NCBI GenBank assembly: GCA_937903325.1 | Contig: CALCZR010000059.1 | Coordinates: 65,489-129,488, forward strand | Source: an uncultured Candidatus Saccharibacteria bacterium | Lineage (GTDB): Bacteria > Patescibacteriota > Saccharimonadia > Saccharimonadales > AWTP1-31 | Length of the DNA stretch: 64,000 nt | Direction: 5' to 3' | Shown: positions 1-64,000 of the stretch, in pieces | How the letters are laid out: the number at the start of each line of letters is the position of its first letter | Numbering within the stretch: position 1 is the first letter of the stretch | Made by a program: the position numbers and the translations under genes | Notes under the pieces: model-generated | Database searches by the model: none | What the model saw: the letters and a program-made list of their open reading frames with translations, nothing else | Told to the model about the DNA's origin: nothing

Positions 1-500
1 AGCTCCACCATACGCTTCTGGCCACCACTCAAGTTCTTGAGCGGACCCTGCGACATGCTTTCTTCTACCTGGTAAGCCCTGAGAGCCTCTAGGATCTCGT
101 TTTCTACCTCAAAGTAGCCAAGCTGGCTAAATCGCTCTAAAGAGTCGGAATAGTCGTGCATGAGGCGATTGTTGGCACCCATCTTTTCTGGATAGGTGTC
201 CAGGATGTGTTTGTGCTTAGCGTACTCTGGTAGATCACCAAGAATATACTCCAGGACCGACTGGTCTTCAAAGCCATGGTGTTCCTGCCGACTACCAATG
301 ATAATCGTACCCTTCTTAGCTTGCACGGTACCGTCGTAGTCAGTATCTTCACCCGTGATCATATGCAGCAATGTCGTCTTACCAGTACCATTGCGCCCTA
401 CCAGGCCAATTTTCTCACCATCCTGAATCTCCAAGCGAAGATCGTGGTACAAGACGTTATTGCCGAATGACTTTTCGGCGATGTTTACTGAAACAACCAT
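1..500 (-). CDS. ABC-F type ATP-binding cassette protein, N-terminal part (gene continues past left edge)
   Basis: Absent from the ORF track because it is open at the window edge. Translating the minus strand from the ATG at 500..498 gives MVVSVNIAEKSFGNNVLYHDLRLEIQDGEKIGLVGRNGTGKTTLLHMITGE (Walker A GRNGTGKTT). The reading frame reaches position 1 inside the ABC signature LSGGQKRMVEL. Confidence 0.85.
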   Translation of the reverse strand, partial: MVVSVNIAEKSFGNNVLYHDLRLEIQDGEKIGLVGRNGTGKTTLLHMITGEDTDYDGTVQAKKGTIIIGSRQEHHGFEDQSVLEYILGDLPEYAKHKHILDTYPEKMGANNRLMHDYSDSLERFSQLGYFEVENEILEALRAYQVEESMSQGPLKNLSGGQKRMVE

Positions 501-515
501 AATCTGTCTATCTTA

Positions 516-1196
516 TCAGGTATCGACCCCTAAAGATACCCCTGTTAGAGCAGCTTCAGGTAAGACTGCATCGGCAACGGCAAAGTCACCTATCTGCGTA
601 CGTCGTAAGTCGCTCATATACGCACCAGTACTAAGCACCTCACCGATATCTGTTACAAGAGAGCGAATATAGGTACCGCTGGATACTTTTGCTGTAAATC
701 TGACGGTCGGATATTCATATTCAATCTGTTCAATCGCATAAATTGTGACATTGCGCGGTTCAATTGTTACTTCTTTACCCGCACGAGCGAGCTTGTAGGC
801 GCGCTGCCCATTAACCTTAATGGCCGAGTATGCCGGAGGTATCTGACTAATCTCACCCACAAATTGCAATACAGCCTGCTCTACCTCTTCACGAGACGGT
901 TCACGGTCAGAGACAACAATCTTCTCCCCTTCTTCATCGGCAGTCGTACTGGTTTGCCCAAGCTTCATCGCCACTTCGTACACTTTATCTTGCTTCATGA
1001 AGTCATCTTGGCGCTTAGTAGCCTTACCCACTAGTACTATCAGTAGGCCTGTAGCCAAAGGGTCAAGCGTGCCGGCGTGGCCAACTTTCACCTTCTGCCC
1101 CGTTAAGGAACGTAACTGTGAGCGAATTTTGCCAACGACATCAAAGCTCGTCCAGCCCTTAGGCTTATCTACCAGCAGTACTTCATCTAAATTCAT
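516..1196 (-). CDS. truB: tRNA pseudouridine(55) synthase TruB (short form, no PUA domain)
   Basis: 226-aa ORF. MNLDEVLLVDKPKGWTSFDVV and the catalytic-Asp motif GHAGTLDPLATGLL are TruB signatures. Confidence 0.9.
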   Translation of the reverse strand: MNLDEVLLVDKPKGWTSFDVVGKIRSQLRSLTGQKVKVGHAGTLDPLATGLLIVLVGKATKRQDDFMKQDKVYEVAMKLGQTSTTADEEGEKIVVSDREPSREEVEQAVLQFVGEISQIPPAYSAIKVNGQRAYKLARAGKEVTIEPRNVTIYAIEQIEYEYPTVRFTAKVSSGTYIRSLVTDIGEVLSTGAYMSDLRRTQIGDFAVADAVLPEAALTGVSLGVDT

Positions 1197-1213
1197 GGTA
1201 GTAGCCTACCACA

Positions 1214-3088
1214 CTAGAGAGTTGGTGGAACGAGTGGAGGAGGCACTGGAGGAGGCGCGCTTGGATCAACCGCACCGGCTGTTGGATCGGGGCCTGGGCC
1301 TTTATCTGGACCAATTAACTGGGTCGGAAAGATATCTTCGGTTGTGAGGTCTTGTTCAGGAATTGGCGTTGGCGTAGGCGCAGGAGTTGGTACTGCTGCC
1401 GGAGATGGCGCCGGTGAACCTTGCAAGTCAATCGGCTGAGCATTAAGAGCAGCAACTGGCTCTAGTCGATCAGATGGTACGGCGTTGGTAGCATCCGCTA
1501 CTGCCTGCCGAGCCATGTCTTCATGAGAAGGCTCTGATCCTAGATGGGGGCTTTCTACACTTTGCTCAATCTGTTCCAGCGTCTGGCCCTTAGATCGTTC
1601 TTCTTCGGTTAATGGCTGGATGGTCTTGTTGTGAGGAGATAGCCCATTCCCCTCTGGTGGAGCGCTCGATTCCGTAACGGCAACGTCAGGAGCAGATTGT
1701 GCATTTCTGGTAGCAGAACTAAGATCCCCGCCAAGAGTTGGTGGCTGGAGAATCATATTACCACCACTGGCAGGCTGTTCGGCGATTGGGCCACTAGTGA
1801 CCTTCTTGGCTTCTTCGGCCGAGACTAACTTACCTTCGTCATCGATGTGAATCTTAGCAAGATCCCCGTCTTCCTCCCCATCCTCCGGGATGTCCTTGTT
1901 CTCTTTCTCAAGTTGCTCAAGGGTCTTTACCGGTGCAGGATGTGGAACTTCTTCCTTCTTGTGCTCAATAGCAAGTGAACCGTCATTGTTAGGAATTGGT
2001 GCCGCGGTGCCTTCCTTGGCTAGATCTTCCATCTTCTTGTTATCGAAGTCTTTGTCTTTAGCGGGCGCCTCAGGCACATTAAGTCTGCTTGCAACCAATT
2101 GCTGGTTGGCACCGGCCTTCATGAGGGTGGCGGAGATGTTCATGGTGTGCGGAGAGGTCTTTTCGTTGCTGAAGCGTTCTGTTTCGGCAACTACACCAGT
2201 TAGGAAGGCTGTGGCGATCTGTTCGTCTAACAAAGCTCGGTCACCTTGCAACGGCTCGATCATACCTACGAGCATTTCACACAAGCTACTGGCATCTGGT
2301 TGAAACCAGTTAAGCGCCCCCAGATCTGATTGCTGCTTGTTGTTAATGCTGGCAGTTACCGCATCATGTAAGATTCGGCCGTGTGCCGTAATAGCCTCGT
2401 CTAATTCTTCTCGCTTGTGAACACCAATGGCCACAACGACGTCGACATTAAAGTCGCCCTGACTGAATTCAAGATCTTCCTGGCTCAGACTCGTGTGATA
2501 CGGCGTAATAAAGATCTTTACGAACTTATCTTCTACCTTGTAACGGAGCTTATCTGCTTTGGCTTTATCCAGAGCGATAATGAAATCCCGAAGACTATCC
2601 GTGTTCTTCTCGAGCGTCTTATCCGGTTGCAAGAACTCAATTGTCGACGGTGTCTTACCGCTATATACAGCCGTGGCGTGCTTATCCAGTTTATTAAGTA
2701 GCAGGGTTAACCCAATAGCTGCCGACAGCTGGTCGACACTTGGGTTATTACTTACTGTTACCAACACATTGTTGGCAGTTCGGAGCTTCGTTATGAGATC
2801 TTCACGCACATTCACCACGTCCTGCTCTGGTCCAGGTGCACCACCCATATTCATAGGGGCTGGGGCCTGTTGTTCAGCAATTGGGCCAGCCGGTGGAGCG
2901 GGAGGATAGGCCGGATATACCGCTTGAGATGGTCCTATTGGAGGAGCTGGAGGGTACGATGCTGGTGGCATAGCTAGTGGAGCCTGGGCCATAGGATACA
3001 CAGCTTGTAATGGCTGCGGGTATGGCGCTGCACCAGCAGGAGGATTTGCTGGTGGCGTATAGGGTTGAAGTGGAGTAGTAGGATCCAT
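1214..3088 (-). CDS. DHH-family (NrnA-like) protein with degenerate catalytic motifs and Pro-rich termini
   Basis: 624-aa ORF. The central region resembles NrnA-type DHH phosphoesterases (VLVTVSNNPSVDQLSAAIGL; ASSLCEMLVGMI...FLTGVVAETERF versus the canonical GIxGDTGRF), but the metal-binding residues are substituted. It is flanked by Pro/Ala-rich low-complexity N- and C-terminal regions. Confidence 0.6.
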   Translation of the reverse strand: MDPTTPLQPYTPPANPPAGAAPYPQPLQAVYPMAQAPLAMPPASYPPAPPIGPSQAVYPAYPPAPPAGPIAEQQAPAPMNMGGAPGPEQDVVNVREDLITKLRTANNVLVTVSNNPSVDQLSAAIGLTLLLNKLDKHATAVYSGKTPSTIEFLQPDKTLEKNTDSLRDFIIALDKAKADKLRYKVEDKFVKIFITPYHTSLSQEDLEFSQGDFNVDVVVAIGVHKREELDEAITAHGRILHDAVTASINNKQQSDLGALNWFQPDASSLCEMLVGMIEPLQGDRALLDEQIATAFLTGVVAETERFSNEKTSPHTMNISATLMKAGANQQLVASRLNVPEAPAKDKDFDNKKMEDLAKEGTAAPIPNNDGSLAIEHKKEEVPHPAPVKTLEQLEKENKDIPEDGEEDGDLAKIHIDDEGKLVSAEEAKKVTSGPIAEQPASGGNMILQPPTLGGDLSSATRNAQSAPDVAVTESSAPPEGNGLSPHNKTIQPLTEEERSKGQTLEQIEQSVESPHLGSEPSHEDMARQAVADATNAVPSDRLEPVAALNAQPIDLQGSPAPSPAAVPTPAPTPTPIPEQDLTTEDIFPTQLIGPDKGPGPDPTAGAVDPSAPPPVPPPLVPPTL

Positions 3089-3255
3089 GTTTGTTTTTTG
3101 TTTTAGCTTACCTTCTGAAACAGTATCATAGCCGCTTACGCTTGTCTACCTTTTCTACATGATTCAACCCTGTCATGCTTGTGACAGCCGGCCGTATCTG
3201 TTATAGTAGTCCCGATAATCAATAAACTCTAAAGAAAATAAGGAACATTAGACAT

Positions 3256-3588
3256 ATGCCAATTATCAAGTCAGCTAAAAAGCGTGTCCGCGTATCTAAC
3301 AAAGCAGCGGTTCGTAACAGTAAAACCAAGCGAACCCTCCGTTCTGCTCTAAAGACATTTCACGCCAGCATCACCGGTGCCAATGCTAGCAAAGCTCAAA
3401 GCGCGCTAGACCAGGCTGTTAAAAAGGGTGTTATTCACAAGAACAAAGCTGCTCGCAAGAAGAAGCAACTTGCTGCTGCTGCGAAGAAAGCTGGTGCTAA
3501 AGCTCCTGCTAAGGCTAAAGCTGCTCCAAAGAAAGCTGTTGCAAAAAAAGCTCCAGCAAAAAAGACCACTACCAAAGCTAAGAAATAG
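3256..3588 (+). CDS. rpsT: 30S ribosomal protein S20 with Lys/Ala-rich C-terminal tail
   Basis: MPIIKSAKKRVRVSNKAAVRNSKTKRTLRSALKTF matches the S20 N-terminus. An AAGGAA sequence lies about 10 nt upstream of the ATG. The tail reads KKAGAKAPAKAKAAPKKAVAKKAPAKK. Confidence 0.9.
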   Translation: MPIIKSAKKRVRVSNKAAVRNSKTKRTLRSALKTFHASITGANASKAQSALDQAVKKGVIHKNKAARKKKQLAAAAKKAGAKAPAKAKAAPKKAVAKKAPAKKTTTKAKK

Positions 3589-4902
3589 CTAATTCCAATT
3601 TATTGGAACTCGTCCGTTTTTACGCAGTCGTGCCGCCAGCACAACTGCCGCTTCGTTATAGAGTACGTGCCTTGCGGGTAATTCTTTGCCCTGTCTCTTA
3701 AATTCATTTTGAGAAAGTTCCACGTGCTCATTGAGCCGCGCCTGAACAGTGACAAAGAATTCTTCAGTGCCGAAAACCTTATCAAATTCACGATCAAGCC
3801 ATGCGGTTCGCCTAGTTCGATCTTCGCCAGCACTTGAATAAGCTAGCAGCATTCGTTTCATAGATACCTGCATGCCCTTTTCTCGTGCGACCTCAACAGC
3901 TGCACCAAGTAATCCCCTAAATCCTCGGTATGATCCCCATTCGAGGTGCATAACCTCAGGATCCTGAGCGCCTGCGGCTTTATTAAGTTGTGCAGCGTGT
4001 TCAGTTAACGCTTCATCGGCCCATCTAGTATTGAGTGGGTCATCGGCAAGTTTTTCTACATCGCCACCCCACAGTAGCGCATGATTCAGTTCATGTACCG
4101 TAGATCTTCCGATATGTTTACGCGACACAACGACCGTACTTGTCCCGCGGTTATGAAAGCCTGCCATATCTGCCAGTAGTGTTGAGAAGTCGTCTCCTTC
4201 GTAGACCCGCAGTGCGTCTACATTTTGCGCGCGCTCACGTGCCGACTCATCGTAGTAACCACTGTTGAGACCACGGGCTACTCCTTGTGCCCAGCGTTGC
4301 TTTTGAACCTCCACTTTTTCAAGAAATTTATCATCTTGCTGAAAGTTCTCTACATAGTGGTTGTGTGCTTGTAGGAAGTTAAGCAGTCGAGCATTCTCTG
4401 CTTTGTGCTTTTCCTCACGTGCCTGCTTCTCTTGTGGGGTAGTATCTGGCATATCTTTATACGAGGATTCAGTCAACCAATCTACTAGGCTGTGCGGGAA
4501 TTCCTCTTCAACCGACTCTGGGTGTTCTATTTCAAACTGGTCATACAAAAACGGAGGCATCGTCGCGATTACTGCTTCTGTTAAGGCAGGCTTTTTACTA
4601 GGCGTAATACTCGTTAGTCTGTTACGTACACTATCAATCTGCTCCTGTTGTACGATCTCTTTGTATGCGATGGACTCAATAACTTGCTCTGGAGGTTCAG
4701 GGGCGGCAAGACCCAATGATTGCAAAGCCCGTTTAGCAATCCCATGACGCCGAGAAGGATTCGCACCTTCTTCAATACGTTGCTGCGCCAAGGCAGTATC
4801 AAACTCTACAGTCTTATAACCCAGCGTGTCTGGGTGTATTACAGGAAGTACAGGAGGTTCTGCTGGAGACTCGACTGGTAGAGTTGGGGTTATGGTTGCC
4901 AC
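3589..4902 (-). CDS. hypothetical protein with HExxH motif (putative gluzincin-like metallopeptidase)
   Basis: 437-aa ORF with a GTG start. It has a single HExxH (TVHELNHALL) followed about 22 aa later by DEALTEHAA. No signal peptide or TM segment is evident and I recognise no family. Confidence 0.55.
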   Translation of the reverse strand: MATITPTLPVESPAEPPVLPVIHPDTLGYKTVEFDTALAQQRIEEGANPSRRHGIAKRALQSLGLAAPEPPEQVIESIAYKEIVQQEQIDSVRNRLTSITPSKKPALTEAVIATMPPFLYDQFEIEHPESVEEEFPHSLVDWLTESSYKDMPDTTPQEKQAREEKHKAENARLLNFLQAHNHYVENFQQDDKFLEKVEVQKQRWAQGVARGLNSGYYDESARERAQNVDALRVYEGDDFSTLLADMAGFHNRGTSTVVVSRKHIGRSTVHELNHALLWGGDVEKLADDPLNTRWADEALTEHAAQLNKAAGAQDPEVMHLEWGSYRGFRGLLGAAVEVAREKGMQVSMKRMLLAYSSAGEDRTRRTAWLDREFDKVFGTEEFFVTVQARLNEHVELSQNEFKRQGKELPARHVLYNEAAVVLAARLRKNGRVPINWN

Positions 4903-4959
4903 GGTGTTTTTAGATTGTTTGTTTTATCGTTCTACAGTATAAACTTTAGCACAATATTG

Positions 4960-5895
4960 TTATTTATGCAAGTTCCTATTAGAGATAGCTATAAGCAGCT
5001 CTTGCAGAGCCGCATCGGCGTCTATGACTTCTGACTTAAGTCGAATATCTAGTTCCAGTGCCTGGTGAATAAGTTGTTTCAACTTACTCCCCTCTATGCT
5101 CCGCGCCAGAGGCTGTGTCTTACGCACCACGAAGGGATTCAGCTTTGCCTGCGAAGCAACATCATTCGCCGGAGTATTGCCAGCAGCCTTCACAACCGCT
5201 AAGGCGTGTAACTGCCATGCAAGTAGCGCCAAGATAGCCTGTGGTTCGACTTTCTGTCGACGCTGTTCGTCATAGAGTGCCAGTGTCCGCTTGGCATTGC
5301 CAGCGAATGCTGCTTCCAGAAGTTCAAAGGTAGTACTTTGCGGGGTCTGGACGGTCAGGTGTTCAATGGACTGCCGAGTAACAGTGTCGTCATAGCTGAG
5401 TAGCTTAGCGAGCTCATTGCTCAGCCGCAGCTGGTTGGTCCCCACTCGCTGCACTAAATACCGAGCGTCCTGGCTGCTTATGCCCCCGCCCTGACTCTTT
5501 GCCTCCACGCCTAACCACCTGGCTAGGCCAACCTCATCTAGTTCGCCATACTCTGTAAAGTCAGTCTGTTTCTTGAGCGTCTTATACATGCTACTGCGCT
5601 TATCGAACTTAGGCTCTACCAGTAGCAGGTCGGTCTGCTCGTTAACTGCGTCTAGGAATTGTTCAATGTGCTCTGCCAGCTGCTTGTTAGCTGCTGGTGC
5701 ATCAATAATTACCATGCGCTTTTCAGCTAGGAACGGCATGGCCTGCACGCTTTCAAGCAGCCTGGGGTACTCAGTCTCCTCTGCCGACAAACGCTCTAAT
5801 CCAAAGTCACCGTAGGCCTGTACAAAGGCAGCAGTACGCTTACGTAGTTCATCTCGCAGTAAGAAGCTATTGGTGCCGGTGAGGGTCAGTATCAC
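4960..5895 (-). CDS. holA: DNA polymerase III delta subunit
   Basis: The ORF track extends to 5982, but those first 29 codons overlap mutM. The GTG at 5895 overlaps the mutM TGA stop (GTGA) and yields VILTLTGTNSFLLRDEL, a typical HolA N-terminus. The product is 311 aa with the delta-subunit helical C-terminal half. Confidence 0.75.
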   Translation of the reverse strand: MILTLTGTNSFLLRDELRKRTAAFVQAYGDFGLERLSAEETEYPRLLESVQAMPFLAEKRMVIIDAPAANKQLAEHIEQFLDAVNEQTDLLLVEPKFDKRSSMYKTLKKQTDFTEYGELDEVGLARWLGVEAKSQGGGISSQDARYLVQRVGTNQLRLSNELAKLLSYDDTVTRQSIEHLTVQTPQSTTFELLEAAFAGNAKRTLALYDEQRRQKVEPQAILALLAWQLHALAVVKAAGNTPANDVASQAKLNPFVVRKTQPLARSIEGSKLKQLIHQALELDIRLKSEVIDADAALQELLIAISNRNLHK

Positions 5896-6764
5896 GCGAT
5901 TACCTTCTGACAATGTGGACAGAGGTGTGTTCCTCGTCCAGCAACGCGAGTCTTGATAATCACTGTGCCACAGCGTGGGCATTCTTTACCCTCACGCCTA
6001 AAGACCTTAGCGAAGCTAATATAACTACCCTTCTTGCCTTCCGCATTCACATAGTTGCGGTCCGACGATCCGCCTTTCTCAATACTCAAACGTAACACAG
6101 CCTGAAGCTCAACAAACAATTTGTTCAACTTCACCTGACTCACGTTCCGTACCAATGTAGACGGATGGATCTTAGCCGCCCAGAGGGCCTCGTCGGCATA
6201 TATATTACCAATACCGGCTACCACGGTCTGGTCCAGCAGCACAGCCTTAATATTGCTGTTCTTGCGTCGCAGCAAGCGTTCGCTGAACTGTGCATCCGTA
6301 AAGTCTGCCGCCAGCGGCTCAGGCCCCAGCTTCTTCATGAAATCTATGTTTGGAATCTCAACTGTTGGTACAAGCTTTACCCAGCCAAACTTACGTTGGT
6401 CATTGAAGTACAACTGCGACTGGTCGTTAAAGGAAATCGTTACCCGGGTTGAGCGATCCGGCAACTCCCCGATGAGTGAATCGTTCGGGTGCCCCGCCCC
6501 AAACCGGGTAGCTCCCAAGAACACCATCTGGCCGGTCATCTTCAGGTGAATAAGCAATGAATACTTGGTAGACAGTTCAATAATAAGCACCTTGGCCCGC
6601 CGTTTTATCTCCAGGATACTGGCTCCGACTAAGAACTGCTGTACGTCAGCTTCTGCATTAGGGAACGACTTAGGGGTATCATGAATTACACCAGTAATTG
6701 TTTTACCAACTACTAGTTTACTCAGCCCCAATTTAACCGTCTCTACCTCAGGTAGTTCTGGCAC
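5892..6764 (-). CDS. mutM: formamidopyrimidine-DNA glycosylase
   Basis: MPELPEVETV N-terminus (catalytic Pro2, Glu3), an H2TH region, and an intact C-terminal zinc finger CPRCGTVI...CPHCQ. Confidence 0.92.
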   Translation of the reverse strand: MPELPEVETVKLGLSKLVVGKTITGVIHDTPKSFPNAEADVQQFLVGASILEIKRRAKVLIIELSTKYSLLIHLKMTGQMVFLGATRFGAGHPNDSLIGELPDRSTRVTISFNDQSQLYFNDQRKFGWVKLVPTVEIPNIDFMKKLGPEPLAADFTDAQFSERLLRRKNSNIKAVLLDQTVVAGIGNIYADEALWAAKIHPSTLVRNVSQVKLNKLFVELQAVLRLSIEKGGSSDRNYVNAEGKKGSYISFAKVFRREGKECPRCGTVIIKTRVAGRGTHLCPHCQKVIA

Positions 6765-6815
6765 GCTCTTCCCTTTCTCCGCTTCTTACAGCGACCTTTA
6801 GTATACTAGTTCCAT

Positions 6816-7055
6816 ATGAGTGAGTCACTAAAGGATATCTTGCTACGGCGAGATGACAACCAACCCCCCGAAATTGCCATCATTAAAGAGTTCGTCATGC
6901 GCCGCTTCAAAGCGCCCGTGAGTGTGACCGTAAATAAGACGCAGATCATCATAAACGCCAACAGCTCAGCACTGGCCGGCACACTCCGACTCAATATCTT
7001 CGAACTCCAGAACACCGTTAAGTCTAAGAAGAAATTACTTATTCGCGTCAGCTAA
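6816..7055 (+). CDS. small DUF721/DciA-like protein (tentative)
   Basis: 79-aa ORF. The segment VSVTVNKTQIIINANSSALAGTLRLNIFELQ resembles the DUF721 pattern (strand, SSAWA-like motif, ELxF). The 3' end overlaps the convergent HAD gene by 21 nt. Confidence 0.4.
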   Translation: MSESLKDILLRRDDNQPPEIAIIKEFVMRRFKAPVSVTVNKTQIIINANSSALAGTLRLNIFELQNTVKSKKKLLIRVS

Positions 7056-7616
7056 CACCAAGTCAATAGCAGCCCTGTACTGTGCAAAGTCTTGGTACTG
7101 CACGGTCTTCATACCAACCGCTTCGGCCGCCTGGCAGTATGGAACGAGGTCATCTACAAAGACCGCCTCACTAGGCTCTACATCCAAGCGCTGACAGGCT
7201 AATTCGTAAATAGCGGGATCTGGCTTGCTTTTACCGACTTCAAAGGACAGCACCATATCATCAAATAGGGCCTGCTCTTCGGCTGTTAAAAACTCTTCTC
7301 GTATCCAGGCTGTACCGACATTACTCAAGATTCCTAGTTTGTAGGTACTCTTCAGTTCCTTTATGTGTGCGAGGAGTATCGTATTCTTGTGGCGACCTGT
7401 GCGGTGTATAAAGATTTGGTCAAAGACTTCCGGCTCTGCGCCAGTAATCTCACTCGCCTGCTCACGAAACTCTTCGTAACTTATAAGCCCACGGTCGTAG
7501 GCACCGTGAGCATTACGCACATCACTCTTAACGTTATCACCAAGTGTAGCGGTAAACTCTTTCCAGGTATCCCCGGTTAGTACTCCAAAACAGTCATAGA
7601 TAATGGCACGTATCAT
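7035..7616 (-). CDS. HAD-superfamily hydrolase (paralog 1)
   Basis: 193 aa. Motif I is MIRAIIYDCFGVL, followed by the LSN motif and a C-terminal VFVDD motif. It is a paralog of 8711..9289. Confidence 0.8.
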   Translation of the reverse strand: MIRAIIYDCFGVLTGDTWKEFTATLGDNVKSDVRNAHGAYDRGLISYEEFREQASEITGAEPEVFDQIFIHRTGRHKNTILLAHIKELKSTYKLGILSNVGTAWIREEFLTAEEQALFDDMVLSFEVGKSKPDPAIYELACQRLDVEPSEAVFVDDLVPYCQAAEAVGMKTVQYQDFAQYRAAIDLVLADANK

Positions 7617-7644
7617 CTACCAATGATACCAGGAGACTGTCGCT

Positions 7645-8220
7645 TTAGTACTGTACGCCGTCGACAATATCGCCGTAACCAGTAATCTGCATACGAAAGA
7701 GATTGTTTACGACGTCAGAAGCCGCTGCTGAGTTACCCTTTACACAGCTAGCACCCCAGGTGCGAGAAACGCTGTCGTTGTTGTCCAACACTTCATACGT
7801 GTAACGACGACCAGTGGCACAGATACCAATTTCATTCTCGTAGCTACTCTTAACGGTCTTACCGAAACCAGTACGAGCGAGAGCGTGGATGAAGTCATAG
7901 TAGGCATCTGGATTATTCACGAATGTCTGCGACTTAATCACCTTACCTTCGTAACCCTGCATAACGTCAATGGTACGACTACCACGAGATACCGTAATCC
8001 GAACAGAACGGTGAGCGTCGTCGCCGTTAATAGGACCATCGAAGACAGCAGTTACTTCAGAATCACGCTGAGCATAGTCGTTGAGGCTAAAAACCTTCTT
8101 GGTAGTACTGTTCTTACCAGTGTTTCGTGCGCCTGGACCACGACCAAATACAACAGCAAGCAGCAGGACGAAGCCCACTACAAATGTTAGAAAAATGATA
8201 AATTGTCGTTTAGGTGTCAT
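7645..8220 (-). CDS. membrane-anchored or secreted hypothetical protein
   Basis: 191 aa with an N-terminal TM/signal anchor (FIIFLTFVVGFVLLLAVVFG) and then a soluble domain containing two Cys. No family recognised. Confidence 0.6.
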   Translation of the reverse strand: MTPKRQFIIFLTFVVGFVLLLAVVFGRGPGARNTGKNSTTKKVFSLNDYAQRDSEVTAVFDGPINGDDAHRSVRITVSRGSRTIDVMQGYEGKVIKSQTFVNNPDAYYDFIHALARTGFGKTVKSSYENEIGICATGRRYTYEVLDNNDSVSRTWGASCVKGNSAAASDVVNNLFRMQITGYGDIVDGVQY

Positions 8221-8294
8221 AAGCGTCTCTTAACACCGGTATAATATCACATTTACAGTATATTTACAATGTTTTTACGGCCTCTTTTATCTCC

Positions 8295-8714
8295 CTAGGT
8301 AAGTGAGTCTAATGCAGTCTGCCGGTCAGGTTCCATGACCTCTACATCCGAGAAATCTTGCTTGCTAGCCCAAAGGTATGCATCGTTCTCGGAGCTGAGT
8401 GTCACCTCGTATCTCTCTGCTGTGCAAGTAATAAAAACACCAACAATCTGCAATTGCAGTCCCTGCACTTCTGGTCGCCATTCACCGATGCTAATCGGCT
8501 TGGTCGGCGTGACCTTGATGCCAGTCTCTTCAAAAACTTCACGAACAAGACCTTCGTTCCATGCCTCTCCAGGCTTTAGCTTCCCTCCCGGCAGACCGTA
8601 CTTCCCCGCATTTGGGCCAGCCTTTGGTGTGTCGGCAACTCGCACGAGTAGGACCTTGCCTTCATCATTGAGAATGACTGCTTTCATAGCGATGCGCTGA
8701 ATAATATCCGTCAT
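8295..8714 (-). CDS. NUDIX hydrolase
   Basis: Nudix box GGKLKPGEAWNEGLVREVFEETGI. 139 aa. There is a 4-nt overlap with the upstream HAD gene. Confidence 0.85.
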   Translation of the reverse strand: MTDIIQRIAMKAVILNDEGKVLLVRVADTPKAGPNAGKYGLPGGKLKPGEAWNEGLVREVFEETGIKVTPTKPISIGEWRPEVQGLQLQIVGVFITCTAERYEVTLSSENDAYLWASKQDFSDVEVMEPDRQTALDSLT

Positions 8715-9289
8715 GTTTCGCTCCCCATCAACTCATCGATTGCTGATTTGAGTTTATTTATCGTCGTAAACTGGTGGATATGCATACCAATTTGCCGAGC
8801 GCCTTCTAGATACTTTGTATGGTCATCCGTGAATAAAGCTTCTTCTGGTTTAACCCCAAGCTTTTCCGCAGCAAGTCTAAAGATCTTTGGGTCTGGCTTT
8901 ATGAGACCCACCTCCCCCGATACGATCACAGCATCAAACAGGTTGATTTGTTCATCAGTAAAATGCCTCCCAGGCATGCCTGCACTAGCATTACTTAGTA
9001 ACCCAATCTTATACTTTGATTTTATGGAACGAATGTACTCAAAGACGTCTTCGTTTGGAGTCTCATCTTCGTCAACATACTGCTGCCACTGCTCAGGACT
9101 TATACCAAGCTTGTCTGCTACCTTTTCAGTTGCTTGTAGTTTAGTTATCTGCCCCAGGTTGGCTGCATCAAAGACTTCGTCAAGAAAGCCCGCATCTTCA
9201 ACTTTATCTCCGCCGGCACGCTCGTATACATTCCAAATTCCGGTACCCGCGAGTACCCCAAAGCAGTCAAAGATGACTGCACGAATCAA
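8711..9289 (-). CDS. HAD-superfamily hydrolase (paralog 2)
   Basis: 192 aa. It carries MIRAVIFDCFGVL, LLSN and LFTDD motifs and overlaps the polA stop by 4 nt. Confidence 0.8.
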   Translation of the reverse strand: MIRAVIFDCFGVLAGTGIWNVYERAGGDKVEDAGFLDEVFDAANLGQITKLQATEKVADKLGISPEQWQQYVDEDETPNEDVFEYIRSIKSKYKIGLLSNASAGMPGRHFTDEQINLFDAVIVSGEVGLIKPDPKIFRLAAEKLGVKPEEALFTDDHTKYLEGARQIGMHIHQFTTINKLKSAIDELMGSET

Positions 9290-11925
9290 AGCTCACCCCA
9301 ATTCTTACCAACCGTCGTGTCTACTGTTAGCTCAACAGGCAGCTTGTAGGCTTTCTCCATCGTGTCTTTGAGCAGCTTGGCAATATCCTTAGCATCCTCT
9401 TCAGGACACTCAACCAGCACGCTGTCATGGATCTGCAGGAGCATCTTAGCTTTAGTGCCTTGTAGCTTTTCGTGGATGTCTATCATGGCCAATTTCATAA
9501 TGTCGGCTGCACTACCCTGGAATGGCATATTCACTGCTGCACGCATAGCCGCTTCACGAACTGCAAAGTTACTCGATTTAATGTCAGGTGTGGGCCGACG
9601 TCGGCCAAGCATAGTCTCGACAAAGCCATCTTCCTTAGCTTTCTCTTTAACTGACTCAATGTATTTCTTGAGTGTTGGTCGGGTTTCAAAGTACTTCTCA
9701 ATAAAGGTCTTAGCTGCATCATAGGTCATGCCCGTAGCAGCCACCAAACCGTGTACGCTAAGTCCGTACATAATGCCGAAGTTAACAACCTTAGCTTCAC
9801 GGCGCATGTTCTTAGTGACGTCTTCCGGGTCACGTCCGTATACCTGCGCAGCCGTCATAGTATGGATGTCTGCTCCGCGGTTAAAGGCGGCGATCATCTC
9901 TTTGTCGTCAGCCAGTACTGCAGCAAGGCGTAGCTCAAACTGACTGTAGTCTGCACCAACAAGCGTATTGCCCTTGTTAGCTACAAACGCCGTACGAATA
10001 CGCTTACCAAGTTCGGTGCGCACCGGAATGTTCTGGAGATTTGGATCGTTGCTACTGAGTCGCCCCGTCTGGGCAACCGTCAGTGCAAAATTAGTGTGCA
10101 GCTTGGAGTCTTTGTCTACCAGCTTTGGTAATGCATCTATGTAGGTACTCTTGAGCTTAGTCACTTCGCGGTACTGGGTGATCATATCAATAATTGGGTG
10201 CCCTGCTCGCAATTTATCTAGTTCACTAGCAGCTGTTGAGTAGCCAGTCTTACCTTTCTTAATACCTTCTGTTGGTAGCTTCAGCTTTTCGAACAAGATA
10301 TCTGCGAGTTGTGCTGGTGAACCAATATTAAATTCTTGGTCAGCAAAGCCATAAATTTGTTGCTCAAGATCGCTAATCATATCGTCTACTTGAGCAGCCA
10401 TGAGTTTCAAGTAATGAGTATCGAGCAGGATACCTTCCTGCTCCATGGCAGCAAGTACAGGTATTATTTTCCACTCAATGTTCTCGGCCAACTTCTTCAG
10501 GCTCGGGATCTTATCCAGCTCAGCCTTCTGCTGCTTATACAGTCCGTACACTACCGCCGTCACGTCAGCCGGCGTAGCAACCGTTTCGTCTAGGTGCACG
10601 CCAATATCTGCCGCTGCTAGTTCACTCAAAGATTGTTCACGCCTCAGGCTGTTAATAATAAAGCTGCCGATAAGCACATCATGCTCAACTTTTGGTACTG
10701 AAACCCCTAGGGCAATGAGTGCCTTCAGTGAGGTCTTAATGTCGTAGCCAATTACTGAATCGTGGGCCATGAAACAGGAGTTGAGTGTTCCCTGCACTAG
10801 TTCGGGTGTCAGCTTATCCAGCTTCAGAACAATAGTCTGGTCATCAAAACCAAGCATTATTTGTTCAGGCACCCGGTCACGGTCATCGCTGCAGGTCGAT
10901 TGAATAACCAATTGCTTGGCTTTCGGTACAGTGAACTTCTTTAGTGCCTTGTCATCTACGATCTCGACAACCGTGCCAACTTTCAAGTTTTTGAGTTCTT
11001 CCCGCTTAGTACTCTCGTCTGTCGTTACGTTCATGTATTCAGGTAGTTGTCGTGCCAAGGTTCGGAACTCTAATTCTTCTAACTTAGTCCGGATCTTTTC
11101 TGGGTCGCAGGCACTAATATCTAGTTCTTTGAGGTTGAGTTTAATAGGAGCGTCGGTCCATATATCTGCCAATTCTTTACTGAGGTATGCCAGTTCTTTA
11201 CCAGCTTCTAGTTTCTTGCGCGTACTCTCCTTGATAAGATCAAGATTCTCATACACCCCGTCCAGTGTTTTATGTACTTTAAGTAGATCTAACGCACCCT
11301 TTTCACCAATACCTGGTACTCCTGGAATATTGTCAGAGCTATCCCCTTTCAGGGCCTTAAGGTCTAGGAACTGTTTCGGCAGAATGCCGTACTTTTCGGT
11401 GAAACTCTCTGGGTGATACAACTCAATATTACTCAGTCCTTTTTTCAAGGCATACACACTTACGTGTGGGTTGATCAGCTGCAGCATATCCATATCACTC
11501 GTAATGAGCATTGTCTCGATATCCTGGTCTGCTGCCTGCACTGCTAATGTGCCCATGATGTCGTCAGCTTCATAGTCGTCGAACTCATAGAGCGGCCAGC
11601 CAAATGCAGCGAGCAGATCATGTAGCAATGGAATCTGGTCGTAGAAGTCCTTTGGTGGCGGTTTGCGCCCTGCTTTGTAGGCAGGATATAACTTGAGACG
11701 ACGGCGGATATTAGTCTTGGGCTTATCCCACGCTACACAGACATAGTCAGGGTCTAACTTCCTCAGAACTTCAAGGGCCATGACGGCAAAGCCATACACA
11801 CCACCCGTTGGTGTCCCGTCCTTAGTACTTAGTCCAGGCATGGCATAGTAGCCACGGTAAAAGACGGACTTGCCGTCTATAATTGCTAGTCGTTTTTTCT
11901 TTGTAGTCGTCCCCTTGTCAGTCAT
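9286..11925 (-). CDS. polA: DNA polymerase I
   Basis: 879 aa. It has a 5'-nuclease N-terminus (LAIIDGKSVFYRGYYA), polymerase motif A DYSQFELRLAA, motif B RREAKVVNFGIMYG and motif C LQIHDSVLVE. Confidence 0.95.
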   Translation of the reverse strand: MTDKGTTTKKKRLAIIDGKSVFYRGYYAMPGLSTKDGTPTGGVYGFAVMALEVLRKLDPDYVCVAWDKPKTNIRRRLKLYPAYKAGRKPPPKDFYDQIPLLHDLLAAFGWPLYEFDDYEADDIMGTLAVQAADQDIETMLITSDMDMLQLINPHVSVYALKKGLSNIELYHPESFTEKYGILPKQFLDLKALKGDSSDNIPGVPGIGEKGALDLLKVHKTLDGVYENLDLIKESTRKKLEAGKELAYLSKELADIWTDAPIKLNLKELDISACDPEKIRTKLEELEFRTLARQLPEYMNVTTDESTKREELKNLKVGTVVEIVDDKALKKFTVPKAKQLVIQSTCSDDRDRVPEQIMLGFDDQTIVLKLDKLTPELVQGTLNSCFMAHDSVIGYDIKTSLKALIALGVSVPKVEHDVLIGSFIINSLRREQSLSELAAADIGVHLDETVATPADVTAVVYGLYKQQKAELDKIPSLKKLAENIEWKIIPVLAAMEQEGILLDTHYLKLMAAQVDDMISDLEQQIYGFADQEFNIGSPAQLADILFEKLKLPTEGIKKGKTGYSTAASELDKLRAGHPIIDMITQYREVTKLKSTYIDALPKLVDKDSKLHTNFALTVAQTGRLSSNDPNLQNIPVRTELGKRIRTAFVANKGNTLVGADYSQFELRLAAVLADDKEMIAAFNRGADIHTMTAAQVYGRDPEDVTKNMRREAKVVNFGIMYGLSVHGLVAATGMTYDAAKTFIEKYFETRPTLKKYIESVKEKAKEDGFVETMLGRRRPTPDIKSSNFAVREAAMRAAVNMPFQGSAADIMKLAMIDIHEKLQGTKAKMLLQIHDSVLVECPEEDAKDIAKLLKDTMEKAYKLPVELTVDTTVGKNWGEL

Positions 11926-11940
11926 ACCAATAAGTATACG

Positions 11941-12837
11941 CTAGAACGTTTCATCAAGAGTATCGATCAACATTCCCCGTAATCCCTCTACGTCTCGCAA
12001 ATCTTTAAGCGCTCGATCAACCATTCTCCGAGCCGCCTCAGAGCTTACGCCATGCATTCTCCCAATCTCTCTGTATGACAATCCTTCGCCCGTAACTAAA
12101 CCGAATCGATCGATCACCATAGATTGTCTACGTGGATCAAGAGTCGCGAGCGCCTGCTCGATAACGCTAGCCCCTAGGCCTCGTATTACTGCTTCGTCAG
12201 GCGCATCGCGTGTATCAGGAAGGATATCAATAAATTCATCATCCCCATCTCGCCCCACATGCCTATCAAGCGATGTAGGAGTTATGAGCCGATATAATTC
12301 TTCGTCATCTCTGCTTAGTGCAGGCCCGCCATTCACCTCAGCCCGTCTTGCGGCTCGCAAAGCCGATCCTCTACCGCCTGGTACTCGTATTAATGAGCCT
12401 GTCTGGTCCATTCCTCTCGCTATACTCTGGCGTATCCAGAAGGTTGCGTAGGTACTAAACTTAAAGCCCTTACGCCAATCAAATTTGTCGACGGCGTGTT
12501 CAAGACCTAGGTTGCCTTCTTGGATGAGGTCAAGAAGTTCTAAACCTGTAGGCAGCGGGTACCGCTTAGCAACACTAACGACCAATCGAAGGTTGGCTCT
12601 AATAAACCTATCTTTAGCCGCATTACCTGCAGCAATGGCATGGTGCTCTTCACGCGTAAACGGAAGAGGGGTCTCACCCGCCTTAACCAACGCGTCATGA
12701 TGAGCAGTCAAAGCCTGGCCAGCTTCAACAGCCTTAGCTAACTCCACCTCCTCGGGTGCAGTAAGCAGTGGTACCTTACCAATTTCATTAAGGTACACCC
12801 CAAGAGGGTCTACTCTGTAGCCCGCTGCTTCACTCAC
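11941..12837 (-). CDS. sigma-70 family RNA polymerase sigma factor (second, shorter paralog)
   Basis: 298 aa. Region 2 reads [37 protein letters not shown] and the region 4 HTH reads LSYREIGRMHGVSSEAARRMVDRAL. Confidence 0.85.
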   Translation of the reverse strand: MSEAAGYRVDPLGVYLNEIGKVPLLTAPEEVELAKAVEAGQALTAHHDALVKAGETPLPFTREEHHAIAAGNAAKDRFIRANLRLVVSVAKRYPLPTGLELLDLIQEGNLGLEHAVDKFDWRKGFKFSTYATFWIRQSIARGMDQTGSLIRVPGGRGSALRAARRAEVNGGPALSRDDEELYRLITPTSLDRHVGRDGDDEFIDILPDTRDAPDEAVIRGLGASVIEQALATLDPRRQSMVIDRFGLVTGEGLSYREIGRMHGVSSEAARRMVDRALKDLRDVEGLRGMLIDTLDETF

Positions 12838-12922
12838 TGTTTATTTCCTAACATAGGAAAGCATTTTACCCCTTAGAAATAGTAAAAGCAAAACCGCTAT
12901 AGTTCAGCTATACTGCTTACGT

Positions 12923-15673
12923 ATGGAGCGTGAGAAAAAACCAGCTTATCTATTAGATGTCCCAAGAATATGTAAGGACCTGGGCACGAGCCGAGATGGT
13001 CTGAGTACTTCAGATGCCACTGGTCGCTTAAAACAGTATGGCCTTAACCAGCTAGAAGAAACTCACAAAGAGGGTTGGTTTATTCGTTATCTCCGGCAGT
13101 TCAAAGATCTCATGATCCTGCTGCTCTGTGCTAGTGCCGTCATTTCCTTATACCTGGGAGACCAGCGAACCAGTATCGTGCTCTTCGCCCTGGTCATGTT
13201 CAACACCATCATTGGGTTCACTCAGGAATACAAAGCAGAACGTATCATGGAAAGCCTGGTGCGCCTGGTCGTTCCGGAAGCTAAGGTTGTCCGTGACGGC
13301 AAGCTAGAGAGTATTGCCAGTACCGAAATCGTACCCGGAGATATTGTCTACATAGAAGAAGGTGACAGCGTCCCGGCAGATCTGCGTATTATCGAGGAGA
13401 TGGAGCTGGCTACTAATGACTTTGCCCTAACTGGCGAGAGTAACCCGAGTCGTAAGTTTATTCACGCCATAACTAAAGAAGTCCCCATTGGAGACCGACA
13501 CAACCTTACCTACATGGGAACAACAGTGGCCACCGGCCACGGCTACGGCGTAGTTGTCGGCACCGGTATGCAGACTGAACTCGGCCGCATCGCCAATCTT
13601 AGCCAAAGCACTACACAAGACATTAGCCCCCTCCAAAAAGAACTGAACAATATTGCCAAGCATGTTACTCAGGGCACCATGGTACTGTGTGCCGTACTAC
13701 TGCCCATCGCCATCCAGGCAGACCTTGGCATTAAGGAGGCCTTCCTGTTTGCCATTGGTATTGCCAGTTCCATTATCCCGCAGGGTCTGCCGGCTGAGAT
13801 CAACACAACCCTGGCCCAAGCCGCCAACCGTCTAGCGCGAGCGAGAGCACTGGTCAAGAAACTTTCTGCCGTCGAGTCACTCGGCGCCACCAGTATTATC
13901 TGCACCGACAAGACAGGCACCCTTACCAAGAATCAGATGACCGTCCAGCAACTGCTTGTCGGCAAGCAAACCTACCACGTCACCGGCACCGGCTACAAAG
14001 CTACTGGTGACATACGAACTGACGCTGGCAAGCTCAGTTCTAAAGAACTCAAAGATCTAGAAATCTTCTTTGCCGCTGGAGCCTTCGCCAGCAATGCCCG
14101 CGTTGATGCTCCCGACGCCGAACACGCCGATTGGTATGCCATTGGTGACCCAACCGAAGCTGCTCTTATTACCCTTGCTCAGAAGGCAGGACTGGAGCCA
14201 CTCGCTTTAGAGCGAACCTATCCAGAACTTAAGGAATTCCCCTTTGACTCTGCTCGCAAACGCATGAGTTCCATCCGAGCCTGGGGAGATGGCAAGAACA
14301 CCTATGTATTTGTAAAAGGCGCTCCCGAAAACGTACTGGATAAATGTACGCACATATGGGATCACGGCCACACCAGGAATATGGATAAGGCTTCTCGCAG
14401 CTTTATACTCAACCAGAACGAACAACTTGCCCAAGATGCCCTACGCAACCTCAGCTTCGCCTACAAGATTTTACCCGGCACTAAGCACGCTCACTCCATT
14501 ACCATGGAAGAGGCTGAGTCTGACCTTACCTATCTTGGCATGGTCTCCATGCTCGACCCCTTACGTGACGAGGTGTCTGAGGCAATGGCAGACGCCCGGC
14601 AGGCTCACATTGCCGTGTCCATTATTACTGGCGACTACGCCACCACCGCCCAGGCCATCGCTCACAAAGCAGGACTGGCTGAGAACAAAGACGACATTAC
14701 CGTAGTCGTCGGCGATGAAGTCCAGAAGCTCAAAGATTCTGAGATCCTGAAACTCACTACCGGAGGAAGTGTTCTGTTTTCTCGAGTTAGTCCAGAAGAC
14801 AAACTCCGTATTGTAGGCCTTATTAAAAACAGCGGCCGCGTTGTGGCTGTTACGGGAGATGGCATCAACGATGCCCCTGCCCTCAAGCAAGCAGATATTG
14901 GTGTGGCCATGGGCGTAACTGGTACCGACGTTGCCAAGCAGTCCGCGGACATAGTCCTGCTCGACGACAGCTTTCACACCCTTATTGGAGCCGTCCAGCA
15001 AGGACGCGTAGTCTTCCAGAATATCCGTAAAGGCACGCTTAGTTGCTTTACTAGCAACAGTGCTGAGCTTGTCGTAAACCTGGTCAGTCTGGCTGCTGCT
15101 AGCCTGTTTGGCGTGCCACTGGCCCTGACTGTTATGCAGATTCTGGCCATTGACCTTATCGCTGAGCTCTTCCCTATCGCGGCTCTTGGCTGGGACCAAG
15201 CCGACCGAGAACTTATGCAAGAACCACCTCGAGATCCCAAAGAACACATCCTGAATAAAAAGACGATCGCTGACCTATTGTGGTGTGGCTTACTAATTGG
15301 CGGCTTAGCCTTTGGTAATTACCTACTGTTCTTTGACCGTAGCGGCGTTGCCGCGGATACGGTAAAAAGCGGCAGCCTGCTACATATGAAAGCCACCGCC
15401 ATAACGTACCTGACCATTGTTCTGTGCCAACTTGGCAACATCTTACAACGACGTAGTCAGCAAGGTTTGTTTACTCGCTACCAACTACACAACAGCTACC
15501 TGTGGGGAGCCATGGCTCTCAGCATGACATGCGTAGTGGCAGTTATTTACACACCGATTAATCAGTACTTTGGTTCTGCCCCACTTAGTGGTGCAGACTG
15601 GCTATACGCTGCAGGCGCCGCTGCAGTGTTCTTAGGAATAAGAGAGTTACAGAGACTGGTTACTAAACCCTAA
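12923..15673 (+). CDS. cation-transporting P-type ATPase (type II, Ca2+/Mg2+-like)
   Basis: 916 aa with the actuator motif LTGESNP, the phosphorylation site CTDKTGTLT, the hinge VTGDGINDAPALKQADIG and about 10 predicted TM helices. A TATACT box lies 8 nt upstream of the ATG. Confidence 0.9.
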   Translation: MEREKKPAYLLDVPRICKDLGTSRDGLSTSDATGRLKQYGLNQLEETHKEGWFIRYLRQFKDLMILLLCASAVISLYLGDQRTSIVLFALVMFNTIIGFTQEYKAERIMESLVRLVVPEAKVVRDGKLESIASTEIVPGDIVYIEEGDSVPADLRIIEEMELATNDFALTGESNPSRKFIHAITKEVPIGDRHNLTYMGTTVATGHGYGVVVGTGMQTELGRIANLSQSTTQDISPLQKELNNIAKHVTQGTMVLCAVLLPIAIQADLGIKEAFLFAIGIASSIIPQGLPAEINTTLAQAANRLARARALVKKLSAVESLGATSIICTDKTGTLTKNQMTVQQLLVGKQTYHVTGTGYKATGDIRTDAGKLSSKELKDLEIFFAAGAFASNARVDAPDAEHADWYAIGDPTEAALITLAQKAGLEPLALERTYPELKEFPFDSARKRMSSIRAWGDGKNTYVFVKGAPENVLDKCTHIWDHGHTRNMDKASRSFILNQNEQLAQDALRNLSFAYKILPGTKHAHSITMEEAESDLTYLGMVSMLDPLRDEVSEAMADARQAHIAVSIITGDYATTAQAIAHKAGLAENKDDITVVVGDEVQKLKDSEILKLTTGGSVLFSRVSPEDKLRIVGLIKNSGRVVAVTGDGINDAPALKQADIGVAMGVTGTDVAKQSADIVLLDDSFHTLIGAVQQGRVVFQNIRKGTLSCFTSNSAELVVNLVSLAAASLFGVPLALTVMQILAIDLIAELFPIAALGWDQADRELMQEPPRDPKEHILNKKTIADLLWCGLLIGGLAFGNYLLFFDRSGVAADTVKSGSLLHMKATAITYLTIVLCQLGNILQRRSQQGLFTRYQLHNSYLWGAMALSMTCVVAVIYTPINQYFGSAPLSGADWLYAAGAAAVFLGIRELQRLVTKP

Positions 15674-16463
15674 CTTGGAGTGGGACATTGGCAAACGGAA
15701 TGTCCGCTTCGCCGAGCATGGCACCGCTCATGGTAAGCATATCGTTATATGCCTGGTTCTTCTTAGCGACGTCTAGTGGCACATTCGTGCTAGCTATCGA
15801 GTAATCAAATGAGAAGTCTACGTCATTATCTGCAAAAGTTATCTTGGCTACTACACCAGGTTCAATATTTTCACCAGTCTCTAGATTTCCACCAAATGCA
15901 CCAACTTGCACTGACATTACGCGCTGGGTAGCAGTGTCCCGTGTTACAACTGCATTCCAGAAGCCTTGTGTTGGGCCATCTTGGTATTCACGATTAAAGT
16001 TAGTAGTAGTAATACCTGTATTAGCATCTTCAGTTGTTACGCTCCGTCCGTCCCGAGTAAACTGGCCAATCCATGGCTTAAGTCGAGTGCGTGCATCTTC
16101 TGCCGTTAGTGGGGGGACCTCTTCTGGCGATCGTTCCACGGTACCACCATTTACATCATTATCTAGGATAGATATCGGTGGCATCGCTACATCAGGCATA
16201 GTTGTAGAGGTTGTTTCAACAGGTGCAGTTGTCGTACTGGGTACTAATTCTGTAGTGGTTGTAGGTGTCGATGCTACAGGAGTCTCAGTAGTAGTTGTAG
16301 CTGGCTTATCTAAACCAGAAGCCCTGTCATTAGTTGGTACTGGCTGACTATCACCTTTAGCAATCAATGCTGCACCGCCACCAGCTAGAAGTGCTATGGC
16401 AGCAGCTGCGCCAGCAGCTCTACGTCGGGCAGGTCCTGGACGTTTATAGGAGTCGAGATTCAT
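15663..16463 (-). CDS. membrane-anchored Thr/Pro-rich extracellular hypothetical protein
   Basis: 266 aa with an N-terminal anchor (AAAAIALLAGGGAALIA), a Thr-rich linker (TTTTETPVASTPTTTTELVPSTTTAPVETTSTT) and then a globular C-terminal domain. Its stop region overlaps the ATPase 3' end by 11 nt. Confidence 0.55.
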   Translation of the reverse strand: MNLDSYKRPGPARRRAAGAAAAIALLAGGGAALIAKGDSQPVPTNDRASGLDKPATTTTETPVASTPTTTTELVPSTTTAPVETTSTTMPDVAMPPISILDNDVNGGTVERSPEEVPPLTAEDARTRLKPWIGQFTRDGRSVTTEDANTGITTTNFNREYQDGPTQGFWNAVVTRDTATQRVMSVQVGAFGGNLETGENIEPGVVAKITFADNDVDFSFDYSIASTNVPLDVAKKNQAYNDMLTMSGAMLGEADIPFANVPLQVRV

Positions 16464-16552
16464 AATTGTTCCTTACTTAGAGTTACTTTTATTTTTATGT
16501 AGCTAGAAAATATAGTATCACTCTTGAGCTTATTTGTCAATCTCAACCCTTG

Positions 16553-17122
16553 TTACGTCAGTATGGGTTTGAGCATCTGCTCTGCTGCATCCTCGAAGGC
16601 TGCAATATCATTACCGTCATTCTCTAAGAAGATATCGCAGCGCTTTTTTACAGCCGCAATGTTGAGCGTAGCCGAGTCACCAGTTGGATGCATCTCACGT
16701 TCCTGTTCTTCCAAGAATTCTTCAAAGGTCTTCCGGTCTTCTACCCGCCCACGGTCGTTACTGGTAATACGAGCGTAGCGGACCTTTGGATCTGCATCTA
16801 CCCATAGCATAGTGCCTCCCAGTTCATGCACGCGGTCCGCCTCACCTGGATGTCGCAGGCTGCCCACGATAATACCTTTGTAATTGCCTGCCTTAAAGGC
16901 CTCAACAGCCTTATCTACAATCACACCCATGCCGAATTCACGGCGCCACTCAGCACTCACCATAGACTTGTTCTCACGCTCGTGCGCTAGCCCTCGCTTT
17001 GTCAGCTCATCCCCTAGCATCTGCGTAGCATCCGCAAATAAAAAGCCGTACTTCTCAGCCAGCAAATGCGCAACAGTGTCCTTACCGCTACCGTTTGTTC
17101 CAGATAGTCCAATGATTATCAT
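16553..17122 (-). CDS. P-loop nucleotide kinase family protein (dephospho-CoA kinase/AAA-like)
   Basis: MIIIGLSGTNGSGKDTVAHLL places the Walker A motif right at the N-terminus. The ORF track starts at a TTG at 17158, but the ATG at 17122 gives the typical N-terminus. The start is uncertain. Confidence 0.6.
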   Translation of the reverse strand: MIIIGLSGTNGSGKDTVAHLLAEKYGFLFADATQMLGDELTKRGLAHERENKSMVSAEWRREFGMGVIVDKAVEAFKAGNYKGIIVGSLRHPGEADRVHELGGTMLWVDADPKVRYARITSNDRGRVEDRKTFEEFLEEQEREMHPTGDSATLNIAAVKKRCDIFLENDGNDIAAFEDAAEQMLKPILT

Positions 17123-17163
17123 ATGATTCGTATTATACATAACCCGGAGCAGCAACACCTTAC

Positions 17164-18156
17164 TTAGCTAGGTTCGACAGCGTCACGAATTGCTATGAGC
17201 CCACCAGTGAAGCTCCTGATATTGTCCGGAGCATGGTTCAGTCTTGGATATAGGTTAGGCTGTACAGCGTTCACAACCTGCGCTAGTTTGCGCATAGCAG
17301 TTGCTCGCGTAGCCTGGTGTCGGGCAGCAACAAGCAGCTCAAAGATCGACTGACCTTCCGGATCTTGTTGGTACCGAGCTTGTTCAAGAATGTTCAGACC
17401 CCCTGCTGCAAAACCTGGCGTGTACATGACTATCTTACCTGCTCCATTTTTAGCAGCGTATAGCTCTATACCTGTAAGATGCGGTTGTGTCTGCCGTACT
17501 TCTTGAGGATTTGGCACAATACCTCTTGCAAGATCATATCGCATAGCTGCCTCTTCAGCGAAAGCTTCTTCAAAGAAGCTACCATACCGCTCAATTCCAG
17601 CTACCGGGCGCTTTCGGAGTAGCCCTGCTTTTTCCTTCGTGATATGGCCTTTCATTAGCCCAGCATTAATATGCGCTGACGCTACCCATCGTAACCCTCC
17701 CAATGCCGTTCGTTGTGATCCTGTCATAGTCACCGTTGCCCGCTCGATTGCACCATGAGCTAGCTCGTGTGCAACTAATCGTATTGCGTGATTTGCTTGT
17801 AGGTCACTTGGGTTTTCTTTAACAATCCGAGCATCAATGTACGCCCGATGCCTATCTCCTGCGTACGCTCCTTGGGCATTCCCTGCTGCCAGTGAGCTTA
17901 AACCCCCTTCGATAAGGTCAACTTCTGGTAAGTCGGTAGGGTCAAAGCCGGTTAGGTCGGCTACAAAATCGCGGGCTTGACCCACTTCCACTTTAAACCA
18001 CTCTGGCGACTGGACTACTAACGATTCGGGGTCATTAGTCAGCTCAACATCCAGAAAGTGACGCCTTCGTAGTGCTCCACCTTCAAACCCGTATACTCTC
18101 AGAGAGTCCATAGGAGCGGGACCTTGAGGACGAGAAGAAACTGGCAGATTATGCAT
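17164..18156 (-). CDS. hypothetical protein with HExxH motif (putative metallopeptidase, similar motif layout to 3589..4902)
   Basis: 330 aa. It carries LVAHELAHGAIE and, about 61 aa downstream, FFEEAFAEEAA. There is no signal peptide. It lies directly downstream of rpoD in the same orientation. Confidence 0.55.
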   Translation of the reverse strand: MHNLPVSSRPQGPAPMDSLRVYGFEGGALRRRHFLDVELTNDPESLVVQSPEWFKVEVGQARDFVADLTGFDPTDLPEVDLIEGGLSSLAAGNAQGAYAGDRHRAYIDARIVKENPSDLQANHAIRLVAHELAHGAIERATVTMTGSQRTALGGLRWVASAHINAGLMKGHITKEKAGLLRKRPVAGIERYGSFFEEAFAEEAAMRYDLARGIVPNPQEVRQTQPHLTGIELYAAKNGAGKIVMYTPGFAAGGLNILEQARYQQDPEGQSIFELLVAARHQATRATAMRKLAQVVNAVQPNLYPRLNHAPDNIRSFTGGLIAIRDAVEPS

Positions 18157-18208
18157 ATATAAACATTAGCATAATTTAGCTATTTAATCAAGCTTGTGCT
18201 TAGGTATG

Positions 18209-19339
18209 CTACTTGATGTAATCGTGTAGTTTCTTGGCGTCTTTGTGCTTACGAAGCTTAGCAAGCGCCTTAGCTTCGATCTGTCGAATACGTTCACGGG
18301 TCACGTTAAATTCCTGCCCTACTTCCTCAAGTGTATGACTCTTGCCATCTTCGAGGCCAAAACGGAGCTTCAGGATCTTTTGCTCGCGCTCTGTTAATGC
18401 GCCGAGCATGTCCTTAACGTGTTCCTTGAGTAATTGGCTGGTAGCGGATTCTTCAGGGCTGACAGTATCTTCGTCTTCAATGAAGTCACCAAGTACTGAG
18501 TCTTCTTCGTCATCTCGCACACTCGCATCAAGCGAACTAATATCCTGCTTGATCTTCATGATGTGCTCAACCTTCTCGACATCGATTTCCATTTCTTTGG
18601 CAATCTCTTCGTTGGTTGGTTCACGGTTGAGTTCTTGGGTCAGACGTCGCTGCGTACGGAGCAGCTTGTTAATGGTCTCTACCATGTGCACTGGAATACG
18701 AATGGTACGGGCTTGGTCAGCAATAGCGCGGGTAATAGCCTGTCGGATCCACCAGGTTGCATAGGTAGAAAACTTAAAGCCCTTATCTGGGTCAAACTTC
18801 TCTACGGCACGAAGCAGTCCAGTGTTACCTTCTTGAATAAGGTCCAGAAGATCCAGTCCACGACCTACGTAACGCTTTGCGATGCTCACTACAAGACGCA
18901 TGTTAGCTTCTGCCATTTGGTCCTTGGCATCTTTTTCACCAGCAACTACTCGTTGAGCAAGAGCAAGTTCTTCGTCCGCCTTAAGCAGTGGAATTTTACC
19001 AATTTCACGCAGATACAAACGAACTGAGTCATCTGCTACATCGTCTAGGTATACCTGGTCGGTAATAACGATCTCTTCGTCGTCCTCTGCAGTCCACTCA
19101 TCACTCAGTGCTGGTTCGCTCTTGTCAGTAGCAGTTGTAATCTTAATATTGTTGTCGGCTAGTTCGGTATACAGACTGTCGAGAATATCTACGTTGTCTG
19201 GAGTGTCAGGAAAGGCTGCCGTGATATCGCGCTGGTCGATTTCACCAGCTTTCTTAGCCTTTACGACTAGTTCTAATTTTACTTCTTCAGGTGTCTGTGC
19301 AGCAGCGTCTTTGGCTGCGGGTTTCTTAGCTCGTGGCAT
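18209..19339 (-). CDS. rpoD: primary RNA polymerase sigma factor
   Basis: 376 aa. Regions 2-3 read [54 protein letters not shown] and region 4.2 reads [24 protein letters not shown]. There is a TAATG stop/start overlap with dnaG. Confidence 0.92.
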
Positions 19340-21102
19340 TACTTAGTAGTCTCCTTAGCTGTTTTTAATAAAACGTCGAGTCTTTTGGCGGCTTCGAGAA
19401 GCTTCTCCATGTCCGCATCATTTGCCGAGTGCATGGCGGAAGCAAGTCGAGCTTTTTGAGTTTTTACGTATGTTTCTATTCTTCGGATTTGTAATCTGGC
19501 GGCTTCGTAACGAAGCTCTATGACGTCCAGATTCCGATACAGTTCTTCATAAACTAATGACAAAATTGTAACATAATCCCCTACTTCTCGCAATTCCTCA
19601 GGCAAATCTTCAGGGTCGACGTTAAAGTCTGGATTGGTCTTTAAGAACGGCAACAAGGTTTTAGCAGCAGGTTCGATAAACATATCTGTTGTTAACGGCC
19701 CTAAATAGCTCCGTAAGCTGGGTAGATACAGGCTTAACGCGAGTATCTTGTTCTGCACCTTGATATCGTCAGCTCGCTGCTTATCCAGCTTCGGCTGCGT
19801 GGTCATTGCCCGCTTAGGTTTCTCGGCCGCCGGCTTAAAGGTAGCAGTCTTTTCGTGCAGCGCCTGGACACTCACGCCCAGTAGCTTTGCAACCGCATGT
19901 AAGTAATGATCCTTCTCTACACTATCGCTCAGTTGGTTAATGACTGCGAGAACTTTGTCACTGAACTCACGCTTCCCCTGTGCACTGGTTAGGTCCAACT
20001 TCTGTTGGTATCGTTCCATTATCCAGTCCACCGCGTACTGCTGTTTACCCACAGCTTCACGCCACAGTGCGGGATCTTTCTTAACCAGCTCGTCTGGATC
20101 CTTCCCCTCCGGCACGGTTATCATACTGAGACTGACGCCTACCTGGCTCGCAATGGGGATGGCTCGTTCGGTGGCCTTAAGCCCGGCTTCGTCCTGGTCG
20201 AAAGCTAAACGGATATCGTTAGTGAAACGACTGAGAGCTTTGAGATGCGGCTCGGTAAGGGCCGTCCCGGCTGTGGCTACGACATTTATAATTCCCGCTT
20301 GGTGACTGCCAATAACATCGAGGTTTCCTTCAACTACCACTGCGAAGTTCTGTTTACGCAGTGCGTCTTTAGCAAGATGCAGCCCAAACACATGACGGCT
20401 TTTGTCATATACCGGACTCTGGGGCGTATTAATGTACTTTGGGGCATCAGCATTGGCTTCTAGCAGTCTCGCCGTAAAGCCAATAACCCGCCCTTGCGCA
20501 TCTTGTAATGGCACCATAAGACGACCCCGAAACATGTCACCAAACCCGCGGTAGCGCTTCGTGCCAAGACCCGCCTTCTTAATAATCTCTTCGCTAAAGC
20601 CTTTGCCTTTGAGAAAGTTCGTAAGCCCCGCATCTTGGTTTGGGCTATATCCCAGTCGAAATGTCGTAGCCGTTTGCTTAGTAAACTTACGATTCTCGAG
20701 CACGTACTCCAGTGTCGTTTTGCTCCGGCTCAGACACACCTGGTAATACTTAGCCGCCATCTCTAGAGCGCTGTATATTTGTTCTTTTTGCTTGGCCGCC
20801 TGCCCATCCCCCCGCTTCTGGAACTGCGTAAGATCCACGCCCGCCTGACGAGCTAACAGATCAAGGGCGCCCTTGAAGTCCAGGCCATCTACTTCCATGA
20901 CGAAGCTAAACATATCCCCGCCCTTGCCACTACTGAAGTCGTGCCAGATCTGTTTTTCAGGAGAGATCATAAGGCTGGGAGACTTTTCTTGAGAAAAGGG
21001 ACTCAGGGCCTTGAAGTTACGACCAGAGCGCTTTAACTCTAAGTACTGGGATACGACATCCTCAATACTCAGCCTACTCTTGATCTCCTCCACTGCATCC
21101 AT
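19339..21102 (-). CDS. dnaG: DNA primase (zinc-ribbon ligands substituted)
   Basis: 587 aa with TOPRIM motifs [10 protein letters not shown] and FDQDEAG. The N-terminal segment aligns to the primase zinc-binding domain but reads [10 protein letters not shown]...[11 protein letters not shown] instead of CPFHxEKTPS...HCFGCG. Confidence 0.9.
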
Positions 21103-21206
21103 ACCCCTAGTCTAGAGTGAAACACCAAAAGTAGAAAGCACTAGCACTGGTGATAGGTCCTTATACCACTCTCGACTGTTGTCCCGCTCCTTGATATGCT
21201 TATGCT

Positions 21207-21857
21207 ATGCAACCTGAACAGCCCTATACCCCACCTGCTCCGGCTCCGGAGCCGAGTCATCCAAGTCAGTATGACTTCATCATGAACGGTGGGCAGCCAC
21301 AGCCAAAGAGTAAGCTCAGCCTACCAAAGGGAAACGGATCTAAAACTCAGCGTATTCTCATCCTGGTCGGTGGCGGCGCAGTCCTCCTCGTCCTTATCTT
21401 AATGGCCTTCTCACTCTTAACTGCTGGTAGTAAAGGTCAAACCGAGCAACTACTCACGTTAGCTCAAGAGCAGACTGAACTCATTCGTGTTGCTGGCCTT
21501 GCTCAGAGTGAAAAAGCTGTCCGTTCTAGCAGCACTCAGGTCCTCGCCGCCAACACCAGTCTTGCCCTGCAGTCATCTAATAAAGAAGTGTTAGCCCTTC
21601 TTACTAAAGCCAAAGTAAAAACCGACGACAAAATACTCGCCCTCAAGAAAAGCGGTAAAACTGATCTAGCCCTGGAAGAAGCTGCCCAGAACAACCAGTA
21701 CGACGACGTCTTCACCGGGATACTAAAGACAGACCTGAAGGCCTACCAGACACACGTCAAGCAACTGTATAGCACTAGCACCAACAAGGCCCAAAAAGAA
21801 GTCCTCGATGCAGCCTACAGAGGCACCACCATCCTACTCGGTGAGTCAGCAAAATAG
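21207..21857 (+). CDS. single-pass membrane hypothetical protein with Pro-rich N-terminus
   Basis: 216 aa. It has the N-terminus MQPEQPYTPPAPAPEPSHP, a TM helix ILILVGGGAVLLVLILMAFSLL, and a helical extracytoplasmic region. Confidence 0.6.
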   Translation: MQPEQPYTPPAPAPEPSHPSQYDFIMNGGQPQPKSKLSLPKGNGSKTQRILILVGGGAVLLVLILMAFSLLTAGSKGQTEQLLTLAQEQTELIRVAGLAQSEKAVRSSSTQVLAANTSLALQSSNKEVLALLTKAKVKTDDKILALKKSGKTDLALEEAAQNNQYDDVFTGILKTDLKAYQTHVKQLYSTSTNKAQKEVLDAAYRGTTILLGESAK

Positions 21858-21858
21858 C

Positions 21859-22218
21859 TTACTTGATAATCTCTGGGTAGGCGTTCTTGGCACCAGTAAC
21901 AAGGTCATAACTGTGGCGGATGAAGCCTTGGATATCTTCCCACTCAATTTCACCGCTGAGCACAATGGTATTCCAATGCTTTTTGTTAAGGTGGTAGCCT
22001 TCCATGACGGTAACGTACTTTTCTCGCAGAATCTTAGCTAGTTCTGGATTACACTTCAGACTAATCCGCACCGGGTTAGTCTTCTCAGGAATGAGCGCAA
22101 ACATCTTGTCTTCACCGTCTACGGGGACCTTATATACCGCCACGTCTTCACCAAACGGATAGTCTAGCTTAGCGTTCGGCATAGACAGAACATATTCTTC
22201 TACTTGCTTATGATTCAT
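21859..22218 (-). CDS. MmcQ/YjbR family DNA-binding protein
   Basis: 119 aa. YPFGEDVAVYKV...KMFALI...ISLKCNPELAKILREKY...GYHLNKKHWNTI matches the YjbR family pattern. Confidence 0.7.
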   Translation of the reverse strand: MNHKQVEEYVLSMPNAKLDYPFGEDVAVYKVPVDGEDKMFALIPEKTNPVRISLKCNPELAKILREKYVTVMEGYHLNKKHWNTIVLSGEIEWEDIQGFIRHSYDLVTGAKNAYPEIIK

Positions 22219-22753
22219 GACTCAGTTTCTTTAAATACGCCTGTAATTCACTAATGGAAGCCTGGATATCATCCAACGCTCGGTGATTGCTGTCCTTATC
22301 GTGCACATAGCCGTATTTGCCCTGCATGATAATCTTGAGACTACTGACATCTACCATGCGGTAATGCAGCAAAGCCTCTACTTCTGGCCACCACTGCTTA
22401 ATAAACATGCGGTCGCTATAGATTGTGTTGCCAGCAAGAATAGCCATTTCTTCACCAAACTGGGCCTTGATGAGGCCAATAACTTCACCAATAACCTCTT
22501 GTTCCGTTTTCTTGCTAGACCTAACCTTAGCAGTTAGTCCGCTCGCTGAGTGCTGAGAGGCAGCCCATGGATTCATGTTCTTAACTACTTCATCAGACTG
22601 GTGAATTACCGCCTCATAGCGATCCAGAACCTTGAAGTCAAAGTCAGTTACTTCAATGGCAACTTCAATGATCCGGTCCTTGGTAACTTCCAGTCCGGTC
22701 ATCTCTAGATCCACCCACAACAGCTTGGTGGGAATAGTATTTTTATCCAGCAT
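22208..22753 (-). CDS. orn: oligoribonuclease
   Basis: 181 aa with the DEDDh exonuclease motifs LLWVDLEMTGL, GNTIYSDRMFI and HRALDDI. Confidence 0.85.
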   Translation of the reverse strand: MLDKNTIPTKLLWVDLEMTGLEVTKDRIIEVAIEVTDFDFKVLDRYEAVIHQSDEVVKNMNPWAASQHSASGLTAKVRSSKKTEQEVIGEVIGLIKAQFGEEMAILAGNTIYSDRMFIKQWWPEVEALLHYRMVDVSSLKIIMQGKYGYVHDKDSNHRALDDIQASISELQAYLKKLSHES

Positions 22754-22790
22754 ACTGGCTATTGTACAAGTAACCCCGTAAAAATCGCAA

Positions 22791-23372
22791 TTACTGTCGT
22801 GCTGCAGTCAGTGCGTCAGCGTACCATTTGAGGCTGGTAAGCATACCATCAAGTGAAGATTTAGGGCCACCTGGCTTATTTGCGAGCTCATCAGCTATCT
22901 CGCCTTCCTCGCTGACCACTTCACTCACGCGGTGCGCAAAGTACACGGCTTGTGGAATAGTAATCGTCAATAAACCGGGGACAATACCACGCAGGTGTCC
23001 AACGGCCTGGCCGCCGCCACTGCTTCCGTGAGCAACCAAACCAACTGGCTTGTTCTGTAATTGGTAATCAACGTAATCAAGAGCGTTCTTAAGAACGGCT
23101 GACGTGGAACGGTTATATTCAGGCGTAACGAGCACATAGGCATCTGCTTCTGCGAGCTTATCTAGCCACTTCTTGGCAACAGGGTTTGGCTTACGCTCTG
23201 GGTTGTACTGAGGAGAAATGGGCTCATCTAGTAGTGGAAGGTCGTAGTCGCGGAGATCCACAATCTCTACTTCAGTATCCTCTAGTTTGCCGGCATGATT
23301 TGCTACCCACTTAGCTAATTTATCTGTTTGACGTTCTGGGCGCGTGCTGCCCACAATAACTTGTACTTTCAT
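22791..23372 (-). CDS. NADPH-dependent FMN reductase family protein
   Basis: 193 aa. MKVQVIVGSTRPERQT and VLVTPEYNRSTSAVLKNALD are typical of the family (PF03358-like). It is divergent from an HxlR regulator. Confidence 0.8.
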   Translation of the reverse strand: MKVQVIVGSTRPERQTDKLAKWVANHAGKLEDTEVEIVDLRDYDLPLLDEPISPQYNPERKPNPVAKKWLDKLAEADAYVLVTPEYNRSTSAVLKNALDYVDYQLQNKPVGLVAHGSSGGGQAVGHLRGIVPGLLTITIPQAVYFAHRVSEVVSEEGEIADELANKPGGPKSSLDGMLTSLKWYADALTAARQ

Positions 23373-23446
23373 CTGTTATACCTCTATGCTATACTTTTTA
23401 TAGTTAGTAATATCAACTATAAAGACATTACTATACTTTGTAAAGT

Positions 23447-23785
23447 ATGAAATTATCTCGCACCCCTAAAGTCGTAAAACTAGAGCCAAAAGATGGCTGC
23501 ATTGCCTGTGCTGCCAATATCCTCGGCAGCAAGTGGACGGCCCTTATCCTCCGCGACCTTAGTGCCAGCCCTAAGCGCTTCAAAGACTTCGAATCATCCC
23601 TTAAAGGCATAAGTCCTCGTACCCTCTCGCAGCGTCTCGACGAGCTTGAGACAGAAGGTATTATTACCAAGAAGATATATGCCGAAGTCCCCCCACGCGT
23701 TGAATACACTCTGACTACCAAGGGTCACGACCTTATGCCTATCCTTAAGCAGATGGCTGCTTGGGGTCTCAAGTACTCGGGCTAA
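23447..23785 (+). CDS. HxlR family transcriptional regulator
   Basis: 112 aa. CAANILGSKWTALILRDL...ISPRTLSQRLDELETEGIITKKIY...RVEYTLTTKG is the winged-helix HxlR pattern. Confidence 0.85.
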   Translation: MKLSRTPKVVKLEPKDGCIACAANILGSKWTALILRDLSASPKRFKDFESSLKGISPRTLSQRLDELETEGIITKKIYAEVPPRVEYTLTTKGHDLMPILKQMAAWGLKYSG

Positions 23786-24237
23786 GAAACAGCCGCCTGC
23801 TGACCTTCATCAGGAAGTGGTGGATACAGCCGAATAACCTCTGCCATTTGCTGGCCCGGCTGGCCGAGTATTAACTCACAGAGCGCCTTACCCAAGGCCG
23901 CGTATGCCTCATCTTCTCCAGCGTCTACTACCGCGGTTTTCACCTCTTCCACCTCAATGGCATGCTCAGGCCTGGCATGCCATTGCCTTGGTGCAAACGT
24001 ATCGCTTCTGTCTACTACCTCATCAAAGTTGGAGACCTCTTCAAATGGATGTATATCAAGTGCTCGTAGCTCACGTACAGCCCGTCCTACTTCACGAAGA
24101 TCATAGAAGTTCTTGCTACACGCCCAGCGCGTAAGTACCCTGTCTAGATGCAAGTCCACACCAAAGGGACTAAGATTTGTATATTCTTGCTCTATTGCTC
24201 GTACACGCTGCGACTGAACACGTTGTCTGATACCCAT
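23782..24237 (-). CDS. hypothetical protein
   Basis: 151-aa ORF with an ATG start and no recognisable motif. It overlaps the convergent HxlR gene by 4 nt (CTAA). Confidence 0.45.
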   Translation of the reverse strand: MGIRQRVQSQRVRAIEQEYTNLSPFGVDLHLDRVLTRWACSKNFYDLREVGRAVRELRALDIHPFEEVSNFDEVVDRSDTFAPRQWHARPEHAIEVEEVKTAVVDAGEDEAYAALGKALCELILGQPGQQMAEVIRLYPPLPDEGQQAAVS

Positions 24238-24295
24238 ATGGTAGCCTCACATCTGATAAAAGATGTATCATACACTAATATTTACAGCGTGTCCA

Positions 24296-24676
24296 TCATT
24301 CGGCCTTGAAGTCAAGCGCCAGAGAGTTTATACAATATCGTTGCCCAGTTGGTTGGTCGTAGGCATCATCAAAAAGGTGTCCTAGGTGGCTGCCGCAGTT
24401 GCCGCAAACTACCTCCGTCCGTTTCATACCATGCGAGTCGTCTACTACAAGCTTTACCGCCCCGGTTTTGGCAACATCATAGAAACTGGGCCAGCCACTA
24501 CCTGAGTCGAATTTCGTATCACTGCTAAATAGCTGATTACCACATGCCGCGCAGGCGTAACCGCCCTTCTCCTTGTTATGGAGTAATTTGCCCGTAAACG
24601 GTGCTTCGGTAGCCTTGTTACGTAGCACTGCGTATTGTTCATCTGTAAGTTTATCTGCCCACTCGTCCTTAGTCAT
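24296..24676 (-). CDS. msrB: peptide-methionine (R)-S-oxide reductase
   Basis: 126 aa with the zinc CxxC pairs (CAACGNQLF, CGNCGSHLGHLF) and the catalytic region RYCINS. Confidence 0.9.
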   Translation of the reverse strand: MTKDEWADKLTDEQYAVLRNKATEAPFTGKLLHNKEKGGYACAACGNQLFSSDTKFDSGSGWPSFYDVAKTGAVKLVVDDSHGMKRTEVVCGNCGSHLGHLFDDAYDQPTGQRYCINSLALDFKAE

Positions 24677-24697
24677 ACTCCCATTCTACACCCGCCA

Positions 24698-25777
24698 TCA
24701 ACTTGCGGCAGCAAGTCGCTGGTCTCGCTCTTCCTTAATCGACTTCCCCAGCAGTCGTGCAATGATAGCCATGCGCATTGGTATCATGTCAGCCATTTGC
24801 TGCACATCAGAGGCTCGTGGGTCCATATCTATACTTGGGTCCAACTCGTGTCGGCGAGGCCTTGGGTGCATTACTATGGCATCCTTGTGCATTTGTTGGA
24901 GGCGCCGACGATCCACCACCCATTTGGTGTAGTCATGTGCAAGCTGTTTAGACCTCTCCCGTTCCGTTATATTATCGCCACTATATTCATCTGGATTCCG
25001 CCCTATATATAGAATGTCAGCTCGCTGCATCGCTGCATCGAGGTCATCTGTTCGTTCCAGATTAGCCCCGCCTAATCGCGTGAAGTCGTCTGGCACCGGT
25101 GCAACCATGGACTCTACAGCGATCACCTTGATACCCAGTATGCTAGCACCGATCATCAGAGAGTGATGGGCGCGGTACCGTTCATGATCACCCACTAGAG
25201 CCATGGTTAAACCTTCGAAGGTACCGAACTTCTTGAAGATAGTAAACAGATCACCGAGTGCCTGGGTTGGGTGCTCATTGGTACCATCGCCAAGGTTAAT
25301 AACCGGTACATGACCTACTAGCTTTCTGTCTCTCCGGGCCATGTTAATCACCTGAGCGGCGGTTGCGGGACCACCAACCCTATCTGTTCGCGTTCCAATA
25401 ATATCTGCCTGGGTTGCGAAGGCTATCCAGGAATCCGCCTGGGTCTCGCCCTTACCTTCCGAAGAAGCTTCCATGCCGCTAATCACCTGAGCACCTCCTC
25501 CCAGCTTGTGCATAGCCGTGGCCATGCTACCGCCGGTACGCGTAGATGGCTGGCGCATCACGGCCTTCAGTTCAGTGAGTGGCAAGATGTTAACTCCTCG
25601 CTCAGCAGGATTGCGCACAGCCTCTTCCGCCGCCTGAGCATCCGCCAACAGCAGATGTATATCGCCAGCTGTTAGCTGGTGCATAGACAACAGATGCCGG
25701 TCTGTAAAGTCACCATTGAACCTTGTAAACACATTCCCCATGCCGCTTCGTCCTTCTTGCACTACTTCCATGTTCAC
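24698..25777 (-). CDS. aspartate/ornithine carbamoyltransferase family protein (divergent)
   Basis: 359 aa. The carbamoyl-phosphate motif reads PSTRTGGS rather than the canonical STRTR. It also has HPTQALGDLFT and a C-terminal MHPRPRRHEL, which is closer to ATCase HPLPR than to OTCase HCLP. Confidence 0.7.
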   Translation of the reverse strand: MNMEVVQEGRSGMGNVFTRFNGDFTDRHLLSMHQLTAGDIHLLLADAQAAEEAVRNPAERGVNILPLTELKAVMRQPSTRTGGSMATAMHKLGGGAQVISGMEASSEGKGETQADSWIAFATQADIIGTRTDRVGGPATAAQVINMARRDRKLVGHVPVINLGDGTNEHPTQALGDLFTIFKKFGTFEGLTMALVGDHERYRAHHSLMIGASILGIKVIAVESMVAPVPDDFTRLGGANLERTDDLDAAMQRADILYIGRNPDEYSGDNITERERSKQLAHDYTKWVVDRRRLQQMHKDAIVMHPRPRRHELDPSIDMDPRASDVQQMADMIPMRMAIIARLLGKSIKEERDQRLAAAS

Positions 25778-25795
25778 TCCTTATTTAAAAGACAT

Positions 25796-25822
25796 AAAAA
25801 AACCGCCAGATTTCTCTGACGG
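25796..25822 (-). terminator. intrinsic terminator downstream of mscL
   Basis: On the minus strand the sequence reads CCGTCAGA-GAAA-TCTGGCGG followed by a run of T. This is an 8-bp stem including one G-U pair, about 94 nt after the mscL stop. Confidence 0.6.
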
Positions 25823-25915
25823 CTTATGTGCCTGGTAAATGGTGTGGATTTTTTCTCGGCATACACGCCTCCTTTCCAGGAGGCCTATTTGAAGTGCCCT
25901 AGGTACTTAGTATAC

Positions 25916-26248
25916 CTATTTATCCTTCTTCCTGTCTAATTTATCTAGCTTGAGTCCATGCACCACATAGTAGATAACAGCCGCAACAGCAACTAAAGTA
26001 ATGAGTGCTGACACAATACCACCCCAACCGAAGACAAGCTGTCGATCTGCACCCTTATATACTGTCCAGGTAGCAGACTCAAGGCCCTTAGTGTCCCCTA
26101 CGATAAAGCTAACCACTGGGTTGATAAGCCCCTTAACAAGAGCTTCTACTGCCTTACCTGCTTGGGTACCGATTGCTAGACCAACAGCCAAGCCGATCAC
26201 ACCTTGCTCACGGACAAAGTCCATGAAACCTTTTAGTTGTTTGTTCAT
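25916..26248 (-). CDS. mscL: large-conductance mechanosensitive channel (short form)
   Basis: 110 aa. The N-terminus KGFMDFVREQGVIGLAVGLAIGTQAGKAVEALVKGLINPVV matches the MscL TM1 region, and a second TM helix is present. Confidence 0.8.
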   Translation of the reverse strand: MNKQLKGFMDFVREQGVIGLAVGLAIGTQAGKAVEALVKGLINPVVSFIVGDTKGLESATWTVYKGADRQLVFGWGGIVSALITLVAVAAVIYYVVHGLKLDKLDRKKDK

Positions 26249-26261
26249 ACTAACTCCTTAT

Positions 26262-26669
26262 TTATCCTAATATCTTTGTATACAGCAAATGCGCTAGTGT
26301 AGCAACTGCACCGCTCACAACTGTGCCCCATATAAGATCTATGATGACGATCTTCAAAGGAAAACCCTTCAACGTAGCATAGTTAGTTAGGTCATATGTG
26401 GCATAGGTTATGAATCCGAACATCGCACCCCTCTGCAGCGTATAGCCCACGCTATCTGCCTGGATACCGGCGCTGACTGCAAAGTAGACCAGGAAGCCAA
26501 CGAACAAACAGTAAAAGAGTGCCGCCGCACCCCACTTAACGTTATTGGTCATTAGGCCTTTGAGCTCAGTGGCATAGAGCTTTTTAGCCACTACCCCGAG
26601 CCACAGCCCATCTAATAGTAAAAATAGCCCGAGTGCTACTGCGTACAATGCTGGATAGTTAGTCTTCAT
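26262..26669 (-). CDS. DUF2177-like integral membrane protein
   Basis: 135 aa with four predicted TM helices. The N-terminal LLLDGLWLGVVAKKLY resembles DUF2177 as I recall it. Confidence 0.55.
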   Translation of the reverse strand: MKTNYPALYAVALGLFLLLDGLWLGVVAKKLYATELKGLMTNNVKWGAAALFYCLFVGFLVYFAVSAGIQADSVGYTLQRGAMFGFITYATYDLTNYATLKGFPLKIVIIDLIWGTVVSGAVATLAHLLYTKILG

Positions 26670-26678
26670 ATTGTTATT

Positions 26679-27386
26679 CTACCTCTTCTGTAAATATAGC
26701 GCGCGAGTTGTGGGGTCAAGATGCTCAATTGCATACCGAAGTGCAGTCCGGGGCATCTGGGCGGCATGCTCGTCCAAGAATTCAATCAGCAGGGCCCGGT
26801 CATTACGCTTCCCTACTTCACGGAGCATCCACCCTGTCGCCTTATGGATATAGTGATGCGTATCAGTAAGGTATCGCTCGGCCAATACTAACGTCCAGGT
26901 AGGATCGCCATGCTGAATAAAGTAGAATGTCCCGACAATGGCAATACGTCGTTCCCAGATGTTCTTAGAAACCGACAGTGTATTCAGTATCGACTTATCT
27001 TCCTTGTCGAACAAATAAGCCCCCACTATATCCCGACAACTTGAATCTACAAGATCCCAATTGTTGACCCACTTAGTATTCTTGAGGTACAGGTCATAGA
27101 TCTCTTTCTTGGTAGCGTCGTCACCCTTTTGGAACTGCAACACCCAGATCATGAGCGCCGTTAAGCGTTCTTCATGTATTGGTGAGTGAAGCAGTTTCAA
27201 CACTTCCTTGGGAGTAAGTTGCTTGAAATACTCTTTAGTAATAACTCGCTGTTTTGGAACTGTAACCCCTAGGAATTCATCCTTGTCTCCCGGCCGCAGC
27301 TTAAAGAAGTGCGGAAAGAAGTCGGCCTTACTCGGATCAGAGGCATCACGGAGAGCCTGCTGAATTTGGACAATAACATCACTCAT
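26679..27386 (-). CDS. DNA alkylation repair protein (AlkD-like HEAT-repeat family)
   Basis: 235 aa with FLGVTVPKQRVITKEY and NNWDLVDSSCRDIVGAYL, which are characteristic of the family. Confidence 0.75.
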   Translation of the reverse strand: MSDVIVQIQQALRDASDPSKADFFPHFFKLRPGDKDEFLGVTVPKQRVITKEYFKQLTPKEVLKLLHSPIHEERLTALMIWVLQFQKGDDATKKEIYDLYLKNTKWVNNWDLVDSSCRDIVGAYLFDKEDKSILNTLSVSKNIWERRIAIVGTFYFIQHGDPTWTLVLAERYLTDTHHYIHKATGWMLREVGKRNDRALLIEFLDEHAAQMPRTALRYAIEHLDPTTRALYLQKR

Positions 27387-29044
27387 TACATTTTCTCTGG
27401 TGCGTTAATTCCAAGTAACCCAAGACCATTACTGAGCACATCTGCGTGCTGCTGCACAAGGTAAAGCCGTTCGGCTTCTCGGGCATCACCAATAACCCGA
27501 TTCTTCTCATAAAAGCGGTTAAACGCTTGAGCCAGTTCATATAGATAGGTACAAACGAGGTGCGGCAGTAACTCTTCGGTGGCTTTGGCCACCACGTCAA
27601 TGTATTCAGAGAGTTTGACTACAAGATCACGCTCACCCTGATCAAGGTCAGCAACGGTGCTAGCCATTGTATCTGTTTTAGCCAAGATACTCCGCGCCCT
27701 AGCATGAGCATATTGCAAATATGGTCCGCTATTTCCTTCCAGGCTAACTGACTCTTCTGGGTTGTAGATAATATCTCCGCCGGTGCGGACTTTGAGGAAG
27801 GCATATTTCACGGCACCGAGAGTGGTTGGTTCATCCCCACGCTCGTTGGCTTCTTGGGCTGCATCTAGCACGTCTACGGCGCGCAGAATATTGCCTTTAC
27901 GGCTGCTCATCTTTACCCCACCCTGCAACTTTACCAGGCCGTGAGTAATATGAGAGGTGGCAGCTACTAGTTCTGGTTCAAATTGTTCAATAGCCTTGAG
28001 TACCACGGCCATGTACTGCTCTTGCTCATTGCCCGTAATAACGACTGACCTATCGAAATTGTAGTCACGGCTTTTAGTCATAATTAGGCCAACGTCTTTG
28101 GCCTCATAGGTTGGCAGACCTTCGCGGTTAACAAATACACGGGTGTGCAGACCATACGGTTCGCCCCTGAATACAATGGCACCATCTGAATCTTCGAAGA
28201 TACCTTTTTGGTGGTGCTTCATGACTGTTTGTAGCCCGAGATCGGCAACAGTGCTCTCTGGGTAGTATTTCTCGAACTTGCTTCCAATCCGGTCGTAGAA
28301 CGCATCAAAGTACTCGTAGCTCCATTGCCGTGTCGTCCAGTAAATTTGTGCGAAGGGGCTTTCGTGGTCGTCTTCGTTGTGTAGTTGGTATACTCGCTTG
28401 TTTAGGGCAATGATATCCGCCTTGGCGGCCTCATCATCTTCATACGCATTAGTGCCAGATATGTAGCACTTAGCAAGCCATTCGGAATGTTGGTCGGTAG
28501 CAATACCGTCCAACTTCTCTGGGAGTTCACCGCCTAGATCCTGCAAGATAGCCCACATGGTCTTACCAACATGTAATCCTACGTCTCCACCAAAGTTAAC
28601 TCGGTGTACGCTTGCCCCAGCAGACTCGAGCAGGTTAGATATGGCATCCCCCACTACACTGGTGTACAGATGTCCAGCGTGCAGCACCTTAAAGGGATTC
28701 GGGTCAGAATACTCAGTTACAACTACTTTGCTCGCTAGCACCTGTGGCAAGTCGGTTACCTTGGCAAGTCGTTCCAGTAGTACTGCATCCGTCAGACGGA
28801 TATTAATAAAGCCTGGACCGGCTACTGAAACCTCTGAAATAATTTCAGACAATTCCTCTCGCAGTGCCTCAGCAAGTTGCTCGGCAATTTCTCGGGGGTT
28901 CTTAGCCACTTGGTTGGCAAGCTGCATAGCGATATTGGTAGCAAAGTCTCCAAACTCTGGGTCGGGACGTGTTAAAGATACCTCGGCCGTTACGTTAAAG
29001 ACCCCTCGAACTACTTGCTCGATACCTTGTTGTAGATTCTCCAT
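27386..29044 (-). CDS. argS: arginine--tRNA ligase
   Basis: 552 aa with a class I HIGH-type motif (HAGHLYTSVVGD), a KMSK-like VKMSSRKG and the DALR anticodon-binding C-terminus. Confidence 0.95.
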   Translation of the reverse strand: MENLQQGIEQVVRGVFNVTAEVSLTRPDPEFGDFATNIAMQLANQVAKNPREIAEQLAEALREELSEIISEVSVAGPGFINIRLTDAVLLERLAKVTDLPQVLASKVVVTEYSDPNPFKVLHAGHLYTSVVGDAISNLLESAGASVHRVNFGGDVGLHVGKTMWAILQDLGGELPEKLDGIATDQHSEWLAKCYISGTNAYEDDEAAKADIIALNKRVYQLHNEDDHESPFAQIYWTTRQWSYEYFDAFYDRIGSKFEKYYPESTVADLGLQTVMKHHQKGIFEDSDGAIVFRGEPYGLHTRVFVNREGLPTYEAKDVGLIMTKSRDYNFDRSVVITGNEQEQYMAVVLKAIEQFEPELVAATSHITHGLVKLQGGVKMSSRKGNILRAVDVLDAAQEANERGDEPTTLGAVKYAFLKVRTGGDIIYNPEESVSLEGNSGPYLQYAHARARSILAKTDTMASTVADLDQGERDLVVKLSEYIDVVAKATEELLPHLVCTYLYELAQAFNRFYEKNRVIGDAREAERLYLVQQHADVLSNGLGLLGINAPEKM

Positions 29045-29070
29045 TAGGCTTATTTTACCCTGTTAACCCA

Positions 29071-29766
29071 CTATTTACTACGGTGCACCGGTAGTTTATC
29101 CCGCCGGGCTGCCTGCAATTCGTTAAAGATCTGCCAGATCACTACGTAAAAGGTAGCGATGAGCACAAAGAATAGTGCCGTGGTGCGGAAGGTTTGTTCG
29201 TGTGACGTTGGGTTAATAAAGCGCTCCGATACGTCAAATACCAAACCCAGTGGATTGCTAATAATGTCCCAGGTATTCCATCTGAGGTATCTCCCGAGAT
29301 AGATGGCAAAGCTACAGAGCAGAAAAACCCCGGCAATCATCCAGTGCGCAGTACGCGCTCGCATACGGTGAAGTAGCAGCTGGTGCATAGAGTACACACT
29401 TAAGTACCCAAGCAAAAAACCATTGAGTGTAAATGACAAAATGAGGGCCGTATCAAAGAGAAGCGTCCCCGAAGAGCTTTCCTGCAAGTGTATGAAGTCC
29501 GTTGCGATGTAGAAACTATTAGGTAGGAATATGAGCCACAGGAACGTTAGGCCGAGCCCCTTCCAAGTCAGCCACATACCGGTAATTAAGTACTGCACCA
29601 AGAAATACGAAAAGACCATAGGGAGCCACGCGAGAACCAGGTTCCAGTTCAAGTACCAGAAGTTACTGCTCTGCTGCGAAATAGCCCGGGCTATAAAAAG
29701 CAGCACGCTCACTCCGCTAGAGAAAAGGAGAACATTAACGATTCGTCCCGACTTCATGCTACTCAT
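29071..29766 (-). CDS. DUF1361-like polytopic membrane protein
   Basis: The ORF track extends to 29844. The internal ATG at 29766 (MSSMKSGRIVNVLLF...) avoids overlap with the divergent gene. There are about 6 TM helices. The start is uncertain. Confidence 0.5.
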   Translation of the reverse strand: MSSMKSGRIVNVLLFSSGVSVLLFIARAISQQSSNFWYLNWNLVLAWLPMVFSYFLVQYLITGMWLTWKGLGLTFLWLIFLPNSFYIATDFIHLQESSSGTLLFDTALILSFTLNGFLLGYLSVYSMHQLLLHRMRARTAHWMIAGVFLLCSFAIYLGRYLRWNTWDIISNPLGLVFDVSERFINPTSHEQTFRTTALFFVLIATFYVVIWQIFNELQAARRDKLPVHRSK

Positions 29767-29797
29767 TATACCGGTAGTGTGGGTTATACTGTATGTA

Positions 29798-30427
29798 ATG
29801 CAACCGCTTAACCGTTTAGTAAGTACCATTCGAGACTTTAACAAGGGGCTTATTGGTCAATTTGCGGTAGTCCTCAACAAGCTGACTGGCGGAAGAATCT
29901 CTGCCAATGTCATCACCATGACAAGCCTGCTTATCCATGTCCCCATCGCCCTGCTCATCGCTTGGGGGCACAACTACTGGGCTGCGGGCCTGCTACTTGT
30001 CTTTGGACTATTTGACGCCCTCGACGGGGCTATCGCCCGGCTACAAAAAACGAGCAGTTCCAAAGGCATGCTCCTAGACTCCATTACGGATCGTATAAAG
30101 GAAGTACTGCTCTACGTTGGTGCTGCTTACAGTTTTATTCACGTCGGTCGCCCCTACTACGCCGTATGGGCACTTGCTGCCTGTGGCATATCCATGTTGG
30201 TTAGCTACGTAAACGCCTGGGGTGAAGTAGTCATTACTAGCCATAAAACTGAAAGCCACCAAGTTAATAAGTCCTTCCGTAGCGGTATCATGACCTATGA
30301 CGTTCGCTTAACTTTCTTCTTCCTAGGTTTACTGTCTAACCAGCTCCGTTTCGTCGTCGTCTTCATTGCTGCCACCAGCATCGTTACTGCCCTGGGTCGC
30401 ATGCGCTCTATCATGCAGAGGCTCTAG
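29798..30427 (+). CDS. CDP-alcohol phosphatidyltransferase family protein
   Basis: The signature D(x2)DG(x2)AR(x8)G(x3)D(x3)D is present as DALDGAIARLQKTSSSKGMLLDSITDRIKE. I trimmed the track ORF (29531) to the ATG at 29798, because the upstream part overlaps the divergent membrane gene. Confidence 0.8.
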   Translation: MQPLNRLVSTIRDFNKGLIGQFAVVLNKLTGGRISANVITMTSLLIHVPIALLIAWGHNYWAAGLLLVFGLFDALDGAIARLQKTSSSKGMLLDSITDRIKEVLLYVGAAYSFIHVGRPYYAVWALAACGISMLVSYVNAWGEVVITSHKTESHQVNKSFRSGIMTYDVRLTFFFLGLLSNQLRFVVVFIAATSIVTALGRMRSIMQRL

Positions 30428-30428
30428 C

Positions 30429-31094
30429 ATGAGTGACACTCGTATTGATCTACACACCCACTCCATCGGCTCACCAGATGGCGGACTCACCGCAACCGAC
30501 TATTCTGCCCTTCTCAATGCTCAGGTCTTGCACTTCATAGCAGTCACCGACCACGACCGCATAGATACTGCTCAGGAACTGCAAAAGACATTAGGTGACC
30601 AGATTATCGTAGGTCAGGAGATTACGACCAGCCAAGGCGAGATCATCGGCCTGTATCTGAGTGAGAAGATCACACCGGGGCAAACTGCCCAGCAAACAGT
30701 TAAAGCCATTAAACAGCAAGGCGGACTGGTATACATTCCCCACCCTTTTGAAACAGTGCGTAAAGGTATCCCAAAAGAGGTTCTGGATAGCATTGCAGGG
30801 TTAGCGGATATTGTTGAAACCCACAATGGTCGGGCCGTCTTCCAAAACAAAGGTCCAGCGGCTGTTGCTTGGGCAAGACTACATGGCAAAGTCTCGGCCG
30901 CCAGTAGTGATGCCCATGGCAAACGCGGCATGGCCACCAGCTTTACGACTATTAGCGGTGTGCCTACTCGAGACAATTTAGTAGAACTCCTAAAAACAGG
31001 GCGTCAGCAGACAGCCCGACCGCCGCTACATAGCCTGCTCTACCCGAAATACCATCGGCTCCGTGGTAAACTGAAAAAGACGAAAAAAACATAA
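30429..31094 (+). CDS. PHP-domain phosphoesterase
   Basis: MSDTRIDLHTHSIGSPDGG is PHP motif I, followed by VTDHD, PHPF and SDAHG. The ATG lies 1 nt after the upstream TAG stop. Confidence 0.8.
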   Translation: MSDTRIDLHTHSIGSPDGGLTATDYSALLNAQVLHFIAVTDHDRIDTAQELQKTLGDQIIVGQEITTSQGEIIGLYLSEKITPGQTAQQTVKAIKQQGGLVYIPHPFETVRKGIPKEVLDSIAGLADIVETHNGRAVFQNKGPAAVAWARLHGKVSAASSDAHGKRGMATSFTTISGVPTRDNLVELLKTGRQQTARPPLHSLLYPKYHRLRGKLKKTKKT

Positions 31095-31096
31095 CC

Positions 31097-31627
31097 ATGA
31101 AAGACATTCTTTTTGCCTTACTATTCTTCTTGCCAGCAGGTGTAGCCAATGCTGCCCCTCCGGTAGGAAACAAGATTCCACTTCTTAACCGGTGGAAGAC
31201 TCCTTTAGACTTTGGCAACAAAATTGGTAACCAGTATATTCTCGGTAAGAACAAAACCTGGCGTGGCCTAGTATTCGGCACCTTCCTCGGTGGCGTATCT
31301 GCGTGGCTGCTCTACCCGCACCTCAGCACCGACACCGGCAACACCCTTGAGCACTTCCTTATCGGTTGTTTCATTGGATTCGGTGCTCTGTTTGGTGACG
31401 CAGTGGAGAGTTTCTTCAAGCGCCGCATGGGTATTGCCTCTGGCAAAGCCTGGCTTGGCTTTGACCAACTAGACTACGTTATTGGCGGCATATTATTCAG
31501 CCTGCCATTTATACGCTTACAGCTCGTCGACTACGCCGCCATTATCGGAGTGTTCTTTGTACTGCACTTTGTGGTTAGCTACATCGGCTTTCTGCTTGGG
31601 ATTAAAGAAAACCCATTCAAGTTATAA
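31097..31627 (+). CDS. carS: CDP-archaeol synthase-like CTP-transferase (CarS/DUF46 family)
   Basis: 176 aa. LLFFLPAGVANAAPPV...PLDFG...LGKNKTWRGLVFG...FGALFGDAVESFFKRRMG...FDQLDYV follows the archaeal CarS sequence pattern along its whole length. Confidence 0.8.
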   Translation: MKDILFALLFFLPAGVANAAPPVGNKIPLLNRWKTPLDFGNKIGNQYILGKNKTWRGLVFGTFLGGVSAWLLYPHLSTDTGNTLEHFLIGCFIGFGALFGDAVESFFKRRMGIASGKAWLGFDQLDYVIGGILFSLPFIRLQLVDYAAIIGVFFVLHFVVSYIGFLLGIKENPFKL

Positions 31628-32002
31628 ACAAACCACTTTAATATCTTGACTTGCATAAGCCCTTGCTAAAGCCTTATCAAGCGTTAGTAGCTCGGTACAA
31701 CCACCCCTTAGTGCAGCAGCTACTTGGAGTGCATCTTCAAAGTCTTTGCCCTCTTCGTTACCCAACGCCCAAGCATAATCAATTGGCTCACAAGCAAGTA
31801 TCTCGTGCTCCGCCAAACTAGAAGCAAGGTACTTATCGGGTATTCCTGCAAGCCTTCCAAAATGCCAGACAAGGTGTACGGATAGCATGGATATAGCGAA
31901 TATCTGACCTGTCTGTTCTTCCAGGTACTTCTCTACTTGCAATACTTTACGTCTACCCGGGAGGAGTAACTCGAGCAGAATGTTAGCATCAAGAAAGATC
32001 AT
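31622..32002 (-). CDS. vapC: PIN-domain toxin (VapC-like)
   Basis: MIFLDANILLELL carries the first conserved acidic residue of the PIN domain, and the C-terminal TLD is also present. I prefer the ATG at 32002 to the TTG at 32014. It overlaps the antitoxin gene by 14 nt. Confidence 0.8.
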   Translation of the reverse strand: MIFLDANILLELLLPGRRKVLQVEKYLEEQTGQIFAISMLSVHLVWHFGRLAGIPDKYLASSLAEHEILACEPIDYAWALGNEEGKDFEDALQVAAALRGGCTELLTLDKALARAYASQDIKVVCL

Positions 32003-32267
32003 ATTTGTCTGCAATGCTCTCGGCGTACAGTTGCTTGTAACTCTTTGTTGGATCTAGTTTTTGGGTTGCATGACTTCGGGCAGCTCGAACAGACTCTAGA
32101 AATTTCGCAGTCTGTGCAGACCTATTCTGACCGTCCTCAGCTTTAATGGTTACTACTGGACGAGAGTGCGCTATTACCGTTAGGACCTCACCCTTATTAA
32201 GCCGTTCTAAAAAGTTGGGCAAATTCCTTCGAACTTCTTGTATCGTTATTGTGGTTTGGCTATTCAT
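31989..32267 (-). CDS. Phd/YefM-type antitoxin
   Basis: 92 aa. TITIQEVRRNLPNFLERLNKGEVLTVIAHSRPVVTI resembles the Phd/YefM N-terminal fold. It lies immediately upstream of the PIN gene and overlaps it. Confidence 0.7.
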   Translation of the reverse strand: MNSQTTITIQEVRRNLPNFLERLNKGEVLTVIAHSRPVVTIKAEDGQNRSAQTAKFLESVRAARSHATQKLDPTKSYKQLYAESIADKYDLS

Positions 32268-32299
32268 AACTTTAATGTTACTTAAAAGTTACTAATTTG

Positions 32300-33028
32300 T
32301 CAATTAGCCTCAACAAATGCCTCGATCCGGAACGCTTCCTTTATATACTCTTCGCTCAGCGTTTCCTGCACTTTGGTGTACTGAGATGGCATGGCCGTAA
32401 AGGCATCGTATTTACAGTCGCACAGGCTATCTGTGCAACAGAAACAGATACCACAGTCTTTGGCTGACTCTAGTGGTGGTTGTTCAATGTTATAAAAAAG
32501 ATTCAGTTTCTCGTCGGCGGCTGAGAGGTATTTCTTGTACTGCCCTACCGTCAGAACTGCGTGGAACACTTTTGGTTGATGCGAAGCCCGCTCTACCGCT
32601 TTGCCTACCCAACCGGAGATCGCCTGGTGATCCGGATGACCAGTTAGCCCTTCGGGGCCAAATGTCAGAATAGTGTCGGGTTGGTGCTTTTTAATAAAGG
32701 CTTGGATCTGTGCTGCAGCCTCTTGCACGTCAGCTTCCTGACATTGGCCGTCTTTGTATGCAAGAAAGTGGTGCTCCTTGATGCCGAGGACTTTTAGTGC
32801 GGCATGGAGTTCTTTCTCACGTATTGAGGCAAGTTCCTTAGCTGGCCAGCGCTCTTCGTCCTGGACACCTGCTTCACCTTTTGTAGCCGTAATACAGATA
32901 ACGGTCTGGCCGTTAGTAATTGCTGCGGCCATAAGGCCGCCGGCGCAAAAGGTCTCGTCGTCTGGATGTGCCCAGACGGACAAAATGGTACCAAGTTGAC
33001 GTACATCGTCAGATGTCTTGACCTGCAT
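32300..33028 (-). CDS. PIG-L/LmbE family deacetylase with C-terminal Cys cluster
   Basis: 242 aa with the zinc motifs VWAHPDDETF and GHPDHQ. An unusual CGICFCCTDSLCDC cluster lies near the C-terminus. Confidence 0.8.
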   Translation of the reverse strand: MQVKTSDDVRQLGTILSVWAHPDDETFCAGGLMAAAITNGQTVICITATKGEAGVQDEERWPAKELASIREKELHAALKVLGIKEHHFLAYKDGQCQEADVQEAAAQIQAFIKKHQPDTILTFGPEGLTGHPDHQAISGWVGKAVERASHQPKVFHAVLTVGQYKKYLSAADEKLNLFYNIEQPPLESAKDCGICFCCTDSLCDCKYDAFTAMPSQYTKVQETLSEEYIKEAFRIEAFVEAN

Positions 33029-33056
33029 ACTCTAGAGTATAGAGGTGAGGCTGGCT

Positions 33057-34121
33057 CTAGCCTAGTTCTTTTTTCAGTCGCTCGACTAATTCCACTGGGG
33101 CTGGGTTAACGCCGTTGAGTAGACCAAGGTAAAGCGTTGTGAAGTCACCCATGAGGACCGTCCAAAGCAATTGTTCAGCGAGTGTCTTACCGCGGGCTTC
33201 AACGATATGCGGCTCAGGGCGTTTGCCAGATAGTAGTCGTGCACTAATAGTGAAGCGCTTCTGAATCTGTGGATGGTCAAAAGAGGAACGCAGATCTACA
33301 ACGGTGTACGGCTTGTTATGTGGATGCGAACTCCAGCCGATAAATTCATTGTGGTTAAACTCGGGTAGGTATCCAGCCCAGGCGACGTTCTTGGCGTTCT
33401 CATTACAGCCAATCTTCCACTTGTATACCGCCGGAGCTAATACTGGGCCACCATACACAACCAGGCTCTTGCCTGCTATCTCTTGAGCGAGCAGCTTGGC
33501 AGGGTTTTGCTTTGTCGGAACAGTTGGCAATAGATCTGCGGTCTTCTTCTCCAGAAAATCTACAATTGCCTTAAGTTCTTTATCGCTCACATCCGTCACA
33601 AACAATCCAGCATGTGACATGAGTTGCAGCATAGCTTTGAGGTTATACAGCACGGCATAGCGAGGCTGTTCGGCTTTAGGTAGCAAGATGAAGTGATATC
33701 CCTTTTCAGTAGCAATCTCTTTCAGTTTTCCACCGCCCGCGATGATCACAATTGTTGCTTTGGCCTTCTCTGCCTGCTCTAAGGCAGATAACGTTTCTTC
33801 AGTGTTACCGGAGTAGCTGCAGGCGATAAACAAGGTGTCTTTAGAAACAAAAGCTGGGATATCGTAGTCACGACTAATTTCAAACGGTACTTTGTAGCCG
33901 GGCCAAGTCTGGCTAAGTAGTGCTGCAAGCGATGAACCGCCCATACCAGCGTATACGACGTTAGCGAAAGGACCTTTTGGTGCCCATGCAGAGATATCAA
34001 AGTCATGTAGCAGCTGCCCTGGTTGTTTAGCGGCGATTCCTAGTGAATCCTGCGCATCCTTTTCGTGAATATATTTTAGATCATCAAGCACTAATGTTCC
34101 CTCCGTTATCTGTACCTTCAT
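33057..34121 (-). CDS. bifunctional phosphoglucose/phosphomannose isomerase (SIS domain)
   Basis: 354 aa with GMGGSS and CSYSGNTEETL SIS motifs. The architecture matches the archaeal/CPR-type PGI/PMI. Confidence 0.8.
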   Translation of the reverse strand: MKVQITEGTLVLDDLKYIHEKDAQDSLGIAAKQPGQLLHDFDISAWAPKGPFANVVYAGMGGSSLAALLSQTWPGYKVPFEISRDYDIPAFVSKDTLFIACSYSGNTEETLSALEQAEKAKATIVIIAGGGKLKEIATEKGYHFILLPKAEQPRYAVLYNLKAMLQLMSHAGLFVTDVSDKELKAIVDFLEKKTADLLPTVPTKQNPAKLLAQEIAGKSLVVYGGPVLAPAVYKWKIGCNENAKNVAWAGYLPEFNHNEFIGWSSHPHNKPYTVVDLRSSFDHPQIQKRFTISARLLSGKRPEPHIVEARGKTLAEQLLWTVLMGDFTTLYLGLLNGVNPAPVELVERLKKELG

Positions 34122-34211
34122 TATAGCTTACGCTTTTATACTTTTTGGGTCTTTACTGCTTATGGTATAGTGGGAGTAACGAAAGTTAACTAACAACTAC
34201 GGGGGTGGGGA

Positions 34212-34799
34212 ATGTTCGACCAAAATGATCAAAATCAGCCAGCACAAGACGCGGCAGCAGTAGCACCAGCTGTCGATCCGGCCGCTGCGCCAGCGGCTGA
34301 CCTACAGGCTCCAGTCGTAGATCCGAACACCCCTCCAAGCGCACCACTACCAGACCCGACCATGGGTTCCGACGCATCTGCATATAACACTACCGTTATG
34401 CCTACCGAGGAACCTGTTGCCGCTCCTGCAGCACCAGTCCTTCCTGAAGCCCCTGCGATCTCTGCTGATCCTATTGCAGCACCAGTCCTACCAGACCCAG
34501 TAATCGCTCCTACGGTCAGTGCCCCAGCTCCAGCCGTTAGCGGTGACCTACTAGGCATTAAGCAGAACGCCCTTCAAAGTCTTACCCCACTACTCGACCA
34601 TCTCGAACAATCTCCTGAAGAGAAGTTCCGTACTACTATGATGATGATCCAGGCGAGCGATGACCAAAGTCTTGTCCAAGCTGCATATGATGCTGCGAAC
34701 GCCATTACTGATGAGAAAGCTAAGGCTCAAGCATTACTCGACGTTGTTAACGAGATTAACTACTTCACCCAGCAAGCCAAGCCTGCTGGCCAAGCGTAA
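34212..34799 (+). CDS. hypothetical protein, Pro/Ala-rich N-terminal half and helical C-terminal domain
   Basis: 195 aa. A GGGGTGGGG purine-rich stretch lies immediately upstream of the ATG. No TM segment and no recognisable family. Confidence 0.55.
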   Translation: MFDQNDQNQPAQDAAAVAPAVDPAAAPAADLQAPVVDPNTPPSAPLPDPTMGSDASAYNTTVMPTEEPVAAPAAPVLPEAPAISADPIAAPVLPDPVIAPTVSAPAPAVSGDLLGIKQNALQSLTPLLDHLEQSPEEKFRTTMMMIQASDDQSLVQAAYDAANAITDEKAKAQALLDVVNEINYFTQQAKPAGQA

Positions 34800-34843
34800 T
34801 CATCTCTTTTAATTAGTCTCCGTCTGTAAGATCTAGAAATAGG

Positions 34844-35299
34844 CTAGAGATCTACGTCTGGGCCAGTGTTTGGAAGAGTCGTACTCTGATCCCCTGTGAC
34901 TGGTTGCTGTGTTGGCGTCGGAGTATTCGTAGATGGAGTGTTGTTACTGCCGGTAGTAGGTTGGTTTGTTGCAGTATCTGAAGGCTGGTTGTTACTGCCA
35001 CTATCTGTAGAGCTATCGTTAGAAGAGTTGTCAGTATCTTTGTTCTTGTCATCAGAAGAATCCCGGTCAGATGTTACAGCTGGCACAGCTTTATTGTCTT
35101 TATGTGCAACTTTGCGGTACACCCAGCGACCACCAAAGAAAAGTCCGGTAATAAGAACAAGAGAAACTACGAGAGAAACGATGCCAACAAGCCATGCGAT
35201 ACCCATACGTTCACGGCGTTCTGCCTGTGAGTAAGCTTGTACCTCAGGTGGCAAAGAAGGATCTACAACTTGTTTCTTGCGGCGATTAAATAGATTCAT
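34844..35299 (-). CDS. single-pass membrane protein with Ser/Thr/Asn/Asp-rich tail
   Basis: 151 aa with a TM helix IAWLVGIVSLVVSLVLITGLFFGG and then a low-complexity extracytoplasmic tail. Confidence 0.55.
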   Translation of the reverse strand: MNLFNRRKKQVVDPSLPPEVQAYSQAERRERMGIAWLVGIVSLVVSLVLITGLFFGGRWVYRKVAHKDNKAVPAVTSDRDSSDDKNKDTDNSSNDSSTDSGSNNQPSDTATNQPTTGSNNTPSTNTPTPTQQPVTGDQSTTLPNTGPDVDL

Positions 35300-35377
35300 G
35301 AATGACTCCCGTCAATTAGATGTAGATATCATAGTACAAATTGGACTAATTAGCAATTAAACTATCTGTCCTTATGG

Positions 35378-37027
35378 TTACATCCCCATCATGCCGCCAG
35401 GCATACCACCACCTGCGGATGCATCCGAATCTTTCTGAGGAACATCTACTACAAGCGCGCCCATGGTCATGCTAGTTCCAGCGATTGAAACCGCGTTCTG
35501 GATAGCCTCACGAGTTACCCGAACAGGGTCAACAACGCCGTTAGCCTTGAGGTCTACCAGTTTGGTTGGATCGTTTACATTCACACCCTGACCAGCTTTA
35601 CCTTTCTTGACCTGCGGTAACCACTCATCTGGGTTCACACCAGCGTTGCTCATGAGGATTCTGAATGGCTGTTCCAGTGCGTTCTGGAGCAAGGTCGTAC
35701 CCGCAGCAACTGAGTCGTGTCCGGTTGTCTTAATACTAGTAGAGAGATTAACCAGAGTTACGCCACCGCCTGGAACAATACCTTCGTCGAGCGCAGCTTT
35801 AGTAGCGGCAACGGCGTCGTCTACACGGAACTTCTTCTCTTCTATTTCGGTTTCGGTTGCGCCACCAACCTTGATGACGGCAACTTTGCCTTCGAGACTT
35901 GCTCGACGAGCCTTACGATCATCTTTGTCGTAGTCACTACCAGATCCGTCTTTGATCTGCGCGTTAATCTGCGCAATACGTGCCTTAACCGCAGCTGGCT
36001 TGCCAGCACCCTCGATAATAGTAGTCTCGTCTTTGGTAACGATTACCTTACGAGCTGAGCCAAGTGCGTCCAGTTCAACATCTTCAAAGCTCACACCTTC
36101 ATCGTCACTAATCACCTGACCACCAGTCAGGATAGCGATATCTTGAAGGCGATCTGCTTTCTTGTCACCAAAGCTTGGTGCCTTAACCGCAACGGTATTA
36201 AATACACCTTTGAGCTTGTTCAGGATCAAGGTACCAAGCGCTTCACCCTCGACATCCTCGGCGATAATAACCAGGTCTTTCTTGCCAGTTTGAGCAAGCT
36301 TCTCTAGGATTGGCAGGAATTCCTGTACGGAGCTAATCTTCTTATCCGTAATAAGGATTGCGGGCTTGTCGTAGACTGCTTCCATACGAGTCGTGTCAGT
36401 AACCATGTAAGCGCTCACAAACCCTCGGTCCATAGTGAAGCCTTCTACTACTTCACTCTCTAGGGAAAGGCCTTGCCCTTCTTCCACGGTGACAACACCG
36501 TCCTTACCGATCTTGTCGATAATAGTAGCGATGAGCTCACCGATTTCAGCGTCACCGGCGCTAATAGTGGCCACTTCGGCAACACGTGAGGTTTTACCCT
36601 TAATGTCCTCGCTCATACCGTTAAGCTTCTTGATTACATCAGCAGCGGCAGCCTCCAAGCCCTTACGAAGTAGCATGGGGTTATGACCGGCAGCGATCAG
36701 CTTGTTAGCCTCATTCAAGATATGGTAGGTCAGTACGGTAACAGTCGTTGTGCCGTCTCCGGCTACGTCGTTCATCTTAGTAGCGGCCTGCTTGATCAGC
36801 TCAGCGCCAACACTGTAGCCGAGTGTTTCGTCGTCAACATCAGCGATTTCTACACCCTTTGCCACCGTTACGCCGTCATGAGTTACCGTTACACCGCCGT
36901 AGCTTTTGCTAATAACTACGTTGCGACCCTTTGGCCCCATGGTAGTCTTCACGGCATCGTAGAGGATCTGCGCCCCACTTAAGATTCGTCGTCTGGCGTC
37001 ATCATCGTAAAATACTTTCTTTCCCAT
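35378..37027 (-). CDS. groL: chaperonin GroEL
   Basis: 549 aa with AGDGTTTVTVL and the C-terminal GGMPGGMMGM. It lies directly downstream of groES. Confidence 0.97.
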   Translation of the reverse strand: MGKKVFYDDDARRRILSGAQILYDAVKTTMGPKGRNVVISKSYGGVTVTHDGVTVAKGVEIADVDDETLGYSVGAELIKQAATKMNDVAGDGTTTVTVLTYHILNEANKLIAAGHNPMLLRKGLEAAAADVIKKLNGMSEDIKGKTSRVAEVATISAGDAEIGELIATIIDKIGKDGVVTVEEGQGLSLESEVVEGFTMDRGFVSAYMVTDTTRMEAVYDKPAILITDKKISSVQEFLPILEKLAQTGKKDLVIIAEDVEGEALGTLILNKLKGVFNTVAVKAPSFGDKKADRLQDIAILTGGQVISDDEGVSFEDVELDALGSARKVIVTKDETTIIEGAGKPAAVKARIAQINAQIKDGSGSDYDKDDRKARRASLEGKVAVIKVGGATETEIEEKKFRVDDAVAATKAALDEGIVPGGGVTLVNLSTSIKTTGHDSVAAGTTLLQNALEQPFRILMSNAGVNPDEWLPQVKKGKAGQGVNVNDPTKLVDLKANGVVDPVRVTREAIQNAVSIAGTSMTMGALVVDVPQKDSDASAGGGMPGGMMGM

Positions 37028-37044
37028 ATCTTTTGCTCCTCTTC

Positions 37045-37308
37045 CTATTTAACAATGGCAATTACGTTGGCACGGTACACGAGAATAAACTCTTCCTTAC
37101 CCTGTTTGACGGTCGTAGCTTCGTATTCGTTCTTGTAGATAATCTTCTGGCCAACTTTAACTTCGGTAACAGCAGATCCAATGGCAACAACCTTGGCGGT
37201 CTTAGGTTTTTCCTGGGCGTTCCCTGGCAGATACAAGCCACTTGCTGTTTTGGTTTGTGCTTCTTCGGCTTGCACTACGATGTAGTCAGCCATTGGTTGA
37301 ATGTTCAT
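37045..37308 (-). CDS. groES: co-chaperonin GroES
   Basis: 87 aa. MNIQPMADYIVVQAEEAQTKTASGLYLP is the GroES pattern. A GGGAGA Shine-Dalgarno sequence lies upstream. Confidence 0.95.
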   Translation of the reverse strand: MNIQPMADYIVVQAEEAQTKTASGLYLPGNAQEKPKTAKVVAIGSAVTEVKVGQKIIYKNEYEATTVKQGKEEFILVYRANVIAIVK

Positions 37309-37338
37309 AAGTAATCTCCCTCAGTCTTAGTTAAAGCA

Positions 37339-37365
37339 TTAGCACTGAACTTGTCCGAGTGCTAA
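37339..37365. promoter_or_regulatory. CIRCE operator (HrcA box), proximal copy
   Basis: TTAGCACTG-N9-GAGTGCTAA has one mismatch to the consensus TTAGCACTC-N9-GAGTGCTAA. It lies 31 nt upstream of the groES ATG. Confidence 0.85.
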
Positions 37366-37368
37366 CTT

Positions 37369-37395
37369 TCAGCACTCATAATAGCCGAGTGCCAA
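37369..37395. promoter_or_regulatory. CIRCE-like operator, distal degenerate copy
   Basis: TCAGCACTC-N9-GAGTGCCAA keeps the core GCACTC/GAGTGC. Its spacer contains the putative groES -10 box. Confidence 0.6.
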
Positions 37396-37407
37396 GACTG
37401 CAGTCAA
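37378..37407 (-). promoter_or_regulatory. putative groESL promoter
   Basis: The minus strand reads TTGACT, an 18-nt spacer, then TATTAT. The -10 box sits inside the distal CIRCE spacer. Confidence 0.5.
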
Positions 37408-37435
37408 GGATAGCCTCGCGTGCTACAATTTGCTT

Positions 37436-38383
37436 ATGAATAACGCTTCTAACTCTCCAATTTCTCTTCTCGGTATCCCTTTAGACCTTGGTGCTCAAAA
37501 CTTAGGTGTTGACATCGGACCCGATGCTTTTCGCTACCAAAAGATTGTCGACAAATTAAATAGCTCTGGACTCACTGTCACAGACGGCGGCACTATTGCT
37601 TGCCAAGACCGGTCCAACCTTGAAGTCGGTAACACACGGTTGCGCTACCTTGATGAAATTGTCAGAGTGTCTAAGGATGCAGCACAACGTACCGAAGCAA
37701 CAATTCGAGAAGGTAAACGCATTATTGCCCTCGGTGGTGATCACTCCATTAACCTTGGCGTAGTCTCCGGTGCCTCTGCAGCCCTCGAGGGCAAGCTTGG
37801 CCTGATCTACCTCGACGCCCATGGCGACATGAACACTGACGAAACGACCCTAACCGGCAACATCCACGGGATGCACTTGGCCTCCCTACTTGGGTTTGGC
37901 GCAAAAGAGCTTGCTGAGCTGCACGGTCCCGCACCAAAGATCGCTAAGCAAAATCTACTGCACATTGGCGGTAGCGACTGGGATCAGGCAGAGCTCGATC
38001 TTATCAAGAACGAAGGCTTGACCGCCTTCACTATGCTCGACTTTCTATCCTACGGACTCGCCCCACTCCTCAGTAAAATTAATTCCCTAGCTCAACACAC
38101 CCCTAACGTCTGGGTAAGTCTAGATTTGGACGTCATAGATAGCATCTACGCGCCAGGGGCTGGCATGCCCAACAAAGGCGGCTTCTCGTACCGTGAAATT
38201 GCCGCTATTGCCGCTTACATTGGCCAGCACTGCAATGTAGTGGGGGTAGACGTCGTTGAATACAACCCCTTGCAAGATATAAACCGCAAGACTGCGGAAC
38301 TTGGTATTGAACTCATAGCCAAATTCTTTGGCGCTAACTACAGCTGGTATAGCGGCTACATGGAAGATAACAAAGTCGACTAG
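37436..38383 (+). CDS. arginase/agmatinase/formiminoglutamase family ureohydrolase
   Basis: Mn-binding motifs GGDHSI, DAHGDMN and SLDLDVID are present. I prefer the ATG at 37436 to the TTG at 37430. An extended -10 box TGCTACAAT ends 6 nt upstream of that ATG. Confidence 0.85.
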   Translation: MNNASNSPISLLGIPLDLGAQNLGVDIGPDAFRYQKIVDKLNSSGLTVTDGGTIACQDRSNLEVGNTRLRYLDEIVRVSKDAAQRTEATIREGKRIIALGGDHSINLGVVSGASAALEGKLGLIYLDAHGDMNTDETTLTGNIHGMHLASLLGFGAKELAELHGPAPKIAKQNLLHIGGSDWDQAELDLIKNEGLTAFTMLDFLSYGLAPLLSKINSLAQHTPNVWVSLDLDVIDSIYAPGAGMPNKGGFSYREIAAIAAYIGQHCNVVGVDVVEYNPLQDINRKTAELGIELIAKFFGANYSWYSGYMEDNKVD

Positions 38384-39741
38384 CGTCGTTCTTTAATAGC
38401 TTTACGAGCCACCGACACCTCGTCGTACTCTCGCTTGATAACCCGTCGTGGATCATCGTCGTCCTGAAGTTCATGTCTCAGTTCTGCAGCCTTAGGTCCA
38501 TTGGCCAGAATCGACTTCTCGTGTCCCTTACCAAGCAGCAAGATGACATCGTCTTTCTTGGCCATACCAATAGCCTTAGCTGCTGCCTCTTCCCGCTTGA
38601 GGATCAAGAACAGATCCTTGTCTCGTTTCTTCCCACTCACTTCAGCACCACCGGCTATCTGGTCAAGAATCTCTAACCCATCTATATCTCGGTCATCTTC
38701 CTCGGTGGCGATAACAACGTCACAGTATTTACCGGCAATTCTTCCCTGCTCTGCTCGCTTGGCTTCGTCTCGACGCCCCGCACTACCAAAGACGGAGATG
38801 AGTCGCCCCTTAGTGAGTGGTTTGATTTCCTTAAACAGTTTCTCGAAGCTTTCTGGTGTATGGGCATAGTCTACGATGACCTCAAAGTCCTGACCTTCGT
38901 CTACTCGGGTCATACGTCCCTCAACACTATTCAGGCTCGCAATACCCTGCTCTATTTGTTCTTTAGTCAGGCCAATAGCCCGCCCTACACCAACGGCTGC
39001 AAGAGAGTTATATACGTTAAAGCTACCGGGCAAATGACAGGTAATGTCGTAGCTATCTCCATCTATCGTCGCTGTATACTTATTGCCTGCCGGAGTAGAC
39101 ACAACCTTACTCGCCTTAAGATTGCCGTCTTTTATCCCATACAGGATGGGATTTTTAATAGCCGCAGCAAACAGCTTGCCACTTGGATCATCTGCATTGG
39201 CAATACCAACCTGCAGCCCCTTCTTATTCCGATTTGCCTGCACAAATAGCATCTTCTTGGCGTCACGGTAGCGTTCGAAAGTACGATGGTAGTCAAGGTG
39301 CTCATGACCAACATTGGTCATGACGGCAACACTGTAAGGAACGCCCCAAACGCGGTGCTGAGCCAGTGCGTGACTAGTTGTTTCGAGCACTAACCACTCA
39401 ACCCCGTTGTTCTGGATCTTCTGTAGAAGCCGGATAAGTGGGCCAGCCCCCATTGTGGTCATACGGGTTGGATTAGGCTGTTCACCCTTGCCGTCTCCAT
39501 AGTCTACGGAGATTGTTGTAATCATGGCTACTTTATGACCGCTGTTACGTAGCATTTGTGTAATCAAGGTGCTGGTAGTGGTCTTGCCATCCGTGCCTGT
39601 TACACCAATAATCTTGAGGTTTTTAGCCGGGAAACCAGCTTTAACTTGGTGGACCATCGCCTCACCAAGGTGACCATATGGTTCAAGCTCCTTAAAGAGA
39701 TTCTGGGGAACGATTTTCTTTACAGCGCTTCGGATATTCAT
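38380..39741 (-). CDS. Mur ligase family protein (MurE-like, short N-terminal domain)
   Basis: 453 aa with the P-loop GVTGTDGKTTT and DYAHTPESF. Only about 45 aa precede the P-loop. Confidence 0.75.
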   Translation of the reverse strand: MNIRSAVKKIVPQNLFKELEPYGHLGEAMVHQVKAGFPAKNLKIIGVTGTDGKTTTSTLITQMLRNSGHKVAMITTISVDYGDGKGEQPNPTRMTTMGAGPLIRLLQKIQNNGVEWLVLETTSHALAQHRVWGVPYSVAVMTNVGHEHLDYHRTFERYRDAKKMLFVQANRNKKGLQVGIANADDPSGKLFAAAIKNPILYGIKDGNLKASKVVSTPAGNKYTATIDGDSYDITCHLPGSFNVYNSLAAVGVGRAIGLTKEQIEQGIASLNSVEGRMTRVDEGQDFEVIVDYAHTPESFEKLFKEIKPLTKGRLISVFGSAGRRDEAKRAEQGRIAGKYCDVVIATEEDDRDIDGLEILDQIAGGAEVSGKKRDKDLFLILKREEAAAKAIGMAKKDDVILLLGKGHEKSILANGPKAAELRHELQDDDDPRRVIKREYDEVSVARKAIKERR

Positions 39742-39765
39742 GACCTCTAGTATACTTGGTTGGTA

Positions 39766-40827
39766 ATGAAAATACTTGGGATCGAAACAAGTTGTGACGA
39801 AACGGCCGCTGCTGTCGTTGAAGACGGCAAGCGATTGCTATCTAATGCCGTAGCAAGCAGTATGGATCTACACGTCCAGTATGGTGGCGTTGTACCCGAA
39901 ATCGCTGCCCGTAGTCACATAGAGGCCGTCATGCCGGTCGTCCAACAAGCACTGGATCAGGCAGATTGCACTTGGGATGACATTGATGCTATCGCCGTTA
40001 CTTACGGCGCCGGCCTCGGCGGTTGTCTACTTGTTGGAGTCATGACTGCCCGTACCCTGGCTATTACTAAAAATAAGCCCCTATACGCTATTAACCATGT
40101 AGAGGCTCATCTGTATGCCAACTTTATAACCGAGACCACTCTTCCTAACTATTCCCTGCCCTCCAAGCAACCTGAATTCCCAATGCTCGGCCTCATCGTC
40201 AGTGGTGGCCACAGCCAGATTGTTTATTTTAAGGATCACTTCGACTACGAACTCCTGGGTCAGACTGGCGATGATGCCATTGGCGAAGCCTTCGACAAGG
40301 TCGCTAAAATCCTTGGCCTCCCCTACCCTGGCGGGCCAAGTGTGGAGCGAGCAGCTAAAGATGGCAATGCCCACGCCTTTGCCTTCCCTAAGGCAAAACT
40401 AGCCGCCAAGTACGACTACAGTTTCTCTGGCCCTAAAACAGCCGTTCTACGGGCCGTGCAGAAGCTTTGCGGGAAAGAGCACGACTTCCCAAGCTTTAAG
40501 CTCGCAGAGCTGCTCTCTGAGGCTCAGAAAGCGGATGTTGCTGCCAGCTTCCAACGCACAGCGGTTGAGACAATTGTCGATAAGGTTGCACTAGCTTACG
40601 AAGAGTTCCAACCCAAGTCAGTCGTTATAGGCGGTGGCGTTGCCGCTAGCCCAGAACTACGACGGCAGCTGTCTGAACGACTTCCCCTCCCTATTGAGTA
40701 CACTGACATGAAGCTTTGCACTGATAACGGAGCTATGATCGCTACCTTAGGATGTTTCAAGATGGAAAAAGATCAGCCAGTAGCCGATCCGTACACATTA
40801 GATATACAACCAAACTTATCTATGTAG
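39766..40827 (+). CDS. tsaD: tRNA N6-adenosine threonylcarbamoyltransferase
   Basis: MKILGIETSCDETAAAVV and the metal-binding NHVEAH are present. The track TTG at 39760 was trimmed to the ATG at 39766. A TATACT box lies 9 nt upstream. Confidence 0.92.
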   Translation: MKILGIETSCDETAAAVVEDGKRLLSNAVASSMDLHVQYGGVVPEIAARSHIEAVMPVVQQALDQADCTWDDIDAIAVTYGAGLGGCLLVGVMTARTLAITKNKPLYAINHVEAHLYANFITETTLPNYSLPSKQPEFPMLGLIVSGGHSQIVYFKDHFDYELLGQTGDDAIGEAFDKVAKILGLPYPGGPSVERAAKDGNAHAFAFPKAKLAAKYDYSFSGPKTAVLRAVQKLCGKEHDFPSFKLAELLSEAQKADVAASFQRTAVETIVDKVALAYEEFQPKSVVIGGGVAASPELRRQLSERLPLPIEYTDMKLCTDNGAMIATLGCFKMEKDQPVADPYTLDIQPNLSM

Positions 40828-41130
40828 ATCCATTGGTGGACGAGTGGCTAAAACTGAAACCACGTACTCTGCAGCAGGTGCTGCGCCCCGCACACCGCTT
40901 GCGCGAGTTAGCTGAGAGTTATGTTCATTCCCTGCATGACTCGTATGCCCATTCTGCGTAGTGTGTACGTTCTGGCCATCGTTGGCTTCCTCGATTAACC
41001 TAATAGCCTCGAGATTAGTGAGCTGTCGGTCGGCGTCCCATATGCCGCTATCCTCACCTAGCTCTTGTCGGGTCCATTCGCCGAGCTTAACGGGGTTTGC
41101 TGCTACAGGTTGTGGAGATGTTTGCTTCAT
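40816..41130 (-). CDS. hypothetical protein
   Basis: 104-aa ORF with an ATG start and a TATACT box 9 nt upstream. No recognisable family. It overlaps the tsaD 3' end by 12 nt. Confidence 0.4.
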   Translation of the reverse strand: MKQTSPQPVAANPVKLGEWTRQELGEDSGIWDADRQLTNLEAIRLIEEANDGQNVHTTQNGHTSHAGNEHNSQLTRASGVRGAAPAAEYVVSVLATRPPMDLHR

Positions 41131-41173
41131 AATGTTGATAGTATATTAGCACTAATGCTTACTTTTGTCAATA

Positions 41174-41202
41174 TTGACGCTTATGCTTCTTGGGGGTAGA
41201 GT
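41174..41202 (+). promoter_or_regulatory. putative promoter of the valS leader
   Basis: TTGACG, a 17-nt spacer, then TAGAGT. This predicts a leader of about 300 nt before the valS ATG. Confidence 0.45.
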
Positions 41203-41347
41203 AGATACGAAAACAAACATGTGCAAAGTGTAATCCTGTCCATGTTACGTCATAGATGGGATTGCACACACAATCTAGAAAGGGCGAGTGTAGTTAGGGG
41301 AATTCCAGAATGGAAAGCCCTGTTTTGGGTTTTATCTGTTTTCACGT

Positions 41348-41372
41348 GGCGCACCTCTGGTGTGTCTTTTTT
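41348..41372 (+). terminator. terminator-like hairpin inside the valS leader (possible attenuator)
   Basis: GGCGCACC-TCT-GGTGTGTC followed by TTTTTT. Its 5' arm (CACCTCTG, 41352..41359) can alternatively pair with CAGAGGTG at 41381..41388. Confidence 0.45.
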
Positions 41373-41510
41373 ATTTCCAACAGAGGTGGTATGATGCCCT
41401 TATGCAAATGAGAGCAGGTGAGACTAAGAACTTGAATGTGCCAAGCGGCGGCATACGTTCTGTGGCAGCCTAGATTACTTTCTATCCAACCGTAATTAGT
41501 GAGAAAACAC

Positions 41511-44141
41511 ATGAAACTATCTAAGGCCTACGAGCCACAAAAACACGAAACAGACATATACAAACTCTGGGAAGAGCAGGGAGCTTTCGTAGCTCACCCG
41601 GAAAAGAAGACTGAACGCTTTAGCATCAGCATGCCACCACCGAATGCTACCGGCACCCTCCACACCGGTCATGCCCTGTTTATCGCCCTGCAAGATACAC
41701 TCTGCCGCTACCAACGCATGCTTGGTAAAGACGTACTGTGGTTGCCCGGCACAGATCACGCCGCGCTCCCCGTAAATGCCTTGATCGAAAAGCAACTAGC
41801 GACCGAAGGAACAAACAAGCACGAGATAGGTCGAGAAGAGTTCTTACGCCGTACTCGTGAGTTCGTTGCCGGTAGTCGTAACACCATTAATACCCAGATG
41901 CGGGCCATGGGCGCCAGTGCCGACTGGAGCAGGGAACGTTACACCTTGGATGACGCTCTGAGCCGTTGCGTAAACGAAACATTCACCAAAATGTATAACG
42001 ACGGCCTGATCTACCGGGGTCACCGCATTGTTAACTGGGATCCAAACCTCGAAACCACCGTTGCCGACGACGAAGTAGTTCGTGAAGAAGAAACCACTAA
42101 GTTTTATACCTTCCAGTACGGGCCATTCCAGATCAGTACCGCTCGTCCTGAAACAAAGTTTGGCGACAAGTACGTTGTTATGCACCCCGATGACAAGCGC
42201 TACGCCAAGTACAAACACGGTGACACCTTCGAAGCTGAATGGATTAACGGCCCGGTAACGGCCACGGTTATTAAAGATACAGCCGTAGATCCTGCATTCG
42301 GAACAGGGGTTATGACCATTACTCCGTGGCACGACCACACCGACTTCGAGATTGCCGAACGGCACAATTTAGACAAAGAGCAGGTGATCGATTTCCACGG
42401 CAAGCTACTGCCGATCGCCGCTGAATTTGCCGGTATGCACATTACTGACGCCCGCCCAAAGATCGTCGAGAAACTCGATAAGAAGGGGCTGGTTGTTAGC
42501 ATAGACGACAACTATGTTCACAGCATCGCGGTGAATGAACGAGGCAAGGGGATTATAGAACCACAGATCAAGCTACAATGGTTTGTAGATGTCAACAAAC
42601 GCGTCGTTGATTGGAAAGGGAAGAAGCGTAGCCTCAAAGAGGTCATGCAGGCCGTTATTAACGACCAGGATATTAACATCCTCCCTGAACGCTTCAACAA
42701 GACCTACTTCCATTGGATCGACAACCTCCGTGACTGGTGTATTAGCCGTCAGATCTGGTGGGGACATCGTATTCCGGTTTGGTACCGCACGGTAGACGAA
42801 AAACTAGAGACGTACGTAGGCATCCAACCCCCACAAGAGGATGACAGACAGGGTAATGCCCAGTGGCAACAGGATCCTGACACTCTTGACACCTGGTTCA
42901 GTTCAGCCCTGTGGACCTGGAGCACCCTTATCGATCCAAAGCTGGCCGATAACTACTCACTGAGCCTGGAAGACATCATGAAGGCCAGTCCGGATTACCA
43001 GGCCTACCATCCAACATCTGTTATGGAGACCGGTTGGGATATTCTATTCTTCTGGGTAGCTCGCATGATCCTGGCTACTACCTACATGACTGGGGAAGTA
43101 CCGTTTAAGACCGTATACCTCCACGGTATGGTGCGAGCCGAAGACGGCCAGAAGATGAGCAAGTCTCGACCTGAGACCATGATCGACCCACTTGAGGTTA
43201 TCCCCGAATATGGCACCGACGCACTGCGTCTTGCGCTCGTACATGGAGTTAGCCCGGGCAACGATATGCGTATGAGCATGGCCAAGATTACAGCGCAGCG
43301 CAACTTCTGTAACAAACTCTGGAACGTAGCCCGCTTCATCCAAGAGCAGACAAGGGACACGAAGCCGGCAAAGACGGCCGAACCTAAGTCCGCAACAGAT
43401 CACTGGGTATTGTCACAATTACAACAAGTTACAGGGGCCGTATCCGTAGATCTCGACAACTACCGCTTTAGTGAAGCCTACGACAAGTTGTATCACTTCG
43501 TATGGGATGATTTCGCTGATTGGTATATCGAGGCCAGCAAGGCAGCCCTTAACCAGAGCGTCCTGACCACCACACTTGAGACAATCCTCAAGATTGCCCA
43601 TCCGTTTGCACCATTCGTTACCGAAGCCATCTGGCAACAGCTCGGCTGGAGCGATGAGCTCCTCATGACTAGCCTCTGGCCCGAAGTAAAAGCCGGCGAC
43701 AAGAAACAAGCTGCTGAATTTGAAGAACTGAAAAATATCATTGGCGAAGCTCGCAGACTAACGCAGGTTATAGGCCTATCTAAGCCAGCACTGCTTCACA
43801 ACTCAAAGCTTATAGCCAACAACAAAGAGCTCGTAGTTCGATTAGCTCGGCTAAGCAAAGCTACCCAAACAGAGCAGGGGAGTGGACTAGGTCTTACAGG
43901 CACCACAGAGCCCGTCTGGCTGGACATTGACCAGGAAACTATAAAAGGATACGTAGATACCCTAAAAGCTCAGCAGACAGAGCAGGTGAAGCTTATTCAG
44001 AACCTACAAGGTCGTCTGAAGAACAAAAGCTATGTAGACCATGCCCCTGAAGCAGTAGTTCAGCAAACACGAGATCAGTTATCTGAAGCAAAATCTCAAC
44101 ACGACCAATTAGTCGAAGAGCTAGCACATATTCCTAGTTAG
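41511..44141 (+). CDS. valS: valine--tRNA ligase
   Basis: It has the HIGH region PPNATGTLHTGHAL, the KMSKS loop GQKMSKSRP and a C-terminal coiled coil. I prefer the ATG at 41511 to the GTG at 41499. Confidence 0.95.
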   Translation: MKLSKAYEPQKHETDIYKLWEEQGAFVAHPEKKTERFSISMPPPNATGTLHTGHALFIALQDTLCRYQRMLGKDVLWLPGTDHAALPVNALIEKQLATEGTNKHEIGREEFLRRTREFVAGSRNTINTQMRAMGASADWSRERYTLDDALSRCVNETFTKMYNDGLIYRGHRIVNWDPNLETTVADDEVVREEETTKFYTFQYGPFQISTARPETKFGDKYVVMHPDDKRYAKYKHGDTFEAEWINGPVTATVIKDTAVDPAFGTGVMTITPWHDHTDFEIAERHNLDKEQVIDFHGKLLPIAAEFAGMHITDARPKIVEKLDKKGLVVSIDDNYVHSIAVNERGKGIIEPQIKLQWFVDVNKRVVDWKGKKRSLKEVMQAVINDQDINILPERFNKTYFHWIDNLRDWCISRQIWWGHRIPVWYRTVDEKLETYVGIQPPQEDDRQGNAQWQQDPDTLDTWFSSALWTWSTLIDPKLADNYSLSLEDIMKASPDYQAYHPTSVMETGWDILFFWVARMILATTYMTGEVPFKTVYLHGMVRAEDGQKMSKSRPETMIDPLEVIPEYGTDALRLALVHGVSPGNDMRMSMAKITAQRNFCNKLWNVARFIQEQTRDTKPAKTAEPKSATDHWVLSQLQQVTGAVSVDLDNYRFSEAYDKLYHFVWDDFADWYIEASKAALNQSVLTTTLETILKIAHPFAPFVTEAIWQQLGWSDELLMTSLWPEVKAGDKKQAAEFEELKNIIGEARRLTQVIGLSKPALLHNSKLIANNKELVVRLARLSKATQTEQGSGLGLTGTTEPVWLDIDQETIKGYVDTLKAQQTEQVKLIQNLQGRLKNKSYVDHAPEAVVQQTRDQLSEAKSQHDQLVEELAHIPS

Positions 44142-45586
44142 GCTCTTCGGGCAAGGGCCATAGTAGTGTCATCACCATAAGTATAGCTGTCACTACGTCC
44201 TTCTACTCTTGCTTGTTCTGTACGAGCGCGCAAGTCATTGTGCTTCCGCCTCCAGTCCTCATTCGAGAGCCCCGCATCCTCACGCAGTGTGCTCAGGTAG
44301 GTTTTCTGTACATAGGCGTCGCTAACCAGGGCAAACCACTGCCCCTTCTGTAGCTTCACCCTTGTAAACTCAGCCCCGAGTGGACGCCCGTGAACGTTTC
44401 GGCCGGTGGATGAAAAACCTGTTAGATCGTCTTTCTTGATTCCGATGTAACTAGCCAGTACAACCTCATCTGCTTGTATATCGTCTCTAGCTCGCACGTT
44501 ATAGGTATCGCCCAATTCATACTCACGAGAGCTATCAACCGTAAATTGATTCTGCTCAATGAGCTGAAATGCTTCGCCATGCCCCTCCACAATGCCGTGC
44601 TCATCCATAATTATGGCACTGGCATCACCGAAGGTAACAATATCCCACTCATCTTCTGATCCCTCAACAGGTTGCGCTGCAGCAACCGCTGCTGCTAGTT
44701 CACAGAATTTACCTGCAGAACCAGACATACCCCTACGTCCATATGGCTCTACCGATATTCCCATACCACTAAGTATTTGCTTCGTCCGCTCTATAACCTC
44801 TGACACCGTCTCTTCTGTTTGGAGTAGTGAGATACGAGGAAGCTCAGTGATTGCATTTGCAAGTGCATATCCAAAATTGCTTTTTGCTGGACCCTTACTA
44901 CCGACTCCTCCCATGCCGTCTGTCACCGCAACTGTACCTGTCGTTTCGTTATATGCAATACCGTCTTCGTGCGCACCAGTAGAAGCCTGGCGTAGCTCAA
45001 CGGTGCCACTGCGATTTGCCCAAACCCTAACAGCTCCAGGCATGGGCTGCATAGCTTCGAAGGCACTCTGCGACTGAAGTTCACTAGTATCCGAAGGAAC
45101 TTCTTGATGCTGTCGCCGGGCACTGCCCATAGAAGACCGCACTCGAGACACCGCATGTTCGGGCTCTGTAGAGATTGACTCCTCGTAGGGTTCAGCTTTT
45201 GGCTTTTTCTCGCCAGTCTTTATTCCAGCATTAATCAGTCTAAGTTGATTCCGGTTCAGTATCTTGGGGTCATTGACCACCCCTCGGACCATGGTCATAG
45301 CCATTTCGAAGTTCTCGGCGTAGTCGGGGTCTGCTGGGTCGGGTGGACCATAGGTTGCGTCTTCGAATATCCAATTAATACCTTCGTGTGCTCGGAACTG
45401 GATGTCATCGGCCCGTGCTCGTGCCCATGAGTCCTTCATTTCTGAAGAAAAAGCAGGAACAGTTGGATTCTGGAGACTCGGATCACCATATTCCAGAAAA
45501 TCTCTATGGGCCTCTGCCATTAGCCGAGCGATGTCGTAATTAGCTTCAAGATTTTCGGGGTGGGGCGCAAAGTTAGCTTCGGGCAT
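44138..45586 (-). CDS. PP2C-like Ser/Thr phosphatase domain protein with uncharacterised N-terminal domain
   Basis: The C-terminal ~290 aa carry PP2C-like motifs in order: HEDGIAY, VAVTDGMGG, TFGDASAII, FALVSDAYV and GDDTTMAL. The N-terminal ~190 aa are unrecognised. The track start is a TTG at 45610; the first ATG is at 45586. Confidence 0.6.
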   Translation of the reverse strand: MPEANFAPHPENLEANYDIARLMAEAHRDFLEYGDPSLQNPTVPAFSSEMKDSWARARADDIQFRAHEGINWIFEDATYGPPDPADPDYAENFEMAMTMVRGVVNDPKILNRNQLRLINAGIKTGEKKPKAEPYEESISTEPEHAVSRVRSSMGSARRQHQEVPSDTSELQSQSAFEAMQPMPGAVRVWANRSGTVELRQASTGAHEDGIAYNETTGTVAVTDGMGGVGSKGPAKSNFGYALANAITELPRISLLQTEETVSEVIERTKQILSGMGISVEPYGRRGMSGSAGKFCELAAAVAAAQPVEGSEDEWDIVTFGDASAIIMDEHGIVEGHGEAFQLIEQNQFTVDSSREYELGDTYNVRARDDIQADEVVLASYIGIKKDDLTGFSSTGRNVHGRPLGAEFTRVKLQKGQWFALVSDAYVQKTYLSTLREDAGLSNEDWRRKHNDLRARTEQARVEGRSDSYTYGDDTTMALARRA

Positions 45587-45621
45587 AGTGACTACGTAGT
45601 TTGATACCAATTAATAGATAC

Positions 45622-45650
45622 ATTCTATAACTATATGGTTATTTTGTCAA
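45622..45650 (-). promoter_or_regulatory. putative promoter of the PP2C-like gene
   Basis: The minus strand reads TTGACA, a 17-nt spacer, then TAGAAT. Confidence 0.45.
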
Positions 45651-45675
45651 TACTACGATACTTCGCGTGCCTCTG

Positions 45676-46527
45676 TTACGCCGGCTCTAGTGCAGAACGC
45701 ACTCGTTCGGTCGACTCAATAGAATCGTAGTCGTTGAACCACATGACATGCCATCCCACGCGTTGTGCGGGCATAAGATTACCTCTGGTGTCGTCTATGA
45801 GTAGGATTTCTTCGGCAGGAACGCCAGCCATAGCTTCGGCAACTTCATAGATCTTAGGGTCTGGCTTAATAACACCAACCTGGGAGGAGTCGACAATAGC
45901 ATCGTAGGTAATATCCGGCAGGAGCCCCGTGGACTTCATGTCGTTGATGAATCCCGTACCAATATTACTCATCAGCCCTATGCGGTAATTGCCAGCAGCC
46001 CAGCGAACTAAGTCGTGCATTTCAGTAATCGGATCAACTGCGGCTAGGTAGTACGACTGCCAGTCCATACTTGGCAGCCCTAGGTCTTTGGCGAATGCCA
46101 CATTAAAGTCAGGAATACTCATCTTACCTGTACAGATAGCGTCGTTGTACTGCCAGAAAGCCGTCTCTATAGCATCCGGGGACAGGCCGGTGTCTTTAGC
46201 GATAGCCGTAAAGGCTCGGTGGTAGAACCGCACCAAACAGCCATTGATATCAAAGTAGATAAAGGTAACACCACTCTTGGTTCGCTTTTTAACCGACTTC
46301 TTCTGCAAACCACCAAGGAGATCATCGAGAGAAATATCTAGCACATCAGAGATCTGCTTAACCGTAAAGATAGACGGGGACTTAATAGCACCACGTTCGA
46401 TTTTGGCTAGTGTTGAGTAACTCAAACTAGCTTGTTGACACATAGCCTGCTGGGTAAGTCCCGCCTTTTGACGGGCAAGCTGCAATTGCTTGCCAAGACT
46501 TTTTTCGTCCAGCGTTCCACCACTCAT
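45676..46527 (-). CDS. XRE-type HTH domain fused to HAD-superfamily hydrolase domain
   Basis: 283 aa. The N-terminus LGKQLQLARQKAGLTQQAMCQQASLSYSTLAKIERG is an XRE HTH. The remainder has the HAD motifs FIYFDINGCL, LMSN and LLIDD. Confidence 0.75.
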   Translation of the reverse strand: MSGGTLDEKSLGKQLQLARQKAGLTQQAMCQQASLSYSTLAKIERGAIKSPSIFTVKQISDVLDISLDDLLGGLQKKSVKKRTKSGVTFIYFDINGCLVRFYHRAFTAIAKDTGLSPDAIETAFWQYNDAICTGKMSIPDFNVAFAKDLGLPSMDWQSYYLAAVDPITEMHDLVRWAAGNYRIGLMSNIGTGFINDMKSTGLLPDITYDAIVDSSQVGVIKPDPKIYEVAEAMAGVPAEEILLIDDTRGNLMPAQRVGWHVMWFNDYDSIESTERVRSALEPA

Positions 46528-46590
46528 TGGCCATATAGTACCAATTATTAGCTACTCACGCTAGTTAAATTGGTAATAAACGGCTAGGCC

Positions 46591-46776
46591 CTATGAAGGC
46601 AAACGGCTGGTAAGGGCAGTGAAGATGGTATAGAAAACGATCAGCGCAACAACACCAACAACACCAGCGGCGATCGCTGACTGTTGAGCTAGTCCGCCGT
46701 TTCGTTGCTGTGACTTGTTATATACCCAAGCGGCAATCCCTATTGCAAACAAGAAAGAAGTAAGAAGTGGTCCCAT
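46591..46776 (-). CDS. small two-TM membrane protein
   Basis: 61 aa with two hydrophobic helices (LLTSFLFAIGIAAWVY; AIAAGVVGVVALIVFYTIFTAL). Confidence 0.45.
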   Translation of the reverse strand: MGPLLTSFLFAIGIAAWVYNKSQQRNGGLAQQSAIAAGVVGVVALIVFYTIFTALTSRLPS

Positions 46777-46792
46777 TACCCTTAAGTATACC

Positions 46793-47191
46793 TTAAAACA
46801 CTAGCTTCTTAGCGATTTCTGCCAAAGCAGCATGGTCAGGTTCGCCGTCCATATCTTGTGGGGTGGTGAATTCTGCGTGGCTGTCTACCGGGATAAGATG
46901 TAGGTGCACATGGTCCACGTCAAAGCCCTCAATCGCCATAGCGATCCGCTTCTTCTCCGGATAAGCTTCTCGTAGTCGTTTAGCTACTTTACGAGCAGCA
47001 CTCCAGAGCGCGGTAGCATCCTCGTCAGTAAGATCCATGAACGTTGGAACCTGGGTCTTTGATACGACCAGCGTATGTCCGGGCTGGATGGGGTGGATGT
47101 CCAGAAAAGCAATTGTCTTGTCATCTTCGTATACCTTATGGCAGGGGATTTCGCCCTTAACAATCTTCGTAAAGATTGAGTCTTGGCTCAT
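46793..47191 (-). CDS. HIT family protein
   Basis: 132 aa with the histidine triad HVHLHLIP and the N-terminal IFTKIVKGEIPCHKVYEDD. Confidence 0.88.
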   Translation of the reverse strand: MSQDSIFTKIVKGEIPCHKVYEDDKTIAFLDIHPIQPGHTLVVSKTQVPTFMDLTDEDATALWSAARKVAKRLREAYPEKKRIAMAIEGFDVDHVHLHLIPVDSHAEFTTPQDMDGEPDHAALAEIAKKLVF

Positions 47192-47379
47192 ACCGTACCA
47201 CCTGATTCGCTGTAGAGTTGCTTTTCAAGATCATCGATCCGCTGGGCCATTTGCCCTACTAAATCCCATAAGGCCGTTAGATCGGCATCGTTCTGCGCCA
47301 CCCATTCTTCTAGATTGTTATGCGATCCTTTACCTTTTCCGATCTGGTATTCCTGAAATAGTTCCCACAATAAACTCAT
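47188..47379 (-). CDS. small hypothetical protein translationally coupled to the HIT gene
   Basis: The ATG at 47379 is preceded by a strong AAGGAGGAA Shine-Dalgarno sequence. The stop overlaps the HIT start (ATGA). The product is 63 aa. The longer track ORF starting at 47475 is not needed. Confidence 0.55.
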   Translation of the reverse strand: MSLLWELFQEYQIGKGKGSHNNLEEWVAQNDADLTALWDLVGQMAQRIDDLEKQLYSESGGTV

Positions 47380-47483
47380 ATTCCTCCTTTGCTGATACGT
47401 CTCATTATATGCTCCAACGACAGATGGACAATAACTAGTAAGACCTATACCCCTCAGGGGGTTTCTAGCGTACAATTATTGTT

Positions 47484-48650
47484 ATGTTTAAGAAATTCTC
47501 TCTATGGTTCTGTGTTAGCTTGTTCTTGTTCTCAGTATTCGGTGTCATTATCTTAACCAACGTCGCCACCTTGGCCCGGCCAAACTATATAAAGTCCTGG
47601 ACCCAGAAGAGTGGTTTGTATGAATCACTGCCGAGTGCGCTCCTTTCTCAGGCAGGCAAGGAAGAGGCTAAACAGCAAGACAAGAGTGAGGATGTTTCGT
47701 TTAGCAATCCACTTGTACAGGAAGCTGCCAAGTCTGCACTAACCCCGGATTTTCTAAAGCAATCTACCGAGCAGATAGTCAACGGGAGCTTTAAATGGCT
47801 AGAGGGCTCCATTGCCAAGCCAGACTTCTCCATAGATGTGTCTTCTGTAAAGCAAAGCTTTGCCGATAGCCTCGGTAATCTTCTAAAGAAGCGCTACGAA
47901 GCGCTACCTGCTTGCGCTGCTACCCAACTGCCCAGTACTACCGATCCATTCACCATCGACTGCCGTCCTGCAGTGGGACTGGACATCGACCAGGTAGTCA
48001 CCAGCGAGAAGAACAAGCTACTCAACAATGAAGACTTCCTCCCCGACAAGAATCTTACTGCAGACAATATCAACATTGGAGGCGACAACGATCCGCAGAA
48101 GCTCTCAGACAACAAGGATATTCCTAAAGCCTACCAGCTATTCCACCTGCTACCAGTTATCTTTGGCGGTTTGGCACTCCTATCTGGAATTGGTGTTATA
48201 TTCTTAGCCTCATCTAAGCGGGTAGGTCTACGTAAGATTGGTTGGCGACTGAGTCTGGCCGGCTTCCTGAGCCTTATTCTCTTCAGCCTCGGAGCACTCG
48301 GTCTTACCAAAGTCAGCAACCTCGCTACCACTCAAGGAGCAGATGCTGCCGTTACCGCCTACAAAGATATCCTAGCCAAGGGCCTCACCGCCATCCGTAC
48401 TGACTCAGTAAAACTCGGTGCTATAACTGCCGGGATTACGTTGATTCTCGGTGTTGTTCTCCTTGTCGTAACACGTGATAAGGAAGAGAAGACCGACAAA
48501 AAATCTGAATCAAAAACTCCTGACCTATCCGCAACGAAGAAAGAAACGCCCGCCCAAAAGCCCGTCACTACTAAACCAGCAGCCCAGAACCCACCAACAG
48601 CGCCTGTCGTCACTCCACGACCCAAAGCCAAACGAAACCTTATTCAATAG
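47484..48650 (+). CDS. polytopic membrane hypothetical protein with Lys/Thr/Pro-rich C-terminus
   Basis: 388 aa with an N-terminal TM helix, an extracytoplasmic domain of about 190 aa, three further TM helices and a basic tail. Confidence 0.6.
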   Translation: MFKKFSLWFCVSLFLFSVFGVIILTNVATLARPNYIKSWTQKSGLYESLPSALLSQAGKEEAKQQDKSEDVSFSNPLVQEAAKSALTPDFLKQSTEQIVNGSFKWLEGSIAKPDFSIDVSSVKQSFADSLGNLLKKRYEALPACAATQLPSTTDPFTIDCRPAVGLDIDQVVTSEKNKLLNNEDFLPDKNLTADNINIGGDNDPQKLSDNKDIPKAYQLFHLLPVIFGGLALLSGIGVIFLASSKRVGLRKIGWRLSLAGFLSLILFSLGALGLTKVSNLATTQGADAAVTAYKDILAKGLTAIRTDSVKLGAITAGITLILGVVLLVVTRDKEEKTDKKSESKTPDLSATKKETPAQKPVTTKPAAQNPPTAPVVTPRPKAKRNLIQ

Positions 48651-48666
48651 CTAGAATGAGCAACAG

Positions 48667-49167
48667 CTACATCTTACGGCTGTCGTAGGCCCAGTGTAGT
48701 AATGCTTGCCGTTGGCGTGGCCGACAATGCTCATCTCCTGGCTGGCAGTACTTCTGCACCTGCGAGGCATGCCGGCGCATATTCTTCCAGCGCCGTATCT
48801 GCCGTCGGTCTTCTTCTGGAATACGTCGCCCCATATAGTAGCGGCAATACCACAAGAACCAGCCTTTGGGATCTTCTGGATATATCCAGCCCTTGCGCTC
48901 CCATTCCTTGATTGGCTGACTCGCCAGAACCTTGAAATGATTCCTGATTTTATCTGGTACGGCAGATAGCTCGACGCCTTCGAACCAATCGGCAGGGAAT
49001 TCATCTGGTTGTTCGTGGAAATAGTTGCCCGCAAATATGCCGAGCTGGAGCATTTGCTTAGGTGTTAGATCGGGCGTAAATAGGGGATCAAAGTCCTTAC
49101 CGGGCAGGGCAGTGAGCGGATAGGTATAGCCTGTCTGGTACTGTTCATCTACAATAACTTGCTTCAT
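48667..49167 (-). CDS. conserved hypothetical protein (Trp/Arg-rich)
   Basis: 166 aa. The motif KGWFLWYCRYYMGRRIPEEDRRQIRRW looks familiar as a conserved family, but I cannot name it. Confidence 0.55.
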   Translation of the reverse strand: MKQVIVDEQYQTGYTYPLTALPGKDFDPLFTPDLTPKQMLQLGIFAGNYFHEQPDEFPADWFEGVELSAVPDKIRNHFKVLASQPIKEWERKGWIYPEDPKGWFLWYCRYYMGRRIPEEDRRQIRRWKNMRRHASQVQKYCQPGDEHCRPRQRQALLHWAYDSRKM

Positions 49168-49238
49168 ATATCGTACAGTAGCATATCTGGCAAAGGGACG
49201 GGGAAATAGGAGGCTATTCTGCTATAATCACCCCTGAC

Positions 49239-49328
49239 GGAGAGGTGTCCGAGTGGTTGAAGGAGCTGCTCTCGAAAAGCAGTATGCCGGCAACGGTATC
49301 GAGGGTTCGAATCCCTCTCTCTCCGCCA
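49239..49328 (+). tRNA. tRNA-Ser (anticodon CGA)
   Basis: Cloverleaf read by eye: acceptor GGAGAGG/TCTCTCC, anticodon arm CTGCT-CTCGAAA-AGCAG, a long variable arm, T arm GAGGG-TTCGAAT-CCCTC and an encoded CCA. An extended -10 box TGCTATAAT lies 10 nt upstream. Confidence 0.9.
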
Positions 49329-49529
49329 GCCTATTACTGTTCTAAATCGTCCTACTTACCTGAGAATGTATCGGCATCGAAGCACCACAGCTCGTTGGTC
49401 TCGCTATCGCGCATGTAATACCTTTGGATAGTCGTTGTCATTGCAAACTCCTTTCCTAATATAACCGTAACAAGTATGGCTAGCAGGGAGATGTAGGAAT
49501 TCTTACATGCCAGAAAAAACCAGGAAATT

Positions 49530-49550
49530 AAAAACCCTCCAAAAGGAGGG
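49530..49550 (-). terminator. intrinsic terminator after tRNA-Arg
   Basis: The minus strand reads CCCTCC-TTTT-GGAGGG followed by TTTTT. Confidence 0.6.
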
Positions 49551-49559
49551 ATCTTAATT

Positions 49560-49636
49560 TGGTACACCCGACAGGATTCGAACCTACGACCTTTGGCTCC
49601 GCAAGCCAACGCTCTATCCAGCTGAGCTACGGGTGC
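49560..49636 (-). tRNA. tRNA-Arg (anticodon GCG)
   Basis: The reverse complement is GCACCCGTAGCTCAGCTGGATAGAGCG TTGGC-TTGCGGA-GCCAA ... GTAGG-TTCGAAT-CCTGT CGGGTGT-A-CCA, and anticodon loop positions 34-36 read GCG. Confidence 0.88.
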
Positions 49637-49685
49637 TCATAAAAACAGGGGTTAGTGTATCATTTTCTAGCCAATATTACTAGTG

Positions 49686-50273
49686 TTAGAAGCGGATTTT
49701 GTGCATCAGCTTATCAATTGGGTCTATTTTCCGTGGTTCAAATGGCAAGAAGTCAGCAAGCGCCTCAACGATACGATCTCCGTCGGTCGGAGCAAAGTAG
49801 ATACTTAGTCCGGGCATAAAACGTTGCAGGGGCATGAACCAGATAGACTCCAGGCCTTCCTCTTGGATAACAGAGAAGGACTTAAAGTTAGCATAGGGAT
49901 AAAATTTGTCGCCTACATGCACACCTTCTTCGTTAACGACATAAGATAGCTCTCGCGGCTTACGAGCCGCCATAATGCCAAATAAGATAGCCACGATCAC
50001 CACCATGCCAGATGTCACCATGTCCTTCGTCAAAAGATAAATAACGGCCGCTACCACTACTGCGCCGCCGCCCAAGATAGCATACCAGCCGCCTGTCTTG
50101 GTGTGAGCAACGAACTCTGAAGCAGTCCACGTTATTCCATCTAGCACCTTTTCAACTGGTGGAGCAGGGGATGGGGCGGGCGTAGAAGCAGCAATGTTGT
50201 TCTCGAAGACAACGGGGGCTTGTTGAGGTTGGGGCGCCGGTGTCGGTACCGCTGGTTTTTCACCTTCTTGCAT
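49686..50273 (-). CDS. membrane hypothetical protein with Pro/Gln-rich N-terminus
   Basis: I prefer the ATG at 50273 (MQEGEKPAVPTPAPQPQQAP...) to the TTG at 50330. It has two TM helices (WYAILGGGAVVVAAVIYLL; GMVVIVAILFGIMAA) and then a soluble C-terminal domain. Confidence 0.6.
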   Translation of the reverse strand: MQEGEKPAVPTPAPQPQQAPVVFENNIAASTPAPSPAPPVEKVLDGITWTASEFVAHTKTGGWYAILGGGAVVVAAVIYLLTKDMVTSGMVVIVAILFGIMAARKPRELSYVVNEEGVHVGDKFYPYANFKSFSVIQEEGLESIWFMPLQRFMPGLSIYFAPTDGDRIVEALADFLPFEPRKIDPIDKLMHKIRF

Positions 50274-50378
50274 AAGCGTATTGTACCGAATATATCCTTC
50301 TCTTTCTAGTAGGACAGTGTTTGGGCACAAAAATACTAGGCTTTTACCGGCTTGGATGGTATAATTTACCCCTGTTAT

Positions 50379-50471
<93 letters not shown>

Positions 50472-50496
50472 GAATCATTTTCAGATGTAGTGCCCT

Positions 50497-50524
50497 ACCG
50501 CTCGGTCCTGACCGAGCGGTTTTG
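50497..50524 (+). terminator. intrinsic terminator after tRNA-Ser(TGA)
   Basis: A perfect 10-bp stem ACCGCTCGGT-CCTG-ACCGAGCGGT is followed by TTTGTATTT. Confidence 0.75.
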
Positions 50525-50785
50525 TATTTCACTGCACCCCTGTTCTTGGGTTCGAATCCCATTTGCCCTTTGGACGCCGTCGCTTTGTGGACTTCAGTGT
50601 TGCTAGATCCTTCTGCACTCTCAGTTTGCGTTGAGCTATCGAAAGGAATGCTCGAGCCAACAGCTTCAGGTTTTCTTCAGATCGACGTTCAGGGCGAATC
50701 ATTGTTGCTCTAAGAGTACCCCCCGAATTGCAACTCGCCTAGCCACAATACAAGTTTAGAAGCGACCGTGTTTTATAATAAGCTC

Positions 50786-51715
50786 ATGACACTGATCCTA
50801 ACCGCATTGACACCCGAGTTCATTGTCCAGGCCTCGGATCGCATGTTGACTTACCCCTCTGGTGATGTCGCTCGTAGTGATGCAGTTAAGTCAGTAGTAG
50901 TGGGAGTAGATACGTCGTTCGGGTATACCGGTATGGCAGGGCTGCCGGTAACCGCTTCAATGGCAGCAGCACGACCTTACTTGAAAGCTGGGGAATGGCT
51001 GACGACCTCTGAATGGATAGCCACGGTGGCCGCGAACGCTAGTTCCAGCAAGCTGGCCGACACGGCTCTACTGGCGGCCGAGGGCGCCAAGGCGATGCAG
51101 CTTATTGGCCCGCGTGAATCCTCTAAACTGACCATATTCATTCGTACGAATTGGACCATGAACGAGCGAACAGGTGACTTGGAGCCGTCTCTGGTCCGGA
51201 TATCGAACGTCATGGACGAGAATAGATTTGAATACTCGCTCACACGGATTGGTAGTGATCGTCACTCCTTACTAGATACGAGTTTGAAGAAAGCAGACCT
51301 GTCCTCAATAGGGTTCTCGCCTGACTCGCTCGAACGTAGGATCGATGAAGAAGTTGCTGGCAATTCTGACCCGGCAAAGGTCTTGGCCTTGCTCGTCGAC
51401 GCCGTTCGGGAAGTATCACGTCTGCTTCGAGCGAAAGGGAGTTTAATTGTGGGCGAAGATGTGATCCAAACGTGCATACCACGCGAAGTGGTTGCCAGGG
51501 CACTGAAGAATGGTAGCGGTTGGACAATCGTAAACGGCCCGGCATCAATAGACTATGTCACGTTCGCCCACAACGATCCCACAAGTGCTGACGTCAAGCC
51601 AGTTAGCCCAGTTCATGTTCTGGGTGGGAATATTGTTGGAACCCTGAATATCTCACAGCTGGGTGTGCGGTTGGGAGAGGACCAGGTCTCACTTGGTCCT
51701 CTCCGTGCCTCTTGA
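50786..51715 (+). CDS. hypothetical protein with N-terminal proteasome/Ntn-hydrolase-like signature (tentative)
   Basis: From the ATG at 50786 the product starts MTLILTALTPEFIVQASDRMLTYPSGDVARSDAVK. After Met removal this gives Thr1, Asp17 and Lys34, close to the Thr1/Asp17/Lys33 spacing of proteasome beta/HslV. The track start is a GTG at 50768. The gene looks more GC-rich by eye than its neighbours. Confidence 0.45.
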   Translation: MTLILTALTPEFIVQASDRMLTYPSGDVARSDAVKSVVVGVDTSFGYTGMAGLPVTASMAAARPYLKAGEWLTTSEWIATVAANASSSKLADTALLAAEGAKAMQLIGPRESSKLTIFIRTNWTMNERTGDLEPSLVRISNVMDENRFEYSLTRIGSDRHSLLDTSLKKADLSSIGFSPDSLERRIDEEVAGNSDPAKVLALLVDAVREVSRLLRAKGSLIVGEDVIQTCIPREVVARALKNGSGWTIVNGPASIDYVTFAHNDPTSADVKPVSPVHVLGGNIVGTLNISQLGVRLGEDQVSLGPLRAS

Positions 51716-51884
51716 CTCGTCATGAGTCTGACTCCTGCAACGTCTCTCGACGAGGTGTGATCAGTCGGCGGAACGACTCAGATGGGTTCGAAAGCCTGAC
51801 CATCCAGTCCGCCAGAAAAACAAGGTTTGCGAAAGCAGCCTTATTTTTTTGGGAAGAAACAGCTAGGGCGGTATAGTTAGATCT

Positions 51885-52136
51885 ATGGCAAACAAAAAAC
51901 AATCTACACAGAAAGATCGGCAAGTAGTAAGTGGTCTATTTTGGATATTCTCACCATTTTTCGTACTAACAGGTATCGCCCTCCTCCAAATTGTGATCAG
52001 GTTCATCGACGCAACTCCATCGGGTGTCGTGCTAGCCGTTAACCTTGTTTCAGCAATCGGTGGCATCATTGGCGTAACGCTCGTTATAGCCGGACCAGTC
52101 ATCGGTATCCTCAAGCTCATCGACAGAAAACGTTAG
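51885..52136 (+). CDS. small two-TM membrane protein
   Basis: 83 aa with a TATAGT box 7 nt upstream of the ATG and two hydrophobic helices. It is followed by a strong hairpin terminator. Confidence 0.5.
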   Translation: MANKKQSTQKDRQVVSGLFWIFSPFFVLTGIALLQIVIRFIDATPSGVVLAVNLVSAIGGIIGVTLVIAGPVIGILKLIDRKR

Positions 52137-52178
52137 CAACCACCGTTTAATTACTCTGGAAACTGCAGCCAAACTAAA

Positions 52179-52204
52179 ACCCGCCGGATAGGCGGGTCTT
52201 GATT
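52179..52204. terminator. bidirectional intrinsic terminator
   Basis: ACCCGCC-GGATA-GGCGGGT is flanked by an A-run on the left and a T-rich tract on the right. It can serve both the plus-strand 83-aa gene and the minus-strand tRNA-Ser(GCT). Confidence 0.7.
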
Positions 52205-52299
52205 TGGCGGAGGAGGAGGGATTCGAACCCTCGCTGGAACTTGCGCCCCACTAACGATTTAGCAAACCGTCCCCTTCAGCCACTTGGGTACTCCTCCGC
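52205..52299 (-). tRNA. tRNA-Ser (anticodon GCT)
   Basis: The reverse complement is GCGGAGG AG TACCCAAGTGGCTGAAGGGG ACGGT-TTGCTAA-ATCGT, a long variable arm, GAGGG-TTCGAAT-CCCTC CTCCTCCGCCA. Confidence 0.88.
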
Positions 52300-52359
52300 A
52301 TCACAACGTGACAACTGGTAGATTATAACAGATTAACAGGGATGATGGAACGGTAGTTA

Positions 52360-52902
52360 TTACGCTGCAACAGCAAATTCGTCTGAGTCGGTATCCTGAT
52401 CAGGAACTGGACGACGTTGTTCGGTACGGCGACCCTGGTAGCTCCTAGCAAACGATCCACCAACCTTCGTTGCGCCCTTACCAGCAGCAATGCTCGCACC
52501 CTTGTTAGCAACAATAGTTGCTCCGGCGGACTTAGCGCCACTCTTTAGTACTGACTTCAGAATCTTGTTCGTATCTGGCTCCTGGTTCTGGATCTGGGAA
52601 CGCAGCTCAATACCAGCTCCCGTAAGCGCACCTTTACCGATCTGGGTAACAGTGGCGCCGTGTTGATTCCAGAATTCTGCGGCCATCTCCCTAGTATCAG
52701 CTCCGGCGCCTTTTATCGCATCCGCAACATTACCAATAGCGGCCTTCATAGTGTCGAAGCGACTCTGGGCTTCAGTATCTGCAGGAGTAGGGCCAGCAGC
52801 AGCGAAAGCATCAGGAGCCATCTGAGCTATATTCATAGCATCAGGCATCACCTGTTCGGTTACTGGATTTGGCTGTGGGATGGGCATTTCTGTGTTTGTC
52901 AT
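52360..52902 (-). CDS. Gly/Ala/Lys-rich hypothetical protein
   Basis: The track ORF (to 53034) overlaps comF. The ATG at 52902 (MTNTEMPIPQPNPV...) gives 180 aa. No TM segment and no recognised family. Confidence 0.5.
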   Translation of the reverse strand: MTNTEMPIPQPNPVTEQVMPDAMNIAQMAPDAFAAAGPTPADTEAQSRFDTMKAAIGNVADAIKGAGADTREMAAEFWNQHGATVTQIGKGALTGAGIELRSQIQNQEPDTNKILKSVLKSGAKSAGATIVANKGASIAAGKGATKVGGSFARSYQGRRTEQRRPVPDQDTDSDEFAVAA

Positions 52903-52936
52903 ACTGGATACTATTATACATAAAAGTAGGTATTTG

Positions 52937-53638
52937 TCAATGATGTGTTGTAGTGGTTTGTGCAAATGTGACGGCATGAATAGCCTGAAACCCAGCCACT
53001 CTGAGAGTCTGGGCAGCCGAGCATATACTGGCACCCGTTGTTATGACATCGTCCACAAGCAAGATTGCTGACTGGCGTGACAGGCGAGTAGGCAAGACTT
53101 CAAAGGAGTTATGTAATTGTGCTAACCGGGCCGATCTACTGGCTCCTACCTGCCGGGAAGAGCCATGTCGCACAATAAGAGGTAAGTACTTGCAGTCCAG
53201 TACCCGCGCCAGCTCTTTAGCGATAAGCTCTGCATGGTCATACCCACGCTGGCGTCTTCGGCTGTTAGCAGTAGGGACATGTACAACGATACAATTACTA
53301 AGATTTGCTGGAACAATCTGTGCTAGCAGAGTGCCGATGGTAGCTGCAGCCGCTTGAGCTCGGTCAAACTTGAGAGCATGTACCAAATCTCTGGCTATTT
53401 CAGTAAAACCGGTACGAGAGTGAATGCTTGTGAGGGGAAGGGATTTTAGGCAAACCTCACACGCCGCGCTTCCAGTCGTTACAGCCCCGCAGCGAAAACA
53501 TTCATTAGGCGCATCAGAAATACACGTCCGCTGACACACTTCGCAAAGTAGACAACCTTCAGAGCCACAACCTAGGCAATCATGCGGAGCAAACAGCTGA
53601 ATAACTTTCTCAAGCACAAACATAGGGTCAGTATACAA
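52937..53638 (-). CDS. comFC: ComF family phosphoribosyltransferase-domain protein
   Basis: 233 aa with an N-terminal Cys4 finger (CLGCG...CEVC...CFRCG...CEVC) and the PRTase motif LLVDDVITTGAS. Confidence 0.8.
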   Translation of the reverse strand: MYTDPMFVLEKVIQLFAPHDCLGCGSEGCLLCEVCQRTCISDAPNECFRCGAVTTGSAACEVCLKSLPLTSIHSRTGFTEIARDLVHALKFDRAQAAAATIGTLLAQIVPANLSNCIVVHVPTANSRRRQRGYDHAELIAKELARVLDCKYLPLIVRHGSSRQVGASRSARLAQLHNSFEVLPTRLSRQSAILLVDDVITTGASICSAAQTLRVAGFQAIHAVTFAQTTTTHH

Positions 53639-53717
53639 ATAAGTATTTGACTAAACACAAGCCAGGAAATAAAGCGTCGCCGTTGTGTTTATTGTGTTGT
53701 AAATAAACCCTTTATGG

Positions 53718-53746
53718 TTGAAGGCGTAATTTTGCTAAGTTATACT
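53718..53746 (+). promoter_or_regulatory. putative hsp20 promoter
   Basis: TTGAAG, a 17-nt spacer, then TATACT. A 7-bp inverted repeat GTTTATT-N8-AATAAAC lies just upstream (53687..53708). Confidence 0.45.
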
Positions 53747-53807
53747 ACGATTAACACAAAAACGCTAGAGCCTAAACAATTATTAGTTCGACCGGAGGGT
53801 AACAATT

Positions 53808-54287
53808 ATGGCGCGACGTACTCGCGATGAAGATCTGTTAATGGAAGATGAGCTAACGGCCGCTTTCTTAGGTGAAGATGATATGCCTGTAGCTGATGAT
53901 CCTATACAGGACGCTCCAGCCGCAGCAGCACCTGCAGACGAATGGGATGAAGAAGAGGCCGTACCTGGCCAATTAGCCGTTGATGTATACGAAACACGCG
54001 AGAAGCTCGTTGTTAAGGCCCGTACAGCTGGCGTTAACAAGAGTGAATTAGATGTCAGTATCGCAGATAACACACTCAGCATTCGGGGCACGCTATCTGC
54101 TGGTAACGAAGACGACGTGGAGAACTACTTCGTACAAGAGTGTTACTGGGGTGAATTCTCCCGTAGCATTACACTTCCTGTTCCAGTAAAGGAAGAGGAG
54201 ATCGAAGCAGTGCTCAAGGACGGGGTCCTAACTATAAGCTTTACAAAGCTCAAGCAAGACACCGTTAAGAAGATTCAAGTTCTGTAG
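53808..54287 (+). CDS. Hsp20/alpha-crystallin family small heat-shock protein
   Basis: 159 aa with the alpha-crystallin domain LAVDVYETREKLVVKARTAGVNKSELDVSIADNTLSIRG...FSRSITLPVPV...AVLKDGVLTISFTK. A GGAGGG Shine-Dalgarno sequence is present. Confidence 0.9.
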   Translation: MARRTRDEDLLMEDELTAAFLGEDDMPVADDPIQDAPAAAAPADEWDEEEAVPGQLAVDVYETREKLVVKARTAGVNKSELDVSIADNTLSIRGTLSAGNEDDVENYFVQECYWGEFSRSITLPVPVKEEEIEAVLKDGVLTISFTKLKQDTVKKIQVL

Positions 54288-54310
54288 TTAACAAAAGAGC
54301 TCTAGCAACA

Positions 54311-54342
54311 ACCCCCGGGTGATACTCGGGGGTTTTCTTTTT
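54311..54342 (+). terminator. intrinsic terminator after hsp20
   Basis: CCCCCG-GGTGATACT-CGGGGG is followed by TTTTCTTTTT. Confidence 0.7.
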
Positions 54343-54377
54343 GTTAGTACGGAGTCACTAGGGAATATATAGGTATT

Positions 54378-54402
54378 AAAAAAGCCGGAGAAAACTCCGG
54401 CT
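54378..54402 (-). terminator. intrinsic terminator of the pilin operon
   Basis: The minus strand reads AGCCGGAG-TTTT-CTCCGGCT followed by TTTTTT, 22 nt after the last pilin stop. Confidence 0.75.
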
Positions 54403-54423
54403 TTAGTGTTAGATCCTTATAAC

Positions 54424-54849
54424 CTAGGAGGTTACAGGAGCGAAACGTGCGAGGACGAATCGTACGATAATCTGTGCCAGGGCGACTACCACTAGACCAA
54501 TGATGGCGTAGAGGATAGTGTTCTTAGCTGAGGTAACGTTACCAGAGTCACCACCTGAAGTGATGTACTTGATACCACCTACGATGATCATGACTACCGC
54601 GATGATACCAACGACAGCAGAGAACAGGTTAAGTGCTAAACGAACAGCGTCGTTAACCTTACCAGTTGCGTCTGCTTCACCAACCTCGTCACAGGTACCT
54701 GTCTCGGACAAGGTGATACTTGTACCACAGTTAAGTCCGCCGCGTGGGTCGAACGTCGCTGCATGAGCCACGGCAGGTACTGCAGCAGGCAGCAATAGTG
54801 CAGCTGAAGCAGCGAGGCCGAGGATCAAGCTTTTTATTCTTTTGATCAT
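54424..54849 (-). CDS. T4SS pilin-like protein (VirB2/TrbC-like), paralog 1
   Basis: 141 aa with a Sec signal peptide ending AVAHA, a Cys pair (NCGTSITLSETGTCDE), and then the two-TM hairpin LFSAVVGIIAVVMIIVGGIKYITSGGDSGNVTSAKNTILYAIIGLVVVALAQIIVRFV. Confidence 0.8.
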   Translation of the reverse strand: MIKRIKSLILGLAASAALLLPAAVPAVAHAATFDPRGGLNCGTSITLSETGTCDEVGEADATGKVNDAVRLALNLFSAVVGIIAVVMIIVGGIKYITSGGDSGNVTSAKNTILYAIIGLVVVALAQIIVRFVLARFAPVTS

Positions 54850-54925
54850 TTTATGTAGAACCTTTCTTTATTTATACCTTGTTTTATACCATAAACGGGG
54901 CAGTGAATTCAATCAATTGTTATGC

Positions 54926-55315
54926 TTATGTCTTAAAGCGAATTAAGACAAAGCGCACAATTAACTGAGATATCATAGCGATGACGAGACCGATGACTGC
55001 GTAGAGGATAGTGTTCTTGGCACTGTTCACCTGTCCGGAGTCACCCTGAGAGGTGACGTATTTTATGCCGCCAATCATGATCATAACCACGGCGATAATT
55101 CCAATGATCACTGAGAAAATGTTCAGCGCCTTACTAACGACATCTTGGGTCTGGGTAGCCGCCGTCGTGGGATCGGTACACGTAGCGTCCCCATCTAGTG
55201 CAATGCCTTTACAGACGGCTTGCTTTGACCCTTCCAGCAGGGCAAAGGCCGGGGCTACAAATAGCACGTTAAATGTCAGGGTAAGCCCGAGCATGACACT
55301 TAAAAATCTCTTCAT
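54926..55315 (-). CDS. T4SS pilin-like protein, paralog 2
   Basis: 129 aa with a signal peptide ending PAFA, a Cys pair (VCKGIALDGDATCTD), and the hairpin IFSVIIGIIAVVMIMIGGIKYVTSQGDSGQVNSAKNTILYAVIGLVIAMISQLIVRFV, which closely resembles paralog 1. Confidence 0.8.
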   Translation of the reverse strand: MKRFLSVMLGLTLTFNVLFVAPAFALLEGSKQAVCKGIALDGDATCTDPTTAATQTQDVVSKALNIFSVIIGIIAVVMIMIGGIKYVTSQGDSGQVNSAKNTILYAVIGLVIAMISQLIVRFVLIRFKT

Positions 55316-55324
55316 GGTATCTCC

Positions 55325-55744
55325 TTAGTTTCCGAACTTGCTTACTATTAATGACACAATGAATTGTCCGACAACGGCAATAACCAAACCGACAACGGCG
55401 AAGATAAGACCATTCCGGGCACTGTTGGTAGAATTAGGGTCACCCTGTGAGGTGATCATCCGAACCGCGTTGATCAATATAACAAACAGGGCAGTGATAC
55501 CAAAGATCAACAGGAAGATACGAATACCTTTAGTTAGCACGCCGTCAGCACCGAGAACAGGATTTTGGGCGTCAGTATTAGTGGTACTGTCATCCAAGCA
55601 GACATCTGGGGCGCTGCCAGTCGCTGTCGTCGAGTTACAGATGTCCTCAATAACGGGAACTGCCGCTACCGGCCGTGCTGCCACGACATTAAACGCAAGC
55701 AGCAACGTTACTATAGTGAGCAAACCAGTAATAAGTCGCTTCAT
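55325..55744 (-). CDS. T4SS pilin-like protein, paralog 3
   Basis: 139 aa with a signal peptide ending PVAA, a Cys pair (ICNSTTATGSAPDVCLDD), and the hairpin IFLLIFGITALFVILINAVRMITSQGDPNSTNSARNGLIFAVVGLVIAVVGQFIV. Confidence 0.78.
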   Translation of the reverse strand: MKRLITGLLTIVTLLLAFNVVAARPVAAVPVIEDICNSTTATGSAPDVCLDDSTTNTDAQNPVLGADGVLTKGIRIFLLIFGITALFVILINAVRMITSQGDPNSTNSARNGLIFAVVGLVIAVVGQFIVSLIVSKFGN

Positions 55745-55746
55745 GT

Positions 55747-56061
55747 CTATATCCTACTTATCACTAACGTTACGATTATTTCAGCCGACAGAATAATAGC
55801 CAGTCCAATGGCGGCGTAGATAATACTCTGCCGAATCTTCGCCAGGGCCTCTGGGTTGCCCAGTGAGGTCATTAGCTGGAAAGCTGCGATAAGGATATAT
55901 ATAAGTGTAATAGCGCCCATGGAAGCAAAGACAATCTGTAAGATCTTAGCAACCTGATCACTATTGGCATCAACTTTTGGAAGCCCCGTGTCACAAAGGC
56001 GATTGGAACAATCCACACCTTGTGCTGCAGCAAATCGTGCGAATTCAGCGATACGACTCAT
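55747..56061 (-). CDS. T4SS pilin-like protein, paralog 4 (no obvious signal peptide)
   Basis: 104 aa with a Cys pair (DCSNRLCD) and the hairpin IVFASMGAITLIYILIAAFQLMTSLGNPEALAKIRQSIIYAAIGLAIILSAEIIV. The N-terminus MSRIAEFARFAAAQG is not a classical signal peptide. Confidence 0.7.
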   Translation of the reverse strand: MSRIAEFARFAAAQGVDCSNRLCDTGLPKVDANSDQVAKILQIVFASMGAITLIYILIAAFQLMTSLGNPEALAKIRQSIIYAAIGLAIILSAEIIVTLVISRI

Positions 56062-56066
56062 ATGTA

Positions 56067-56468
56067 TTAAAACCTCCCCGCGACAAACGTTACCGCAGCC
56101 GTCGAAACAATAGCAATAGCCAAACCGACACAGGCATTTATAACAGTACCGATGGCTTTCTTGGCTTTATCTGGCTGACCTTCGGCTGTAACAAACTGAA
56201 TACCGCCGAAGATGATAAAGCCAACGGCCGCCAGGGCAGCAATTCGTAGCAGAATCTCTATGACAGCCGCAATGATAAGCCAGGTATCGTTAACGCTCGT
56301 AATGCGCACCACACAAGTCGAGACACCGTCTACTGGGCCCGCAGCCGTAACACCAACGAGATACTTATACCAAGTAGGGAAGCCTAGGAGACTACCCTTA
56401 GGGGTGCAGGTGCCGCCCGTAGCAGCCAACTGGTATAAACCCGGTAATAAATTCGCAAACAATATCAT
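56067..56468 (-). CDS. T4SS pilin-like protein, paralog 5
   Basis: 133 aa with a hydrophobic N-terminus, two Cys (GGTCTPKG...VSTCVV), and the hairpin LRIAALAAVGFIIFGGIQFVTAEGQPDKAKKAIGTVINACVGLAIAIVSTAAV. There is a 4-nt overlap with the upstream gene. Confidence 0.75.
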   Translation of the reverse strand: MILFANLLPGLYQLAATGGTCTPKGSLLGFPTWYKYLVGVTAAGPVDGVSTCVVRITSVNDTWLIIAAVIEILLRIAALAAVGFIIFGGIQFVTAEGQPDKAKKAIGTVINACVGLAIAIVSTAAVTFVAGRF

Positions 56469-57370
56469 CTAAGCACTCCATTCGGTACTAACCAGTTAAG
56501 TATAGCGTATGCAAAAACAAAGAAGGCTAGCGCAGAAGCGTTACTAACAATACGCTTGATAGCCGCACCGGTTGCTTGTGGGTCACCTCTAGAGGTTGTG
56601 TACTGGATACCCGCAACAATCATAGAGCCAATTATCACCAGTCCTGCACCTACGCTCAAGAAACGCATGAAAGCAAATACAATATCCAAAATTGGGTTGC
56701 CAAGCCCCTTACAGCCAAGGTCGATAACCGGGTCGATACGTCCTTGGTCGGCAGCACCACAAGGCTGTCCGCTTGTCTTGGCGTCAGGATTCACTTTAGT
56801 GGTTCCAACAGGTAACTCAGGATTGCCTGTGGTAGAGCCGGGTGCCGCCCCGCCGCCATCTGTTGAGAGAGCAGGGATGTCACAGTAACTCGGTCGACTC
56901 CCCGGACGATCTTTACAGTCTGGGGTGTTATACGGCTGCGTACATGTACCAGGTAAATCTCCTGTACGATCCTGCTTACAGCTTGTATCGCTCGTGTTTA
57001 TTGCCGTATCGCCTATCTGATTCTTTAGCGCTTCCTGGTTGGGTTGAGCCGCAAAATAACGTAAGTAGCCATTCGTCCAGTCTTGATTACAGGTGGTCTG
57101 TTCTGCCCCCGTTTTTCCAGTACAGTACTTATCTACATATGTTTTAGCGACCTTAAGTACACATTCATCTCGGGCCGGTTGGCCTCTTCGAGGGCAAGAG
57201 CCAAGAGTTTTATTAAAGCTAGCATAGTTTGTGGCAGTATCTTCGGCGTTAACTACCTGCGGAGCAAACGCAGTAAGGCCAAGTGCCAAAAAAACCGACA
57301 CAATGAGACTCAAGAATAGAGGCCTCGCGGGACGGTATACAGAATTCACTTTTTTGTTTTGGATTTTCAT
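56465..57370 (-). CDS. Cys-rich extracellular protein with C-terminal T4SS pilin-like hairpin ('giant pilin'), paralog 6
   Basis: 301 aa with a signal peptide ending VVNA, an ectodomain of about 200 aa containing 11 Cys, and a C-terminal hairpin FLSVGAGLVIIGSMIVAGIQYTTSRGDPQATGAAIKRIVSNASALAFFVFAYAIL. It is the first gene of the operon. Confidence 0.75.
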   Translation of the reverse strand: MKIQNKKVNSVYRPARPLFLSLIVSVFLALGLTAFAPQVVNAEDTATNYASFNKTLGSCPRRGQPARDECVLKVAKTYVDKYCTGKTGAEQTTCNQDWTNGYLRYFAAQPNQEALKNQIGDTAINTSDTSCKQDRTGDLPGTCTQPYNTPDCKDRPGSRPSYCDIPALSTDGGGAAPGSTTGNPELPVGTTKVNPDAKTSGQPCGAADQGRIDPVIDLGCKGLGNPILDIVFAFMRFLSVGAGLVIIGSMIVAGIQYTTSRGDPQATGAAIKRIVSNASALAFFVFAYAILNWLVPNGVLR

Positions 57371-57385
57371 GATGCTTTCAGGATT

Positions 57386-57414
57386 ACTATACCGCTTTAC
57401 ATCACTGGTGGCAA
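57386..57414 (-). promoter_or_regulatory. putative promoter of the pilin operon
   Basis: The minus strand reads TTGCCA, a 17-nt spacer, then TATAGT. The -10 box ends 15 nt upstream of the ATG at 57370. Confidence 0.45.
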
Positions 57415-57429
57415 CATGTGCGTTTGAAC

Positions 57430-57458
57430 TTGCAGATATTAGGGTGAGCCTCTATAGT
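57430..57458 (+). promoter_or_regulatory. putative promoter of the T4SS structural operon
   Basis: TTGCAG, a 17-nt spacer, then TATAGT. It is divergent from the pilin promoter. Confidence 0.45.
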
Positions 57459-57504
57459 AGGTAAGAAGTTATGATTAAACTTCGTGGGCACAAAATAAAC
57501 AATT

Positions 57505-57533
57505 CTATCTCTAGTCAATCGACTGCAAGATAG
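57505..57533. promoter_or_regulatory. imperfect palindrome abutting the VirB6-like start codon
   Basis: CTATCTCTAGTC-AATC-GACTGCAAGATAG has outer arms CTATCT/AGATAG and inner arms AGTC/GACT. It ends 1 nt before the TTG at 57534. Confidence 0.4.
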
Positions 57534-60500
57534 TTGGATATTGCTTTGAAAACATTGAGTCACAAGCCAAAAAGTATAAATCGTCTTAAACAATTACTTG
57601 TTGTATTTGCGTGTGCCCTCGTATTAACACCACTATTGGGGTCTATCGTACGACCCACTCGAGTCGCAGCGGCCACAGATAGTGTGAACGACCAGCTTGC
57701 CCAAGAATATAAGACATGGGCTTCCTTTAACTTTGTCTCTTTCTGTATGGATCGTAGCGCTGACACTCTAGAGAGGGGGACCGACGAATATTCAAGTGCC
57801 GTGTCTTGGATGCGCGACCTTACTGACTTTTTTAGCATAACTCCTAGCGCCGAGGTTGGTTTAATAGTTGAGCCAAGCGATGGAGAACTTGACTGTGGCA
57901 CAGGCGGCGACCTCCTGCTTGCCCTTCGTAACATTGGCTACCCAACGATTAAAGACTTCATGGAGGAGTTTTACCCACCAGATGGTACCGGCTGTGATGG
58001 AGATGATTGTGCTCATCGAGACGTGAACAAGATGCGTGACCGCATACAAGATCGTATTAGGGACAAGGGATGGGCCGGTCCAGACGGAGCGGTCAACAGC
58101 CTATCTGATGCCGGGCAGTATTGGTTCTGGCGACACTATTTTAAGACCACCTGTGGCGCCACAGCATACACGAAGGATGATAAGGGAGAGCTCCCACGTG
58201 AATACAAGATCGCAAACAGCAGTAAGAAAAACGAAAAAGAACCAATGTCCGCTTGGATTTACCGGACAACAGAAGTCGACATCCAAGAAAGGAACTTCTT
58301 CACTTTTAAGATCGATGACCAGAATGGCATAGAGGAACTTGGTTTCGACTTTGCGGCGAACCCGTACAATACGAGTACTGGCAAGGACATGCAAGCCTAC
58401 AACTGTGTTGAGATAGGTAACAATATGAAGAAAGGTATTGCCCAGAAATACCTCGACTTGTATACGGCAGCTATAAATAAGTGTAAGCAAGCCGGTAGCA
58501 CCGTGCAGGAATGTAACGATCAAGCAGCGGATGATGCAGCAGCTGCACCGTCTGGATCTGGCCCTGGAGGCGACGCAGAAGACAAAGCCACCTGTGAGAC
58601 CGCCGGTAACGCAGCAGGCTGGATCATATGTCCGTTTTATAACATGTTCGCAGAAGGTACTGCCTTCTTCTACAAGTCTATCCTGCAGCCATTCTTAACG
58701 ACTCCGCCGGTTGACGTGACCCCAGGTGCCGAGAATAAAACCTTTGAAGCTTGGTCAAACTTCCGGTTCTACGGAAACATGTTCTTAGTCATTGCCATGA
58801 TCATCATTGTCTTTGGTCAGTCTATTGGAGGTGGACTCATCGACGCCTACACCGCCAAGAAAGTAATGCCACGTATCCTGGTAGCTGCCATTATGATCAA
58901 CATATCGATCTACCTAGTGGCGATATTAGTAGACGTTACTAATGCGGTGGGGAATGGCATATCCGCTCTTATTATGGCGCCGTTCGACACCAGTTTCACG
59001 GTTGGGCCCTCGACGGCAATTGCTGGCATTATCGGCACACTTATTGGTGCCGGTGTAGGTGCTGGTAGTATCGCTGGATTTGTTGGTGCAGCTACTTCAG
59101 GTGGTGTCAGCAGTGTCTTTATGCTCCTATTAATGTCGGTCGTAATACCGCTGCTCCTCGCACTGCTTGGTGTGTTTGTGACCCTAGTAATACGACAGGG
59201 CATAATCACTGCACTCGTACTAGTTAGTCCGGTTGCATTTGCCCTGTATTGTTTACCAAATACTGAGAAGTACTTTAAAAAGTGGTGGGAAACACTTAGC
59301 AAAGCACTGCTCGTGTATCCAATCGTTATGGCCATATTTGCCGTCTCTAATGTAATGAGTCTTCTGGTCATGCAAGGGAACATTACGAATACCGCTAGTT
59401 GGACCGACTTTAGCAACTGGTCCGTTAGTGATGGTATTGCTGGCCTCGTAGCACTGTTTATCCAAATCATTCCACTGTTCATGGTACCGTTCGCCTTCAA
59501 GTTCGCTGGTGGCGCTATGAGCTCTCTGTATGCTGCCATTGAAGGTGGAGGCAAGAAGGCTGGAGGAATGCTCAAGAGCCGTCAGGAACAGACCAAGAAA
59601 GACTACAACGCCGTTGCCTTGCAGGCTCGACAACGTCAGTACGACCGCCTGGGCTCTATCGGCAGTAGAAGCCGCCTTGCACGTCCTGTCACTGGCTTTT
59701 TGCAAAACCGTGTTGGTGGCCGCAACCTACACCTAGCCCTTGCCGAGATGACAGCTGACCAATTTAAGGAGATGGATGCCCAGAAGGCTACCGGTATTGA
59801 CGACGAACAACGAGGTCTATCCGTTAATAAGCGATGGGCACTGGAGCACGACAGGACTGGCGGCACACACTGGCGAATTGGGTCTAACGGCAGCAGAGAG
59901 TTCCGCACCTTGGGCGGTCGATGGGTTGCAGAAAGTGCCGTAGATGCCGCACACACCCGGTGGGGTGGCAACATGTCAGCCATGCAGTGGTCAGTGGGCT
60001 ACGAAATGGCTAAGGCAGCCACTCAAGAAGAGCAGGAATACTTATTCAACAACTATGGTCGACTTAACTCTGCGGGCAGTGGTCTCAACCTCAGCGACGG
60101 TCAAATGGGTGGCATGTGGACTGGTGCGGCATTTGCCCAGCAAAATACCGACCGCCAGTACAAGCACTATGCTTGGAACTCCGGTAATGGTGGTCAACTC
60201 AGAGTTTCAGGTACGGCTATGATGCGCGAAATCGACGAGCGTCAGGGCAACTGGCAGATGATGTCACAGTCAGCAGACACCTGGACCACTATGAGCCAGG
60301 AAATCGCTCGTGCCAGACGAGTAGCTTCTGGTCAAGCAACCCCGGCAGAAATGGGTGACATGAGCATGGAAGATGCCCAGGAAGTCATACAGCGTGGTTC
60401 TCGTATTGCCAAGTCTCTGGGTGGTGGTTACCGTACCGAAGACGGGCGCTGGGTTGATACTGGTGTTGGTCAAGGTGCATCTGGTCGTACTAAAGAAGAA

Positions 60501-60758
60501 ATTGAGAACTTTGCCGCACTCTTTGACAACAAGAAACAAGGACGCGACGACTACATGCGTGAAGTGGGTATGGAGCGTCGTGGAAGTACTACGGCACGCT
60601 CTGGCGATACCTATACTGCGCCTACCTATGACCCGGTCGCTGGTCGATATGCCGATCGGGCCGCTGTCGATGTCGAAGCATCTGGGTACCGAACAGAGGC
60701 ACCCCAGACTAACGATCCTACCGTACAACGCAGCAGGAACAATCCTCGAGGTGGTTAG
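57534..60758 (+). CDS. VirB6/TrbL/TcpH-like polytopic T4SS membrane protein with large ecto- and C-terminal domains
   Basis: 1074 aa with no in-frame ATG before the signal anchor, so a TTG start is inferred. It has an anchor LLVVFACALVLTPLLGSIV, a Cys-containing ectodomain of about 350 aa, and at least 6 TM helices (FLVIAMIIIVFGQSIGG, ILVAAIMINISIYLVAILV, VFMLLLMSVVIPLLLALLGVFVTLVI, ALLVYPIVMAIFAVSNVMSLLV, LVALFIQIIPLFMVPFAF). A Gly/Arg/Trp-rich soluble C-terminus of about 400 aa follows. Confidence 0.7.
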   Translation: MDIALKTLSHKPKSINRLKQLLVVFACALVLTPLLGSIVRPTRVAAATDSVNDQLAQEYKTWASFNFVSFCMDRSADTLERGTDEYSSAVSWMRDLTDFFSITPSAEVGLIVEPSDGELDCGTGGDLLLALRNIGYPTIKDFMEEFYPPDGTGCDGDDCAHRDVNKMRDRIQDRIRDKGWAGPDGAVNSLSDAGQYWFWRHYFKTTCGATAYTKDDKGELPREYKIANSSKKNEKEPMSAWIYRTTEVDIQERNFFTFKIDDQNGIEELGFDFAANPYNTSTGKDMQAYNCVEIGNNMKKGIAQKYLDLYTAAINKCKQAGSTVQECNDQAADDAAAAPSGSGPGGDAEDKATCETAGNAAGWIICPFYNMFAEGTAFFYKSILQPFLTTPPVDVTPGAENKTFEAWSNFRFYGNMFLVIAMIIIVFGQSIGGGLIDAYTAKKVMPRILVAAIMINISIYLVAILVDVTNAVGNGISALIMAPFDTSFTVGPSTAIAGIIGTLIGAGVGAGSIAGFVGAATSGGVSSVFMLLLMSVVIPLLLALLGVFVTLVIRQGIITALVLVSPVAFALYCLPNTEKYFKKWWETLSKALLVYPIVMAIFAVSNVMSLLVMQGNITNTASWTDFSNWSVSDGIAGLVALFIQIIPLFMVPFAFKFAGGAMSSLYAAIEGGGKKAGGMLKSRQEQTKKDYNAVALQARQRQYDRLGSIGSRSRLARPVTGFLQNRVGGRNLHLALAEMTADQFKEMDAQKATGIDDEQRGLSVNKRWALEHDRTGGTHWRIGSNGSREFRTLGGRWVAESAVDAAHTRWGGNMSAMQWSVGYEMAKAATQEEQEYLFNNYGRLNSAGSGLNLSDGQMGGMWTGAAFAQQNTDRQYKHYAWNSGNGGQLRVSGTAMMREIDERQGNWQMMSQSADTWTTMSQEIARARRVASGQATPAEMGDMSMEDAQEVIQRGSRIAKSLGGGYRTEDGRWVDTGVGQGASGRTKEEIENFAALFDNKKQGRDDYMREVGMERRGSTTARSGDTYTAPTYDPVAGRYADRAAVDVEASGYRTEAPQTNDPTVQRSRNNPRGG

Positions 60759-60804
60759 CACACTTAGCCTCCTCCGAAGCCACTAAGCTATTTACATAAG
60801 CTTA

Positions 60805-60833
60805 TTGACAATCTGCAACTTTTACGCTATAGT
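60805..60833 (+). promoter_or_regulatory. near-consensus internal promoter
   Basis: TTGACA, a 17-nt spacer, then TATAGT, 31 nt upstream of the ATG at 60865. Confidence 0.55.
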
Positions 60834-60864
60834 GTTTAGGTAATAGCACTTCAAAATTAACACT

Positions 60865-62148
60865 ATGCCAACACCACAACCACCTGAAGCCTCACCTAAC
60901 CCTGGAATAGCCGGCATGACACCGGATCAGCTTGTAGCTGCAATCGCGCAAGGTAATTTTCAAGCACAGGTAATGGGGCAGGCCCATGCAGAAGAGCGAG
61001 CAACCCAGGCGGCAGCGGATCAACATGCGGCTCGTATGGCAGACCCTCGCTATGCAGCACGACAGCATGCATTTGAAGATTTTGCAGAAGAGCGAGCACG
61101 GAGAGCAGATTTAAGTGCAGAGGAATTAGCTGCCGAAGATGCAGGGAAGGCAAGTCGAAATGCCGAACTTCTAACAGAGCAGCAGCAGCTGTCTGCAAAG
61201 CTTAATATTGTTTTCGAGAGATTTGGTATTGATGAAGAACGTTCTACTCCAACTACGGCTAAGCTAACACAATCGGCATCAGGACAGCATGGTGGTCATA
61301 TCACCAAACACTCCTGGGGCACGTTACTGCCGTGGTCTGAGGCTAAGTACAAAACCGATACTGTCGAGCATGTCACCAACTTTGTGGAAGTATTCAGCAA
61401 TCCGATATTGCTACAAGCAGCCAACCCTGACAATCCTGACGACACTACTGCACTCTATGCAGTGTTTAGCAAAAAGATGGGTGCAGAAAACCGTGACGAC
61501 AACCCTCTTGATTCGTTTAGCTTTGAAGTCTATAAAGCACCCTACAATGATGCTGCAAACGAAGGTCCAGAAGCCAGCATAACCCTTGGACAACTTAAGC
61601 ATATGGGCGCACAGTTAGCCACTGAGTGGGACGACGAACCTATAGCAGCCAACGTTAAGGCCGTTACAGCACTTCAAGCTCAAGATATTAGGAAATATAC
61701 AGACCTCAAAGGCAGACTTGATGCGTATGATGGCGTTGATATTGGCGCCCTGCCTTTAGCTGAACAGAAGAAGCTGGAGAAACTCAAGGGAGAATTCAGT
61801 AAAGCAGAGCATGGCCTTGCCAATGAACTCATAGATCCTAAGCTGAGCGATACTATCTCAAACATAAACTGGATCATGGATAACTTTGGTACCGAAAGAA
61901 ACCCGGCTATCACTGATGTGCCCCCTCCAGCCCCAACCGTCGAACCCGGTCGAGCACCGGTTCGTGATGCTGCGGAAAATAGTATATATACCACTCCTCC
62001 AGACGTGGTGCGTGAGGCAGCTGTAGCCAATAATGTTCAGCCACCCGTCTTTCACGGCCAAGCCCCCGCTGCAACAACACCTGAACAGCAAAGATTTGCT
62101 GCAGAGATGGCAGCACGCCAGGCCCAGCAGCAGAATCCGCAACCCTAG
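60865..62148 (+). CDS. soluble Gln/Ala/Pro-rich hypothetical protein embedded in the T4SS operon
   Basis: 427 aa with no TM segment or signal peptide. It has a helical charged N-terminal part (AEERATQAAADQHAARMADPRYAARQHAFEDFAEERARRADLSAEELAAEDA) and a Pro/Gln-rich C-terminus. No family recognised. Confidence 0.6.
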   Translation: MPTPQPPEASPNPGIAGMTPDQLVAAIAQGNFQAQVMGQAHAEERATQAAADQHAARMADPRYAARQHAFEDFAEERARRADLSAEELAAEDAGKASRNAELLTEQQQLSAKLNIVFERFGIDEERSTPTTAKLTQSASGQHGGHITKHSWGTLLPWSEAKYKTDTVEHVTNFVEVFSNPILLQAANPDNPDDTTALYAVFSKKMGAENRDDNPLDSFSFEVYKAPYNDAANEGPEASITLGQLKHMGAQLATEWDDEPIAANVKAVTALQAQDIRKYTDLKGRLDAYDGVDIGALPLAEQKKLEKLKGEFSKAEHGLANELIDPKLSDTISNINWIMDNFGTERNPAITDVPPPAPTVEPGRAPVRDAAENSIYTTPPDVVREAAVANNVQPPVFHGQAPAATTPEQQRFAAEMAARQAQQQNPQP

Positions 62149-62216
62149 TCCACCCCGACGATTCATTAAGTCACTTCATCCAGTAACCACTATAGGGTTC
62201 TGATACAATATAGGTA

Positions 62217-63275
62217 ATGTCTACTTATAAAGTTCTGCAGGACATTGAGGCTGAGGACAAGTTTCTTGGACCCTTGACGCTTAAGCAATTTATTTTTGCT
62301 GCTATTGCTATTGTTAGCGCTTATTTAAGTGTTATTTTCCTTACCAAGGGTATCTGGGTCTTAGTGTTCCCAATGGTGCCCGTTATTGTGGTGACGGGCT
62401 TTTTGGCCTTTCCATGGGGCAGGGACCAGCCAACGGAAGTATGGCTACTGGCCAAGATCCGCTTTATGTTTAAACCGCGCAAACGCATTTGGGACCAGGC
62501 CGGCATTCAAGAGTTAGTCAAGATTACTGCTCCTGTTGTGGAAGGGCCAGCTTACACCAGCGATAATCTATCGCAAAACGAAGTGAACAGTCGTCTGCGA
62601 GCTCTCGCTAACACCATAGATAGCCGTGGCTGGGCAGTAAAAGGGGTCGACCCCTCCAGTGCTGCGCAGCTTATCAATAACTCGTCAGACCGACTCGTGG
62701 CCGCCTCAACCTTGCCACAAGCCACACCATTGATTGACGACAGCGGGGTAGTGGACATTTTTGATAGCCCACAGGCCGCACAACTTACATCACAAATAGC
62801 AGCCAGCAGCCAGCAATACAAGCAGACCGTAGTCGGCCAGGTGCAAGACAATATTGCCCGTGGTGGTCAGCCGGCGCCCGCTAATAACTTTTGGTTTATG
62901 AACCAGTCGGACAACACCGCTCCTGGTATGGCTAGTTTTGGTACGCAAATGGCCGCACCTGCCGTAGATGACACCGCACTGCCTCAAAACATGCGTCGGG
63001 CCGTCACCCAAGATGCGGATGACGCCCAGCTTCTGAACAGAATCCACGACACTCAATCTCGTTCACACCAAACGTTCCGCAACCACAAAAGCATCAGTCC
63101 GAGAGGCACGCAGCCAGCAGAGAATCAACGTGCTTCTTCAGTGACAGCGGCCCCTGATCCTGTTACAATTGAACTTGCTAGAAACAATGATCGAAACGTG
63201 GAAAGTTTGGCTCGTGAGACGAACCGACTCCACCCGCCGTTAGATGACGACGAGGTTGTTGTTTCTCTACATTAG
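62217..63275 (+). CDS. PrgI/TcpE-like (VirB3-analogous) T4SS membrane protein with long low-complexity tail
   Basis: 352 aa. The N-terminus YKVLQDIEAEDKFLGPLTLKQFIFAAIAIVSAYLSVIFL...VLVFPMVPVIVVTGFLAFPWGRD forms the two-TM hairpin typical of PrgI-family proteins. It lies directly upstream of VirB4. Confidence 0.7.
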   Translation: MSTYKVLQDIEAEDKFLGPLTLKQFIFAAIAIVSAYLSVIFLTKGIWVLVFPMVPVIVVTGFLAFPWGRDQPTEVWLLAKIRFMFKPRKRIWDQAGIQELVKITAPVVEGPAYTSDNLSQNEVNSRLRALANTIDSRGWAVKGVDPSSAAQLINNSSDRLVAASTLPQATPLIDDSGVVDIFDSPQAAQLTSQIAASSQQYKQTVVGQVQDNIARGGQPAPANNFWFMNQSDNTAPGMASFGTQMAAPAVDDTALPQNMRRAVTQDADDAQLLNRIHDTQSRSHQTFRNHKSISPRGTQPAENQRASSVTAAPDPVTIELARNNDRNVESLARETNRLHPPLDDDEVVVSLH

Positions 63276-63309
63276 TAGGTTTCGTACAAAGGTGGGCAAA
63301 TAAAACTTT

Positions 63310-64000
63310 ATGGATCCGTCATACAACCAGCCGCAACCGGGTATGCAAGGTGGTGCGCCGTTTAACGCCGCCCCTCAAGCTACACCCCTTGCAGCACCCG
63401 TTAATAATCAAGGCCTGGGCGGACAACCGTACGCCATGCCTGGCGCCGTACCCGCCGTCGCCCCACCACCCAACACTTATAATCCTCAGATGGCCACCCC
63501 GCAGCCACAAGCTACTCCAGGCGTCACTCAAGCTTCACCTACAATTGCTCCTAAGGCCAACCCCAACAGCACCCAGAACGCCCTCCAGATAGCCGAAGTT
63601 CGTGACGGTATCGTGATTATGAACGACGGTAGCTTCCGCTCGGTCATTATGGTCAAGTCTATTAACTTTGATCTCATGAGCCCCCAAGAAAGGGAAGCGG
63701 TTGAATTTAGCTACCAAGGTTTCTTAAACTCCTTGTATTTCCCAATCCAGATCATGGTGCGATCCCAAAAGGTTGATCTCGGTCCCTATATTGCTAAGCT
63801 CGATAAGATTCGTACTGAGCACGACAACATGCTCCTCGCGCTTCTCATGGAAGACTATATAAATTACATGGACCAGTTGAGTCAGCAAACAAACATCATG
63901 GACAAGAAATTCTACGTTGTTATTCCGTACTTCCCGACAACCGACTTGCAAGGCGCCCTCAAAGATAGCAAGGGCCTGATCGCTGGACTAGGTGCCATGT
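63310..64000 (+). CDS. virB4: VirB4/TrsE/PrgJ-like T4SS ATPase, N-terminal part (continues past right edge)
   Basis: Absent from the ORF track because it is open-ended. The frame is open from the ATG at 63310 to the window end. A Pro/Gln-rich extension of about 85 aa is followed by IAEVRDGIVIMNDGSFRSVIMVKSINFDLMSPQEREAVEFSYQGFLNSLYFPIQIMVRSQKVDL...KKFYVVIPYFP. This matches the N-terminal domain pattern of Gram-positive VirB4 homologs. Confidence 0.75.
   Translation, partial: MDPSYNQPQPGMQGGAPFNAAPQATPLAAPVNNQGLGGQPYAMPGAVPAVAPPPNTYNPQMATPQPQATPGVTQASPTIAPKANPNSTQNALQIAEVRDGIVIMNDGSFRSVIMVKSINFDLMSPQEREAVEFSYQGFLNSLYFPIQIMVRSQKVDLGPYIAKLDKIRTEHDNMLLALLMEDYINYMDQLSQQTNIMDKKFYVVIPYFPTTDLQGALKDSKGLIAGLGAM

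Follow-up and report, generated by a model that had tools for sequence, protein, structure and literature searches.

A VirB2-like pilin with a hypervariable cysteine-rich head opens the six-pilin array of a Saccharibacteria type IV secretion cluster

Pilins of the Saccharibacteria type IV secretion system and related proteins

Saccharibacteria are described, in the accessible part of one source, as having the only monoderm type IV secretion systems (T4SS) with VirB2-like pilins (PMC12857230). In Southlakia epibionticum ML1, SEML1_0014 to SEML1_0019 form a six-gene VirB2-like array (accessible parts of PMC10633639, PMC12102498 and PMC12857230), which is reported to be essential for epibiotic growth, including its first gene, SEML1_0014 (399 bp; excerpt of PMC10633639). 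The encoded pilins are divergent paralogs, for which antigenic variation or host adaptation has been suggested (PMC12102498, in the part available). Only a potential to elaborate pili is attributed to these systems in the accessible text of PMC12857230, and the parts available of that paper and of PMC11665869 report no filament for any Patescibacteria T4SS. The role of the Saccharibacteria T4SS has been called 'completely unknown' (PMC11665869).

The window analysed here, a stretch of 64 000 nucleotides from an uncultured Candidatus Saccharibacteria bacterium, belongs to a Saccharibacteria type IV secretion cluster with this already published six-pilin array. As in ML1, a VirB6-like gene (SEML1_0013 in S. 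epibionticum, annotated TrbL/VirB6) is divergent from six tandem pilin genes, which are followed by genes for HSP20 and a ComF-like phosphoribosyltransferase and by a tRNA; PrgI/VirB3 and TraC-like/VirB4 genes lie on the other side, and the sizes of positions 3 to 6 match. What is new here is the positional orthology of the pilins in 42 loci, a hypervariable insert at position 1 and the exchange of this insert as a cassette, of which no description was found in the accessible parts of PMC10633639, PMC12857230 and PMC12102498. The two arrays differ at their start: the ML1 first gene, equated with position 1 by synteny only, is a minimal form, whereas that of the window carries a head of ~160 aa; the ML1 second gene in turn appears enlarged, with its PF18895 match at residues 115–180.

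Several other pilin systems invite comparison. With the VirB2/TrbC/TraA pilins (PF04956, PF18895), the position-1 protein shares a long signal peptide, two hydrophobic helices with a short basic loop between them and a gene placed within a T4SS cluster. Mature canonical conjugative pilins are ~65–120 aa long and, to our knowledge, have no extra domain; the window protein differs from them in its ~160-aa N-terminal head with putative disulfides, its linker, its place among six fixed paralogs rather than one, its occurrence in a monoderm organism and a score below the Pfam threshold. The minor pilins of type IV pili and T2SS (e.g. GspH-I-J-K) are tandem fixed paralogs, one of which, enlarged by an extra domain (GspK carries an inserted one), probably caps the fibre. 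The Saccharibacteria array resembles such complexes in its tandem fixed paralogs, one of them enlarged, but neither the fold of its pilins nor the machine that assembles them is related, and the likeness is one of analogy, not of membership. The Mbov_0395 family (NF045849) of Mycoplasma ICEs likewise consists of pilin-like conjugal transfer proteins from a monoderm with an MPF-FATA-type system, but its 80 aa make up a single hairpin and no head, and its matches to the position-1 hairpin (E 0.0011, 18.6 bits) and to position 6 (E 6e-7, 29 bits) lie far below the curated cut-off of 40. In Bartonella and Anaplasma, several divergent VirB2 genes also adjoin a T4SS and their variation is tied to host interaction (PMC12102498, in the part available). 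Those genes are read as interchangeable antigenic variants, whereas each position of the present array is a conserved orthogroup, with variation restricted to a single N-terminal site of insertion.

The six-gene array and its genomic context

The position-1 gene occupies 56465..57370 on the minus strand, begins with ATG and encodes a 301-aa protein with 76 homologs (best E 5e-199), so that the reading frame proposed in a first-pass annotation of this DNA is real. It is also, as had been proposed, the first gene of the operon, lying after a divergent intergenic region of 163 nt and overlapping the next gene by 4 nt. Position 2 (133 aa, 56067..56468; PF18895 28.4 bits), the start of which overlaps the position-1 stop by these 4 nt, is followed on the same strand by position 3 (104 aa, 55747..56061; 33.9 bits), which has no N-terminal signal peptide, and by position 4 (139 aa, 55325..55744), for which a positional ortholog exists in 42/42 loci and which scores 24.2 bits, just below the PF18895 gathering threshold that positions 2, 3, 5 and 6 pass. 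Position 5 (129 aa, 54926..55315; PF18895 50.2 bits, TrbC weak) and position 6 (141 aa, 54424..54849; PF18895 55.2 bits) complete the array on the minus strand, with a gap of 76 nt before the latter. Across loci, the 1/2 overlap of 4 or 1 nt is kept in 37 of 42 cases, a layout compatible with translational coupling; most loci have overlaps of this size at junctions 2/3 and 3/4 as well, and the gap ahead of position 6 has a median of 72 nt. Position 6 is the most conserved of the small pilins (63–81% identity between distant loci).

On the plus strand, a divergent gene (57534..60758) encodes a giant VirB6-like membrane protein of 1074 aa with transmembrane segments at 409–659 and a Cys-rich N-terminal outer domain; its L005 ortholog is annotated PF19590 (TrbL_3) in a precomputed table. 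It is followed within the cluster by a gene for a 427-aa protein (60865..62148, plus strand) that has no Pfam or NCBIfam match and is hypervariable between close strains, being 36% identical to its counterpart in L001, the DNA of which is 93% identical elsewhere. A PrgI/VirB3-like protein of 352 aa (62217..63275, plus strand; PF12666, E 4.7e-13) comes next, and then the 5' part of a TraC-like gene (63310..64000, plus strand), an open frame that runs off the window and precedes VirB4 in orthologous loci. The TraC-like part is 59–71% identical to proteins annotated PF26593 (TraC-like) in L003–L005. Pfam searches with this partial frame and with the VirB6-like orthologs gave no matches, and the assignment of both genes comes from BLAST identities to orthologs with precomputed annotations. 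Membership in a T4SS cluster is thus marked in the window by PrgI and by the TraC-like gene from 63310, and in orthologous loci by VirB4 (P-loop_TraG), the gene annotated TrbL_3 and, further on, a cell-wall hydrolase. No VirB5 gene is present in the orthologous loci L003–L005, and none is reported in the accessible part of PMC12857230. In the divergent intergenic region, TTGCCA-17-TATAGT (57386..57414, minus strand) matches the promoter consensus at 10/12 positions, but is only a candidate because promoter and terminator scans of the region gave counts no higher than shuffled controls.

Architecture of the position-1 protein

Hydropathy analysis delimits three segments, at residues 14–42, 226–258 and 273–300. 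The first of these bears out the proposed signal peptide ending in APQVVNA: it closes with APQVVNA/EDTAT, and the signal peptide as a whole (residues 1–42; 57245..57370, minus strand) comprises a basic N-region, a hydrophobic stretch at 18–35 and the site VNA/E. Small residues at −1 and −3 are conserved among orthologs (VSA/V, VYA/A, ARA/A, VFA/A), the pattern expected for a signal peptidase I site, and cleavage probably occurs after VNA.

The Cys-rich outer region that had been proposed to follow is present, though it spans ~180 aa (residues 43 to ~225) rather than about 200, and holds 10 cysteines (59, 70, 83, 94, 131, 143, 152, 163, 204 and 220) rather than the 11 initially counted. It is made up of a conserved domain of ~125 aa, a Gly/Thr/Pro linker of ~35 aa and a 17-aa Cys loop found throughout the family. 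Subdomain A (residues 43–125; 56996..57244, minus strand) is modelled by AF2 as a helical bundle containing Cys 59, 70, 83 and 94, which are invariant in 10 orthologs; when the outer domain was modelled alone, residues 43–122 reached pLDDT 84–94, and this part is confidently predicted to be a folded helical subdomain. Subdomain B (residues 126–167; 56870..56995, minus strand) is a four-Cys module, CKQDRTG..CTQPYNTPDCKDR..PSYCDIPAL, whose Cys 131, 143, 152 and 163 are kept at ≥90%; the string CKQDRTGDLPGTCTQPYNTPDCKDRPGSRPSYCD, singled out in the first-pass annotation, lies here at residues 131–164. Subdomain B reached a pLDDT of just 53–71 in the same run, and appears separable since one relative (P0079) has no such module. 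The linker (residues 168–203; 56762..56869, minus strand) is rich in Gly, Thr and Pro and probably flexible, with pLDDT <50 at residues 165–193 of the full-length model; poly-Gly linkers occupy the same place in other insert classes. The Cys loop (residues 204–220; 56711..56761, minus strand), C-G-x(n)-[ST]-I-[DN]-x-G-C, was found in every position-1 protein compared (46 loci), with C204 and C220 conserved at ≥90% among 77 sequences. The outer region thus passes both checks proposed at the outset: all eight head cysteines are kept in orthologs, down to 27% identity, and AF2 gives a folded helical domain, not merely a disordered linker.

The head resembles no described family among those searched. 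It matched no Pfam family at E ≤1, and no family was found for it in NCBIfam or among PDB sequences; its model, searched alone with Foldseek against PDB and BFVD, had no match with E <2. When 1.84 billion cluster representatives were searched exhaustively with phmmer, only five true relatives emerged, all of them position-1 pilins. One non-pilin match (P0081, 2175 aa) was rejected as compositional, since it is a eukaryote-type Ser/Thr-rich repeat protein that aligned through 10 weak repeats. Across Pfam, phmmer and Foldseek (PDB and BFVD), no likeness to any known adhesin, lectin or VirB5 was detected; VirB5/TraC structures were absent from the PDB matches of the head, all of which had E >3.

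The C-terminal hairpin (residues 221–301 plus the stop codon; 56465..56710, minus strand) was assigned from AF2 and hhalign. Its predicted helices, at 226–259 and 264–294 (pLDDT 72–84), are joined by the loop SRGDP, within the motif SRGDPQ...KR, and the protein ends in NWLVPxGVL. By hydropathy and AF2, the overall plan is that of a T4SS_pilin, in which a signal peptide precedes two hydrophobic helices with a short polar/basic loop. The earlier proposal that the five small paralogs share this hairpin holds: the profile of the position-1 C-terminus aligned with the profiles of positions 2 to 6 at hhalign probabilities of 97.8–98.5% (E 1e-12 to 1e-15, 65–81 columns), and orthologs retain the hairpin. 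The match to PF18895 (residues 242–294, E 0.003) scores 18.0 bits, below the gathering threshold of 26.6, and TrbC (PF04956) did not match. Of the six paralogs, position 1 departs furthest from canonical pilins and is sub-threshold in both Pfam and NCBIfam. Foldseek searches of the full-length model against PDB and BFVD returned nothing significant, a PDB sequence search linked position 1 to no solved pilin, and the structure closest to the hairpin, that of a conjugation pilin from an archaeon (8dfu; TM 0.66 over 68 columns), is suggestive but not significant at E 3.9. The label 'pilin' stands as far as the hairpin goes, but denotes a VirB2/T4SS_pilin subunit of a type IV secretion system and not a generic or type IV pilus pilin; neither a class III signal peptide of the type IV pilus/T2SS kind nor the G/FxxxE (G-F-T-L-x-E) motif occurs in the 301-aa sequence.

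Positional orthology and the hypervariable insert

Genomes were scanned for comparable arrays by alignment of the hairpin. In 42 non-redundant loci, 246 of 249 best cross-locus matches joined pilins of the same position, and this strict positional orthology argues for six distinct structural roles. The window protein scores 155 bits against the position-1 profile and ≤48 bits against those of other positions. It also shares the traits of the position-1 orthogroup, as defined in the present analysis from architectures tabulated for 46 loci: it is the first gene, divergent from a VirB6-like gene, and has the Cys loop and the WLVPxG C-terminus. The position-1 gene always opens the array (46/46 loci), and 81 aa always separate its last Cys from the C-terminus. 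Length varies far more at this position (SD 51 aa) than at positions 3 and 4 (6–7 aa), and the variable stretch is invariably bordered by the signal peptide on one side and by the conserved Cys loop on the other; position 1 alone has such a hypervariable insert. The mature outer part ranges continuously from 21 to 221 aa across the family, so that the protein, first called a 'giant pilin', is no one-off but the long end of an orthologous series whose shortest members have no extra domain. The number of outer cysteines is even in 119 of 120 position-1 proteins, which points to disulfide pairs outside the cell. Inserts of ≥40 aa (85 in number) fall into 44 classes unrelated by BLAST, that of the window having only ~10 relatives, and about a fifth of the family (22/120) is headless, with the loop Cys pair alone. 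These headless members, together with the minimal size of the essential S. epibionticum equivalent, indicate that the head is not needed for core function.

Comparison with relatives shows how the insert has moved. In L047, the position-1 protein (P0006) has a hairpin 88–90% identical to that of the window and alignable flanks, whereas its signal peptide and head are unrelated; the DNA is unalignable across 56811..57427, with a recombination breakpoint in the linker at about residue 187, and the segment 57428..57495 is 79% conserved though the adjoining coding cassette has been replaced. The position-1 hairpin is the most conserved part of the operon in this comparison, the other pilins being 66–77% identical. 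In L005, the head is 69% identical to that of the window, the hairpin 44% and positions 2 to 6 30–63%; across genomes, heads 64–69% identical accompany other pilins at 30–63%. The distribution of inserts contradicts the phylogeny of the rest of the operon and so indicates cassette exchange. Within its class, the head is under strong purifying selection: relative to the 98%-identical strain L001, it has 19 synonymous and two nonsynonymous differences (dN/dS 0.03).

The outer domain of the VirB6-like protein is hypervariable too, with 25% identity between relatives whose pilins are 78–97% identical. Co-evolution of the head with this domain was tested and rejected, since in L048 the head is 78% identical to that of the window and the VirB6-like N-domain 25%; the window and L001 share both.

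Proposed role of the head and alternative explanations

The gene encodes the position-1 subunit of a six-member VirB2-like set in a chromosomal MPF-FATA-like Saccharibacteria T4SS. The reading that we favour, while regarding it as about evenly poised between right and wrong, is that this subunit is a minor component of a heteromeric VirB2-type filament and displays a swappable host-contact head. The protein would be exported by Sec, its signal peptide cut after VNA and its C-terminal hairpin seated in the membrane as in VirB2 pilins, while the 10 cysteines would form five disulfides outside the cell. It would then enter a filament or stalk composed of all six paralogs as fixed, distinct subunits that are not interchangeable. 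Synthesis of positions 1 to 4 may be coupled and yield similar amounts of each for a minor or priming complex, with positions 5 and 6 as the bulk, an assignment of minor and major subunits made from gene spacing and conservation only. The loop between the two helices is turned towards the lumen in conjugative pili (PMC12037004); if this applies to the present filament, the N-terminus would point outward and the head would be displayed outside, its helical and putative Cys-knot subdomains held by a flexible Gly/Thr/Pro leash. An exposed role in partner contact is favoured by hypervariability, by cassette exchange and by the flexible tether, and the head may be an exchangeable module that most likely touches the host envelope. 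The first-pass annotation had suggested an adhesin at the tip or base of the filament; adhesion is compatible with this reading, and either placement is conceivable.

The head could thereby fill the role of the Gram-negative tip protein VirB5, which is not encoded here. The likeness to VirB5/TraC minor pilins resides in the proposed role of a low-copy, exposed and partly helical protein that would initiate or cap the filament and touch the target; the two differ in that sequence and fold show no similarity and that VirB5 has no pilin hairpin, whereas the window head is fused to a VirB2-type module. A more far-reaching version, in which positions 1 to 4, with their overlapping genes, form a tip or priming complex analogous to the minor-pilin complexes of type IV pili and T2SS but arisen separately from the VirB2 fold, the shaft consists of positions 5 and 6, and the head is a VirB5 replacement and a laterally exchangeable host-range cassette working with the VirB6-like outer domain, is speculative and we doubt it more than we believe it.

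Hypervariability and cassette exchange would equally be expected of a head that is exposed but no adhesin, a surface decoration whose turnover would be driven by the need to evade phages, host defences or competitors that target the machine, and not by binding to a host receptor. The likewise hypervariable outer domain of the neighbouring VirB6-like protein and the existence of headless position-1 members are compatible with this explanation, and roles akin to antigenic variation have already been suggested for pilin arrays (PMC12102498, in the part available). However, the strong purifying selection on the head within its class and its conservation across genomes, above that of the other pilins, fit a retained specific function better than continuous escape, and we consider evasion unlikely.

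Somewhat less probable still is a component internal to the machine, such as a functional analogue of the VirB5/VirB6 stalk or a wall-spanning base, whose head contacts the VirB6-like domain or the cell's own wall rather than a host. This explanation corresponds to the base-located option of the first-pass annotation. The gene is divergent from that of the VirB6-like protein, which has a Cys-rich outer domain of its own at the N-terminus, VirB5 docks on VirB6 in Gram-negative systems (PMC12857230, in the part available), and the position-1 hairpin is the best conserved part of the operon between the window and L047. Against this, the two outer domains do not co-vary in the comparison with L048, even if L001 shares both, and 44 unrelated inserts, or the lack of any insert, would not be expected of a surface for self-contact.

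That the hairpin is a mere membrane anchor, and the protein a stand-alone surface protein encoded with pilins but not assembled by the T4SS, is improbable. Two hydrophobic helices would suffice for anchoring, and position 1 is the most divergent paralog, below the family thresholds; yet it is invariably the first gene and overlaps position 2 in most loci, its hairpin is homologous to those of the other five pilins and has retained the loop motif of the family, and the gene at this position in S. epibionticum is essential together with the rest of the array. An annotation artefact, with the frame or its N-terminal extension arising by chance or from a wrong start codon, had only its a priori possibility and the weak Pfam match to recommend it and is ruled out for practical purposes by full-length homologs (E 5e-199 to 1e-62), a large excess of synonymous over nonsynonymous changes, conserved Cys positions and a confidently predicted domain.

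Implications for Saccharibacteria and type IV secretion

Epibiotic growth depends on the Saccharibacteria T4SS, although what the system does is called completely unknown (PMC11665869). If its six pilins are fixed positional orthologs, a heteromeric assembly would take the place of the interchangeable antigenic variants suggested in print. For T4SS biology generally, it is unusual that a VirB2-type pilin carries a fused domain predicted to fold. If nearly all structural novelty is concentrated in the swappable, putatively disulfide-stabilised head of position 1 and in the VirB6-like outer domain, these would offer a small, defined and genetically separable target for asking what the machine contacts and how host specificity is determined; heads could be produced on their own, exchanged among strains and used as markers linking uncultured Saccharibacteria to their hosts. 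Should the head indeed be a host-range cassette, the insert class at position 1 would predict the host of an uncultured Saccharibacterium.

Architecture of the first pilin gene

The first gene of the pilin array (position 1; 56465..57370, minus strand) is a genuine open reading frame of 301 aa, with the hydrophobic N-terminus, Cys-rich middle and two-helix C-terminus that the first-pass annotation described. Its N-terminus is basic and hydrophobic (residues 14-42) and ends in APQVVNA followed by EDTAT, with small residues at -3 and -1 of the VNA/E site kept among orthologs; two hydrophobic C-terminal helices (226-258 and 273-300) are connected via the loop TSRGDPQATGAAIKR. Between the N-terminus and this hairpin lie 10 Cys (59, 70, 83, 94, 131, 143, 152, 163, 204 and 220), not the 11 claimed, and the Cys-rich string cited in that claim corresponds to residues 131-164; apart from this count, the earlier architectural reading was largely right. 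The stop codon shares 4 nt with the start of the next gene. In the divergent intergenic region 5' of the gene (163 nt), the sole promoter-like site noted, TTGCCA-17-TATAGT (57414-57386), is a consensus match only.

The five small pilins downstream, at positions 2 (56067-56468, minus strand; 133 aa), 3 (55747-56061, minus strand; 104 aa), 4, 5 and 6 (139, 129 and 141 aa), all match PF18895 (Pfam T4SS_pilin), with additional weak TrbC/VirB2 matches at positions 5 and 6. The position-1 protein alone scores 18 bits against PF18895, below the threshold of 26.6. Nevertheless, when a profile built from its last 100 residues is compared with those of positions 2-6, every alignment reaches 98% probability (E 1e-12 to 1e-15), and the proposal that it has the same hairpin as these paralogs therefore holds as homology. 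Position 3 lacks an N-terminal signal peptide but has a Cys pair (C18, C23) before its hairpin, a longer reading frame being ruled out by an upstream stop codon; position 2 has just a short hydrophobic N-terminus. Positions 5 and 6, which share 59% identity in the window and give the best Pfam pilin matches of the array, may be abundant shaft subunits, possibly separately expressed.

The type IV secretion neighbourhood

The array lies in a type IV secretion system (T4SS) cluster with the gene order of SEML1_0013-0022 in Southlakia epibionticum ML1, and all taxon-labelled homologs of position 1 belong to Saccharimonadales/Saccharibacteria. Divergent from the pilins is a VirB6-like multi-pass membrane protein (57534-60758, plus strand; 1074 aa) orthologous to proteins annotated as TrbL_3/VirB6. 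The cluster also includes an Ala/Gln/Pro-rich ORF of 427 aa (60865-62148) with neither transmembrane segments nor a family match, PrgI/VirB3 (PF12666, E 5e-13) and the start of a TraC-like gene, which precedes VirB4 in orthologous loci. In one such locus, L004, a HepT-like/nucleotidyltransferase (Polbeta) toxin-antitoxin pair (4794-5563) sits between the PrgI and VirB6-like genes.

The N-terminal outer domain of the VirB6-like protein (about 57660-58730, residues ~43-400, with 10 Cys in the stretch 71-366) is hypervariable, with 25% identity to orthologous locus L048 versus 74% for the transmembrane region, 96% for the C-tail and 78-97% for the pilins. Together with the N-terminal insert, or head, of position 1, it forms a variability hotspot that flanks the divergent promoter on either side (about 56810-58600). 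Compared with the near-identical locus L001, the window shows 93-94% DNA identity over the pilins, VirB6-like N and transmembrane regions and PrgI, whereas segment 60610-62200 diverges sharply (427-aa protein 36% identical, VirB6-like C-terminal tail 72%). The 427-aa protein could be a variable T4SS substrate or adaptor.

On the 3' side of the array are HSP20, a ComF-like phosphoribosyltransferase and a tRNA. A strong GC-rich hairpin (54310-54334; 11 bp stem, AACCCCCGGGTGATACTCGGGGGTT) followed by a T-run, between the convergent HSP20 (ending at 54287) and last pilin (ending at 54424) genes, is likely a terminator for HSP20 and perhaps bidirectional. Four tRNA genes just downstream of the pilin operon (49239-49325, 49563-49636, 50379-50465 and 52208-52297) are interspersed with ORFs of 214, 315, 83 and 224 aa, none of which matches Pfam.

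Six fixed array positions

The same six-gene array, with characteristic sizes, occurs in all 46 loci compared (the window, five loci from metagenome contigs and 40 of 41 from one scan of GTDB species genomes, a short locus with no position-1 gene being left out). Position-1 proteins span 133-328 aa, and median sizes at positions 2-6 are 122, 106, 133, 145 and 146 aa. Among 42 non-redundant loci, 246 of 249 best BLAST matches in another locus occupied the corresponding array position. The six genes are therefore ancient orthogroups, each conserved individually, and neither recent nor interchangeable copies. Overlaps of 4 or 1 nt occur at junction 1/2 in 37 of these 42 loci and at 2/3 and 3/4 in 28 each, and median gaps are 8 nt at 4/5 and 72 nt at 5/6. 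With positions 1-4 overlapping, a gap of about 70 nt always isolates position 6 (76 nt in the window, 54424-54926; arrays L003-L046). Among the small pilins, conservation is highest at position 6, with 63-81% identity in four of the five comparisons to distant loci and 49% in the remaining one.

Some loci have an enlarged second pilin, in place of or alongside an enlarged first one (234 aa in L045, 206 aa in L041, 158-163 aa in L031-L034), as ML1 also appears to have, its SEML1_0015 matching PF18895 at residues 115-180; expansion at the N-terminal site is thus not confined to position 1.

A variable and exchangeable head

All position-1 proteins follow a common plan of signal peptide, insert, Cys loop (C-G-x(n)-[ST]-I-[DN]-x-G-C-x-G-x-G-N-P-I-x-D) and hairpin, the last Cys being followed by 81 aa terminating in WLVPxG. 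Only the insert varies, giving a mature outer part of 21-221 aa and a length standard deviation of 51 aa, compared with 6-7 aa at positions 3 and 4. Of 120 unique proteins, 119 have 2, 4, 6, 8, 10 or 12 outer Cys and one has an odd number, as expected under obligate disulfide pairing. The 85 inserts of at least 40 aa form 44 classes that share no BLAST similarity with one another, several of them terminating in Gly-rich linkers; about a fifth of family members are headless, as is, judged by size, the essential first gene of S. epibionticum.

The window's head (residues 43-167 plus linker) belongs to a rare class, with about ten carriers in total; 1.84 billion cluster representatives, searched exhaustively, yielded five true relatives. 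The first-pass annotation named two outcomes that would refute it, namely orthologs without the Cys pattern or hairpin and a prediction of a disordered linker in place of a folded domain, and neither was found. All eight head Cys and motifs including LGSCPRxGQPARDEC and CTQPYNTPDCKDRxGxRPSYCDIPAL are kept down to 27% identity, and AlphaFold2 predicts for the head alone (mean pLDDT 77, pTM 0.67) a helical subdomain (43-122, pLDDT 84-94) and a 4-Cys subdomain (131-167, 53-71), only the linker (~165-200) being disordered. No Pfam family matched the head, and no fold neighbour of its predicted structure was found in PDB or BFVD. Against a 98%-identical strain the head carries 19 synonymous and 2 nonsynonymous changes (dN/dS 0.03).

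In locus L047, the position-1 protein (P0006) matches that of the window at 90% identity in the hairpin and has an unrelated head; flanking DNA aligns from 56810 downstream and at 57428-57495 upstream, with nothing alignable over 56811-57427. The distant locus L005 presents the reverse pattern, its head being 69% identical and the best-conserved piece of the operon (position-1 hairpin 44%, positions 2-6 30-63%). Synonymous divergence from L001 is about threefold higher in the head than elsewhere in the gene (Fisher p = 0.002). Together, these findings indicate modular transfer of the head between lineages, the breakpoint lying in the linker.

Proposed role of position 1

In F-pilus and T-pilus structures, as geometry also implies, the pilin termini are on the outside. 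In solved conjugative pili, it is the loop joining the two long helices that points into the lumen (PMC12037004). An N-terminal head on a flexible leash would therefore be displayed outward from a VirB2-type filament. Positional orthology, overlapping junctions across positions 1-4, the lack of VirB5 and a head that is hypervariable and exchangeable but locally under constraint all favour position 1 as a minor subunit of a putative VirB2-type heteromeric filament or stalk (filaments have not been observed for this system), with the head as partner-contact module, a proposal given about an even chance of being correct. Published discussion treats the pilin arrays as divergent paralogs that might serve antigenic variation or host adaptation (PMC12102498), and a head that is exposed but evasive, not adhesive, is conceivable, if unlikely. 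Somewhat less probable is a machine-internal, VirB5-like base contact, which is weakened because the VirB6-like outer domain and the position-1 head do not co-vary. It is improbable that position 1 is simply a surface protein anchored in the membrane, and its reading as an annotation artefact is refuted.

The T4SS of Saccharibacteria is similar to monoderm MPF-FATA conjugation systems and has no relaxase; its VirB2-like pilin arrays are an unusual feature, and S. epibionticum cannot grow epibiotically without the six-gene array (PMC10633639, PMC12102498, PMC12857230). The function of this T4SS has been called completely unknown (PMC11665869). Position 1 is a genuine member of this published system, and no description of an enlarged first subunit was found in the portions covered of accounts of its pilin arrays (PMC10633639, PMC12102498, PMC12857230). 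What appears to be new is the strict orthology of the six array positions and the fusion, at one fixed position, of a VirB2-type hairpin with a head that is folded, rich in disulfides and laterally exchanged.
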